From positions 2,046,001-2,110,000 of the forward strand of contig JAYWIR010000020.1 in NCBI GenBank assembly GCA_036172245.1: DNA of 64,000 bases, given 5' to 3'. This document shows positions 1 through 64,000 of this stretch, in pieces. The DNA is from Raillietiella orientalis (taxonomy: Eukaryota). A model generated the notes under the pieces. That model was not told where the DNA came from. It worked only from the letters and a program-made list of their open reading frames with translations, and made no database searches. How positions within the stretch are numbered: position 1 is the stretch's first letter; every line of letters starts with the position of its first letter. The translations under genes and the position numbers were made by a program.

Positions 1-87
1 TTCTCAGCATTATACAGAGGTGCTCATATCCTGACAAAGATACCAAGAGGGATGAAATCTGGCTCAGAGCACACCAGAGGTAGGGGG

Positions 88-89
<2 letters not shown>

Positions 90-123
<34 letters not shown>
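90..123. repeat. (GA)n microsatellite preceded by a G-run
   Basis: Directly visible (ga)n tract. Confidence 0.9.
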
Positions 124-127
<4 letters not shown>

Positions 128-995
128 ACGAAAACAGTCACTTGTTATCCTTCTGCATAGCGGAGAAACGCAGCTGAGATCTTCCCAGTATGCGAAGCAA
201 GAAATGAGGAACGAGGTTTCCAATGGAGTCTGTAAAATTTTAATCTTGCATCTTCGATTGCATAAATCAGTAACGGTTTGTTCACACCGATAAAGCAGGC
301 ACTTTTTGTGGCAGTTCTGCGCCGCTGGTGCGCATTCAGTTAAAGAACAGACGGTTTGTTTTTGTTTTTTCTGTCCCCCACCCACCCCATCTAAAGAACA
401 ACTTCAAAAGCAAGTGGTGAGCAGTGAAAACAACTCGCATTGTGTGCTGCGAAGGTTCCGTCATGCAGAGTTTTCGTCCCACAAACATCGGAATGAAAGC
501 CAACAGAAACCGGAAATGAGCAAGCACCCCCGGAAAAAGAAAACGAAAAGGTGTATCCTTCCTCAGGACTCGGTTCGTTTGCAATCACGGACTCTCAGAT
601 CACCGGGGTGGTGAAAGGATTGTGTGTTCCTCCTCTCCGTCCCGGAAACGGTGCCGTAAGCGCGGAAAAACTTTAGCACGCAAACTGCAACGAAAAAGGA
701 CGGGGAAACTGCAAGTTGCTGAATGGAGGGGGCAGAGAGACGCGGTGACCCCCGCAAGCAGCCACGGATTCTTGATGATGATTGAAATCAAATAGCAACA
801 AACGTATCGAACTCGAAGATGCACACGCCCTTTTGTGTTCGTCTCCCCGTCCCTGGAACCTGAGGTGTACTCGTGCTGGCATCGTTCCTGATGAAACAAA
901 TGGACTCGAAAGTTGAGATCCGTATCTTCTCTTCGACGAAACTGAGGCTGGAAACAATTTCTGGAAAGTATCACGGTGCGGCGCCGCGAACGGAA

Positions 996-1028
<33 letters not shown>

Positions 1029-1408
1029 CAGAAGCCATCACTCAGAGTAACGACTTGGCGAAGAGGCGCACATTCCTCCTGATCCGGAAGGTCGTGACGA
1101 GCAGCCTGGAAAAAGGGAGAGCGGGCGCGGAACGCACGCGCGCCATCGGATTGAGCATTCGGACCCGTTTTTCGGCGGGACGGCTCCGCCGCCCGTGCTG
1201 AGAGTGAGGTGGGCACTTTGGAAACGCGAAGGAAGGGAGGAGAGGGGGAGGGAACAGAATGGTTAATACAGAGGATTTTCAAGAGATGGCAGGAAACCGC
1301 AGACTGACGAGCTCGTGCTGCTCACTCCTCTCATCAGGCACGCACCGCTCGGATAGAATCGAAAGCCTTAAACAGAAACAAAGTGTCAAGACGTCAAAGA
1401 TCTTTGCA

Positions 1409-1491
1409 GCATCACCATCACCACCACCATGATCATCGTCATCACCGCAACCATCACCATCACCATCGCCATCATCATCACCGTCATCATC
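1409..1491. repeat. Degenerate (CAT/CAC)n trinucleotide repeat
   Basis: Reads as poly-His on + and Asp/Gly on -, with no supporting gene context. Confidence 0.75.
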
Positions 1492-2049
1492 GGTAGCATT
1501 ACTGCTCTTACCCAGGAACTCCGGATATAGGACTCCGGGTATCATTACTGAAGATTAAAGCATGAACAGCGGACATCCTTTATGAGAATGCTGTTGAGCG
1601 GAAAATAAGCCTAATACGTTGCCGGACTATTGAGATCCAGTGATTCACACCAAGAAATCCGGAGAATCGATGATGATCTTGAGAAAATTCTGTTGGGTGA
1701 TCGTCACGTTGAGGGTGAGCGTATCCCAAGGACGGGTGTGTGTTGCCACCTCTTCGAGTTCGGATAACGCAGGAATGAGCTGAGAATCCTCCCCCCCCCC
1801 TCTCCTTCCTCAACTTGACCGAGGAGGTTTCCGTGATCCCTGCTTTCGCCGGCTTTCGAGGACGTCCTGTCCTTCACGACAGGACCTTCTTCCGTCTCCC
1901 CCTGGTGAAACCAGCGTGGTATCAACTTTCACCCCGAGGTTGCAGCTGCGAGCAGCTGTTGGACTGCCGGAACGTGGGGTCGCGGGAGGAGACCATGAGA
2001 CGTTCCTACTGGATCGGTAGGCAAGAACGTGCGAGCTCACCCAGAGCGT

Positions 2050-2420
2050 GGAAGGAGAGGAAAGAACCCCCACCACCTCCGGATGATCGAGAAGGGAAGC
2101 GTGGTCTCCATGGCAGCCTAGAAGAGAGCCACCACTACAGAGCCCACCGTACAAATTCGACTACTCGAAAGGGGGATGCACATCTCATGCACATGCAGCT
2201 TGGTCGAAATGCACATCCTCCCGATACCAGGAGCGACCGAAGTCTCCTCAATGGAGTTCTGGGAGAGGACGTCCGTTCGTGGCAATCGCAGCAGCCTCGA
2301 GCCACGAAACATCTTCATCCCGGTCATCTTTCCGGACCCCATCGCTTCCGCCTTCATCGAAGTGCAGAGACTTCCCGTGTAGCAGCGGCGAACGCGTGCT
2401 TCGAGTACAGCGGTCAGGGA
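2050..2420 (-). mobile_element. Possible decayed Ty3/Gypsy integrase core fragment
   Basis: The minus frame, broken by stops, reads SLHFD..VSWLEAAAIA..VHFDQ..PFE*SNLYGGLC..LLG..DHPEVVG. This parallels the integrase pattern HID..SKWLEA..HSDQG..FES.LF..LC.LLG...YHPQSNG. Motif recognition only. Confidence 0.3.
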
Positions 2421-2614
2421 GAGCAGCGCGAAGTGGAAATCTACCATCGCGTGGATGTCGGCACATGAGACAAGGAGCGCAGGATGTTCAGACAAGACAA
2501 ACAGACACAGCAGACAGACGGTCAGTAGTCATCGGCCCTGGTTCCACGGTCCAGCCGCGAGAAGAACGTAGGGCAACACCGCCGTGCGGCGTAGGTTAGA
2601 GTTCCTCCCGCGAG

Positions 2615-2710
2615 ATGACGCTGGTTGGCCTACATGCATTCGGGTGAGGCGCTGGTAGCAGTTCAAACAGGATGCTTCCATGAGCGGCCGGGATTGGGAG
2701 TCGACCTTCC
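2615..2710 (+). mobile_element. Decayed LTR-retrotransposon RNase H N-terminal fragment
   Basis: LAYMHSGEALVAVQT, then after frameshifts DASMSG..LG. Resembles the LAY.D....VQTDAS..GLG motif. Confidence 0.4.
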
Positions 2711-2889
2711 GAGATCCTTCAAGCAAACATCATCATCGCCGTCTTCGTCGTCGTCGTCGGCGGCGGCGGCGGCACAGATGCCCACTGGACGAAAAGACAA
2801 AGAGAATATTGAAAGTAGTTGTGTAGTGTTTACCATGTACGGCTAGAAGAGGAAGCAGCTGTCCACACCCTCACCCCAGTTTTCCTTAA

Positions 2890-3005
2890 CGGTGGCTCGG
2901 AAAGCGCTCGAGTCGGTTGCAGGCGGCGGAATGCGCGAGGCTGGAGTCGATTGTTACCCGGGAAACGGTTTCAACCCGAAGAAGTGCAAATCCTTTTGGG
3001 TTCTT
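2890..3005 (+). mobile_element. Possible decayed reverse-transcriptase fragment
   Basis: ALESV..MREAGVD....FNPKKCKSF resembles L..V...LREAGL.LNP.KC.F. Confidence 0.3.
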
Positions 3006-4059
3006 CTGCCTTCGCCACTTTTCTTCCAGTTTCCCTTTTTTCTTTTCTTTTCTTTTCAGGTTTTTTTTTTTTTTTTCTGTTTTACCAAGTGCCGAAGAAC
3101 CGTTAGATTCCTTAGGGGGAAGCTCACGAAGATCCTTTAAAGACCTCAGCAACGCAACCGCCAACACGGGCTCCTGGAGTTTCGACTTCGGAAGCTGCTG
3201 GAACACACGGACTCTCCGTCCGTCTTCCCGGTCCTCCTGCTCTCCAGCTAGAGCGACGCGCTGCTTCGTGCTTTGCTTTTTCCCTCAGCGGGCAGCACGC
3301 GCACCGCGCGCGCCTGCGGAGAGGGACGCAAGGCAGGAAGACATCCCGAGATCCCGGCTCTTCGTCACTCACTAAGAGTTGGCTCTGGAGGCATGCAGGG
3401 AGGAGCTGCCTACCTTGCCAAGCCCTTTCCCCGGCACGCACCGGCTGGCCCCTCGTCCACACCCGCCTCGGAGGAGCGGGAGCGCACGCGCCTGTCGATC
3501 GCTCCTGTTGGCGCGGCGAGAAGTGGACTAGAGGTCACTTGTTGTCAGAGGTCGCGGGTGATCCTCACGGGTGGGCGCGCCGAGTGCCACGCACGAGCTC
3601 CTCCCAGCCCGTTTCAGCTGCCTCTCGAAGGCGGAGTCAGGCGCCCGGACCGCTCCGAGACAGCAGGCGACTCTCGATGGAATGGAGACCCGCGGCGTGG
3701 AACGCCTCTCGTAGCTCCCTTCCCCTTCCGTCCATGGTCTTTTGTTCTCCTTGACCTCAAGAGTGTCGAAAACAGGCAGCAGACATCCTGAAAAAGGGGG
3801 CACCGCGGAAGATTCCTAGTCCGACTTGAAGTCTCGGCCTTCGCGCGATAGGGAGAATGGAGCTCCAGCTCCAGCTTAGAAGATTTGCACGGATGACCAG
3901 ATAGGTGCTAGGTGCCATCGCGCCTACTCCTAAGACAGATCGAAGGCCGACTGTGAAGGGAGGTTAGCGACTCTGGTACAGCACAGCCACCAGGTCCTGG
4001 AAGGACACATTTTTTCCACTTCGGTCGTCGCGACAAGGAAGAACACTCGCTGGTTTCTC

Positions 4060-4200
4060 CACAGGCTGCCGTGCCCTGCCGCAGCAGAGAGCTCGACGCC
4101 TCCGCGCTTTCCCTGACGCGACAGCAGCGTTCGACCACGCTGCTGCGGCACTGGGGGGTTCCCGTGCACCTCAGCACGGACAGAGTGTGGCCTCAGGCTG
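4060..4200 (+). mobile_element. Possible decayed LTR integrase fragment
   Basis: LLRHWGVPVHLSTD resembles the integrase motif F.RWGVP..L.TD.GPQ. Confidence 0.35.
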
Positions 4201-5209
4201 CTCCACAGCGGACAGCGAGTGAAAAATCCCTTCCCGCTCACGCTTGTGAATTGAGCGAATCTGACCTGACTCCGCGCGACGTGATCGTGTCGCGGAAAGA
4301 GCACGGCGCGAGACAGGAACTCCGTTCCCATGACTGCCTCCTCCTTGAAGATGACAAGATCACACCAAGGAGATGAGGGTGGGCATTCTGCAGAAGACCC
4401 CAGAACGGTGGCACTTTCCCTCCGCATGAACAGTTATAAATTTATTTTTATTTTATTTTTTTCATTTCTTATTTTGGTACCCCTTCTCCTCTTTCCCCGA
4501 GGAGATCCTTACTGACAAGTGAGCTGGCTTCACCCATTGTCAGCACCCAGAATTCCTTGGACTTGGACAAACACTACTGTCCTACGATGCAGTTCTTTTT
4601 TTTTTCCTATCTCATTTCATTGTATTTTTTTTTGTATGTTGTCAGAGGTCGCAATGAGGGTCTCAGAGTAACCGGGTGCCAGTCCGTTTGGTATTGTGCA
4701 ACTAACGGCTCGTCTTGGCCTTGGTAACAGCCCGTGTAACCATTCGACAGGTCCAGCGCGGAGCACAAGTCGGCCCGAGAGGCAGCACGTCAAACGGAAA
4801 GGTAGGGGATGCATAATGTTGGCTCATTACGGCCCGCACGCGGCTGCCTCGTCGGACCGCTGGGCGTGGCTCCGCCAAGACCGCACGATGCAGCAGCCCA
4901 CCACCGCTCGAGTCGGAGCGTTTCCAAGTCGACGCCAAACTCCGTGCACGGCGTGTGTCGCGTAGGGGACGGCTCCGGGAGACAGGCACGCGAGCGGGCG
5001 GTGAAGCCCCGCGGGAGCAGCACATCTACGTACCAAGGGAAGTATTTTGGCGCTCCCGGCTTGCTCGGTTTGGATAGAGAGATGGCAGCAGCATTCGCCC
5101 CACAAGTCGGGAAGGCAGCGGTCGACTCCGTAGAGGTAATGGGGAACCTGCCCCGCTCGAAAATCGAGGAGTATCCCATCCAGCGAACCCTGGTTTGTAC
5201 TTACACTCG

Positions 5210-5447
5210 ACTCGCTTACTTTGATAAAATCAGAAATTTTCATTTTATCATCCCTTATAAATTTCTGTTCTAGTAAAACAACTTCTTCATAGTATTTAGC
5301 CATTCGACCATCTACTATTTTCTTCGTCACTTCTTCAGGTTTATTTACGCTTTTTACCTGTTCTTCAATTATAGAGCGTTCATTGTTCAACTTTGCTTGA
5401 TCTAAGTCATCTGTAGAGAGAGAGCTTCCGGGCTTCATAGCAACTAC
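5210..5447 (-). pseudogene. tsf: Fragment of bacterial elongation factor Ts, Wolbachia-like (nuclear endosymbiont insertion)
   Basis: Minus frame reads VVAMKP..LSTDDLDQAKLNNERSIIEEQVKSVNKPEEVTKKIVDGRMAKYYEEVVLLEQKFIRDDKMKISDFIK. This is the EF-Ts C-terminal region and is near-identical to Wolbachia EF-Ts as I recall it. It is an AT-rich island in GC-rich flanks, is truncated at both ends, and has compensating indels near KPGSSLS. Confidence 0.85.
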
Positions 5448-5529
5448 GGGTTCGCGGGTGATCAACGTTGGTGGATGGGAAAGCAGCGTGGACTTTGCCG
5501 GCGCAGAGTAGGAAGTTCTAGCCCGTGGC

Positions 5530-5549
5530 GTTGTTGTTGTTGTTGTTGT
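5530..5549. repeat. (TTG)n microsatellite abutting the right inverted repeat
   Basis: gttgttgttgttgttgttgt. Confidence 0.85.
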
Positions 5550-8500
5550 AGGTGCAAACCAGGGTTCGTTGGATGGGATGCTCCTCTTCTCGATTTTCGA
5601 GCGGGGCAGGTTCCCCATTACCGAATCGCAATCTGCAAGCCAAATAGTTGACAAAGATGCAGAGTGAGAGAAGATTCTGTTAAACTTATTAGGCTCCTGT
5701 TTGGGCACGGAGAACCAGTGAACAAAAACGGCGTGGATGCTGTGAACCTCCACGATCAGTTTCAGAATGCTTTGCAAAACAGCTTGACATTGAAGTGTGC
5801 AAATTGTGGATTTCCAAAGTGTTCTTGCGCGATTATCTAACCGTTTCAGTGGTTTTGTGGAATATCTTTCCTGATGACGAAGCACAAGCCTTCCCGGAGC
5901 AGAGCTTGGAGGAAAAAGGGAATCTAAATTCTGAAACACTTTGTATCTAAGAGCACAAGCAAAGAAAGTGGATCAAAAGACTTCCGAGAGCAGGTGCTTG
6001 CGCTTCTAGATGTGAGCTTTTCTTTGAAATACCATGATCCAACGATGGGAAGAGTTAATTTAGGAGTGGTTTTTGAATTCAAAGGAGACTTGAAGAATAA
6101 GTTCACCAGTGGAGGACCGTAAAAATGAGGGGGAGCAACGTAGTACGAAGCCGCCTTTTCTTTAAGGCCATTGCCGATTGGATTCATCGGATTTGGGGCT
6201 CGTGTTATCCTTATTTCTTGCTTTCCTTTTATAACTTGCTGGCGTATTTCTCAGTAGTTGCAAAAGGTGAAACGATGTTTATTTGTGGCAACCTTTGAGT
6301 CTCGTCCGATAGCTCAGGCACAGGAAAAATGCATTGCTCCAAGAAACAGCCGCAGTTCCAGAAACAATTGAATTCCCGATCATTCCGAGACTTCTGAAAG
6401 GCCTGGAGGCTAGAAATTCAGTGAGCAACTTACGGAAATGAAACAGAGATATCAAAGACGAAAACATCGAAAAGACTGGTGGATACGTCCATTCAACCTT
6501 AAGCTCTGAAGCTGTTAACAATCTTTCACATCCTTCCAGCAGCGCCCTCATGACCTGCTCCAAGTCCAACACTTTTGTTTCAGAACCAAGTTTTTATTGC
6601 TTACGTTTCAGAAATGATTCTCTGGGAAAGAAATTGGATTTGCGCAGTTCCAACCTTTGGAAGCCGAGGTGCATTCCATTTGGCAACATTTTTATATGCG
6701 TTTGTTTACACCATAAGTACAAGATATACAATAAAGTACACTTCGCAATGATAGCTTTCAGAGTTTTTCCAGTTCTTCTTGAATACAACATAAGTCATCT
6801 TGGGTTAAGCATGACTCATCTATGAAAATCGAGGTTCTTTTCAGAGGGGGAAACAGGGAGCGGATCCCTTACAGAGGTCCTTCTGGGAAGCAAATGACGC
6901 CTGGATCCTTCCGAGAGATGTCTCCGGAGATAATAAGGAAGAATTTTCCTTCGGGGTTCTCTACCAAGCGCGAGAGGAACGGACTCCTTCCTCTGGAGCC
7001 TTCCTGGGTTCATAGAGAGACCTCGAAGGGACCACCCTTCTTACAGATATAAGAATAGCGCCTTCTTACGGAAGTTTCTAAGATACATAAACCGAATAAA
7101 AGTCTTAAATGTCCCTTTCCAAGTTTAAGTAACTATGGAGATTTAAAGCTCGGATTTGAAGGACAGCAATTTCTGCAACACAGCGACAGGCACCATGTGG
7201 ATACTAACTATATTTGCAGTTTTAAGAATAATTTGTTGGAAGCACAGTTCAGATCGCCTCTGAAAAAAGTTTCAATCATTCTTGACATCGACAGGCCAAG
7301 TGCTTGCGAAATATTTAGAAAAGCCATCCGGAGGAACGTTCCCTTTTCCATTGGAATAAATGGATTTATGCAAATTTGAATTTTCAGAAACGACCATACT
7401 ATGAACATCGAAAGCGGAACACGACAGTGGCCTTCTGGAATAGTACACCTTGAGTGGAATCCAGAAAGAAAATTAAGCAAGAAAATGTATCCCGCACAAA
7501 TTTTTTATTTTTGCATTGGTTTTATTAAACAAGAACTAGATAGCATAAAAGGCTTTCTTACTTCAGGGAACATGTATAAGGACCAATGTTTCAAATGAAC
7601 GAATAAATCAGAGAAGGAGTGTGAATTTAATAACTCAGGATCGCTTTTATATATACATTCCGCCCTTTTGTGAGTTTGGATCTCACTGATGACTGCAAAT
7701 TTGGAGTCAACCATTAATTCATAACATTAAGTCAACCATTTAACATTCATTAAGCAGTTCCTTAAAAGAAATTAAAATTTCCAGGAAGAGCAGAATGGAA
7801 GAACGAAATCAACCCAACCTCACTGGATGAGTAATAGCACTATAGGAAATGAATGTCAAGTGTACAGACTATGAAAATCTACAGCCAACAAAAAGTGAGA
7901 TTACTACACTGTGAGTGCTCTGTTCGTAAAGAATAAGAGTGATGAAAGTGCTCCGGAGGAAGTAGTCACATGATCCGTCACAACAAAAATATAATCCTAC
8001 AATTAAGTTTTCTATCTGAAAGGATAGACTAGTTTCCTCTTTTCCTCTACAAAAGAATGTGAACCATAATTGGGATTGACTAGATTTGATCGTTTTCGAT
8101 CATTTTGAAGTCAAGAAATTCATCATTAGTGCGATGACCATCGCAGATCAAATGCAAATCAAAACAAAATCAGAATGAATGGAACAGTACATGATGCTGT
8201 ACATTTATTCAAATAATCAGGACTTGGAGTGAGGTGAACCGTGGCCTATTCTGAAAACATATTTACATTGGTGACGTACCTTATTTCACAATATTTATTG
8301 TGAAGTTATTGTGCTGCCGTCATGTCATTCATCAGTTGAATATAGGGAATGTTAAATGCTGTCACACATTACTCTAAAGTGTTGATCAAAATGCTAACGA
8401 GATGAAACACTACGTCCAATTTTTTCACTTCCTAAAAGCTCCACGAAAATTATTTCCGCATGGAAAAACCGCAAAACTACAAATTTGATATTTCTGATAT

Positions 8501-8794
8501 CATCCTTTTGATGAGCATATCCATGATTTTGGAATGTATAAAATAAAATTGAAAAAAATGACCCAAAAATTCACTTTTCTGGAAAATTTTATCATTCTTT
8601 TGAAGACTCGCAAATGAATATTCTCTCCAGCTATTGTATATCAATACACAAGACGAGACAGATAGGCAAGTAAGCATGCATAGGATGAGGGAGCATTCGA
8701 AACAGCAAAAAAAAAAATCCGATCGACAGAAATTTACAAATTTATATGAGAATTTCTCATTAGCTCTCCTTCGCTTTCCATTTCTCTCTGAATT

Positions 8795-9100
8795 TCATAC
8801 AGTTGACTATAAACTCGGAATTCTGAATCCAGGCTTGTGATGAGCACTCTGTGCAAGATTATGCAGTTTACATTTGATGGGAGAGAACTGTGAATCAAAG
8901 AATACAACTTGTTTCCAATACGGCACTTGGGTAATGAAAATGACAAGCATGTCAATGACTGATAACAATGAATATATGGATTTGTAGTCATTCATGTGAT
9001 TAGGAAAAGCCTTAGCAATGTTAGAAAACACTTTTAAAATACAGGGAAGTGCAACAATTTTCATGCTGTACTTTGGAAGATATGATGGATACATGAATGC
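8795..9100 (-). mobile_element. Decayed non-LTR retrotransposon (LINE) RT fragment
   Basis: KIVALPCILK...KAFP..MNDYKSIYSLLSVI...PGFR resembles WK.A.V.PI.K..K.P...DYRPISLLSV...Q.GFR. Confidence 0.4.
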
Positions 9101-9417
9101 TATCTCAATCTTTCCAATTTAAAACTAGAGAAAAAATCCTGAATAACATGTTCTAACAAGTAAAAAAAAATCACTGTAATTTCTTAACTCGTAGGTTGAT
9201 AATGTAAATTTTCTCAATATTATCCAAAAATGATGTTTAGAAATTTATGGAAAGATGAACAAATCTTTTTTATCTATTTTCAAAACTTCGAACGGTTCCT
9301 TTGTCAAAATACGAGAGATGAAAAGGAAAGTATGTTCAGGTATATGGCAGCCATGTTTTTTTTTAAATGAAAGTTAACGGTTACTTGCGGTAATTGATTG
9401 TGGAGTGTAGAGGAAAT

Positions 9418-11883
9418 ATGGGTCTACCAGAAGAGATTAACAAATTAACATGCGAATGCATGGATTTATTAGAAAAAGTGAAAAGAGAACCAGAAAAAAT
9501 GGATGATATGTTTGCTGAATTTTTCGTAGAAAGAGAACGCGATTTCCAGGCCAATCAGTGTTCCACTCTTCCAAAGTTTATAGGTAGTGAGATTAGAAAA
9601 GTGCATTTAATTTTCATTTTTTCTAGTCTCCAGTTGGTTGAACTCGAGGCCACTGGATTTTGAATCCGATTTAAGAGGGAAAGTGGTACTACTAGATTTT
9701 TTCACATATTGTTGTATAAATTGTATTCATTTGTTATCCGTGTTCAGCAGCATCGAAAAACGTTTAACATCAGAAGACGGTTTTGCCATTGTAGGTGAAA
9801 TTTATGTTGTGTAAAAATCTTATGTTTGGATAAGGTTGGAGTACACAGTGGAAAATTTAAAAACGAGAATGATTTGAATAATGTGAAATCAGCACTTGAG
9901 AGGTATGGAGTAACCCATCCCGTGATTTTTGATCCAGCCTTCAGGATTTGGAATGCATTAGGAATACAATGCTGGCCCACAGTAGTCTTGATTGGTAAGA
10001 TAAAAATAAAAGGAATCATTTGGAAAAGGCAGTTATTGCAGGACCAAAAAGACAGCTGTTGTTTGCCTGTACTGGAGAGGAGTACAAAGAATATTTTCAG
10101 GGATTAGTTGATTCTTGTTTGAAATTCTACGCGGAAAGACGAGAAATTAGTTATCATTCACTTTCACTTTCTGTCCCCACATCAAACCAAGCACATAATT
10201 TCCTTTTTTTCCCTGGGAAAATAAATGTATATGGAGAAAATCAATTAATCATATCAGATAGTGGAAATAATCGAATTGTGATCACAGATTCACAAGGCAG
10301 CGTGCAGGTGAAGTTGTTACAGTTAGGGGCTGTGTGAAGCAGTTATCAGTACATAATAGGATCAGGAACGGAAGGACATATTGATGGTACATACTCTGAA
10401 TCTCAGTTTAACAGTCCACAAGGGGTTTCCATATTGCCACCCACTTCCATTTTGGTAGCAGACACAAGAAATCATGCTATTCGAAAGGTTGCAATTTGGA
10501 ATTGTTCATCTTAATTACTTTCTGTTTTCTGGAAGATTGATTTGTTAGCACAAAAAGTTAGCACAATCGCAGAAAATCTGTGTTCACCTTGGGATTTGTG
10601 TCTCTATCCGGAAGATGACCCCTTTATGGTTATCATCGCTATGGCAGGTCCCCACCAAATTTGGGCTTACTTCTTGAAAGCAACAACTCTGTGGAAATGG
10701 CAAGTATACTCAACAATAGAGTGTTTTTGACATGCCTATAGTCATTATGATGCTGGAACCTATAAATGTATAGCTGGCAGTGGGAAAGAGGAAAACAGAA
10801 ATAACACTTATGCACTCCAAGCTGGATTTGCTCAGCCTTCAGGAGTTACATATGCTAGCAGTTTAAACTGCGTGTTTATTGCAGACAGTGAAAGTTCAAC
10901 AGTACGCTGCCTAAACATGCATAATGGAGAGGTGAAAGGCATAGTAGGTGGTGGCTTTAATCCATTGGTGGGTAGTCAACTCATTTAGTAGCTTTCTGTA
11001 ATTATGTAGTAGGATTTGTTCACTTTTGGTGACACTGAATGTGAAGAAGATGGAAAAGCTTTGCTACAGCATCCCTTAGGAGTGACCTGGCATAAGAAAG
11101 AGCATTGCTTATACGTAGCTGATAGCTACAATCACAAAGTGAAGGTAGTTGAGCCTATTAAACGAAGCTGCCACGATTTATGTGGTGCAGGTAATGCAGG
11201 AGACCATGAAGGAACACTGAGTCAGGCAATGGTGAGCTGTTTTGCTGATTTTTTCTAAGTATTGCTGTTCCTAGTTTAATGAACCTGGTGGACTTTGCAT
11301 GAGTAACACTAGTAACATACTATTTGTGGCTGATACCAATAATCATTGCATTAAAGTGGTGGAACTTGATAAAGGATGTGTAAAGAAAGTGAGTACCCAA
11401 CATGTACAATGTAAAAGAGAAAATTTACGTGTAAAATAGTTGAAAGTGGTAGACAAATTAAGGGATGGAGATGATAAGCCCACAGCCTCAGATGTAGTCA
11501 CACTACAAACTAAAGGAAGATTAACTTTAGTCTTTGATGAGTCGCATTTGAAGTATTTGAATGCAGATGCCCCAAACAAATGGAATGTAAAATTAAATGG
11601 TGAGCTGCAGTTTCTTAAATCATTAACATGCAACAAATTAGAGAATGAATGGCAACACTCATGTGTGGAGGGCCCAATAACAAAAGATACATCTATATCT
11701 TTTGATCTTCTGGCACCAGCTGGAAGCACAAGCACTGTGACACTATACCTGCTACTCTACTTCTGTGTCTCATCAGAAGAATGTAAAGTGCACTACTTCA
11801 AGCAACAGATTGAAGTGCAGGTGAAAGAAGATGCTCCTTCCCATGCAACCTACATGTTACCCATTGAAGTGCCTTCCCAATAA
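9418..11883 (+). CDS. NHLRC2: NHL repeat-containing protein 2 (thioredoxin-like domain plus NHL beta-propeller), 10 exons, about 686 aa
   Basis: Motifs [84 protein letters not shown]. Introns: 9584-9626, 9791-9834, 9995-10041, 10308-10349, 10488-10535, 10700-10741 (GC-AG), 10968-11012, 11232-11274, 11389-11439. The spliced length of 2061 nt is an open frame. Confidence 0.95.
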
Positions 11884-11908
11884 ACTGAAGTCAGATTGAG
11901 CAAATATA

Positions 11909-13780
11909 TCATTCTATTTTGTATCGGCGACTGAATTCCTCCTGCATCTTCTCCTTCCATTCCTTCTTAACTTTCATACGCTTCAGTTGTCCATCCCTGA
12001 GAGAATTATTTTCAAATATATCCAGAAAATAGCTCTTGTTTACCAAAGCAGATCTACCATGCCCCCTTTCATAGCAATTGCCCTCTTGACTCGATTGGCA
12101 AACTGTACAGCTGTCTCATCTTGTTGTTGTGTCATAGGGGGTAGATACCACACATCACAGACTACAGCCCAACTGGTCATCAGCCGGAATAAATGCATGG
12201 CATATCCATACCGACTACTGTCCCAAAATGCATCTCCAAAGCGCTGATCATACTAAATGTCTATTAATTCCAGCAAAAAACAAACTGTTCTACCTTGATA
12301 GCCACTGGATACATGACACTACCCACCTCAAAGCTGCCCTTTTTGAACATCATTACAGATGTGTTGTTTATACATGTCCCTTCTGGAAAAATCAAAATAG
12401 GTAAACTGTCAGGTTGACTCAGATGTTCTTTGAGCAGATTGACCACTGTATGTCGGTCTGAACTCTCTGATCTGTCAAACCAGATATGATCAGACGCTCT
12501 TGACAAGGCTTGCTCCATCAGCCCCAAAAGGCCTCCATGTTTCTGTCCAATCTACTTGGTAGGCAATGTACCATAAATCTGGAGCATGAACTACCAACCA
12601 GTGCAAAGTTGCTTTTGCATCCTAGCACAAGCGAATCAATAGGAGATGTATGGTTGGCGACACAGATGCCATGTTTAGGCAAATTTTCTAGGTTGTGGTA
12701 GCGAGCATGCAATGTTACTGAGTGAGACAGAATGTGAAAGCTAGCCTGCATGGCTAACACATTGGCAGACCTCTTCAATTTTCCTGGAGGCAGCAAGCCA
12801 ACAAGAGCTGTAGAAACAATCATGCAGCCCAACTACAGTTCTAATGAGATACACTGTTTATTGACAACTTACCCCCAAACCTAGCAAACATAGTCTGAAA
12901 GGGAAAAAAACGAAGTAACGAACCAGAAATCCTAATCCCCACAGAATAGTCAGTCTAATGCTCATGTATTCATAGAAACAGTTGGTTCGTGTCAACAGAT
13001 TCCAACTCTGAAAAGCATGGTTCAATTCGATAACCATTTTTTTTTTTTTTTTTGAAATCAATACCCCTAATTCATCTACATCAAAGCAACGGGTAACTTC
13101 ATCATCAATGATGGTTTGTAACCCACTTTGGATGTACTCAAGGCAATCCTCCAAATTGAACTTCCTCTAAATTACAAAAAAACCCTATAAACTAACTTCC
13201 ATCTACAATAAAGCTCACTATAAAAACATGAATGCTAACCCACCAAATCAGTATCAGAACAATGGGCAGTTTTCTTATCAGTAACTTCTTCACCAGTTAC
13301 TTCATTTTCCCAAAGAATACTACTAATTGCTCTTGGAGCTGGGGCATCATTATCTTCTTCTTCTTCTTCTTCATTGTCAAATTTATTACGAGCATTTTTT
13401 TTCCGCTTGGCTATTTCAATCTTCTCTCTTCCACTCTAGAAGGTTATTTTATCATAACACGAACTAGTGCATAAATTTGAATGAAATGAAACTAATCCCT
13501 TATGGCTATGCATTTTTTTTTTTTTTTAAGACATGCATTTTTGTTCTGAATAGTCAGAAACAGCTGAATTATCTACTTATATTTATTTCATTATAAACAG
13601 ATAAAAGTGATTTTTTAAACACTTCAAAAATTTGCAAATTACCTCAAAGAGCTTCAAGATGGCAGAAATATACAAATCTTTAAGGCCAGATGAAATTCCA
13701 AATAATGCACATACAATAATAAAAAACATGATCATGCTATAAAAAATAAAGAACAAATAAACTCCATGTTTTGCATCCAT
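11909..13780 (-). CDS. GPAT4: Microsomal glycerol-3-phosphate acyltransferase (GPAT3/GPAT4, AGPAT6-like), 8 exons, about 451 aa
   Basis: N-terminal hydrophobic helix, then SWNLLTRTN, catalytic NHTSPID, WFDRSE, LIFPEGTCINNTSVMMFKKGSFE and WDGQLKR. Introns: 13436-13642, 13167-13243, 13008-13064, 12833-12872, 12552-12598, 12253-12293, 11997-12043. GPAT3 versus GPAT4 orthology cannot be resolved here. Confidence 0.93.
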
Positions 13781-14559
13781 TTTGAAGCATACTTCTAAAT
13801 GAACAAATATTCCATTAGGATTATAAGCTTTGCTTATAAAAGTATTAATGAGAAAGTTCAAGCTTCAAGAAAATGAAAGTACTTGATATTTGGCAGTTTG
13901 TTACATTTTTTATATTTTGAATCTTCGACCTATAAATCAAATATAAAACATTAATGAATGAAATAAACAGCAAAAATAAATAGCTCATAAATACGGATTT
14001 TCTCCATTTTTCCCATGAAAATAGAAAAATAACTTTTAAAACGATTGTCACTAAAACACTGAAATGATATGGTAAATATTCATTACACACTTCCAACACA
14101 ATACACACAAGCAGATTGTAAAGTGATATTTTGCATAACTTTAACTAGAAAAGCACCTTGAATTGTATGCAAAAACAAAAGCCCACTGCAATAAGGAGAA
14201 CTGCATAGCATCATGCAAGGCTGATATCCTAAAACTCTATTATGGCGACCCCACTAATAGACTTTCTCAGACGTGTTCAAATGGAGTACACATCAGAAGT
14301 GTATGAAAATTACACTTACTGCTACAGCTATTAATAATACACTAATTGGGTTACAGTTAATAGTACACTAATGCGCGTAATCTTACATAACAAATGCATG
14401 TATGCCTGGCGTACTTTCTACTACTCTTAATTTTTAAATAAGAACCAAATCTACTACCCTCACACCAGATCCAAAATTTCGTCTGCACGCTCAGCTGGTC
14501 AAATTGAATTCAAATAGTAAGCACATAGCAAGCATGTCAAGTCTTAAAGGAAGCATTTC

Positions 14560-14990
14560 TGGAAAGCATAAAATGGATTTCCACGGTAATCTTGAGACTT
14601 TGAGATGGTCGTCGGAACCCATAGATGAAAATTTCGAAACATTTTAAATTTACTTCACTGCCGAAATCGTATGCTTCGTTTTTTAAACAGGCGATTCGAA
14701 CGTTTCCCAATTGATCTGGAAAACTTCCAGGTGCCAATGCTGATGCCTTGCTTTCATTCTTGGCATTTGAAGGTTACAAAATTCGGAAAAAACGTGAACC
14801 GTCTGTTTTCATCTCTTCCAAACGCAGCAACTCCAGCAAGCTCCTCAATTAAGTGTGTTGATGGATGTGTTCCTTGCAGGGATAGGACAGGAGTCCAAGG
14901 ATACATGGACTCTGCGAGGATCACGGAGTCCCTCGCGTCTCGGAGGGAGATGAGTAAATCAGGACGAATGACTTGAGAAGAAGGACGGCT
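14560..14990 (-). mobile_element. Decayed restriction-like endonuclease (REL) region of a non-LTR retrotransposon
   Basis: Minus frame IRPDLLISLRDARDSVILAESMYPW resembles RPD.V......VILIELT.PW. Downstream VNLKCFEIFIYGF resembles V....IEVG.RGF. Confidence 0.35.
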
Positions 14991-15149
14991 GGCAAAGAAT
15001 GCTAATCAAAAGCCTTAAGGTCAGCTTAGTTTCAGTTTCTAACTTATATTCAAAATCAGAACTATCAAAACAAAGATTATGACGAATTTTATGACCATCA
15101 CAGTGACGGTAGTCAGTAAATTCTAAACATCCATTTTACCACGTAAACC

Positions 15150-15430
15150 CTTGCAAAACCTTTCAAATGAGGGGTTTAACTTAAAAAATGGTGCTCCGAG
15201 TCATAAATTAGTAATGGAAACCACTTTTCATTCAATATTTAAAGGATTTGATGATTTCACCACCTCAGTTGTTGCTAGAAATCAATTTACCTTTAACGTG
15301 CACAAATTTTTGCTATGCCTTGAGAAAACTGGTTCCTCCTTGGAGTTCCTCATTAACCTATAAACAAGCAGGTTCAGATATTCAGATGTATTCGTACGGA
15401 CATGCAGGAGTATTCTTTAGAATTAGAGAT
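15150..15430 (+). mobile_element. Decayed LINE RT fragment
   Basis: GFDDF...LEKTGSSLEFLINL...YSYGHAGVFF resembles FADD...L...G..LGL.IN..K...YKYLGV. Confidence 0.35.
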
Positions 15431-16022
15431 TACGCACTCATTTGTGCAAGCATTGGTTTCTATGAGCATCCATATATCCAACAATCTCCTCAAGTAATTT
15501 CCTTCGAGTTCATTTTGGAAAACTCAGAATTTTGAAATGAAAAAGAATTTGTACACAAGTGATTTTTATGTACATTTTGACATTTCTAGATGACAGTTTC
15601 CTTGCAATGAGAATAACAATTCACCTCTTAAGTTTCCAACTGCTGCAATTTTGGAGTTTCTTTTGCACTTGATTTTTTGAACCTCTGATTTTTCAAAGTC
15701 TCCAATATTTCCGATCAAATATTCGTGTTGTGTGTTTTTACCTTAAATCGGGTTCAAGGAAGGCAAAAAAAATTCACAAATAAAAGCGCATCATGAATTT
15801 TCGTTTGAAATAAAGGCTAGAAAATTTCCCTTATCTTTCACTGATAAATCATATGTGAAGAAAAATGTGTCTGTAAAGGTCAATAATTTAAGATTGCCTC
15901 TAAGTGAGATCTATGAAGAAAGCTTTTAAACGAGAAACAACAACGAAACGAAATGGTGAAGTCTCGAAAAAACAGTAGCAACATCGAAGACTAAGGAAAA
16001 AAAAAGTACATCCTGCTGTAAT

Positions 16023-16061
16023 CTGCATTTTGCCAATAAATTCTTTATTGGCAAAATGCAG
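16023..16061. repeat. Perfect inverted repeat (18-bp arms, 3-nt loop)
   Basis: ctgcattttgccaataaa-ttc-tttattggcaaaatgcag. Confidence 0.9.
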
Positions 16062-18956
16062 TATCAAAAATGCTGACAACCGTTTTTGCTTAGATTACCG
16101 TAGTTTGTAACAGCACGGAAGAGCAAGTTCATCTCACTGAAAAGAGAAATCAACATGAAAAGCAATTAAAACAATACTAAAATAACAGACTCCGAAATGA
16201 AACAACGGAACAACACATAAACAAAACAAAAAAACTCGAATTAGAGCCCACATCCGAGAAACCCCATTGCGATGATCTCTTCGATAGAGAAAAACATTGC
16301 GGTGATTGAGAGCTCAGCATTCCAAAGGGAAAGGATGAATCTCAAAACAGGCCGAAGTTTCACTTTAGATTTGGCGGGGAGGAAAACACGTACACACACA
16401 CACACACAAGACCTGCTTATCTTGGAAAAGGTATTGAACAATAAAAATTCAAGAGTCAAAATATGTAAAAATGCGATGCTACTAGTTTTTTTCATCATGT
16501 GACTCGCAGCAGGGATGCAAGGACCACAACGGAAACATCGAAAATCATCTACAATATCCTTCAAAAAGTAAGGAATTTGGAGAGTCCCAGAAATAACGTT
16601 TGCGATTTTTGATAAGGAATGGAAATGACAAATGCACAGTAGAAGACGTTTACGGATAGTTTCGGGTAAGATTTGAATTCAAAAAAACCTGAACAGTTTT
16701 GAGAAACTTTTGAAAAGAATTCACGGATTAGAAGAAGCAAACCCACTACGGCTCGATTCAAATGCTAATTAAACATGGAAAAGTGCTGAAAATGCGTTAC
16801 GTGGAAAAAAGGGATTACCGCTTAGTTTGAGAACACTTGTTCTTCTCATGAGGATCTGAAAAATCAAAATAAAATGTGAAAGTAAGATAAGAAAATGGTA
16901 TTACTGGTGAGTACTTAAGTACATGGTTTGCATAATTAAAAATCTCAAAGTTTTCATGGACTAGCCAAAGTATTTCCATCTATAACTATAATGTAGGGAA
17001 TTGCATCGATAAGACGAGAAATAAGGCAGTGTGAAATGATTGATTGCAAATAAATAATCGTTTCGATTCATCTTGATGGATATTCCTGGGATCAGTTTAG
17101 GCAGGAGAAAAAATCAGTGTATCTTAAATTTGGTAACTGACTTGGGAAATTAAATAGCTGATCTACGCATTTCCTCACAGTTCGATGTGTTAAATTCCAT
17201 TTCAAGTAAAAGCTGTGAAAAGAGAAAAAATTGTGTCGAACTGGATGAGGTTGGAGATTTACTTGGATCACAGAAGTTGCTTTTTATTTGAAAAACTGAT
17301 TGCGGCTTCGTGATGAAAATCATGGTAAACAGTCATGAAACGTGTGGTGTGCATCCTAATTCCAGTTGAGGGTTTTACAACGTTTCCCATTTGATTGCAC
17401 TTTCACAGTTTGAGGACCCACGTGCAAACTTTAAAAAATCGAAACTTACCCCTACCGTGTTCGTGAGATAAAAACTCTGCAGAAAACACTCAAGAAACAG
17501 TACTGCACAGCGGGAGTTGACCTCAAAATAAGCCCAACAGCTGGGACTTTTATTAAAAGTATCGATGACGATGGAGTCTTGTATACTTTTGGTGAATAGG
17601 TGGTTCGATAAGTATCAATCAGTAAGAAAAAATTTCCAAGCGTACAGTTTTCTAACTGTTCATTCACTCTCAGCAAATGCATTTTCAGATAGACGTTGTA
17701 GACTTTTGGTATATGCAGAACACATGCAATGTCATCAGTACCTGGAAAATTACTTTTGCTTTAATGACACGATTGTATTTGCTTGTATTTTTATCTCATG
17801 GAATGTGCAGAATAGTTCGTACGGAGGGATCGTACATCATGCGTTTATGTGTACCAACGTGAGCAGTGTTCGTGCCGATAAAGAGGAGAATAAGAATAAA
17901 ATTCAAGCTCCTGAACGACGAACCCAATGGGTTGGTTGAGCCCAACTAAGGATAACAAAAAGTAAGGATAAATTGCAGGATTCGAGAAGAGCGAGCACTT
18001 ATGGAAGGATAAGGATGGATTTGAAATCTGAAGGGAATCCACGAAAGAATGTCCCCCCCCCCCGCATCTTATGCGGGAACATCGATATTTGAGAAAAGTG
18101 TTCTTCTTCATGATTATAAGGAATGAGATTTGGATAAGCGTTCCAAACGAAAGCAAATTTTCACAAACATCCCCTACACGAAAGAAAGTAGCAAAGTAAA
18201 AAGATGCCTAGCAACAAGGAGTACATCCAAAAAAAACTCATGGGAGAGCTTCTCTATGGAAGCATTGCCACGCTGTTACAGATTCTCGCATCTCGAAAGC
18301 GTAGCCCAGTTTTGGATTTCAGAATTTTCAGAATTTCTGCGCTTCATACCTTAAAAGTTCCCTTTAACCTGACTGCCATCCGAAGAACTCAACATATTTC
18401 ACCTTTGGGTCGTTTTCACATGCCAACTGCCTTCGTTGAGGCTATAAGTGAACGCAACGAGCCGTTTTTTTCCCTTCTTCTCTCATACCACGGAGAAAGA
18501 TGAATCATCCCATTTTATGATGAGTTTCCAAATGCCGCGACTGGGGACTACTTTCTGGGAATGGAGACGCCAATCTTCTTGGGCGAAAGTCGCCACAGTC
18601 ATCCACGGACGGACACACACCATGAGGACGCACATCCATGAACCTCTATATATTGTACATACATACACATGTCTAAATACCGTTGCTGCCAATCACTATG
18701 CAGCATTGTGCTGTGCTCTATTTTTATTTAAAATTCTTATTTGTACAGCACCGTACTAATTTTTTTTTAAATCTTTTGTGGGGATCTCAGACGATCTGCG
18801 ATCGGGCGGTTAGTAGACCGGGAGTTAAGTATACGGGGAGTAATATGGCAGTGTGGTATAACACACAGCTTACAGGAAAAAAGTTCCTGTAAAAGAAAAA
18901 AAAAAGGAGATTTTGCGTGTAATTCCTGTGGACTGAACGGAAAAGCAAAAAGGGTT

Positions 18957-19029
18957 TGGAGGCGCCGGGTATCGATCCCGGTACCTCTCGCATGCTAAGC
19001 GAGCGCTCTACCATCTGAGCTACGCCCCC
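18957..19029 (-). tRNA. tRNA-Ala (anticodon AGC)
   Basis: GGGGGCGTAGCTCAGATGGTAGAGCGCTCGCTTAGCATGCGAGAGGTACCGGGATCGATACCCGGCGCCTCCA, 73 nt. Cloverleaf intact, no encoded CCA, and a Pol III T5 terminator a few nt downstream (18947-18951). Confidence 0.97.
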
Positions 19030-22000
19030 TGCTATGGTTAGCATCTCTTAAAGATGCTATATATAATAATCTTCCTTACGTATATTTTAAGGAGTACTTC
19101 CCAATACACGGGTCCAGCAAGTGCCGCGGTAGTTTTGCATTCGCACTCTTCCCTGGGAAAAAGTGAAAATTCTCGTTTCAAAAATATCCTTGAAATGACA
19201 CGATTTTCTTTGCAGTCGGTTTCATGCTTGGTGTTTCACTTATACCCCTTGTCCGCAGCGCATTCTTGCTCTTCGCGCCCCCGGACTGCTGCCTCCACCT
19301 AAGACTTTCTTTCAGGAACACCTGGTGTTCCAAAGATCAGTTTCTCAAAGATCCTCCTAATGCAGAAGTACTTTTAAAACGACTCCTGAAAATTGCGGTG
19401 CTATCGTTCCAAGTAATGACAAATTTCCATCCGATTTCAACGTGCCACAAAGAGCACTTCTCATTTGCATAAGCAGTCTTGCTCAACCATCTCTAGTCAG
19501 AGGAGCATTCATCCACAGTTTCAATATAACATAATGATGATAACATAAGTTGCAAGACCATATATATAGGTTGCAATTCACGGCATGAAAACGTGAGACC
19601 TCGTGATAGAAAATAAATAAAAAATAAATTAATTTTTCAGCTTTTAAGGATAATTCTGGATAAGCATTTGGGGAGGAAGCATCATTTCTTTCGTGAAAGG
19701 AAATACGAATTGAAGAGAGGTGCACGATTCAAAAGTTACTCAGCATTAGGAAAAATCGAGGTCACCTTACATTACGAAGCCTCAGTAGTCAACTTCAGGG
19801 AAGTTGCTGACTTCTTTCACCATGTACACTTGGAAAAACTAGCAAACGACCACACATGTTTGACATCCTCCAACGGCTGCAATATACTTCTCTACCATTT
19901 GAATCACATTGCGTGCAATTCAACTTGCACTCAACTTTTTGACCAACTTCCTCTCTCAGCTTGTAGATCGTAGATCAAAGTTAATTTAATAACAAAAGAA
20001 TGCATTAAAATGTGATGATTCAAAGAGTCATGTGCCTCCTTGGATCGATGATCTAGGGATCTCTTGAATGCGTTTCTGACACGAATTATGATGCCGCTGC
20101 ACTGAAAACAGGAAAAAAAAATTGACAGAGATTCACAAACCAGTCAAGGAAAAGTCGCAGCAAGTGAAAAAAGATTCAAGGTTCCGAGGGGAAACGCAAA
20201 CAGCACATACGAAGCGGTATGGAACACCCAACTTTAGGTTTTTCTGTTTATTGATAATTGTGGATTTCCTATTTTAAATATTGGTCGTCCCGATCTACCC
20301 TCGTCTTACGTTAAGCAATCCAACCCTTATAAGATATAACACTGTGAACATGTCTTGTGCCAATCCTGCATTGCTAACGCTCTTCCTACATTTATCCGAT
20401 GGAAAATTTCGGTTTCAGAAATCGAAGATTAATACACGATCTGCCACGTGCATAGGCAATGCACGTGATGCACAGTCAGCTTCCAATAAAATGCAGCGGT
20501 GTCCAATAAAAATCCGGTTTGGAAGAAGTGACTGCATGCCTTGAGGCCGAGGTCGCAATGTGCGTACAATGCGATACATCCTAAGTCATGAGCTGTATAG
20601 AATAAGCTAGTATGTTTTAAATGAAATGTATCAGATAGCCTTAGACTAGCAGCTAGCAGCATTCTGTTTTAAAATAATTAACAGATTCTCGATTGCAGTG
20701 AGAAATGAAGACTTGGTATAGGTAATGCTGAGGTTTGCTGAGGGAAAGAGTCAAGAAGGATGTCATGTTGCTCAAAGAATAAGGTCTAAGGCCTCATTAG
20801 TTAGCTCAAAGTAGATTGGAAAATGAAAAATAATGTGACACCCCTTCTTTCCTTCTTTTGGCCCTATAGAGGAAACGAAAATGGATCTCTAAGTCTTCTA
20901 GGCCATCATCATTCGGCAGAACTTAAATTAATAAATGCATTCTTTGTCTTCACTTATCCAGATGATCACTCGTTTACGTCAAGAACCGAGAGGACCCCTT
21001 GGTCCCATTGATTACTAATAATGAATACATTGTCATCCAGGTCAAGACTTTAAATTCATGCATGCTTGCCACGTTTTCGACCTGCTTCTTGTCTCAAGGT
21101 TCATGATGTTTGAACGATAGAACTTTCGTCAACCTTTCCACAATTGTTCGTTTCACCAAATCTTTTCTTGGGAATATGTATGTGCCAACACACATCATAT
21201 CATATTTTCAAGAAAGGAATGCAATGACAACTGCTTGCAAAAAAAAAAAAAGGTGTTGCCAACTACAGTCACCTTCCTTTAACTTAAACTTCATTATTTG
21301 CAAATTGGAAACGCAAGCAAATCATAGAAATTGCCTCGCGTTTTTTCAAATTCAGGGACTATTCAGTTATCTTAATGAAAACGGCCAAGAGGCACAGTCG
21401 AAATTTTTCCCTATAATATAGTCAACATAAGGAGCAAAAATGTATCGCATTTGCTTTCTCAGATATGCATCTTTTCCCCGCGTTCGAGAATTTAGAGTTT
21501 CCATCTTTTTAGGGTTCGATTTTTTCACATGTTGATACCACATGCGAAGGATCTGATGCAATTATACCAATTGGAAAGTGCTTTGCATATACGCAAATGA
21601 TCAAGCCAATGCATGCAGCCTTTATATTTAGGCCCGCTTTCCTTCGTAACTAGTAGCTTTAACATTCTAACATTTTAAACACAGGAGCCGTAATCAACTT
21701 TATTGCTCCTAGTATATAATTCAGCAACGCAAAAATTGTGCGCAAAGAATAACAAAAACAAAAACAACGAATAAAAAAAGGATAATAAATGGTGAACGAA
21801 GTCTACATCTCTGGGTCGAAGTCGCATCAGTTCGAAACGTTTGGCAAGTAGAAGAATCACCCTCATCTGGACATGGGAGAGTTGCTTTTTTGATCTAAAT
21901 AAGCTTTATATTTTAAAATTGCAATCGAAATGGAATTTTGGCTGAATAAGCTTCGAGATTTTCTCGATTTGATATGGCCAAAGAAACTGCACGAATTCTG

Positions 22001-25000
22001 CAATGAACTCTTTTTCACTTGGCAATACCATGCCTAAGGCATAGTTGCAATCCATTGCAACTGTTGACGCATCTTGCGTGGTCTCTCTTTCTCAAATGTA
22101 ATGCGAAACTCCAACCCCTAGAGATGAAATAGAAGTTATTTATGGATCGTCCTTGCTTCAAACATAATGGTGTCACTTCCGTTTCAAAATCTGATACCAG
22201 AGGTACCAAATTTTCTTCTGCTAACCCAAAACCAAGGTGAATAAAAAGGTCACCTCCACCAACGCGGTGTATGCACAAGAGAAGGTAGATGCGAAACACG
22301 AGCACTGTGTTAGTCCCCAACCAAAGTGTTCATCTAGATCAAAGTATTCTTTCGCTTGTAAGAGAAAGCATTGCAATGTAACGAACATGATCATGAAATG
22401 ACTCCCTCGAAGGTAAAATGGATAACAAAGAAAGTGACAAGTAGAAAAAATCGCAAGAAAAAAAAGAAAAGAAAAGAATGGAATATTTATTTCGAGAAAA
22501 CAACTTGTACAAAAATATAAGAAAGTAATGCAAGTTTCAGTCTCGATGAAAATAAGAGATTGCTGGAAAGCGACGACCCAAAAAAAAAATCCGTCATAGT
22601 TACGATTACCGTTGTAGTTGCTTTTTTTTAGTTTTCGTGGTTTTAGTTTTTAACTATTTTCTCAGCTGGGTCAGAGTAAGACTGAATGCGTAGGAAGTCA
22701 GCAATTCCCTGAATCTTTCAGTGTCCATTAAATAAGTCTCAGTGCTGATCAGACTTGATTATAAGAATGAAGATAAGGGATATGAATAATTTTAAAAGTA
22801 ATAAATACATTTGGAGGTATAAGAAATACAGTTTCCATCCGTAAAACTCTAATTAGACATGGTATCAGTTGTTTCAGAAAATATAAAGAAACAGTGAATT
22901 ACATGGGCACATTCATGAATCTCTATTTTTTTCTTTTCTATAAGTGCATACGATATTTTTTTATCAAGTTGCCAACGTGCTCATAAGTATTATGTGTATG
23001 TGCTCAACATTAAAAAGTGCAAATTACACAAAGTTCGGAAAACTAAACTGATTCTTCACAAAAAGTGTACCTTCTGAAAGAATTTTGTAGCTTTCCTAAC
23101 ACTCCTTGCACCATTCGGCCTTCAATTATTCTTGTAAGAAATTTCTGTTTGTGAAAAAAAGTCTTTTAAATGGTAGTGGCTAAACTGCTGAGGACTGTCA
23201 CTTAAAATCTCAACATCTGAATCAAATGAGTTGTCCTTTGAAACTTTATCAAGTTGCACCAACAATGAAAGAAATGATAAGTCTGCTACGCAGTATTTTT
23301 CAATCGGAGCATTCAGAAAGCATTCCCAGTTATTACTTATCGAAGTTGAGGAACAATTCCCGAAGCCATCAAGACCATTAAAATTCCTGGTGGGTTTCAT
23401 GCTACCAGAATGCACATGAGTTGTGAGGTATAAAATAGTCGAAAAACCAAAATTTGTAGCTCGAAAAAAAACCTCCCGTGCATTATTTCGGCTCCAAAAT
23501 CTTCGAGTTTTTAAAATATGCAGCAGCACCGAAAGGAAAACTAAATCTAAGATATCAATCATGTGTACACTGTTGCATCGGCGAGGTTCTGGCTTCTTGT
23601 CAGCTTTGCATTGTCCTTATTGTGAACTGTATTAAAGAGAACAAAAAAGAATATTCTACGAGAATCCTTCTATCTAAAACATACACGATACTTACATAAA
23701 AAGTACAGCGCTTTCCCGGATTTGATTTTGTTATACTCTTTTTCATCTCAAAAACACGGACCCCTTCATCTGGTTGCATTCGGTTCAAGTCTCCGGCCTT
23801 CCAAGATTTCTCCTTGGCACATCGTCCTTCCAGCTCGGTTTGCCATCGCTCCGTGTTTATTGCTTCTTCTCGATTCACGAAGACGGTCCAGAAGGAAGAA
23901 ATGAGGTCTATACATTCAAGCCAACCTAGGTGCGTAGCGCAGGAAAGAACTTTCAGATGGGTGTCCTCAAACACTTCCGGTTTCAAGGTTCCGATTTTCT
24001 AGGGACAAAAAGATTTTCGTTCAACTGAATCTTTCACAATCTCTCGAAATTTTCACATCCTCATTTATAATCAATCTTTGCCATTTCTTTTCATCCTTGG
24101 GGTCGCGCTATCATGAAAACAGGTTTAGAAGAACGGCGACCCTACATAGGAAATCTTCACTAAATGCTTTGCATTAATGCTTCACTAATGCACGTTTTGT
24201 GCAATTGCAAGTTCCACATCTCAATTCTGAAAAACCTGATGAGAAAACCAGTTTGTTTCCCCGATGTAGATGGTTATTCCATGGCAATGACACTGAAACA
24301 CTGCATTTCCGATTGAATTTCCCGACCCCGGAAACCCGATTCCTTCATCCTGGGATTAGGTTGAGGTCCATTTCTTAGACAACAGAGCATCAATTAGAAT
24401 GACGTTTTCGATGTCGAATTCAGTGCCTCACATATGAAACTAACCAACTGACACATTTCGAACTTAATGTCGATATGTTAGTACTTAGTCACTACGAAAC
24501 GGCACAAAATCATCTTCAAATTTCTCAGGATTAGATGCTCTGATAGTTCTGAGTTGAAATTATTAATGCATCAGCGCATGTGTGTGCACATGTGTTTTGT
24601 GTTCCAAATCAATGTGTTAAATTTCTGGGAAGTGTTCAGCCAACTTTGTTTTAGTTCTCATTAGCTTTTCATTTAGCATTGGATTTTATTTCCAGCTTTT
24701 GAGTTTCATGTTATATGAATCACCTGTCTCCTACAAATCATATGCTTGGCATTGCATGTATTAGACATCTGAAATTTGCTTTTCCAGAAGCAGGAGAGAA
24801 AAAAAAGAGAGAGAGAGAAAACACACACACACACACGCCGAACTACAAGTTCTCGTGACTAGGAAGCATTTGAAAATTATTCTTCGAGTCAGGAGTGTTT
24901 AAATGAGCAGCTTTTAATCGGATAACACGTATTGCTTGCATTTCCGCAGACATCATTTATTTTTTTGCTATAAAAATATGGGTGCTGTCCTTCCTTCGCC

Positions 25001-27340
25001 ACTTGAAAAATTCAGCTCTCCAAACCGATGCTATCGGGGAAGACTTCAGAATGTATTCAAAATTTTATGCATATGTATACAAATATATGTAAATGGCATT
25101 CTCGAGAAAAGAAAAAAAAAAGAGTAATCTTTTATTACGACATACTAACGGAAAAAGATTTTACTACAAATGACTCCTAAATGAGTTCTCGAAACGGGAA
25201 TTCTGTTTGTATACGTTTTTATAATGAAAAGAAAACACTTTCATATTTTTATAACATTTTCAGGTTTTCCGTGATAGTGTAATTGAGTGCTATCGAGCAC
25301 AGCCACCTTACAAACGTAAAGGAAACGTCCATGAAAGCATCCATACACCTGGTGAACCTAAAAGTCGTAAAACTGGCAATAGGTTAACCATTGCTGAATG
25401 AATTCGAAGCCATGACAAAGCACGAAAAATGAAACATCAGATATTAAATCAAATTGCAAGATATGTACGAATAGAAAACTGGTATGGGGGTGCACAGTAT
25501 AAGTTATTAAATAATGACCGATGCTTGAATGTTCAGAGACATAAAATAATAAGATCCGTTCCAAAGATCTTTCCTTTTTAAGCGTTCATTTGTATTTTTT
25601 GCATCACACCGGAAGAACCGATAGATAGAACATCTGCAAACATTTATTACTGCATTATGAAACAATTGCTACTGTTAACACTCCTTGTATTATTGCTTTC
25701 ATAAAAGGAATTTTATTACTCACCAATGTATCATGAAATCGAATCTCAAGGACATGAGTGTGACAGTATTCATGTTACAAAGTGTTTTTATTTTATATGA
25801 CCTAATCATGTAAATGTGATTTCAAATTTATGTCTGGTATGAGAAGAAAACAGTGCCAACCTGCTGACAAAGGAATCAAATGAAAATTTATTCTTCATTT
25901 CCAATAAACTATAAAATAAGCATCTGTAAAGGGGCATATAATCCAGGAAAGGGCTTTGAAAAATCTGAATAGACCCGTATAAACTTCGTGTCGTTCTCAA
26001 CTACTTAAGTTGTCTGTATTCTTACAATTTGGAGGAAATGATTTTCTGGTTAGAAAGTTTCCAAAGATTAGTCTTTGAGCCCATTAAATAGTGAACAGAA
26101 TTTTGGGGTTGTACACAAACTTCATCATTCTGTTTTTTAAACATGCATTTTAAGCATTACATTTCAGCCATAATCCTTGCATCTGCACTTATTTAACGAT
26201 CTGTGCCAAATTTAATTTCTTGTCCTTAACATCCATCTCGATAGTTGTGTGACCATCGACGGGAAACTAATTAAAGATACTTTCATCGTATACATGATTA
26301 TAACACAAGTCAGGACGCGTTTTTAAACCATGCTTTCAACATAACTTCACAATTTAAAAAATATATAGAAATCCGTTTAGTCATTGCTGTTGAAAAGGCC
26401 AAGAGCAGTCTATTACATTTCCTAATTATTTGAAATAGCAGCAGTTTCAAAATTCTCTAATTCTAAATCAAGAAGTATCTACAGCCCCAATTCCAGAGGT
26501 CAACTTCAAAAGTGCCGTATGCATTCATTAGGCTTGACACGCCTAGAAATCACGGACGTGTTTGGATCTTTTTCTGAAAACAAAGTTTCTAACGGATTCT
26601 AGGTATTTTCTTAAATTTTCAAATTCTAATCAATGTATTCTTATCTTTGTTTTGTAATGTTCCGTTTTTGTCTCACAGGTAGGAGAAGAAAAGCGTAAGA
26701 AACATCGACGATGGTTTCTTTCTCGAATATAAACTTTGCTTTAAAATTGCACATTAACTGAAGTCAAAATTCTTGCACGACAAATTTCTTGCCTAATAGA
26801 TGAGAATATAGCTAAACAAATGAATTCTTTAAGATTCTAAGGAATACAACCTACTATAGTTCTATTCATCCATTTGACTCCTCATTCTCTAGAGAACTTT
26901 TCGAGAGTGTTCATAGATCATTGAAGTTGGAAAAAAGTTTTTGGGCAAGAATACAGTTTTTGCAATAAGAGTATATATATACACATATATATACACTCTT
27001 ATGGCATCCTATATATAAATATAGGATTCCTTTGTAAGTGATAGAATATTAATTGGGGTCCTCCTTTCATTTGCTCGAGTTTTCAATGTTTGCCGTGTTT
27101 AATATGGATATTTTATTTGGTCACCCCGACGCTGGTTCGTAACCCACCTGATTTAAGTCGTACCCAATTGCAGACCACGCATGTCTCTTATTTTCTCCTT
27201 TATTTCGACATTTAATTTTGGTAATCTGCGATTAAGGCTGCAGCTGGGAGTGAAGTTGTGGTTGGTGAATTCAAAACAAGTTTGAACTCATGCCAATATG
27301 AACCTCAGCACAAACCTTTCATGTGGATGAATGCCCAAAT

Positions 27341-27769
27341 ATGCTAATCTCCAGTGCCAAAGTAGTCCCCAGTTGCTTACCAGTTTGCTTGAGAAGTTTG
27401 CAACTGCACAAGAAGTTTGGTGCTGTGATGTGCATGAACTCAGCAGGAAATCCTCCCAAAACTTCAGTAACATTTCTCACAAGGTTCTCAACAGCTGCAA
27501 GCTCAACGATAGGTAAAATAAACCCCAAGTTGTATTTGCGGTTTACCTGTAAAGTTTGTGGAACTTCTGTTGAAAAATGGATATCAAAGCAGTCGTACTG
27601 CAGAGGGGTCGTTATAGTCACGTGCGATGGGTGTGACAATCGTCATTTAATTGCAGATAACCTAAATTGGTTCAGCAACTTAGAAGGGAAACGAAACATC
27701 GAAGAAATTTTATTGGAAAAAGGTGAAATTGTTAAACGTCTACAAATAGGAGTTGAGATCCAAGAATAA
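27341..27769 (+). CDS. DNLZ: DNL-type zinc finger protein (mtHsp70 escort, Hep1/Zim17), intronless, 142 aa
   Basis: FTCKVC...[46 protein letters not shown] is the zf-DNL signature. The N-terminus lacks acidic residues, like a mitochondrial presequence. Confidence 0.95.
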
Positions 27770-29689
27770 AAAAATTGTACATAATGTTATATCGTTGTTG
27801 GGACATTTTTTTTTTCTTCAAAGTTTAAAAAGTGTTCCATTCCAGTCCTTTCAAAAGCTAATGAATGGAAGAAGATAATGGAATCGAAGACAATCGGTAC
27901 GAAGTATTTTTGTAATTGGGGGTGACTGCGTCATTAGTTTGTGAAGTAAATTGTGTACAGTACAAATTAGAAAATAAGTGATAATTCGCACTGCAAGATT
28001 GCCTTATTTAGGTCTCGGAAACTTAAAAGCATTCCGATTTCTGGGATATTTTAAAGTTCGAGTTTATGGCTGATATGATTGGGTTTAATTTATACCACAT
28101 AAAGCACTGCTACAATTTTTAATAAGCGTCTGCCCTGTTAAAATCTTGAAAATTGATATTAGGATGATGAATAAGCAACTCTGGATAATAAGTACTAAAA
28201 GTGAATTAGTTATTGCTCATACAGTGGTCAAATTAGCATAGATGAATGTTACACACAATCGAACCGTATTTCTTGAAAAATTCATATCTCGTTAAGTCCA
28301 TTCAATAAATTTTACGGTGCATGCACAAGTTTGCTGATTGCAGATTGGTATGATATTGTGTTGAAGTTCTATTCCTAATTTTTTCTATTGAATAGTATTT
28401 AGCTTGAAATCATAAGTGGATGTTTTTTTCTTTAGGATATTCTTTTTGAAGTCAAACTTTCCCCAGAGTGTTTCTTTCAAATCTTATTAGTGTTTAAAGT
28501 ATTTGAAGAGGAAGTAATTAACAGCAATAAGTTTGCAATATTTTGGAAAACTGTAAAAAATGCACATGTATATAAGTAAAAATAGTCATTCTTACAGAAT
28601 TTTAAAGTATGAAAACTTTTATATCACTTGTATTGACTCATAGTAAAATAGTTTCCTCCTTCTAAAACGGTTTTTTTTAACAATATTATCTCTGCCAGGT
28701 TATGATATCTTATTCCACAAATCAAAGTTTTGGTTAATACTTTCATGCAGAAGGTATTTAAAACTTTTAATGAAGAGCGCTATGTTGGTGTTTAGAATCA
28801 ATTTAATCAGTTTCATTATGAATTGAAGAAAAATTGGATTAAATTTGAAGAAATATGCATTAACCAATGAGTGATTTCTTGATTGCCATTGTGCTTCTCT
28901 TTGATTGATTGAACAGAAATTTTGCAGATTGTTATTTTTTTATTAATATTTATGTATCCTGTTACATTATTATATGCTGTAATCAGCTGAAATCCTAGGT
29001 ATCTTTCATGATCAGTATGAATTGATCAGTTTTGCTAGATTAGTAAAGTATGCTGTGTTCTCTTTTGGGATGAACTAGCCATGTTTTTCATAAAAGATCT
29101 CAAAGCAATTTTGATATATGGAACAGCATCAAGTTCTTATGAATTTCATGCTGGTGACTTTTTACTGAAGCAACATCAAGAATAACTATTGAAGCTTGAA
29201 GCACTTAAAACTGAATATACCCTTTTCTTGAAAAGCAAGGAATTTAACCAGGATGTTTTAAAGAGATCATGATTCCATAATTTGCCCAAGATTCCCTTGA
29301 GAGGAAAAGTTTTAGTTGTTTAGACTTGAGAGGTAATTACATCTAACCTTCAATTACCTAAACTACCTTTCCGGGTTAATTGTAACATCAGAATTATAAA
29401 TTGCATGGAAAAGCATGTAATGCTTGCTTCAACTTTTTGGGTCATGCAAGGGTCCCCTGAATAAGAATACCATATATCCCAGCATATAAGATGCCTCTAT
29501 GTATAAGGTGCTGTTGAATTTGGGAGGACTTTTTGTTAATTTTGCTTGTGTACAATTTCGTGATAATACAAGATGATTTCCTACCGAATTGTTTTTTTTT
29601 GGTATGTGTTGTTTTTTTGTACTTGTACTTGTTTACATACATGTAATGATGTGCATAAAATGTTTACTTCTCTATTTACTTGGTACTTA

Positions 29690-29806
29690 AGAGAGGCACA
29701 CCCCTCAGATCCTAATTTTTAAAGTTGAAATTTTAATCCCTGGTGTATAAGACACACAATTTTTTTTAGTGCTCAGAGTGCATCTTGTACACCAAGGTAT
29801 ACGGTA
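29690..29806. mobile_element. Terminus of a pogo/Tc2-like (CCGTA-ended) DNA transposon remnant
   Basis: Ends gtgcatcttgtacaccaaggtatacgg|ta, which reverse-complements to TA|CCGTA..GGTGTACAAGATGCAC. An internal inverted copy tggtgtataagacacac lies at 29741-29757. The other end was not found. Confidence 0.5.
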
Positions 29807-29999
29807 ATTCTTAATAAATTACAAAATCTAGGAGAAATCTTGTGTCACACAGTGAATGAAGCCCAAAATGGCAGCACATTTAGGAATGAAGTTTCTTTTC
29901 TTGATTAAAATTGTTAATCCAGTCTGTTTTGAAGATAAAAATTCTTGGGAGAATTTGTGTATACCTGCGATTTTGTTTGATGCAGAAGCTGATTCATGT

Positions 30000-30125
30000 G
30001 ACATCAATTTGAAATTGTTCCAGCAAAATTGTGACCTCACTTTCCTCAGTGTGGCGTTTACCAACAGCGTGTGCTGATTGGAGGAATGTGCAAAGTGAAG
30101 TACTTTTGATAGGGAAAATAAGCAA
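30000..30125 (-). mobile_element. Possible LTR integrase zinc-binding domain remnant
   Basis: VLHFAHSSNQH...VNATLRKVRSQFCW resembles IL..AH....H.GV..TL..IR..FWW. Confidence 0.3.
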
Positions 30126-31378
30126 ATATTAAATTGAAATACTAAAGCAAGTTTTAGAACACTGAAGAGGTGTTCCAGTGCTTTGTTACTGATTATTAAA
30201 GTCACTGATAACGAAACAGGAAACTTTTCGAACTCCTCGTGTTGCTTGAATTATAATTTTTCCTTCCCAGAGGAGTGATGCAGCATCTGACCCCTCATCC
30301 TCTGAGACGTGCGTTGCCCTTCGCCCGAGCTTTGCTACTTACTGTATGTATGTGATGTTATTGTGCACTTAAAATCAGTTTCATTTCTTGCTATCAAAAC
30401 TTCCTAAGGTGCACAGTAATTTATCCGACCCGATTTGAGGGTCGACAGAATTGACTGGTGCTTGATTATTGATGATTGGATGAATTATATTTTGGAAAAG
30501 TGGAGATTTCGTGATCCGAAAAATCTTTTCCGATCGTCAGAGATAAAACTTCTTTGAGCAGCTGAGCTCTTAGAGGAGTTTTCCGTTTGATAAGTCTGCT
30601 AGGACGTGCACTCTCCTGGATTCTGCATCTGATCATGGCAATCATACAGTTCTGACAAAGGTAACCTGGGTCGTGAATTCGGTTCTACGATGGATGTGTT
30701 ATCATGGTTTCTGCCTTGAGCACTCTTGATGTCTCGGACTGACTACCTGTAATCGATTGGCATGTTCAGTTCTTTGTGCCTCGAGGCAATTTAGTGTAAA
30801 CGGAGAAGTGGTGTTCGTAATCGTGTTGCCTAAGTCCTGCGAATCCATTTTTTTTTTTATTATTATTATCGTGCTTGTGTTTTCACATACCCAAGCACCA
30901 GTAAGTTATGGTGTTGGAGTGATCAGAAATCTTAACCTGTCTACGACAGGAAGCTCGCCGTCAAGAAATGTCTTCCCAGAAAGGAGCCCCAGCGTGATGG
31001 TGTGGTAAATGTCTTGGTGGCCGCTGAGCTTCATTTGCGACCCCTTAAGACCCCAAGGTTATTGCAATTTAATAAACTCTTGACACGTTTCCTATTTCGA
31101 GAGCTGTTAGTGACGAACGGCTTTCATTATCAAAGTTGAGTTGACCTGCTCCCTAGCCGGCATGCGTGCTAGTCCACGAAGGTTATTATGCAAACGACAT
31201 CGAGCCACATTTTCAGCAGTGGTTCTTTTTGATTTTTCCGGTGTGCAGCTCTCGTCAGGTTCCCTTAATGGATTGCGGGAAAGTTTTGCGGCTATCGTAA
31301 ACTGAAGGCTCTGTGAGATTTTGTGGGCTCACCATTGAAAAATGCTATTCGTTTTCAGCTATTTTTTCTTTTGGTTTC

Positions 31379-31400
31379 TGTGTGTGTGTGTGTGTGTGTG
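31379..31400. repeat. (TG)n microsatellite
   Basis: Directly visible. A second (TG)n tract lies at about 32268-32293. Confidence 0.9.
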
Positions 31401-32267
31401 CTTTGCTCGTGTTGCTTCTTCCAGGAAGTTAAAAGTTTCCATTTTTGTTGGAAAGTATTTCCACAGTTTGATTGATTGAATTCCTAAACTGAGATCGGCA
31501 GTACATCTTGCATTGTAGTACTGCTATTTTCCATTGTCTCTTTAAGTTGTTGGTTCATCATCATGACTGCATCTTTCGAAAGTTTCTCTGAATCGTCAGC
31601 TGTTTACAGAAGCAAAGTGAAAGATAAAGGAACTCTCATTGAGAGCACACTAAATGGTTGCAAATCGGAGAAAGGAAATCTAAGATGCCTTGGGTGCGAA
31701 TCCTATCAGACGAATAACAAAAGATGAGAAAGCACTCGTAGCTTGGGTGGTGAAGTCTTCCTGTCTGCTTTTGGTTCTCGATGACTTTTGGTTTCGAAAG
31801 ATAGCAGTGGAAGTAATGGAAAATCTTCATCTTTCGCTATGCTCCTGTAAACGACTGAGGATTGCGAGAAACTTTCGAAGATGCAATCATGGTGATGACT
31901 CAACAGAATTCAGAGATTCATTTCTTGCAGCAATTTTGTTGAACTCCGGGACGCTACATTCGCTTAGTACATTTTATGGAAAGATTATTTACGGCTACAT
32001 TTTATGTCAATGTGCTAATACAATGGTGCGAGCTCCAATCTTCAAAAAGGAAAATTCTGATAAATGTCGATTAAAAAAAATTCACGTTGAATGTGAGTGA
32101 GTTTTCTAAAGTCATGGTATGAATTTTAAACGAAATACAATTTGCCTCACGATGTGCATAGAAAGTTCAGGCGAATGAAGTGCGTGTTTTTGGGAATGAG
32201 GGTTCAAATGCGGGGAAACGCATGAGCATCGCTCCTCTGGAAAGAAGACCGCGTGCATACGTGATTT

Positions 32268-32301
<34 letters not shown>

Positions 32302-33189
32302 GGGTGGGGGTCAAGACAATAGACAAAAAAACAGCAAGAAAGAACAACTGCATTGAAACTGACGATTTCAAAGGGGAAATTTCATTGTATTTGTGCCAAA
32401 CAGATACGTGACAATGTACGGTGTTTCCGCACTTCATAATTTCAAAGTATAAAAACGAAAGTGTAAATACAAACAAGCTTAATTGCAGCCTTGTGGGCAC
32501 GTCCATTCGTGATTGCCATGTCCTATATGCTGCTCAATATTATGTCTCTTACAGTACACTGAATACGGTACTCTTCTCGTTTCATTGGAAAGCGCCTGCA
32601 GGAAGACGAGAAAGCTGAAATCTCGCCTAATGGCGACCGTGGGTTGTGATGATCTTCAGAAACATAGCATTTGGCGAAGGCCCGTCTAATAGCATATTTG
32701 CAAGGGGAAGGAGAGTCCTAAAAAAGACATTTTCAGTCACTCAGATTCATACGGGCGGCACGCATTCGTAGCAGTTCACGCTGTGCTCACTATGCAGAAA
32801 CATTTTGTCGTACGAAACAAAAGATAAGAAACTCATTGCAGCCACTGTGGTTTGCAGACTATCAGTGTTTTTTTTTAAAAAAAAAAACACACACACACGC
32901 ACACACACATCTCGAAAATTATGCTTTTGAGAACCATGTCGGATGGTATGTAGAATAATAAATAGTATTCAGGTATATAATTCAGGTATGTACATGAAGA
33001 AAGTGCTAAACCACTTGAAACTGGGGAGGAAATATGAGCATCAAGTTGAGCAGAAAACCTGCCTCCTTTGGTTTTAGGCAATGTGGAATGGGCCTGGAAA
33101 ATGCTTGACTCTGCAAGCTGCTTTTTTGTGAGTCATGAACTTCGTCCGATTTTTTTTTTTTTTTGAAAAATACAAACATTTTCAGTGCC

Positions 33190-33520
33190 TCCAGTTTACC
33201 TTAGAAATATAAGGTGCAGGGGGCCGCTGTGTAATACTTGGGGGACTCCCTTTCCAAATCCTGGAAGTTTTGTTTACTGGTGTCGTTTTAGATGCCTTTT
33301 TGTCTCTACTGCTCCTGGTCCCACCTTGGTGAGATTTGAATGATTTCAATTTTGAAGGAGGCGATCGTCTCGGAATGTCAGTTGTCTGAAGCCCAATTCC
33401 ACATGCCGAGACATAGTAGCAGGGCATACTCGTAGAAACAAGGAAGCGTTCTGTGTTTTCGAGATACACTTTTCAGCACTTTTACCTGAGATAGCGTTCT
33501 TTTCACCATGAGGTTGTGCT
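33190..33520 (-). mobile_element. Decayed LINE RT fragment
   Basis: The frameshifted minus reading gives ISGKSAEKCISKTQNA..LLQ/KLKSF..GKGVPQVLHSGPLHLIFL, resembling ..LL.KL.S...GVPQGSVLGPLLFLIF. Confidence 0.4.
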
Positions 33521-34029
33521 TCCATTTTACCGCGAGGCGTCCCGTTTGATTTCGACGTTATCTGAGGTCTACCAAACGTAGACTTGAACGGAAGATGCAC
33601 GGAAGCTTCACCTATTAGCTGCTGTACCTTTATTTGGCGTCAAATTTTCTTTTTACACATACCTGATCGAACTAAATCACAGTATTGCTTGCATGGGCTC
33701 TTTTCTGGAAGTAACGCTTTCATGAAAAACAAATCGGAACCGAATATTAACAAAATGTTTAGTACCTTTCGAAGAAGTATTCAACAACTACTTGGGATCA
33801 ACGTCATCCAATATTTGGAGACTGAGACTGACTTTCAATACATTTAAAGCTTTGTAATGCCGAGAATTCATCAACCAATTAATGTAAGATTTTTCAAAAG
33901 AAAATGATTACCCAAACGTGATTACCCAAAGTGCATTCTGAAGCCGGAATCCTTATGGAAACAAGAGGAATCATGCTGGGAGAATTCCATATAAATACGA
34001 AACCGCCTCTGTTTGCTTGGACAAGAATG

Positions 34030-34062
34030 TTGTTATTTCTGGTTTACAACCAGAAATAACAA
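34030..34062. repeat. Perfect inverted repeat (15-bp arms, 3-nt loop)
   Basis: ttgttatttctggtt-tac-aaccagaaataacaa. Confidence 0.9.
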
Positions 34063-37000
34063 AGTTCTAAACATTTCTGGTTCTAAAACAACTTTTTGGA
34101 CAATTGCTAAGACAACACATCTACAAATTATTGCACATAGCCATACACGGCAAATGAAAGATAATGTGTCTTGTATTGAATAAAAACGGCACTTCTGTTT
34201 TGAACAGATTGTTTAAAAACATTTTTTTTTTTACTATTGCTGCTACAGTCTTTTGAATCAAATGTGGAGTCTACAAATGGGATTTCGCCATCCAGAAACA
34301 AGTTACATTAGTCAAGGATGGAATCATGGATCAGAGCATTGCTGTACCAAATGCGATCATCATTGCATTTCCGCAACCATTATTTATGGGGAAAGTCCAA
34401 ACTCAGCTTTTGAATGATCCTGGTCAGAATCAACAGCAATCATCTGCTCACTGATGGGTGCAGTCTTTGCATTGGTGCTAATGTAATCTTTGCAATATCA
34501 AGGTTTTGATTTTGCAAAGGTAATGGATCATTCTCTTGAAGATGAGGTGTATTAGCTGCTTGCAGAGTTAAACATCGCGTGGAACCTACTTTTCGAGTTC
34601 CAAAGTCTCATTCCTCTCATCCCTAAAACTCATTTGTGGTATTTGTAAAATGAACCAATTTCTCACAAAGTCCTCCTTTTTGCCAGTTATACTGTCACGC
34701 TTAAGGATTTTTGTTTGTGTTTGATTTCTTGCAAACAGCTGTGTAGCATGGGAGACTAACTTCAAGTTTTTCAAATAATAGGGGAAAGGGGGGGGTACAT
34801 AGCAGATCAAAGCAAATGTAGTCATTATCTCTGACATTTGGTGGAGTATCAAGCATAATTGCAAGGTAATATATGCATTAAAAAATTAATAATGCTTACA
34901 AAAACATTTTCCAACAAATACTATAGAAATGCATGTTTTTTTAAATTTTATTCATCCCTGCATTTCAATTTCTGTGGTAATCTAAGTAATTTCTTGGTCC
35001 TGTACTTTCAGTCTGCAGATCATACTGGGCAGCAGTTAAAACTTTTAATTCTTCATTCAAAAACTTCTTGCAGAAGCTTGAAGCAAACACATGTAAACAT
35101 ACACACACATTTGCAAATCTCCCATGAATAATGCTTTAAAAAAATGGGATCTGTTTTAAAACAAAGTTATCTGAAGCAAACTAATTAACTTCCTCAGATT
35201 GAACCTTAAGTGTGACTCCTTATATTGCATATCCCCCCTACTGTATCCTATGTTGTATATAAAATAGGCCCACTAGATTTCAGCCTGTTTCCATTTGGGC
35301 GAATTAGGTTTGTACATTATACTAGAATTCGAGAATAGTGATGTAAACTACAAAATTATACAAGTACTTTCACATCTCATTCTATTTACAAGGCACTTCA
35401 TTCCTCATGCTAAATCAATGATGTACACAGAACTTAAATATTGAATGAATCAAGTATACTAAAACAGACACTCTGCCTTGTGTCTGAAACTTCACTCAAA
35501 TATTTACTTGTAAGTATCCCTGATGAAATATCCCAGTTACATTTGAAATCGGAAAATTTCTTTTTTCAACAAGTTTCATCATTCTACTTTAGCATTCTTG
35601 CTTGGAACTTGATTTTTGCTCTTGAACTTTTTTTTTACACACTTTTGCAAAATGACAAATACAATAGCAAAACAGCCAAAGTGATAAGAGCACAAATGTA
35701 TCATGCACAATGAATATGTGCACTAATTGATTGCTCAGCCCTTGCAATATGCAACATATGTAATTTGTTTTTGTCCTAGTGCACTTCATTACTAATTTGC
35801 AATTTTTCTTACAAGAACTTGGTGAACTGCATTTAAGGTTTCAAGTATAGTGGGCAATATTTCTATCCATAGCTACAAGCAGTTGCCTCAAACAGCCATT
35901 TTTGCCAACTTGATTAACTAAATTAAGGAGTGAATTTCCAATTATTTATTTTAGAGATAACTAAATTAGCAACTTGGCATGAATTTTGACACAAGTATAT
36001 GCAACTAACTATTGAGAAACTGTTTGTTGTGAGAATTCAGAGAGCAGAAAGACATGAATCAGTAAAAGCTGGCTGTGGAATCAAAGGAAAGAGAAGAAAG
36101 AAGTGCACAAAATCAGGCTTCCTGTCTGTTGTGGTTGCATATATCTCATTAAATGAGATGGTGTGCCAAATAAGTGAAGAAAATCCTGACTATTTTGTCA
36201 ACTAGGTTTTGTGCTTAAAGATCTGTCCCAAATAAATAACCTGATCCAATTAACCAAAGGCCAAGGGAACAGAATCCACTGTTTTAGCTTTTATTTGCTT
36301 TTCTTCATGCCTTCATTTTTCTGTGCGCTTGTATGTATCTACTAAAATGGCAAAAAATTAATGTTTTAAAGATTGAATTATATTTAGCTTTGAAAGAATT
36401 TCTGATTCACAATTCAATTTCTGATTAGCTTGAGTAACACGAAGTTGAAATTAATTAACTTGTCACCACTTAAATTAAACACTTCACTCTCAAAAGCACA
36501 GCTGGATTACTTATATTTTTTCAAAGCTGTAATTTCATTGCAGATAACCACTCCCAGATCTTATGAATTACGAGTTAATTATCTACATTAGATATGTAGA
36601 TAATTATTGAAAAAAATTGATTTTAAAAAATTAAAACTAAAAGAGATTACATTTTGGTCTAAGTAGATCCCATTGCTAACCAATTATACAGGCAAACGAA
36701 ACAGTTTAAAGTACAGTAGATGACTAATAGTCAATAATACAACAGGTGCAAAAAAATTAACTTCAAGATAATAAAGAGTTGAGATGAGAAGTTATCCAAA
36801 ATAATGACAAAGTTAACTATGCTTATTTGTTATAATAAAACCTACTCCTACCAACTTCCAGGTATTTATGTGGCTTTTTATGGCCATGTAAAGTATCGGT
36901 AAAATTCTTATTCAACAAAGTTCCCATTTCTGGTTCAGCATCCTACTGCCTCCAGTAATACTTCTACTTCTAAATAACCTTTCATCAGTCACACCAGCAT

Positions 37001-37299
37001 TAATTTCAAAAGTATTCTAAAACAACCGAATTTATTCATGTGTAACATAAGTATGTGAATGAGTTAGCTTTCTTATTAACAGTTCAGCAAGAACTTTGTA
37101 GAAGTGCTACCTTAAAATCAAATTTACCTATCTCCTTCAAACAAATTAAGAAAAGGAAGCCAAAAAACCATAACCATTGAAACAGGAGGCGTAACTGCTC
37201 CAAAAGATCTCAAAGTCTAAACAAGACAAGATCTCAAGGCAAAAAATAGTTTACATTTAGTCCTTTGATTGCATCCATTTGCAGGCAATTACATCCCTA

Positions 37300-37845
37300 C
37301 TAAGAAAACTATTTTAAAAACGCAAATGGAGACAAAACACCTAAACGACCGCGATATTAAATGGAAGATTTTCACATATTTCAATATGCAACATTATTGT
37401 CAATAAGGCTCCATGAATAAACGACACGATCTGCTAAACCCATATAAATCATGATTTTTTAAAAACACATAAGGTAGCACCTATAAAACTGCGACTTTGG
37501 GGGTCACGCAAGCTAGTAATAATTCCCCTACACTTTTTAAATTGTGAATTTCTTAAGAACTCAGGAAACAGCACATCAACACGCTGGTTTACACAGACTT
37601 AAATACATCTTATCAGTGCAGAGTATGCCATTTTTACAGATAAAAAAGCTTTCAACCTAGAATCGGTAATAAGAATTGAACCGATTCTTGGATGCAGCTC
37701 CACAGAAACCTGCAGATTCATAAATTTTATTTAAATATCGAACAAGTTCGGGAGTAAATCTTCGAAAAATAAAAGACTCAAGGCCAAGCTCAACAAATTT
37801 TTTTTTGAAAAATATGGTATCTATTGAAACACTCAAAAGCAATTT
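37300..37845 (-). mobile_element. Possible decayed LINE RT fragment
   Basis: IDTIFFKK...PELVRYLNKIYESAGF, with KCRGI and GVLSPFAF downstream, resembles conserved RT blocks. Confidence 0.25.
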
Positions 37846-38184
37846 GAAATTTCCATCCGCACTATAATTTTTGTCTTTTTTTTTTTTTTTTTCTTTACCT
37901 ACGTAAGGAAGTAATGAAATCCTAAAATTTTCTTGTTGCAGCCAGAAGCTACAAGAACGTGAGTTTACAGTTATAATTTGGAGACGGAAGCACGAAAGTC
38001 CTTAAGTTCTCTGCTCCATTGCCAATTACGTTGATCAAAGTATCATCGATGTAATATTACTAATATATCAAGAAAACTATTTTACTACTTCGTTGATCAT
38101 GAAGAGTTTATAATTTTATTTAATTTGTTCTTTACGAAATCAAAGAAACTATTTCAAATTACTTAGATGGAATGAAACTATTAA

Positions 38185-39170
38185 CCGTCTATAGTCTGAA
38201 TTTGTTTTACGGCTATAAAAAAATTTATGTAACGTGAATTAACAAATATCAACCTCTAAATACAAATTAATAACGAATGCAGTAGCTTAAATGATTTTAT
38301 TATAACGAATACGCTTTGTAACTTTGGGGCTACAACGGCGCACAACGTACAACACACTCGTGCGCGTAGGAAAAGCTCAAGCATGGAATTCCATGAAACA
38401 GTTTGTACTTGGTGTTAAACATAGATGTACGTTGCATTTCGAACATTTTATTTTCATCCCGGCTTTTTGCAGCATCCCTTCTTATCCGAAAAGATTGGCC
38501 AATGAGCTATTTCATCTTTTCGCACGTTTCTGACTGGAAGTATTGCACTTGTTCCTCTTTTGTTCTTCTCTTCTAATTGTTTATGTACAGTAGTTGAAAT
38601 TGGACGTCCTCTTTTCCGACTGATTCCTTTTCTTCCTTGACATAAACAAGATGCAGTGAATTGTTCTATTTCATTTGATGCAGCACCTATGGGTTTTGCT
38701 GGATCACGTTGCAATGCATACGCATTGGTTTAGTCAACTATATTACTTATAAATTCGTCATCAAATACTTCTTGGAAATAGGTCATAGGAGAGAAGGGTG
38801 CCTCAGGATCTTTAGGACAATTTCCTTTCCAAGGAAGATGGAGACTATTTTTCGGATGAGATACTGATTTATGACAAGTTTTTTGTGATTTTCAATTTTT
38901 ATCATCTGATGATGATTCCCCGCTAAATTCATCGCCTCTATCAATAATATTTATATGTCGTCGGGTATATACTATTGGTTGATCTTCATCCGAGTCAGAT
39001 TCTGATAAAGAATCCAAGGATCTATTACCGCTAATGCTTCTTATTCTTACTACTCTTTTATTTTTATATGCTTTGGTATTCATATTTTAGGCCTCTAGTA
39101 TATAAAACTAAAAAAAAAAAAAGAAAACACAAGCGTGATCTCAAATACACTGAATCCTGCCATTAGAGGG
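38185..39170 (-). mobile_element. Internally deleted piggyBac transposon (PGBD3-like)
   Basis: TTAA at 38181-38184 and 39171-39174, with CC(C/G)TCTA.. termini (about 12 of 18 matching). The minus frame carries an acidic N-terminus and SPMTYFQEVFDDEFISNIVD*TNAYALQ..EIEQF. It joins directly to C-terminal KRGRP..P..VRKDEIAHWP and a Cys-rich end, KCSKCNVHLCLTPSTNCFMEFH. Stops present. Confidence 0.85.
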
Positions 39171-39179
39171 TTAATGCAA

Positions 39180-40120
39180 TCAATCCATCCCAAATGCAGA
39201 GATCTTGTTACGCCTACTGCAAAGCAAGAGATAAGGAATACTGATTATTGTTTAGAAACAGTAAATTCAATTCATGGAAGATTATTATGGCACCCACTTT
39301 TTAAAATTTTGCTCCCATTATTGGACAATTTAATGAAGATCTTCTCTTCTGATTGTTTAGTTACTTTTAAATAAGCTGTGCCATAGAATTCTCACTTTAA
39401 ATCCCAAACCCTCTAGTAGTCTCCATTCATATTAAAGCTGTCAACAGACAAAAACAACTCCGAATAAATGACCTTCATATCTAAAAGGTGCATCCAGAAA
39501 CAGGTGCAAATTGAAGAGGATTTAATATTTCTGACAGATTCATATTTGACGATCTATATGGGTGGTTTACCTTCACTGATGAAAACAAATCAAATTTGTG
39601 AATAAGAAATCACGGAGATGGAGACAATTACCACTCAGGTATTATTAGATTTTAGTCTAATAAATTCTGAGTTTGCGTGGTTGATAGGAAAAAGTATCCA
39701 ATTACTCGACATATCCAATCATTACGATTTGCACGTGAAGGTCAACTCGTTTTGTGTGTTTTCATACATATCTGACTACACTTTCTTTCAGATAGGACCC
39801 ATATGTTTTCGTCTCATAGTAATTATGAAAGGGTAAAGACCAGTGTTGAGCTTCCATATAACGAAGGAGTTTCCCAGCCAAATGATGTGAACACCACTGA
39901 TCCCAAAGACTATCAAACTGGTTTGCACTTCAGATTAGTTTACATAGACATAGTCTGGTGCTGGAGGCTACATATATCAGTGGTAGTGTTCTGTAGCAGA
40001 GAAGATGGAAAGATGTGTTCCTGGAAAAGGTAGACGCGGAACTGAACCTAGAAAAGAAAGAGCATGAAATGTCACCAGTGAGATGATTCAAAAACCAATG
40101 GTACAGAATTTGGCACGAAA
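39180..40120 (+). mobile_element. Decayed Penelope-like retroelement (RT plus GIY-YIG)
   Basis: Ordered degenerate motifs across frames: YCLET/IQFMEDYY, PLLDNLM, RFIFDDL, ITEMET..VLLD, QLLDISNH..LHVK, SVELPYNEGVS, DPKD..LVY, TYISGS, KEH. The order matches the PLE thumb, linker and GIY-YIG. Confidence 0.5.
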
Positions 40121-42078
40121 GAATGCGTTGAGGCATAAGAGAATCCACAAGCTGATATGGATTCTGATTTTAATCAATTAATCCATAGGAGACAGCTATA
40201 AAACTGCATAGATACTTGCAACATGCAAATATGCACGATGTAGTTACGTATGACTATCGGCAAAATTATATTAGATACTTTTGATTTCATCCCAAAATGA
40301 GAACTAGAACATATTCAGTCTTTTAGAGGAGGACTATTTTGACGTCGGTTATTTTGTCTCATCAGCATTATTGTCTTCACCTAACAGAATGTGTTTGGTT
40401 TCATTGTGTCTAGAGTAATATTTTGTTTCAGTCTTCAAAGATTTTAAATTGTTAAAGTAATAACCTGCAAAAATTTGATCGTGGCAGAAATCCTCAAGAT
40501 TTTTATAATACAGTGCAACTAATTTCAAAGTAGTCATAATTATTCCTCATCGTTAAGAAAATGTCACGAGAGCTATTGGATATGAAACAATCTCCAGTAC
40601 CGAAGTAACTCTAATTTCTTCCTTTCTCTCTCTCAAGAAGTAGACATAAGAAGCCCTTAACATGACCGATTTTTTTGGCAACAAACTCATTCTCTTGCAT
40701 TCATTTTTTATTCACTAACCAAAGTGGCATGTAGACTAGTTTTAAACAATTTACTAAAGGCATTTGGCTACAATTTGACTCTGAGGACTCGGAACGTAGC
40801 CGAAAGCCAAGCATAGAAGCAGTTGATAGCATTGGCTTTGCTTGAGAATGGAAGCATCCAGTGTTTTATCCCAGGCAGCTGCTAGCATAGATGGATGGAG
40901 TAGTTCATTGGATTATTACATTTGATGAAACTGAGAGAACAAAGTAAATGATTCCTTATTCGCAATTAGCTAAATGCACATTCAGCTAGAAGTAGCGATC
41001 ATTTTCCTAAAGTATACAAAAAGTATACACGTAATTTACATAGCTAATAGTTTATCTGGGGAAAAGGAATCTTGAGGAAAGAAAAAATTATAAAAAATCA
41101 ATACATTTCTGCCTCCAGTGCATTTAATTAATACATTATTACTATATAATTGGTCCATGAGAAATTCTTTTCCATCTATGCCACAATCGTGCAAAGTTAC
41201 CGTTATGAAGTAAACATAAGAAACATGCACGATTGCAAATACCTATCAGCACAGGGTTAATATCAATAGAGGCTGTTAGTCTTATTACATGTTAGATCAA
41301 GACTAAGAGTATTATCTGTCAAATCAAATGATCATGGGTTCAGAAAGAAGATATTAAAGAGTCATTGGGTAGATGATATTTTTAGAAATGTTATTAGTGA
41401 TAGTAGAAGCATGTTCATTCATAGAAGGTACTTTTCAAAGCAATTTTGTGATAAAATAATATTGTTAATGTATATAAGAGACATATATGGACAAGTAGAA
41501 CTAGGACAAGGCATAGAGGAATAAAAATAAGGTTTAAGATATTTCAATTAAATGGATCTTTCGACGGAACTCAGGATTAGTAGTAATGCTACTGAATATT
41601 ATAAAATGATTTTCCTATTGTTTCGAGAGCCAATTTAGTTGTAGATGCATTATTTTAGGCTTAAATCATTATTTCGAGTTCCGTGATTTGCATTCGAAAA
41701 GTTTCACATTGTTTGTTTTGATATTTCTTTGATGTTCCCAACTTTCTTATTTTATATTTATATTAACTACATCTCGGTGTTCATGTAAATATAAACAATG
41801 CCACTTCGATATTGCCAGATATATGTAAATTATAGCATAGATTGCTATGGGATTAGAGGAATTCCAGGGGAAAGAACCTGGCAATTGAGTCAGGTCGAAA
41901 CCGCCAATGTCAAATGTGAAAGCATTCTTGAGAATTGAGACGTTTTTGTTTTTGAATCATAACTTAGAAACGATAATGGCTTAGCAACTAGCATTGTGAA
42001 AGTTATAAAACACATTTGTAAGACTTAGATTGTGTGGTCATAGAATCAAAGGGTTTTCGTGTTAAAGAAATTTTCAAC

Positions 42079-45000
42079 ATGGAAGTGGCTAACAAGATTC
42101 TGTCTGATGTACATGATAATAAGAGTATTCAGCAAGTTCTTCTTTCTCTATCAAATGAAAAAGTAAGCATTCCTGAGCCTTAATCTGGGAGTCTCAATTC
42201 AAGTGTCTCGGTTCAATTATCTAAAATAAAGTTAAAATATTTCAGCTGAAATCTGCATTGATGAGTTGTAAGGAACAGCTTGTAGTTTTGGTGCAAACAA
42301 TATTCAGAGCCCTTCATAGTGATTTGGAACCATGTGTTTCAAAAAAGATGGAAGTAAGTGAATCAAACAAGCGATTTCTGCATAAATGCTAATCATCAAT
42401 ATGAACAGAATATCTTGTCATACTGCTTTTTAGAATGTATTTATTTATTTATATTATTAAGGTATTCAAGATTCTTTTGGATCAGTGTTCAAATGAAGAT
42501 ATGTCAAATCCTATATTTCATCAAGTCATGTCAGTGATTCTTCTTGAATTGGAATCTGTTCCTGATTCTATTTTGTTACATTTGTTACATCGCATAATGG
42601 ATTCAATAGAATTAGTTGAAGTAAAATATGAAAGGTTAGCTTACGAAAGTTTAATTTTATTTAAAAATTTAGAGTTGAAGTTTACTTAGCATTAAATTTA
42701 AAACGAAAAATTTAGGTTTTTTTTGAATTATTTTGATATATGTGGTTTATTAAGATGGGGCAGTCTGCTTCCAAAAATTTTAAACATGATTGTAAAAAAA
42801 GATCGAATCAATGATGGTGTTCCAATAACAGGAAAAAAGCTTCATGAACAGATTATTAGGCAATTATGTGAGCATAGTTGGAATGTCAGGAATGCAGCAT
42901 ATGTAGCCTCCTTGATGAAGTGAGTTCATTGTACAAGCAAGTTGATGTGTTGTGTCATAGGGATATAGAATTAGGGCCGCATCTTATTCTTCCTGTTCTG
43001 AAGCAGATTTTTGTTTTGTGCAATGAAGTGAATTATGAAAGTGTACCTCCTCTGATTTATCAAGCTCTTCTGTTGTGCTGGAATGTTCATGCAAACTTTG
43101 TGTTGCAGCAACTTAATCAGTACTTTCTAAAACATTTTACTTCCAAGAAAAATGAATGGACCATAGATAAGATGGACTTGAAAGGTAAGAAAACCTTCTG
43201 ATGATTTTCTATGCACAATTTAAAGATAAGAAGTCTCTTATGGAACTTTGGCCATCTTACAGTACTGTACTGTATTACATTCGAAATGCAGTTCAAATGG
43301 GGCACCCAATTCTTCAAGAGATACTGAAAATGCTGAAATGGTGTCAGTTTTTTCCGTCACTTCTGTGTTCTTCATTTTTGCTGGCTGTTGCACTCACAGT
43401 GTCCAGTTTCTGCACTCTGCAGATTCAAGTATATGATCTGCTTCTTGATGTTGTTGTTAAGAATGAAAAGAGTTATGACCGGAAACAACAGTCATGCTGG
43501 CTTACAGAAGTACTTTCTCAAAACTGGGATGCAGTGCAAGAGTTTCGAGACTTCATTTTGAACTTGTAAGGGATGGTGATATGCTTATTGACTACTGTCA
43601 TCATTGCAGTCCGCTTGATGTTGTAGCAGAAGGTTTAGTGCACTTTGCTTTCACTTTACTAGGAAAGCCATTAGGTAAAAAGATAATTTCTGTGCAGATG
43701 CAAGTATTGGCAAATACCATTCTAAAATGCTTAGTAAAGAAAAGACCTGAGGCTATGCACTTGATTTTGGAAAAACTAAGTTGTCAAGTCTTATCAGTGC
43801 AAAGTTCTCAATATGCTGGTAAGAGTGATTGAATGATTCTGATTTTAAATAATGACTTTTAGCATTGTTAAAAGAATTAGTACATCATGCTTCAGCATTA
43901 TTGTTGGAACATGTATCACAAGTTAGGGAAATCCTCCAGTTGATGCCTACTTTGCCAGCAAGTACTGCCCATTTGATGATACAAGCGTTAATCCCTTTGG
44001 TCAAAGTAAATCCAATTCTCAAAGATTGCCTGTTTATTGTTTTGCGAAAATCCTTATTTTCCAAGTATGTGGTTGAAAACATTACCTCTGTCATTTGTAT
44101 TTACCATTTTCAGAGAATTAAATTCTCGACTGGTAGCCATGCATGGTTTAGTACTTCTTCTACAATATTCTCAGAGTATTGGTTCTCTTCCAAGCAGCCA
44201 ATGTAGTCAGTACTCTAATGATACAGAGTGGTTTCATGAGGAGGTATTCAGAGATGTGATACTTTGTAGCAAAATTTTGCTGACTCAGTTTCTGCTAACT
44301 TATGTTCATTTTTCGAAGGATTCTTTTTCGTTTTTTCAAATCATGAATTATATTCGTGATCTTGTTTATAATTTTCTCTTTTTTTCTGTTGACGCAGTTT
44401 CTTGGAAGGCATTATAAATCATTCATTATTTTCTTTTTGACTGCTGTTATGTGGTGCTCTAGAATCCCCAGAAACTTTGCTGCACATTTTGTAGGTTGTT
44501 GAATCTTCTCATGGTTGTTCCCTGTCCAACAATGCTGTTTGTTTGGAGATCCTCGGTATACTTCGTCACTGCTTTTCCCAGCAATTGCCTGTACAATTGG
44601 TTCTCTGTGAAGGTAGGAGATCATCGAACAAAACGCTTAATCAATTGATCAGGCCTACAGTCTTGTATAAGTAAAAACTCCGAGCTTTCCAAACGTATTT
44701 TAGTTATACTTTTGGATCAGTTGCAAAAGTATCTGATTACTGAAGGACAACAACCTGTATTACTATTGGATCAGCTAGTTTTAAAAAACAAAGACAGTAC
44801 TGTTATTAAGGTGATTGCTTTGATTCAGCATGTCAAGAAGTTGGCCTTCAGTTTCCTATAGCTCATGTAGTAGCAGTTCTGGTGGAATGTGTGGAGCAAT
44901 CCAAGCATCATGCTTTTCAGGAACTTCAGCAAGCTAGGGTCATCCTTGACTCTCTTCAGTGTTTGCTTACAAGTCCTGAAGATGAGAACACATTGGTATA

Positions 45001-47265
45001 TTAATATGTAGCTTGGACTTTCCTGCTGATCTCATTGAACTTTAGCTTAAAGATGTGTACTCCAGTGAGACTGATGACGCACAGAGGTATCAGTGTCTTG
45101 GTAGGAGCATTTTGGGTCTTTATGAAATGGCTATGTTATGGACACTCAAGGCTGTTGACTGGAATGCTGAAGTTGTACATGCTCAGCGTATACTACAGCT
45201 TCATGCTTCCTGGAAGACACTGGCAGGACATATTTGTGGCAAGGTTAGGGGATTATAGAATGAGGCACATGGGTCTCCAGGAAAAGAAAAAAAAAAACGC
45301 AGTTAAAAGTGGAATAGCCAAAACGTTTAATGCCACCAAAATCTCAAACTCCAGCATCCAAGGTGCATACGTTCCTTTGCCAAATGCACAACATTATGCT
45401 TGCCAAATTCTAACCTGGCTGGTCAAGTAAGGTGGAAAAAAATATAGTTCATGTTGAGCCTGCCTTTTAGTAAGGACTCTCGGACTAACAATGCTGCTCA
45501 GATTATGTGCCAAGATAAGGCATTCTTGTCATTTTTGATGACCCAGATTCACAGCTCTCTAAAAGCAGTGCTGCCAGAAGAAGTTGTACCATCATCTTTA
45601 ATTCCTGTAACCAGGTTGGTAAATTTGGTTTTTATGCAGATGTGTCTGATGGAATTCTGTAGGTTGTTGTTTAAACTTGGTCCATGGCTTTTGGATCTTG
45701 ATTCTGGTTGGGAAGAAGGCTTGACCATTCTCTTCCAATGCTGGCAAACATGCATTTCTGTAACTGGAAGCCGTTTTGCAGAGACTTTATCCAAAGCACG
45801 TAATGACAACCCATTTATATTGCATAAAAAGTTGTTGTTTTTTCCTTTTTTTAGCCAAAGAATTCATCTGCTATTGTTTGCAGTTCTTGCGGTGCCTAAG
45901 TGTAAATCCTAGGGGAACTGAAGCTCTCGATGTTCTTTCTTTTGTCCTGCATACTGCTTTGCATATTGTTCCACCTGAGGATCCCCTTCTTATAACAGTA
46001 AGGCTCATTTTGAAGCATAATTTCAACTTCGAGGCCATGTAACTTTTTCAAATAAGATTATAAATAGTCCATGCATACAGTCATGTCCTACTGGTTCACC
46101 TTCAACTTTGTAAATTAATGGGTTTATGTACTACTCTAGTACTTGTAGAATAGGGAGATTGGAATTTTAAGGCTTGATAGATTATAAATATAATCGACGT
46201 GTTCCATTTGCTTTCGTTCCTGTTTCTCCAGCAATTACTTAAAAGAATTGAAAGTTTCCCATCAAATATGATCTGCAAAGTCTTTATAAAAGTTCAAGCG
46301 AGTTTTTTTATTTTCGTTTTCAGTGCCAGCAGGAACTCCAACAGATATGTGATGAGGAAAGTAAGGCTATTAAAGCACTTATGCCCATATTGTGTAACCT
46401 ACTCATGATTGTTCAAAAAACTCCTACCTTGCTTCTTGATATTGCAATCCAGGTTCACACTGTTCTTGGAGACGTTGATCAGGTACAAAAAGTATGAAAT
46501 GTTATGTTACCATTACCTCAGGAAGTAAATCTGGCACCAAAAATGGTGTTTAAATCTATGACTTCAAACGAATGCTCTGATGTTAGCACAGTATTGACTA
46601 CTGCTGTGGAGCATGTGCTCAAGGACATAGATTGTGCTTTAGAGTTGTATCGAGCTCATATATCATCAGGAGGTCTGCTGCTTTCTCAGACTGAAGAGAA
46701 AGCTAAAGAGCATGCCATTTGTGGACATCTAGCTTTCATTATTTCTATATTGCATGAACTAACTCAGACTGCTCTTATTGTGGGATCATGCACAGATGCA
46801 GTCATGCAGATTGCCACACATGTATATACTTGTTTGGGAAACTTGACGAAATGCCATTTGGACGCCATTCGCCTAGGACAATATTCCAGTGTGGGAGTAA
46901 AGTGAGTGCTCATATATGTTGCCATCTATTAATGTGATTGCATCTATAGATATTTAGACATGGTGCGCTTGACACGAGTAACATTGACCCCATACATTTA
47001 CTCGTTCATTACGTATGTAGAAGAAAATCAGCAGACTGCTAGTCAAAGTGGTGGTACATCTTCCAAAATGCGAGTACTTAAAGAGACCAAATTTATTCCT
47101 CAACTAATTTATTCCATTGAAAAATACGAGAGGCATCTTATCCAATTAGGGAAAAAGGCCAAGGTCAATTTAATGAACAGTGGGAAACTGAGTACAGCAC
47201 GAGACTTTCGTATCAATTCAGCTTTGATAGCCAAGCTTGTTGCATCTCAGCAGCAAACTGACTGA
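42079..47265 (+). CDS. FANCI: Fanconi anemia group I protein, 21 exons, about 1241 aa
   Basis: PPLIYQ.LL, IVLRKSLFS (monoubiquitination Lys), LPSSQCSQ (SQ cluster), CLEILGILRHCFSQQ, RVLKETKFIPQLIYSIEKYE, KLSTARDFRI. Twenty GT-AG introns give a continuous 3726-nt frame. The small exon 46232-46279 and its GTCTTT donor are the least certain part. Confidence 0.92.
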
Positions 47266-47335
47266 AGTACCAGAGGCAAGTTTAAATAAAGGTCTATGAT
47301 AACTAAACTATACATGGTCATTATTTATTTGGTAA

Positions 47336-50300
47336 CTAATTGATATAATAATGAGCATGGCTCAGATGACGGTAATAGTTAAGCCATTCTTCTAACATTT
47401 GAGCAACTAATAAGGGAGGCTTGTGAATATGTTGTTCAGCTACCAAAATGCCACTTTCAGTATAACTCACTTCCAACCATAAACGCAGCAACTGATCTCG
47501 TGAACTGAGTTCATCTTGTGTCAGAAAATGCACAGGTAACATCTTGCCATCATATGAAATCAGAGGCAAAAAAACAACTTGTAACCTGTCAGGTTCATGC
47601 AAAGCAGAGCCAGCCTGACAACATAAAGTATCTGGTTCCATTGCTACTAATGCTGAAAAGTGTCCTCGTGTGTACCCTAAGGCAATGGGACATTTCCAAC
47701 ATTGGGCTGGTTCCAACAAAAAGGGCAAATAGATGCCTTCAAATCTCTCATAGCCTAGTGCTTCACCATATACGCTTTTGATATATTTGACACCGTAGAC
47801 AATAATTGGGCGTTGTAGCACATGAGCTAGTGCTAATACATGGATCTGATCCAGAGCTTCTCCTGGCTGTGCAGCCAAATTGACCAGCACATCCCAGTCA
47901 TCTTCTAGCTGACTATCATCAAGCTGATAATCTAATTCTTGAGCTTGGCTGATCTCATATGAACGCCACCGAGGATAAAAACTACAGGAAAGTGTAATGT
48001 AAAACAGGCCAGGCAAGCTTACCAATGACTGGCTCTGCTCAAGCTTTTTGCTAATGCATCCCTTAAAACATTATTCCTATCTAAAATACCCCAAGTAGCC
48101 TAAAAATACATGAAAATAAACATAGATAAATTGTTCCAGTTACCTGCAGTGCTGAATCAAGTAAACAATCCCCTGCAGTACGATTCCAAAGAGCATACAA
48201 CCGGGATCGCAAATGAGAAGTCAATTCATCGGACCAGTTAATGATACTGTCTGCTTCCAGTTCCTTTTGAACTTCTTGATCTAGCATCTCACTCCATAAC
48301 TGCTCTTGTACATAAGGGTGAAGATCTCCGATTTCTAATATTGTAAGCAACAAGAATTTTAGTGTATCTGAGATTTCATATTGACCCCATACCAGCTGGT
48401 AAAGTAAAGGTGGCTAACTCCAAGACATAGCACAAAGGAAATTTTGCACTAAGATGATGCATGTTGGCTAGAATATGGCAACAGATGCTTACAGCCAAAT
48501 CTTCCGCGACCAAACAAGGAATGCGTTTTTTCTGCATTTGCTGGGTCTTATAATTTCTTAGAAGTAAAGTAAGGAACTGACTGCGTTTGTATCTAGAAGT
48601 ATGGCAAATATTTCAATTAAGTGCTCTACATTCTATTTGAAATGGAATTCGGTTAGGAAACTGCACATAAACCAATAATTACAATGAATGGAAACTCAAC
48701 AGTTAAACAAAATTCTACTATATAACTACACAATTAATTGCAATTTCAACTATTTTCTAAGATATAACTCCTGCTTTAAAGTTGGGTTATCAATATTCTA
48801 CCAACTATGTTCCCTGTAAAATAATTCTGCAATTTCATCAACAAACTTAGCAAAGATTGAAAATAGTTTTCAATTGCACAGGAAAACAGCCAACTTTCAC
48901 TTTAGTAGAATTCACAATTCTTCATATGTCCACAAAGAAAGCAAATGTACAAACAGCAATGTCACGGTTTTTTATTCTTAATTAGCATTACACTTATCTG
49001 TAATAAGAAAAAGAATACAACACACTATATTGAATTTGCATTTCTACAGTTCCAGAAAATTATATGTTGCTTAATTTTCTTTAAACACAAAAGACCACCT
49101 TTTCTGATGTGCAAAAGTATAACTTCATTTTAACTAATTCACTTTGTTTTGTGATCCAAATTCACCTGTAAAACTTAGTCACACTCGTATTTTTTTCATG
49201 GTATCATTTGTCTTGATTTCTTTCCCATCCATTTGAACATGTAAGATTTTCATCTCTAACATTTATGCTTCCCCATATAGACTTATATCTATAATTAAAT
49301 AAAATGGATATGTTGTATGTTCATGACACACCAAATTTTAATAAAACTTCAACCAACAATTTTTCTTAAGATCCTTTTGATTTTGGTTGGTTGCACTTCA
49401 GTTGGCTTCTCTTGACTTTTCTTCACAGTACTTGTTACAACTGATTGCACCTAACAATCACTAAATTCTTATATGTTCTGACCAGCAATATCAACATAGA
49501 AAATCTACCATGCTTCTACTCTGCAAAGAATGTAACTTAAAATGCCTGTGCTAAGATTTAGTTCAAATTTTCGAATTTTCTTCCTCCTATAAAATGATTA
49601 AAATCAATACATTTCTTATTAGCAATCTTTGATTAATTAACAGTGGCACTCACTGAATACCAATTTCCAGGTTTATGTAACTATGCACTAACCATGTACT
49701 ACATTTTTACTGCCTATTGATTGAAGTGTTATCAACAATTCAAATCATTCTAACATTTTTGCTGACTGAATCTTGATGATCACCACTAAAAATTCTTTTC
49801 ATTTACCAAGTACATTTTGCAGTGAGTCTGAATTGTGATCAATATCCTTATTACCACAGAAATTCATAAATAATCACTACTTTCTTTAGAGTACTTACGA
49901 AAATCAGTTACCATTGCAAATAGCCAATAAAGGTATTTTTTTAAAAACAAATTAAAAACAACTGAACCACCAAAAGGGTGTTGAAAAATTAAGTTTCTCC
50001 GTATACAGCAGCTTCACAAATGATGAAGGTATATATACACACAAAAACTAAACATATTTCGAACATGAAAACAATCTATATCACTAAATATTCCATAAGA
50101 TTTACATCTATTTATCAAAACAGCGAATGGATTCATAAGAAATAAATACACAAGATGCCCACATTCCAATACAGATTTATGCTGCCAAAACAAAGAACAT
50201 AGTATTATTAGGAAAATTTCAGGTCTTACTTGATAGCAAGATGCACCAAGCTATCTCCGGAATTCAACGTTACCATTGAATCCAATAAATTAGTTTCATA

Positions 50301-51041
50301 TAAAGTTAGTTTCCTATAAACATTTCCACCTTCTTCCAAATAATTTTGAAGTAAGGTAACATCATTAAGAACTATACCCAGGCAGGCACTTAACCATCTA
50401 ATATCATCTTCATGTAAACTGAAATTTGATTTATTCAATAACCATTCTCGAATATAATTTCTATTATGTAGATTTTCTGCATCACACTGACTTAACCATC
50501 TGTTATCGTCTTTCGAAAGAGAAAAATGCTTTGGTATAAGCTGAGGGGAAAGTCTACACTGACAGTCTTCTGATATAACGTTTTCATCACTTCCAGTTTT
50601 ATTCTCACGATCTTTAGGTTGTAAACACATGACACATTTTCGTGATTTTGGCCAATTTTCATAAGTACATCTATTGCATATCCACTTTTTGGAAGGACAC
50701 TTCAAATCCAAGGATTCTGATGGATGTGTTTCTTTGCTTGCAGCAATGCTACCTATATTTACTTTATTTTTTAGGGATTCTGTAAGAACAACAAGTGAAT
50801 CTTCATTTATAGAGTCATTTTTTTCAGCCAAGATGACACACTGGCAATCATTACCATTGCAAGCAAAATCTTTTGTTTTACACATATTTGAATCACTATT
50901 AATTATAAGCTTTTCATTGCAATTGTTAACTTCTTCCGCCTCATTGAATTTAACAACACGTGGATTGCAACAAATGGTGCATTTTCTACTGTTAGGCCAG
51001 TTTTCATAGGTACAATGTATGCATGCCCATTTCTCACTCAT
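47336..51041 (-). CDS. ZRANB1: Ubiquitin thioesterase TRABID/ZRANB1 (NZF, ankyrin and OTU domains), 5 exons, about 641 aa
   Basis: Two W.C..CTYENWP...KC..C NZF fingers, SLVHLAIK ankyrin, and OTU catalytic LWNRTAGDCLLDS and YTRGHFSALV. Introns: 48593-50229, 48335-48392, 48100-48143, 47982-48022. Confidence 0.95.
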
Positions 51042-54000
51042 GCTTTCAAACTAAAATGGAATGAAAAACAATTTTTCGATTACACAAATCAACAGATTCA
51101 GCAGAATAATGAAGACATAGAACAAACAAGCAAATGAGTGCAATCAGCATGCATTCAATACTTTTCTTAAATGCAATTATTCTACTAAATTATTCTCTGA
51201 TTTGCGATCTTGTTCTTATTTATAGCAACTATTCTGTTTAACATATTTTTCGATCTCTATTATTTACTACACTTTACATTGAGAGCAAATAATCACTAAT
51301 GAAACCATTTGGATAAGCCAAAGATGGTCTCACATTACTAATCATTTTATTTCATTTCTTTACGGTTCTTTCCATTCTCTCGCCTCAGACACACTTTGGG
51401 CATTTATCTTAAAAATGTTGTAAATTCTTAATGTCTCTTTTACTCTTTTATGGCTATTCAATTTTTAAAAAACTGAGTCAACATACAGGTATTTGTAATA
51501 TCTACTTTAATACGCATCTCTCCGTCCAAAACGGCACATTTACGTTTTCACGCAATCGTTAAATTCAACTACAAAATGGGATAAGGTTAATGTAACCACA
51601 AAATTGGGATGCACCACGAGTTCTTCAAAAATGCATCAATAAATCTCAAAAACGAATTGTTCTTCAAAATGAAAATTCGTGGTAATTTACGCACGAAACA
51701 TTTATCTTAATGACATACTGCAAAAAAAAATGCATAGCACTTCTACTTGTATTCATATGATGGAGTATTTTATTTCCTTTGAGAATGATCAAAATATATT
51801 TTTTATGTAAACACCTCTTTTACTGAGAAAAATGGAATCTCACCGAGAATTCTATCACTCTGTTAACATATACACCCTTCACACGATCTCAACAAGAAAT
51901 TATGCATTTAAGCTGATTTAAATTTAAAACCATGCTGTACTACGCCGTGTCTCACAGGCAAATATGCATGCAAGCTGAAAATAAAATGCTCACTACCTCT
52001 GAACATCTGGGAATTCAATACCAGTATCAAACAAGGAAGATAAATCACAATCATACGTAAAAAAAAATTTTTTTTTTCGTAGAATACTTTTCTGTAATTC
52101 TCCTACATTTCAAATATCAGCTTCTCTTATGACATTAGTGCAATTACTAAATCGCTAATCTCAAATTAATCGTAGTTTAGCAATGAGAAGAAATTTAGCA
52201 TAGCATGCATAGTGGACTTCAAATTTAAAGTATGATTTGTTCCCATCCATCCATGCATTCTCATTTCTCATTCATACTTCCAAACTAAAATTAAATTAAA
52301 AAATTCTTTCAAACACCAATTCGATATTTTCTTATGCATTGAATTCTTATGAAAAGAGATTTATCATAGATGACTCATAATTTATAATATTCAGTTTTGC
52401 TTGCAATAAGGAGCATTTCAATAACTCTCTCAGCGTAAATTCCTAAAGATAGCCAAATTTTTTAAAATGTGAAATTCTAGGAAATTATAGTGTTTTAATT
52501 GCTATATTAAACACAGCACAAGATCTACTGTCGATTTTATTATGCTGCAATGTTGACATAGCATAATGAAACTAAAAATGTTGTATATGCTTTCAACATC
52601 TACATAACTAAGAACTTGACTCCTTGAAACTGTTACTTTTTACGATAATCAAGGAAACACTAGGAAATTTTAACTTCAGTAATAATAATAGTTCAACTCT
52701 GATACGAAAGCACTCTTCAATAGTCTTCCTCTGGTGTTAAATGATGCTTTTCAAATCATGTGATTTATGAGATAGATACTAATTATTCATTGTTTAAAAT
52801 TGATTCCATCAATACTGCTCACATTATCGTCAAGTTTTAATTTTTTAAATGCAACTCTGCCACAGCATAGAAACTGAAAGAATATTTCAAGATAAATACT
52901 ATTTTTTGTTTTGGTTAATATTATGTGCTTAATTAGTAGAATTCAATCAAACACCCATAAATAAGTTATCATGTTAATGATGCAAAAATGCATTTATCAA
53001 TTAATGTTTTTGCTAAAAGCAAAAGGTTTAAATAGCTTGCAACTTGGAATATTTTTTTTTTAAATCAAACAATAATCTCAATATGAATTCGAATTTTAAA
53101 AGATTAAGTGAAAGATTTTTCCACAGTGATGAAGGATGGAAAATGATATGTATTCGAACTCAGTATAAAGTTTAACAGAAATGAGAAGTAACTGTTATGT
53201 TTTCAGTTTCATCTGTTTCTTAATCAAAACTAGATATCCAAAAGACACTGAAGCCAAAAAAACACTGAGCGATTATATACCGTTAACTTTAAATTATTAT
53301 AACGGAAGCATGCAATGATGAAGAGTCGAATAAGCATAAAGAGTGTTTGAAAGATTTATTTCTCACTAATGTCGCCCTTCAAGATCAGAAAGGAAGGTGG
53401 TTTATGATGCTCATCCAGAAATTGGTTACTATGATACGACGAACTTTAATGAAAGAATAGTGTTAACTGGATATGACCAAAATAGGTTTAATGCTTACCT
53501 GTCATTTTCATTTCGAAAATTCGTGTTCGTTTTCAAAATGAGGGGACCTTGAAACACCTTATGCATTCCTGGTTTTCTATTGCAATCATTACTTGCTTCA
53601 ACTATGGTGCTGTTTGCGGGAGCACTAGGACGAAGATGCCAAGAAATAACCAGGTAGTAGTTGAGGATGTCTTGATTTTTCTTTATGGTTATACCTTTCT
53701 CTTAGCATCTTTTGCATTATTTTCATCAGTAAGAAAAGTTAGTTCCACAATCGAATACTTTTAATTGCATTCTAAGCATGCCATGTATATGAATAACTAA
53801 GCATTTTGGAGGTCAAGTATGTTATTCAAAATACCATGGAGATCATGTAGTTGTCTTGGATCTCATGATGTGTGGTGTTGGATTACTACTCAAGTCTCCA
53901 ACTTCTTTGGAGACCTTGATACAATACATGCATATGGCAAAAAAATAAGTGCACACACTCTAGCATTACCGAAATAGTTGATTTTCCTTTATGAAATAAG

Positions 54001-56857
54001 CCCTTTTTGATCTGTGAAAAGTAATGCTTGAAAAATTACAATTTAGGTGATGTATTTTCATAACTCCACTCAATATGGGATGCCTCCTTTATTGTCGAAC
54101 TCTCTTCATAACAAAAACGTCCAAACTTTAAAATGTTGAAGACGTGACAAATATGAAAACAACTATTAGCTTAACAATTTTATTATTACAGTGATCTAAT
54201 CAAGAACGAAGAATGTGATATACGAAATCATTTAATAATCAGTTCCCACTTTTCGTGCTTAATATAGGATGAGGGAATTTTCCTGGATCTCTAAAATCTT
54301 ATTCCCCTCCCACCCTATTCTGCTGCGAAGATTTCTGGACTTGCCGGTGGCTTGGTATGTACGGACTGTTAAAATAATGGTCATCATTGCGTTTCCATTT
54401 CCATTAACTACTTTCTATAAATCTCTCCTCTTGGAGTGGAACTTTTCCCATTAAAATACTACTCATGAAAATGCAAGTAACTTTTTACGATGGATCTTAA
54501 AAACACACACACACGAAAGAATACCAAGTAATCTGTGTAATTTGCCAGCGTTGAAAAACACCACACTATAGTTCTCTCTCTTTAGGTTAAATGTGTCCGG
54601 GCATCGTCCTTCAATGATTTCCCTATGTGATCTCGAATATTTTAACCTGAGGATCATTTCTCTTGGACCTCGCTACTGGCTATTTTTTTCATTGGTACAA
54701 TTCGTGTATAGTGTGCTTTAATGTTCATTCTATGCAACTAAGTGTTACCTTTGTAGTTGCCCAAAATTTGTGTTCTTTAGGAATCTATACAAAGGTGTTT
54801 TCGTGAGTACAAGAATGCATTATTCGATGGGAGATGCATATCTCATATTTCGTAAATCATGCACTGGGTGAAAATGTTCTAATGATTCCATGTAGTGAGA
54901 GTGCAAAACTATCCATAGTCATCATCTGATGTACTTCATCCTCCGAAAAGGAGCATTCTGATGCTCCAAATCAAGAAAGGCTACGTGTTGAACTTTTAGA
55001 TCTTGAATGGAGAAAAATATGAAAACGATGCCAGATGGATCGTGGAAGACATGCGCTATTCTCTCTTATAAGCTGTGTATTTTTCGGATTCCACGTACAA
55101 CTAAAATAAAGGCAGCATTAAAAGGGAAAAGGAAAATTCGCCTTAAGGTCATTCAAATTCGTGCATGAATTATAATATAAATTTCCATGATAGGTAAAAA
55201 CCCATTATGTGAGATTTATGACAAAGTCAAGGATGAAATCCATAACGAAATATAGGCGTCAGGATCCTATTTAACAGAATTTTCGCTTTTTTTTTTTTTT
55301 TACTGTTTTATCATTTGCTCCATATTATCCCTACTGTAATCTGCCACTTCCTTTGCAATCTAACATTTAAATTGCATAATATGAGTAGTACAATCAGCAT
55401 GTACGTTTCGAGTACAGTATCACGAATTAAGAGCAGTGTATGTTGTCTTGCCGTTCTCTTGCTGCGTGAGGAATTTGAACGATTAACATTCTCAAGATGT
55501 GTTCAAAATGGTGTTTGCATTATCCGATTACAAGAAGCTCTTCTGATTTGTCTGGTACTGGCATGTGGGGAAAAAAAAAGATCTGTGTTTAAAAGGATAT
55601 ACATCATTCAATTTATGTAGTAAAGAAATTCTCTGCGTAGTGATTATAACATACGGTAAGAGTTCAAACTGGTGTTTTGTATTTCATGAAGTCTAATAAG
55701 TATCATGATCTCGACTGGCAATTTGAGTCATGACTTTGCCCTTGTCGGCAGCATCTTCTACTTAAATTCGTGTGTTGACCTTGCCACCCATGAATTGTCA
55801 GCGTAGCTGTATGTGGAAGAACGTGGTTTGTGACCTGAACTGAAAAGATATTGATTAAGCATTGCAGTGAAGTAGGGACTCTGCTCGTGTTAAGTGCAAC
55901 TTCGAATCAGTAAAATAACTAACCGGAATGAATTCCATGCATTCAATTTATAAAAAAGGTTTCCATTTATTTGGTGGTGGTAACATTCTGTAGCTCATAT
56001 TAATTGATAGAATTCCCCAGAAGAACATTTTGAGGGTTATGAATGTTTTAGTGATTTTTGCAGCCTCCTTGAATAATTGGTATTCTTGGTTGTAAGTAAA
56101 ATGTAAGATAACTATGCATTATGTTGAGAAAACTCTATGCTACTTCTACTGGGACTGAAAATGGGTTTCTGGCTTATTACAATGAATACAAATATTTAAC
56201 TTCAAACCCGATCAAGTGCGCTTTAAATTGTTTCTTCCTCTACTTTTTGCATACTCAAATTTAAATATTTAAGAGATTAATCTCAAATGTGACATTTAAA
56301 TCTGAATTGAGTGTTTTCCAATGTGGATTCTGCATATAATGTAAGGAAATTGTGGCATCTATGTAATGTGCTAACTTAAATACTGAGGGCCACCTCGTTT
56401 ACTTCAGCTTATTTAATCCGTTTGTACATCAAGGAAATTTGAAGATAAGCATGGAGACCCAAAATATACAAGTGAATTTGTACAGTGAATACAAACTATG
56501 AAGATAGGACATCACTACATGATGCTGAATGAAAAATAAAGATCAAGAAAAAGAGGAATCCAGTTGTAAAAACCTAAGGTAAAATTTTCATATTGTTTGT
56601 TCACATCAAGGTAAAATATATGTAAGTGTTAAAAGGTATGTAAATGATGCTTTGTAAATTATAGGAACTTGAATGATGTCTGAAATAAATCTGAATGGCA
56701 ATTACAGAGTTTTACATAAACCAGATCAGAGTTTTTTAATTATGGAAATAAGGCTAATATCCTTGAGAATGCAGATAATGTAATTGTCAGTCATGTACTT
56801 CAATGTTCATGTTAATAATAATCTATTACAACTTGTCAACATGGTGATATAGAAGTT

Positions 56858-59348
<2,491 letters not shown>

Positions 59349-61599
59349 TATTGTCAAGGAAACTGGTTCATCTAAATCACAGTCATATGGTACGTGCCAA
59401 TGTCACTGAATGTAAATCTCTGAAAAAATGAACATGCAGAAGCAATTCCTTTATCCTTGATTTCAATAGATACTTATTTACATCACAACACTCGCTTACA
59501 CTTCAATGGTTTCAAAGCCCATGATTAATCTATCGATTCAAAATACGCACAAAAACTGTTGCGTGATTCATTTCATTAAAGTTTCCACGAACTTACGTTA
59601 TCAATAATGAATTTTAAATATGAAAGAAAAACACAAAATACAACAGCAAATTCTTTTGAAGCAATTCTTCCGATATAATGCTATTGAAACTCAATTACAC
59701 TATTAATTTAATGTCCAGTGATTATTCCATCATGAATTAAAAGTGAATGTTTTTAACAAGCACACAAGAAACCGCAACACGAAAACATCTTTGTCCCCCT
59801 ACTTCTGTACCAATTTGATAAAGAATTTCTTAAAAAAAGGGCAGCACATATGGCAAAGTCCGTGACACTTCCAGACACCAGAGCCATGCACAGTTTTTTA
59901 AAGCATACCACACAATCCACACTGCAAAATAACGGAGCACCTACACTTGCAATTATTAGCATCATTTTTAAAACATATATTTGAAGTTCTTTTGTTTACT
60001 GCACTAAAGACATGTTTTCTTTCATGTTTTCAGGAAAAATAACTATATTCGGTAATAATACTGACTCTTTGCTATTATCGATACTTTATTATTATTGTTC
60101 CTAGCTTTAGATTTATTCAAGTAGCTTGAAAAATATCAAAAAAAAAGTGTTCTGTTCCTTTCTTCTTCAATAACATTTAATTTTCACTTATTGTATGATC
60201 TGAACTAAATAAAAAACAGGCAAAGATCAAGAGAAACTCTTTAATTTTCTACATTTTTGACAAATATTGCATGGATTGATGCATGTTCACATTTGAAAAT
60301 ACACTATTAGGAATAGGTGAATTCGTTCAAGAAATCCAAAGGGTCATTGATGACTACTGTCACTTTGAGAAGCACCATTTGGGTACATTTGGATGCCTCT
60401 GAAAAAGAAAATAAATAAAATAAAGCAAGATAAGGCCTTACTTCTTAATACATACACTGATTTTTCCAAAACTGGACTTTGAATAATTGTAATTCGTCTT
60501 TGAATTTTGGATATTTATGAACATTCACATTACAAATACAAGGAGAAAGCATAGTAATTGTGCTTTTTTGTAACGAAACACGAGCTCGACTTCGTCTGTT
60601 TGTTGTTTATGTTCATCGAGAGTAAAGATTCATGCCAAATTGCTGATTGCTTGCGAAAAAACCATACAAAAGTATTCTCATTATTCTACAGGCTAACGAC
60701 TACAATTCCACAAACTATAACTACGTCCCAGTAATAAAATTTAGGTATTCCAAATGTTCAATCAGATTGCAATTGGATTGCTTATAACTGAGTTATTCCT
60801 AACATCAATGACGAATTAAGAAGTTCAGTTATTAAGATCGTCGATGAATGGGCATGTAATGAGTTGAATGTCCAATTATTCGGAACATCCTAAGGAATGA
60901 ATAATCGTTTAATTACATGAACTTAGAATAAAGCTTCTAAGACAAGATCCCTGCTGAAAAGAATATAAAATATGAAGCTACACCATCCTTTAGGCAGAAA
61001 TTGAACAAATCTGCTCAGAATGGCAAGCAGGTGAACACAATTTTAGTTTCTCATGGGAGATCGAAATTAACTCAGTTACAAATTCGACAACTCTAGAGGC
61101 ATAGTGGACAGATAATTACAAACTTCTGAGTGCCATTTGCGAATCATTGCATCTGAGAGTCTATAAAGTTCTTCAAATTTCATTTTCAAATGTTTTCGTA
61201 CAAGCATATGTGTGCATGGTTTGTTCTTTCAGTATATGTTATTATGCCAGTCTAAGATGTTTTCTGTATAGGTGCATTTCCCAGGAGTAAAGTTACTCTA
61301 ACGAGAGTAATATTTTGTATGCCCTCTGGATGAAACAACAAAATCATGGGACTGAACTCCAACAAATTCTTCTGATATAGCCTTAAGCTTAGGACTTATG
61401 CAAAAAAAAAAAACGTGCGAGCATGTTCACATTTTTCAGCTGTTTCAGTTTTCAAAATTTTCAGCTGATACACTGAGGGCATAATACTCCTCAGTGTTTT
61501 TAACTTCAGATGTCTCCAAGGAAAAGAGTGAACTCTATTCCTCGCGTTTCTGTTTATTCTTGCTAGGTATGCAAACACGGCAATCCCCTTCAGCCGTCC

Positions 61600-62330
61600 T
61601 CAATCATACTTACTGAATGCTTTTAGAGTTTTTGATTGAGGAAGAAAGACACTGGCTTTGAATCCACTCGTTTTGTCTGCGAGGAACGCATTCCTTCATT
61701 TCATTGACATTGACTCGCAACTAGAAATTCAGATGTACTTCATTCCGCTATTTCAAGTTTGTTGCTTGTTGTCTGCTTCTGTGCCATTATGGCTTATATT
61801 CCATATGATCAGTACCTATCATCAAATAATGAACCTTTTGTGTTGGGCATACATGCAGTTATTGCTTTGACAGTTTAGGAGTGTTCATGTTTATTATGTA
61901 ATAGGCATTTATAATTCTTTTTTCTTTCCAAATAGGTCAGCTGAACTATACAGTACTGATCCCAGGAAAATTGTGTCAAAATAACCGAAAACAATCCAGT
62001 AATAATATTTTCCTTCCTAAATAATTACTTAAATACTTTACATCCCAAGTGGGAAAGAAGAAGAAAAAACATTTAATTCCTATTTTTGTTAGCACTTCCC
62101 ACATTACAAAAGTTTTCTTTCCACAATCAAGTGTTTTAAAGAGTCACAATATCAAACTAGAAATACAGAAATGTTTGACTCTATTTCACCTAATAAAGCC
62201 AGAAGAACCTTGGTATCCCTGATTCAACTCGTGCAGATTGTGGCTGCTACAGATAGAAGTTTGATGAAATAATGGATACAATCATTACTGTTATGCACTG
62301 GATTACTGACCAAGTTGCCAGTTTTTCAGG
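61600..62330 (-). mobile_element. Possible decayed LINE apurinic-endonuclease region
   Basis: KLATW, FDIVTL*NT*LW and a frameshifted YAPT-like motif occur in the expected order. Confidence 0.25.
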
Positions 62331-62799
62331 TTTCGCTTCGTATTTTTCCTTGGAATATTCAATGGCAAAGGCTTCGCTGGAAGAACAGCGCCCTCATAAT
62401 TCCATAAAATATCGAACTGAACCATAAGCCATCATGCATCGAATCTGAAAGAAAAAACAAAGGAAGAAAAACGTGCAAGGAGACTGCTTGTTAGTCAGTT
62501 TCCTAGTCCGACTAGGCAACTTCCCTAAGAAAAGTGCACAGTCTTCTCAACACGATAAATAAAAGAAATAACAATTCAAAACCAACAGCAGCATCAGCAA
62601 CAACTACAGATGCTTGATTTTCATCTTTCTCTCTAAGGCTTGTTCTCTCGGATTGAGCACCTGAGGGCCATTCACAGGTAGGGGATACACAAGGGAATAT
62701 CCAGCTCACAGAACGGATGCCAACAGAGAAGGAATGTTTCATGTGTGATAACAGAGAGATACCCGTCAGGGAGAAAATATGGATCAATTACCTTAATGA

Positions 62800-64000
62800 T
62801 TCTGTAAAATTAAAGGGTTGTAAGTAAGGGAAGCCCACCAATTATGTCTTAAAAGCTTAACACATAAATAGCGGGTCTAAACACGAATAGGGGTAAGATA
62901 AGGACAAGGTAATCGAGCGAATCAGTCGGTGGGAAAAGTCGTGCCCTAGACTTGCTTTATGACTTAGTATCCAGGAACTTTCTATCCCGGCATAGGAGCC
63001 CACAACAGATAGGATTCCCTCTCCAAGAGTTGTGACAAAATTGCGATTTAATTAACAGCAGATTTGCCGAAGATTTCTGCGGTCAAAGAATTTCAAACAC
63101 GGTTGCTCGTGGAACTGCAAATAAAGGACCAGTTTCTCAGTGCAGTCGTTTTACCGGGATGACGGCTTCTGGCGGTTGGGAATAAAGGCAAACTGTCTTC
63201 TCCGCACAGACTGAGTCCATTGTCAGCGACCAGAATGGATCTTGTTGTAGTCGTGGGGATCGTGGTGGACCCAGAGAATGGAATCCACTTAGTCACGAAA
63301 TCTTGCCTGAGATGCCTTGCGAACCAGAGTTCTCAGGTTTCGTCGCGCAGATGACGCAACACGCGGTTGCAGCGTGTGCGTTTTCCAGAAGCATCCGTGC
63401 TTTGGACTTCTTACAGTCGAATGAGATCGCGTATCACCACGGCTTTTCGATTTCTGGAAGGACTCGAGGAGGACCAGTTTCCAGTCCCGGGCACTCAACC
63501 GGGTCGTCCGGCTTCTACCAGTGCCGCATCCGAAGCCCGTGGGCCAACCGGCATCATCCTGAGGGAGGAACTCGCAACCACGGCGCACCCCCCATTTTCG
63601 GCGTTTCGATCCCGCACGTGGGGATTCGAACCAGCAATGCTTAGATACCATGCGGGGAGAGAGACTGCAGCCACACGGCCGGTCACCCAGACATTTGCCA
63701 ATTTTCTTAGGAGAGAGTTTGACTCAAAGGTCGCTGGCATTGTCATGGGCAAACTGAAAATGCTAAAAGGCAGTTCAAGAAATCGAAATTCACAATTGCA
63801 TTGCCTGACGAATGATGGAATCTGTGATCTTCGAGAGAAGAATAATCTCGTAAAGTGGCAGACTCACAGAGTAGGAAAGAGTCCTTTCTGGATTCTGCAA
63901 GGGAGGACCATCAATGTCACCTCCAGAGCTTCGGATGCTTCCGACTGAGCCATGCTAAGTTTTCGATTCCAACTCACAATAATCTGAATTTCTATCGAAG
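62800..64000 (-). mobile_element. GC-richer segment, possibly a decayed non-LTR retrotransposon 3' part
   Basis: Abrupt rise in GC content. The minus reading LLSKITDSIIRQA...LSPKKIG weakly resembles R2-like post-RT sequence. It may continue beyond the window. Confidence 0.25.

Follow-up and report, generated by a model that had tools for sequence, protein, structure and literature searches.

Animal chromosomes commonly carry short Wolbachia inserts, most of which are neutral, so that a further example weighs little. The locus described here resembles the nuclear Wolbachia transfers (nuwts or NUWTs) of arthropods and nematodes in that host nuclear DNA contains a short piece from the interior of a Wolbachia housekeeping gene. 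Filarial Wolbachia fragments are reported to measure 146 ± 84 and 183 ± 219 bp (PMC2882956), a range that includes the 248 bp found here. Many NUWTs are reported to have a supergroup-F-like source, and some NUWT groups to be multi-copy (PMC12693587). What sets the present locus apart from these transfers is that two 70-nt inverted arms exactly enclose the fragment. The Onchocerca flexuosa contigs Of70 and Of71 have been described as holding Wolbachia-like fragments together with inverted repeats, whose identities are 88% and 82.8% (PMC2882956). The arm identities of our two cassettes (88.2% and 82.9%) are close to these values; we treat the numerical match as a probable coincidence. Unlike in Of70 and Of71, one of the two cassettes described here is devoid of Wolbachia DNA, and the host exon is without a close relative among the filariae.

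Pack-MULEs, Pack-CACTA elements and Helitron captures are similar to the locus in layout only, in that a foreign gene fragment is held within terminal inverted repeats (TIRs). The TIRs of MULEs are longer than 100 nt. In contrast, the arms found here measure 71-76 nt, no target site duplication (TSD) of 9-11 bp is present, and the cargo is symbiont DNA instead of a host gene. Miniature inverted-repeat elements (MITEs) and foldback cassettes share with the locus the small size (488 bp), the long inverted ends, a strong predicted hairpin (z -12) and an internal microsatellite, and a second cassette of similar size exists in the same window. Here, however, there is no TSD beyond a possible TA, and the cassette is single-copy where searched.

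Organellar DNA (numts and nupts) is captured at double-strand breaks by NHEJ or MMEJ, which leaves short microhomology, extra unmatched nucleotides and no TSD. Our locus likewise combines a random fragment, 4 nt of junction microhomology, unmatched nucleotides and the lack of a TSD, but its donor is a bacterium rather than an organelle, and its target is an inverted-repeat cassette. Numts have been described as random DNA scraps joined by NHEJ (PMC2567098). For a butterfly chromosome, IS-linked transfer of Wolbachia DNA was reported, in which ISWpi4 has Wolbachia flanks (Miao et al. 2023, PMC10083226). As proposed for our locus by the original prediction, a mobile element with inverted ends would have carried Wolbachia DNA into a eukaryotic genome (PMC10083226). 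There, the mobile element is a bacterial IS, whereas the arms described here are not of Wolbachia origin.

Results

A Wolbachia tsf fragment in animal nuclear DNA

The cassette spans 488 bp (5135-5622) of the window, which is the whole 64-kb stretch of DNA that was analysed. It contains an internal fragment of tsf (EF-Ts) on the minus strand at 5201-5448 (248 bp, 34.7% GC), which has an uninterrupted tsf frame. Translated on this strand, it matches Pfam EF_TS (4.1e-20) at profile positions 121-194 of 204, and TIGR00116 at positions 184-265 of 293. This corresponds to an internal 28% of the gene, which fits a random DNA scrap. All of the Wolbachia/'Rickettsiales' tsf loci (22/22) align to 5201-5448 with 74-95% identity, and the best Wolbachia loci reach 94-95% nucleotide identity over 245-248 nt. 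In the tree, the fragment falls inside a clade of nine rows with a support of 95/96. The cargo is thus Wolbachia DNA, as had been predicted, and its placement suggests a donor Wolbachia from the clade to which the Mansonella, louse and cicada strains belong. Comparison of five whole Wolbachia genomes with positions 1-60000 of the window matched 5201-5448 only.

Relative to the six nearest Wolbachia, the fragment carries 6 private substitutions in 245 positions (2.4%, CI 0.9-5.3%). Its sole indel is a 3-nt in-frame insertion in a CT-rich run (5423-5425, minus strand), seen in the alignment to Wolbachia tsf loci and missing from all nine of them, including the six nearest. The original prediction had recognised a bacterial tsf piece that begins by the inner edge of the left arm. 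Both points stand, but the piece overlaps the last 5 nt of the arm, and with 248 bp it reaches ~30 nt into what had been taken for GC-rich filler.

The remainder of the window is compact animal nuclear DNA. The same contig carries eukaryotic exons (NHL, acyltransferase, zf-DNL, FANCI, OTU/TRABID and LETM1) with introns of ~50 nt, so the fragment combines Wolbachia descent with embedding in host nuclear DNA, as expected of a nuwt. The host lineage is poorly sampled; a 274-aa TRABID-like exon finds one protein at E<=1e-20, and its best database relative is 30% identical.

The only sequencing run found, a termite gut metatranscriptome (X1, share 0.07), yielded one 502-nt contig that covers 5201-5422 with 9 differences. 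The contig and the window part ways precisely at 5201 and, at the other end, near 5447, and on both sides the contig is unlike the window. It is genuine Wolbachia tsf and has no bearing on the host junctions, transcription or habitat.

Inverted arms enclose the fragment

The original prediction described two inverted repeats of ~70 nt that enclose the bacterial tsf fragment, a filler and a TTG tract, and all of these elements were found. The left arm (5135-5205, plus strand) comprises 71 nt with a GC content of about 53.5-56%. The right arm (5547-5622, minus strand; 76 nt, 55.3% GC) has a 5-nt insertion relative to the left arm, and the outer 31 nt of the two are identical. Global alignment of the left arm with the reverse complement of the right arm gave 67 matches, 4 mismatches and one 5-nt indel, while a repeat search returned the pairs 5135-5171/5586-5622 (37 nt, 97%) and 5166-5205/5547-5586 (40 nt, 90%). 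In a self-BLAST of the 64-kb window, the arms align with 88.2% identity over 76 columns (E 3e-22), and no further match of >20 nt to the arms appears anywhere in the window. An arm 16-mer occurs twice in the window at <=3 mismatches, compared with 0.04 expected occurrences. The pairwise divergence of the arms is 4/71 or 5.6% (95% CI 1.6-13.8%), which amounts to ~2.8% per arm.

Positions 5201-5205, which close the left arm on its inner side, are at the same time the start of the Wolbachia-derived segment. In the version kept by the right arm, the inner arm end reads ...CTACA, and the Wolbachia fragment starts with TTACA. This means that 4 nt (TACA) are common at the left junction, where no spacer separates the arm from the fragment. 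With junctions clean to the base and the insert located at the inner edge of the repeat, the locus presents a good case for asking how symbiont DNA gets captured.

The Wolbachia fragment is followed by a segment of 81 nt with 60.5% GC (5449-5529), predicted as ~80 nt of GC-rich filler, which may be either filler or the original cassette spacer. It has no match in 5 Wolbachia genomes. As a candidate for a degenerate third arm copy it was rejected, with a non-significant local score of 18 (14.8 ± 2.1, maximum 24, in 500 shuffles). The predicted (TTG)n tract corresponds to a (GTT)6.7 microsatellite on the plus strand (5530-5549), which abuts the right arm and overlaps its inner 3 nt.

A second inverted-repeat cassette is located at 31548-31905, with 82-nt arms of 82.9% identity (31548-31629/31825-31905) and a spacer of 195 nt. 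It has no obvious TSD. In a comparison with 98 Anaplasmataceae genomes it revealed no Wolbachia DNA and only matches of <=49 nt, which means that such cassettes occur here without symbiont cargo.

Cassette ends and searches for further copies

The GGTAA termini were described correctly, as the ends read GGTAAT. The absence of an 8-9-bp TSD, as expected for Merlin, was likewise confirmed: the exact ends, TCCGTAGA and GAATCGCA, share only GA/GA, and shifting them gives no match. Within ±8 nt of either end, no boundary yields a TSD of at least 4 bp, and no direct repeats exist with <=1 mismatch at >=7 bp or <=2 mismatches at >=9 bp. The 9-11-bp TSD of Pack-MULEs is equally missing from the cassette. 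With no TSD of at least 4 bp, an assignment to MULE, hAT, Merlin, PIF (direct TWA) or piggyBac fails. A TA dinucleotide at 5137-38 and 5619-20 would be a possible 2-bp TSD. As in Pack-type elements, a captured fragment (5201-5448) lies between both arms. The cassette also has the general features of a MITE, being shorter than 800 bp, with TIRs and no coding capacity of its own, since the sole family match is the foreign EF_TS. No transposase domain was found among the 125 ORFs of >=85 aa in the window, to which the search for an autonomous transposase was confined. With neither a TSD of at least 4 bp nor a transposase domain or a second arm copy in the window, the tests lend no support to the proposed TIR family that captures and carries symbiont DNA.

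No further arms, paired or solo, were found in the 64-kb window. The best match of the arms in 98 Anaplasmataceae genomes was 16 nt long (E 0.07). Their 54-55% GC and their absence from these genomes indicate that the arms do not stem from Wolbachia. No match was found in plasmids or phages. In JGI metagenome contigs, an arm 22-mer had 2 matches of 24-26 nt in bacterial contigs of 62-69% GC, one within a trehalose-synthase-like ORF and the other ~40 nt past an integrase-type transposase ORF. These contexts are unrelated and the matches were judged to be due to chance. In viral contigs (IMG/VR), the arm 22-mer and an inner 25-mer had 0 matches each. A viral 20-mer match (L058, a contig of 64% GC) ends at 24 nt and was judged to be chance or a convergent GC hairpin; in this contig, a perfect 30-nt palindrome made up of the 15-nt arm end and its complement occurs 4 times. 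The matches of the arms to metagenome and viral contigs thus extend over only 20-26 nt and are deemed chance. Peptide searches covered 3 of the 6 possible arm reading frames. The 58-aa ORF of the right arm found no candidate with three common 5-residue words in a search of 5.8 billion proteins, and the 155-aa ORF of the left arm had 0 phmmer matches among 1.84 billion representatives.

Discussion

Origin of the cassette

We tentatively propose, with somewhat less than even confidence, that the locus is a static nuclear Wolbachia transfer, which was end-joined into an existing hairpin-prone cassette at the edge between stem and loop. This older cassette would have consisted of the ~70-nt arms and a spacer of ~100 nt, now read as the filler and (GTT)n, and may have been either the remnant of an old MITE or foldback element or a local duplication in inverted orientation. 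A random internal piece of a Wolbachia tsf gene, 248 bp long, would have reached the nucleus of the host germ line. Upon a chromosomal break at the stem/loop edge of the cassette, the piece would have been ligated into the break by end-joining. The cassette would have been immobile since, and no transposon would have packaged the symbiont DNA. What we infer here is the order of events, the location of the break at the stem/loop junction, the repair by end-joining and the lack of later movement. In this model, the symbiont DNA is found between the arms because such a structure breaks there. Inverted repeats are known break sites that are cut by structure-specific nucleases (PMC8053094), and their fragility drops with spacer length and arm divergence (PMC10164571). 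A repeat of ~70 nt with a spacer of ~100 nt would be a weak break site only. The 4-nt overlap at the left junction could also mean no more than that the repeat extends a little further by chance.

The divergence of the arms (~2.8% per arm) is about equal to that of the fragment (2.4%), which fits a joint origin as well as it fits older arms. A joint origin would be expected if the arms and the insert arose from one repair event. Here, the left arm is ordinary local sequence and no transposon is involved. Once Wolbachia DNA and filler had joined the broken end, the 3' end (…GTTGTTGTA) would fold onto TACA at 5202-5205 and copy ~70 nt of its own strand. The resulting inverted duplicate, the right arm, would then be ligated to the other end of the break. 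We consider this course rather unlikely. It would agree with the lack of a TSD, the uniqueness of the arms in the window and in all collections searched, the near-equal divergences, and the TGTA/TACA that the inner end of the repeat has in common exactly at the Wolbachia junction. The GC content of the left arm, intermediate between the GC-rich flank and the rest, points in the same direction, and the second TSD-less cassette would be a further product of the same process. However, a priming site within 5 nt of the host/Wolbachia junction needs a coincidence, the confidence intervals on both divergences are wide, and a templated copy of 71 nt would be long for a polymerase-theta-type filler. 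If the arms are instead the TIRs of a non-autonomous DNA transposon family, the family could carry and amplify Wolbachia DNA, acquired by gap repair or by nested insertion and subsequent mobilisation. This scenario appears unlikely to us, even though the layout is that of a cargo-bearing MITE (488 bp, 71/76-nt TIRs, outer 31 nt identical) and the foreign DNA begins at the inner edge of one arm. In filarial genomes, NUWTs are reported to be enriched near Pao LTRs and Helitrons (PMC12693587), and McNulty et al. 2010 deemed such inverted repeats 'consistent with transposon insertion sites' (PMC2882956). The TA at 5137-38/5619-20 allows a Tc1/mariner-type TSD of 2 bp if the element is 5139-5618, but the extra complementary GG/CC outside would then have to be chance. 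The lack of a TSD of at least 4 bp speaks against such a family, as do the 125 ORFs of the window, all devoid of a transposase domain, the absence of another paired or solo arm from the 64 kb, and the arm-derived ORFs, which remained unmatched in the word search of 5.8 billion proteins and the phmmer search of 1.84 billion representatives. The missing copies say little, as the collections searched do not include the host genome, host reads or a close relative. That the arms are the ends of an unclassified, possibly TA-targeting TIR family of a poorly sampled animal lineage, which takes up symbiont DNA in its spacer and amplifies Wolbachia fragments by transposition, is more doubtful still.

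An assembly artefact, in which a chimeric or fold-back read fused contaminating Wolbachia DNA to host sequence, is very improbable. The only run found (X1) contains true Wolbachia tsf and not the junctions. Yet the Wolbachia part is only 248 bp long, with non-Wolbachia sequence on both sides, in a contig with eukaryotic genes, and it differs from the six nearest Wolbachia by the 6 private substitutions and the 3-nt insertion. Read artefacts produce near-perfect palindromes, whereas 4 substitutions and a 5-nt indel separate the two arms. We give hardly any credence to the idea, in itself compatible with the other readings, that the cassette belongs to an expressed chimeric gene or to a long exon on the minus strand (4830-5972) that co-opts the EF-Ts fragment. 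It derives from a stop-free frame of 381 codons on the minus strand, which follows the tsf frame across the tsf fragment, the filler and both arms and is the longest open frame of the window (the next has 274 codons). Both flanking parts were open in 7 of 20000 first-order Markov runs (P about 3.5e-4), and the only indel of the fragment, with 3 nt, is in frame. On the other hand, the open frame was noticed after the fact, and all 154 matches of the 381-aa ORF at E<=0.001 are EF-Ts proteins confined to the tsf part, with a query coverage of <=29% among the 120 matches listed. Outside EF_TS, the frame has no Pfam or NCBIfam match, and the translation of its non-tsf parts is of low complexity, with many Cys and Arg residues. 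The reading of the fragment as a neutral scrap leaves the 381-codon frame unexplained.

The copy number of the arms bears on what the locus means. Single-copy arms would make the locus an ordinary nuwt at a site prone to form hairpins. If many paired arms with differing or repeated symbiont interiors exist in the host genome, the locus would represent the first demonstrated case of a eukaryotic TIR element that packages endosymbiont DNA; a limited literature search found no earlier one. A TIR family of this kind would provide a new amplification route for transferred DNA.

Predicted fold and flanking sequence

A transcript of the cassette was predicted to fold into a long stem, and the computed fold agrees. 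Its minimum free energy is -216.4 kcal/mol compared with -138.8 ± 6.4 kcal/mol for 100 shuffles (z -12.1), and the arms form the stem. Dicer-type processing works on the double-stranded stem. According to the model, the stem would consist of host or arm sequence, and the tsf piece would be located in a single-stranded loop of 341 nt. The suggestion that the hairpin may be a source of small RNAs from symbiont sequence therefore needs correcting.

The left flank (4835-5134) is CpG-rich with 66% GC, and has neither a protein-family match nor a direct repeat with the right flank beyond GA/GA. A bacterial origin of this GC-rich block was considered and rejected, as its ORFs give 0 NCBIfam and 0 Pfam matches. 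The right flank (5623-5922) has 44% GC. The GC content thus steps down from 66% to 44% across the cassette, for which no model accounts. Rfam gave no match in the cassette and, at gathering score, one tRNA elsewhere in the window. A sub-threshold Rfam match is located at 4958-5038 (E 0.29).

Inverted arms around a Wolbachia tsf fragment

At 5135-5622, the window carries a 488 bp cassette whose two inverted arms (left, 5135-5205; right, 5547-5622) enclose a bacterial insert. A repeat search of the window recovered the arms as two adjoining inverted pairs, an outer one at 5135-5171/5586-5622 (37 nt, 97%) and an inner one at 5166-5205/5547-5586 (40 nt, 90%). In a global alignment of the left arm (71 nt) with the reverse complement of the right arm (76 nt), we counted 67 matches, 4 mismatches and one 5-nt indel, with both arms identical over their outer 31 nt. 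Self-BLAST ranks the pair as the strongest internal repeat of the window (88.2% over 76 columns, E 3e-22), and an arm 16-mer with up to 3 mismatches occurs twice where 0.04 occurrences are expected. The inverted repeat noticed in the original prediction is real and far beyond chance.

Inside the cassette, the minus strand of 5194-5429 has a stop-free translation, which is a fragment of EF-Ts (Pfam EF_TS, 4.1e-20; positions 184-265 of 293 in TIGR00116). A scan of bacterial species genomes with this fragment returned 45 loci. The top 22 by identity come from Wolbachia or Wolbachia-like 'Rickettsiales' MAGs, with 70-93% amino-acid identity; the remaining 23 reach at most 50%. All 22 Wolbachia-type loci align to 5201-5448 at the DNA level, with identities from 74% to 94.7% over 245 columns, the closest being those of Wolbachia from a cicada, a Rickettsiales MAG, Mansonella ozzardi and a louse. 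Maximum-likelihood analysis places the tsf fragment on an end branch of 0.036 within a 9-row clade that includes the cicada, Mansonella ozzardi and louse strains (support 95/96). The best DNA identity and the clade support establish the suspected Wolbachia origin of the cargo. Mansonella Wolbachia have been placed in supergroup F (PMC12693587).

Homology to Wolbachia has sharp limits: in the multiple alignment it breaks off after ...GTGTAA at 5201 and before CGTAGTT... at 5448. The same two limits mark where a genuine tsf contig of Wolbachia, taken from a public termite gut metatranscriptome, parts from the window sequence. This run was the only one found for the locus, and the cassette locus is absent from it. 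Relative to the six nearest Wolbachia, 6 substitutions over 245 nt are private to the fragment (codon positions 2, 2, 3, 3, 1 and 3), whose sole indel is a 3-nt in-frame insertion in a CT run at 5423-5425. To its right lie 81 nt of filler (5449-5529, 60.5% GC), for which searches of the window itself, five Wolbachia genomes, plasmids and phages gave no match, followed by a (GTT)6.7 microsatellite at 5530-5549 that runs into the right arm. The five Wolbachia genomes had no match in window positions 1-60000 besides the tsf fragment. The insert is a nuclear Wolbachia transfer (nuwt), a well-known class.

Origin of the cassette

The original prediction proposed that the arms may be the TIRs of a transposon family that captures and carries symbiont DNA. 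This is unsupported by every available test and stands as a less likely alternative. We compared every boundary pair within ±8 nt of the repeat ends and found no direct repeat of at least 4 bp, none of at least 7 bp with one mismatch and none of at least 9 bp with two, which bears out the absence of an 8-9 bp TSD noted at first sight. GA/GA is the only flanking match at the exact repeat ends. A TA at 5137-38 and 5619-20, inside the repeat, would allow a Tc1/mariner-type reading. TSDs of the MULE, hAT, Merlin, piggyBac and direct-TWA kinds were all lacking. Moreover, Pfam identified no transposase among the 125 window ORFs of at least 85 aa, and self-BLAST of the 64 kb revealed no further arm copy, the threshold being a match longer than 20 nt. 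Searches beyond the window were likewise negative or gave matches at chance level. The best match of the arms in 98 Anaplasmataceae genomes is 16 nt (E 0.07), plasmids and phages gave none, and arm-derived peptides from three of six frames were found neither in a word search of 5.8 billion proteins nor by phmmer against 1.84 billion representatives. An arm 22-mer had two 24-26-nt matches in metagenome contigs, which are GC-rich, bacterial and unrelated in context. These negative copy searches are weak, as no searched collection is known to contain the host. Most likely, the insert represents an ordinary nuwt, static within its inverted-repeat cassette.

The junctions suggest how this may have come about. 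The inner end of the repeat overlaps Wolbachia-derived bases: in the alignments, the right arm keeps ...CACCTACA and the left arm reads ...GTACTTACA, whose TTACA is already Wolbachia. This means that 4 nt are common at the junction and that the left arm directly abuts the insert. On the other side, filler and microsatellite put approximately 100 nt between the insert and the right arm. In the simplest reading, the starting state would be a cassette with ∼70-nt arms and a ∼100-nt spacer. A break at one of its stem/loop junctions may then have been closed by a stray Wolbachia fragment via microhomology-assisted end-joining. Numts are thought to enter by such end-joining (PMC2567098), and inverted-repeat structures are known to attract nucleases (PMC8053094). 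A break filled in this way is supported by another cassette in the window that is built alike (arms 31548-31629/31825-31905, 82 nt at 83%, spacer 195 nt). It is unrelated in sequence to the tsf-bearing one, shows no evident TSD, and has only Wolbachia matches of 49 nt or less among the 98 Anaplasmataceae genomes; such cassettes therefore exist here free of symbiont cargo. Against it, inverted repeats with long spacers are described as weak break sites (PMC10164571). If instead arms and insert were made in one event by fold-back synthesis, the divergence figures would fit equally well: the arms differ pairwise by 5.6% (CI 1.6-13.8%), or about 2.8% per arm, close to the private divergence of the tsf fragment (2.4%, CI 0.9-5.3%). 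The order of events is inferred.

Comparison with other transfers

McNulty et al. 2010 drew Wolbachia-like fragments of O. flexuosa together with inverted repeats that are 88% and 82.8% identical and viewed these as consistent with transposon insertion sites (PMC2882956). The values, from contigs Of70 and Of71, resemble those of the two cassettes here (88.2% and 82.9%). However, our second cassette is free of Wolbachia DNA, and the host exon lacks any close relative in filariae. For these reasons we treat the likeness as a coincidence, which is unverified. NUWTs have been described as enriched near Pao LTRs and Helitrons (PMC12693587), and a bacterial IS has been proposed to have carried Wolbachia DNA into a butterfly chromosome (PMC10083226). 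Among the papers listed by our literature search, none described Wolbachia DNA packaged by a eukaryotic TIR element. The cassette would be of more than modest interest only if the host genome revealed a family of these arms.

Three scans of viral contigs with arm words gave one 20-nt match, in contig L058 (64% GC). This contig contains a perfect 30-nt palindrome four times (463-503, 528-568, 1001-1041 and 1842-1882), half of which equals the outermost 15 nt of each arm. The contig resembles the window over no more than 24 nt, which we judged to be chance.

Predicted hairpin and open frame

In a transcript of the cassette, the arms are predicted to pair into a single long stem, as originally proposed (-216.4 kcal/mol, z -12.1 against 100 shuffles). 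Dicer products, if any, would derive from the double-stranded stem. The tsf fragment lies in the loop, so the cassette would be no obvious source of anti-Wolbachia small RNAs. We see no evidence for a function of the cassette.

On the minus strand, 381 codons are open at 4830-5972, through both arms and the filler and in frame with tsf. No other open frame in the window is as long, the second longest having 274 codons. In a first-order Markov simulation, its two flanking parts were both open in 7 of 20000 runs (∼3.5e-4). A protein search found no homologue outside the tsf part, and the non-tsf translation looks non-protein-like.

Genomic context

The window consists of compact nuclear DNA of an animal. 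Among the 125 ORFs, Pfam identified NHL, acyltransferase, zf-DNL, four FANCI domains, OTU, a RanBP zinc finger and LETM1 exons, and introns in the FANCI region measure ∼45-55 nt. A TRABID-like exon of 274 aa has a single database relative at E≤1e-20, 30% identical, and the host lineage is therefore poorly sampled.

GC content is 66% in the left flank of the cassette and 44% in the right. GC-rich blocks at 1-5134 and 63001-64000 (48-69% GC), without Pfam or NCBIfam match, end an otherwise 29-43% GC window; they are linked by a 78-nt inverted similarity of 77% (2584-2661 and 63512-63588). Near-palindromes occur at 16023-16061 (39 nt, 92% self-complementary) and 34024-34068 (45 nt, 84%). The sole Rfam or ARAGORN match of the window is a tRNA-Ala (AGC) on the minus strand at 18957-19029. 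Near the TRABID-like exon, a direct repeat of 50 nt (52253-52302/51019-51068) has 84% identity.

Follow-up and report, generated by a model that had tools for sequence, protein, structure and literature searches.

A supergroup-F Wolbachia tsf fragment in arthropod nuclear DNA and the anatomy of its junctions

The tsf fragment in this report lies on the minus strand at positions 5201 to 5448 of the window, the whole 64,000-nt stretch of DNA that was analyzed, and is in all likelihood a genuine nuclear insert of Wolbachia DNA (a nuwt), assigned by its sequence to supergroup F. That it is non-functional seems to us just as probable, and it is likely that both hold together. The insert is an ordinary case of the well-known transfer of DNA from symbiont to host, and the anatomy of its junctions is its sole notable feature: the junction is well resolved, which makes the mechanism of capture testable. 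The fragment would also date a relatively recent supergroup-F germline infection of an arthropod host.

Identity and limits of the tsf fragment

Minus-strand translation of 5205-5447 gives the EF-Ts peptide quoted in the preliminary description, which had matched it to Wolbachia rather than to the animal mitochondrial protein TSFM; our searches bear this out. The fragment (248 bp, 82 codons, 35% GC) matches the Pfam EF_TS family (E = 1.6e-21, profile positions 114-195 of 204) and over its 248 nt is 92-94% identical by blastn to tsf in all six F-clade genomes compared. Wolbachia sequence departs from the window right outside both ends, giving sharp limits; the earlier extent of 5210 to 5447, or about 75 codons, was nearly right but slightly short. 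Of 224 candidate stretches in a scan of GTDB contigs, 61 were confirmed. The best 28 of these 61 loci are Wolbachia (61-94% amino acid identity), including two MAGs named just “Rickettsiales bacterium” that are placed within the Wolbachia clade, and the remaining 33 reach at most 53%. Best matches to eukaryotic TSFM or to bacteria outside the Rickettsiales, which had been named as evidence against the Wolbachia reading, were not seen. All four matches in a PDB search are named EF-Ts (including 1TFE/1AIP and 1EFU) and are presumably bacterial in origin. With 94% DNA identity to Wolbachia and PDB matches to EF-Ts, the fragment does not fit animal mitochondrial TSFM. No second host locus matching the EF-Ts peptide was found in the assembly search.

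As noted before, the fragment is truncated, here at both ends. Its product is homologous to a helical segment of bacterial EF-Ts (residues 103-174 of the 1AIP chain; see also 1TFE and 1EFU), whereas the full bacterial protein extends beyond the fragment on both sides, by residues 1-190, which include the TDFV motif, and by 17 residues at the C-terminal end. We take the TDFV motif, subdomain N, and the N-terminal domain to have a role in functional EF-Ts. The fragment encodes residues 191-272 of 289 only and is therefore unable to act as EF-Ts.

Placement of the donor

A tsf tree had been proposed for assigning a supergroup, and in two such trees the fragment falls in supergroup F. In a midpoint-rooted tree of the 248-nt piece with 28 Wolbachia rows, from which the 33 confirmed non-Wolbachia rows were excluded, it is nested in the F clade with support of 98/96; a second tree, of 27 rows and 1.2 kb, also places it there (SH-aLRT 99). 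Its companions in the clade are the Mansonella ozzardi strain and seven others, including louse-, cicada-, and bed-bug-associated strains, and these other strains we take to be supergroup F as well. The M. ozzardi strain is given as supergroup F in one report (PMC12693587). On the trees, the donor is placed as a supergroup-F Wolbachia; the assignment comes from one 248-nt piece, and a 1.1-kb copy on contig C11, described below, is also in F and may derive from a different strain. Constraining the fragment and the C11 copy to one clade was not rejected (p-AU 0.86), a value of no weight because the free search it was set against was suboptimal.

Host context

The contig is 3.45 Mb long in an assembly of 210 Mb, and the window carries exons of NHLRC2-like, acyltransferase, zf-DNL, FANCI, trabid, and LETM1 genes. 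The closest intron-containing host gene is the NHLRC2-like one, of which an exon at 9799-10107 matches 6GC1 (E = 1.3e-14) about 4.4 kb from the insert, in agreement with the 4 kb of the preliminary description. Among the candidates scored against six genomes, the window yielded no further Wolbachia DNA, nor did 4300-6100 yield any extra shard when five F genomes were searched to E 1, and a mosaic nuwt at this locus was rejected on the latter result. The eukaryotic genes, the long contig, and the otherwise Wolbachia-free window embed the fragment in host nuclear DNA.

Arthropod or nematode had been the earlier expectation for the host. Domains of arthropod cuticle proteins are matched at 14 places among 16 candidates, while nematode cuticle collagen gave no match among three candidates in a search without a positive control; by its genes, the host is assigned to the arthropods. 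In a quick tree of 63 trabid rows, the host sits on a long branch (0.9) without reliable class placement, and even the closest relative found for its trabid OTU protein has an identity of only about 60%.

Several other features of the surroundings may be recorded. The GC content steps sharply near the nuwt from about 48-59% over 1-5200 to about 28-43% over 7000-63000. A fasciclin gene (FAS1, TGFBI-like) with long GC-rich introns lies on the minus strand 4.7-17 kb to the left of the window; the search did not locate its 5′ end, which may reach towards the nuwt, and tick fasciclin homologues align to its minus-strand exons, not to the open frame at 4827-5972 discussed below. At 6830-7020 the window holds a host repeat, about 190 nt long and present in many copies (72-87% identity among the 40 scored of 1,203 candidates), and it recurs near the C11 copy, about 1.3 kb away from the tsf portion. 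A tRNA-Ala(AGC) gene is found on the minus strand at 18957-19029.

Changes in the fragment

Against the consensus of seven F-clade strains, the fragment has 10 substitutions and two indels. Five of the substitutions also occur in one F strain or another. Of the rest, three are synonymous and not seen in the seven strains, and one of these is probably the state of the donor, because the C11 copy shares it; the other two of the 10 are non-synonymous and absent in all 28 Wolbachia rows. The lesions at 5413-5428 (minus strand, from the alignment to the F consensus) are an inserted G, a +2 slip in a CT microsatellite, and an Ile-to-Thr change at 5413, none of which occurs in any of the 28 rows. Small compensating indels had been described here, and alignment agrees: the two-indel version (+1, +2) has 10 differences, compared to 12 for the best single 3-nt insertion. 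The pair is net +3, and the reading frame is therefore restored; the fragment has no stops and no net frameshift.

Change after insertion is estimated at about 2-5 substitutions of 245 plus the indel pair, or about 1-2%, and because it is so small, selection on the fragment is untestable. Of the decaying integration proposed in the preliminary description, the integration is well supported but the decay is minimal. Judged by these differences, decay is slight and the insert is young relative to the C11 copy.

Other tsf-derived DNA in the genome

The nuwt on contig C11 (about 2151517-2152627) is 1.1 kb long, belongs to supergroup F, is 81% identical, and has many indels; from the gene order, we take it to contain the 3′ end of tsf, pyrH, and the start of frr. 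Its branch length is 0.18, compared to 0.033 for the 5201-5448 fragment, and it is the older of the two. A third piece, at C9:3546727-3546800, is a 74-nt scrap of the 5′ half of tsf (83%) that opens an AT-rich island, some 600 nt long, within DNA of 60-70% GC; scrap and island are possibly a mosaic nuwt. Intact tsf was not found in searches of the assembly, from which symbiont contigs may have been filtered. Three scraps of differing age suggest repeated transfer during a long association.

Supergroup-F nuwts are known in filariae and in Dictyocaulus viviparus, according to three reports (PMC12693587, PMC4046930, PMC3849323). The arthropod and nematode nuwts described there are likewise short, truncated Wolbachia DNA with an F donor and several ages per genome, and a few hundred base pairs is the low end of their size range. 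The present insert differs in having no stop or net frameshift, in the templated-looking host copies at its junctions, and in its arthropod host.

Junctions of the insert

The junctions go unmentioned in the preliminary description. On the left, the sequence at 5552-5622 recurs as a 66-nt inverted copy (5135-5200) that directly adjoins the fragment and has three mismatches and one 5-nt gap. The terminal bases of the nuwt on this side (5201-5205, minus strand) are a candidate priming microhomology, with four of five matching the template at 5547-5551, and Wolbachia's own continuation differs here. On the right, a split direct copy of arm sequence (5448-5480, plus strand) starts at the last right-end base of the nuwt and consists of 8 nt, a 16-nt spacer, and 9 nt. 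Its 17 bases match, and when the spacer was shuffled, one of 3,000 shuffles reached at least 17 matching bases anywhere in it. A GC-rich host stretch ending in a (GTT)n microsatellite follows at 5481-5546, with no significant match to Wolbachia in five F genomes searched to E 1, and then the right arm, the presumed original template, which spans 5547-5622 on the plus strand in the arm alignment.

The arms are separated by 341 nt and fold into a stable stem (z = -10). Their sequence is single-copy, in that an exact 24-mer occurs once forward and once in reverse genome-wide, and DNA searches likewise find two copies. The arms differ at 3 of 66 positions, about 2% per arm, which is of the same order as the 2-5 of 245 in the nuwt. 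No target-site duplication is visible outside them. Farther to the left, a 16-nt exact direct repeat is present at 3540-3563 and 4637-4652, and adjoining it, a 12-nt stretch at 3552 matches 5452-5463 within the junction spacer.

Capture of the insert

We lean, with modest confidence, towards a templated origin of the arms. In the germline, a double-strand break in non-coding arthropod DNA would have taken up 245 bp of supergroup-F tsf. One end would have received short copies of host sequence from close by (5448-5480) through loop-out synthesis. The other 3′ end would then have folded back on 5547-5551 via a 4-nt microhomology, primed an inverted copy of about 70 nt of host DNA (5135-5200), and been joined to the left flank. 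From then on the insert would have been non-functional DNA under drift, in which few changes accumulated. The geometry of the repeats is observed directly, and from it we infer synthesis-dependent end joining as the repair. A Drosophila study (PMC2943611) describes templated repeats at the junction, both direct and inverted, as the signature of SD-MMEJ, and alt-EJ has also been proposed for numt capture in another report (PMC7407515). With SD-MMEJ, or polymerase theta-mediated end joining, as described there, the nuwt shares snap-back inverted and loop-out direct repeats that include the junction, and multi-round complex insertions. It differs from the Drosophila cases in its longer copy (66 nt), its more distant template, and the foreign DNA in the middle; its junctions lie inside direct or inverted repeats of nearby sequence, but the Drosophila screen (PMC2943611) was limited to repeats no more than 20 bp from the junction, and the arms here are 341 nt apart. 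The nuwt junction resembles SD-MMEJ in its working, with SD-MMEJ itself as a putative mechanism here. The mismatched fifth base of the microhomology is a point against templated repair. A partial search of the literature on nuwt junction mechanism returned no paper on templated nuwt junctions.

The main rival to templated repair is that the inverted repeat predates the insert. In that case, the repeat would have formed a hairpin in host DNA, its loop 98 nt long, that broke at the base of an arm and was patched with Wolbachia DNA, leaving a nuwt that is dead all the same. The stable stem and the position of the insert exactly at the end of one arm suit this account, which leaves the split direct copy at the opposite junction unexplained and would not lead one to expect arms as little diverged as the nuwt has decayed; we think it unlikely, though worth serious consideration. 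Inverted repeats bracketing an insert also recall a MITE-like element that had picked up a piece of tsf between its 70-nt terminal inverted repeats, but with just two arm copies genome-wide and no visible target-site duplication outside the arms, such an element is extremely improbable. Nor do we give much credence to an assembly chimera in which reads of a live Wolbachia were joined to those of the host. A chimera would show close agreement with living strains, as is seen here (94%; a termite-gut contig agrees at 213 of 222 bases); against it, the fragment has indels and substitutions present in no Wolbachia row, the arms have diverged from one another, unlike a fold-back artefact in a read, and intact tsf was not found in the assembly, with the reservation on filtering given above. 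A chimera is very improbable.

The open frame across the insert

Returning to the nuwt as captured non-functional DNA, three features are unpredicted by neutrality: the fragment is stop-free, it keeps its frame, and the open frame around it is unusually long. A frame scan gives a run of 381 codons from stop to stop (4827-5972, minus strand), with the tsf fragment in frame, and this is the longest stop-free run in 84 kb. The 175 upstream codons stayed stop-free in 62 of 20,000 shuffles and the 124 downstream codons in 937 of 20,000. Equally open runs make up 1.0% and 4.0% of the local background of 57,923 codon positions, none of which has both. Openness of this order is unlikely at a single locus and plausible once where nuwts are many. 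An acceptor-like pyrimidine tract with AG is present near 5947, and there is an in-frame ATG near 5618.

These features could be taken to mean that the insert is translated, within a chimeric exon or a de novo gene that joins host S/T/P-rich sequence in frame to the EF-Ts helical segment, with the indel pair kept by selection. If so, the gene would be chimeric and very young, with about 263 codons from the ATG near 5618. The flanks argue otherwise. Pfam has no match in 12 read-through frames, an Atlas search of the frame recognized EF_TS alone, and among 1.84 billion representatives the flanks found two weak matches, neither credible; both were rejected as long repeat proteins whose scores sum eight stretches, and in a pairwise comparison of one of them the best single stretch had an E of 6e-5. 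Moreover, both private substitutions alter residues, with outcomes lacking in all 28 Wolbachia rows, two indels restore the frame about one time in three, and a donor-like motif at 5621 could close the exon ahead of the insert. A chimeric gene is improbable, and the long open frame around the insert is probably due to chance.

A search of sequencing runs found no host RNA and had a single match, to a metatranscriptome from termite gut that shared 0.05 of the words. Its contig covers 5201-5422 only and has Wolbachia sequence at its loose ends; as a live Wolbachia contig that covers the tsf part only, it was rejected as evidence on host, habitat, or expression. On the plus strand, 153 candidates for a decayed frame at 5451-6200 gave no match at E 1 or better and none in Pfam; the protein-like read-through frame there (5451-6120) has a CxxC-CxC cluster and three stops before 5972 and runs antisense, in register, to the minus-strand frame.
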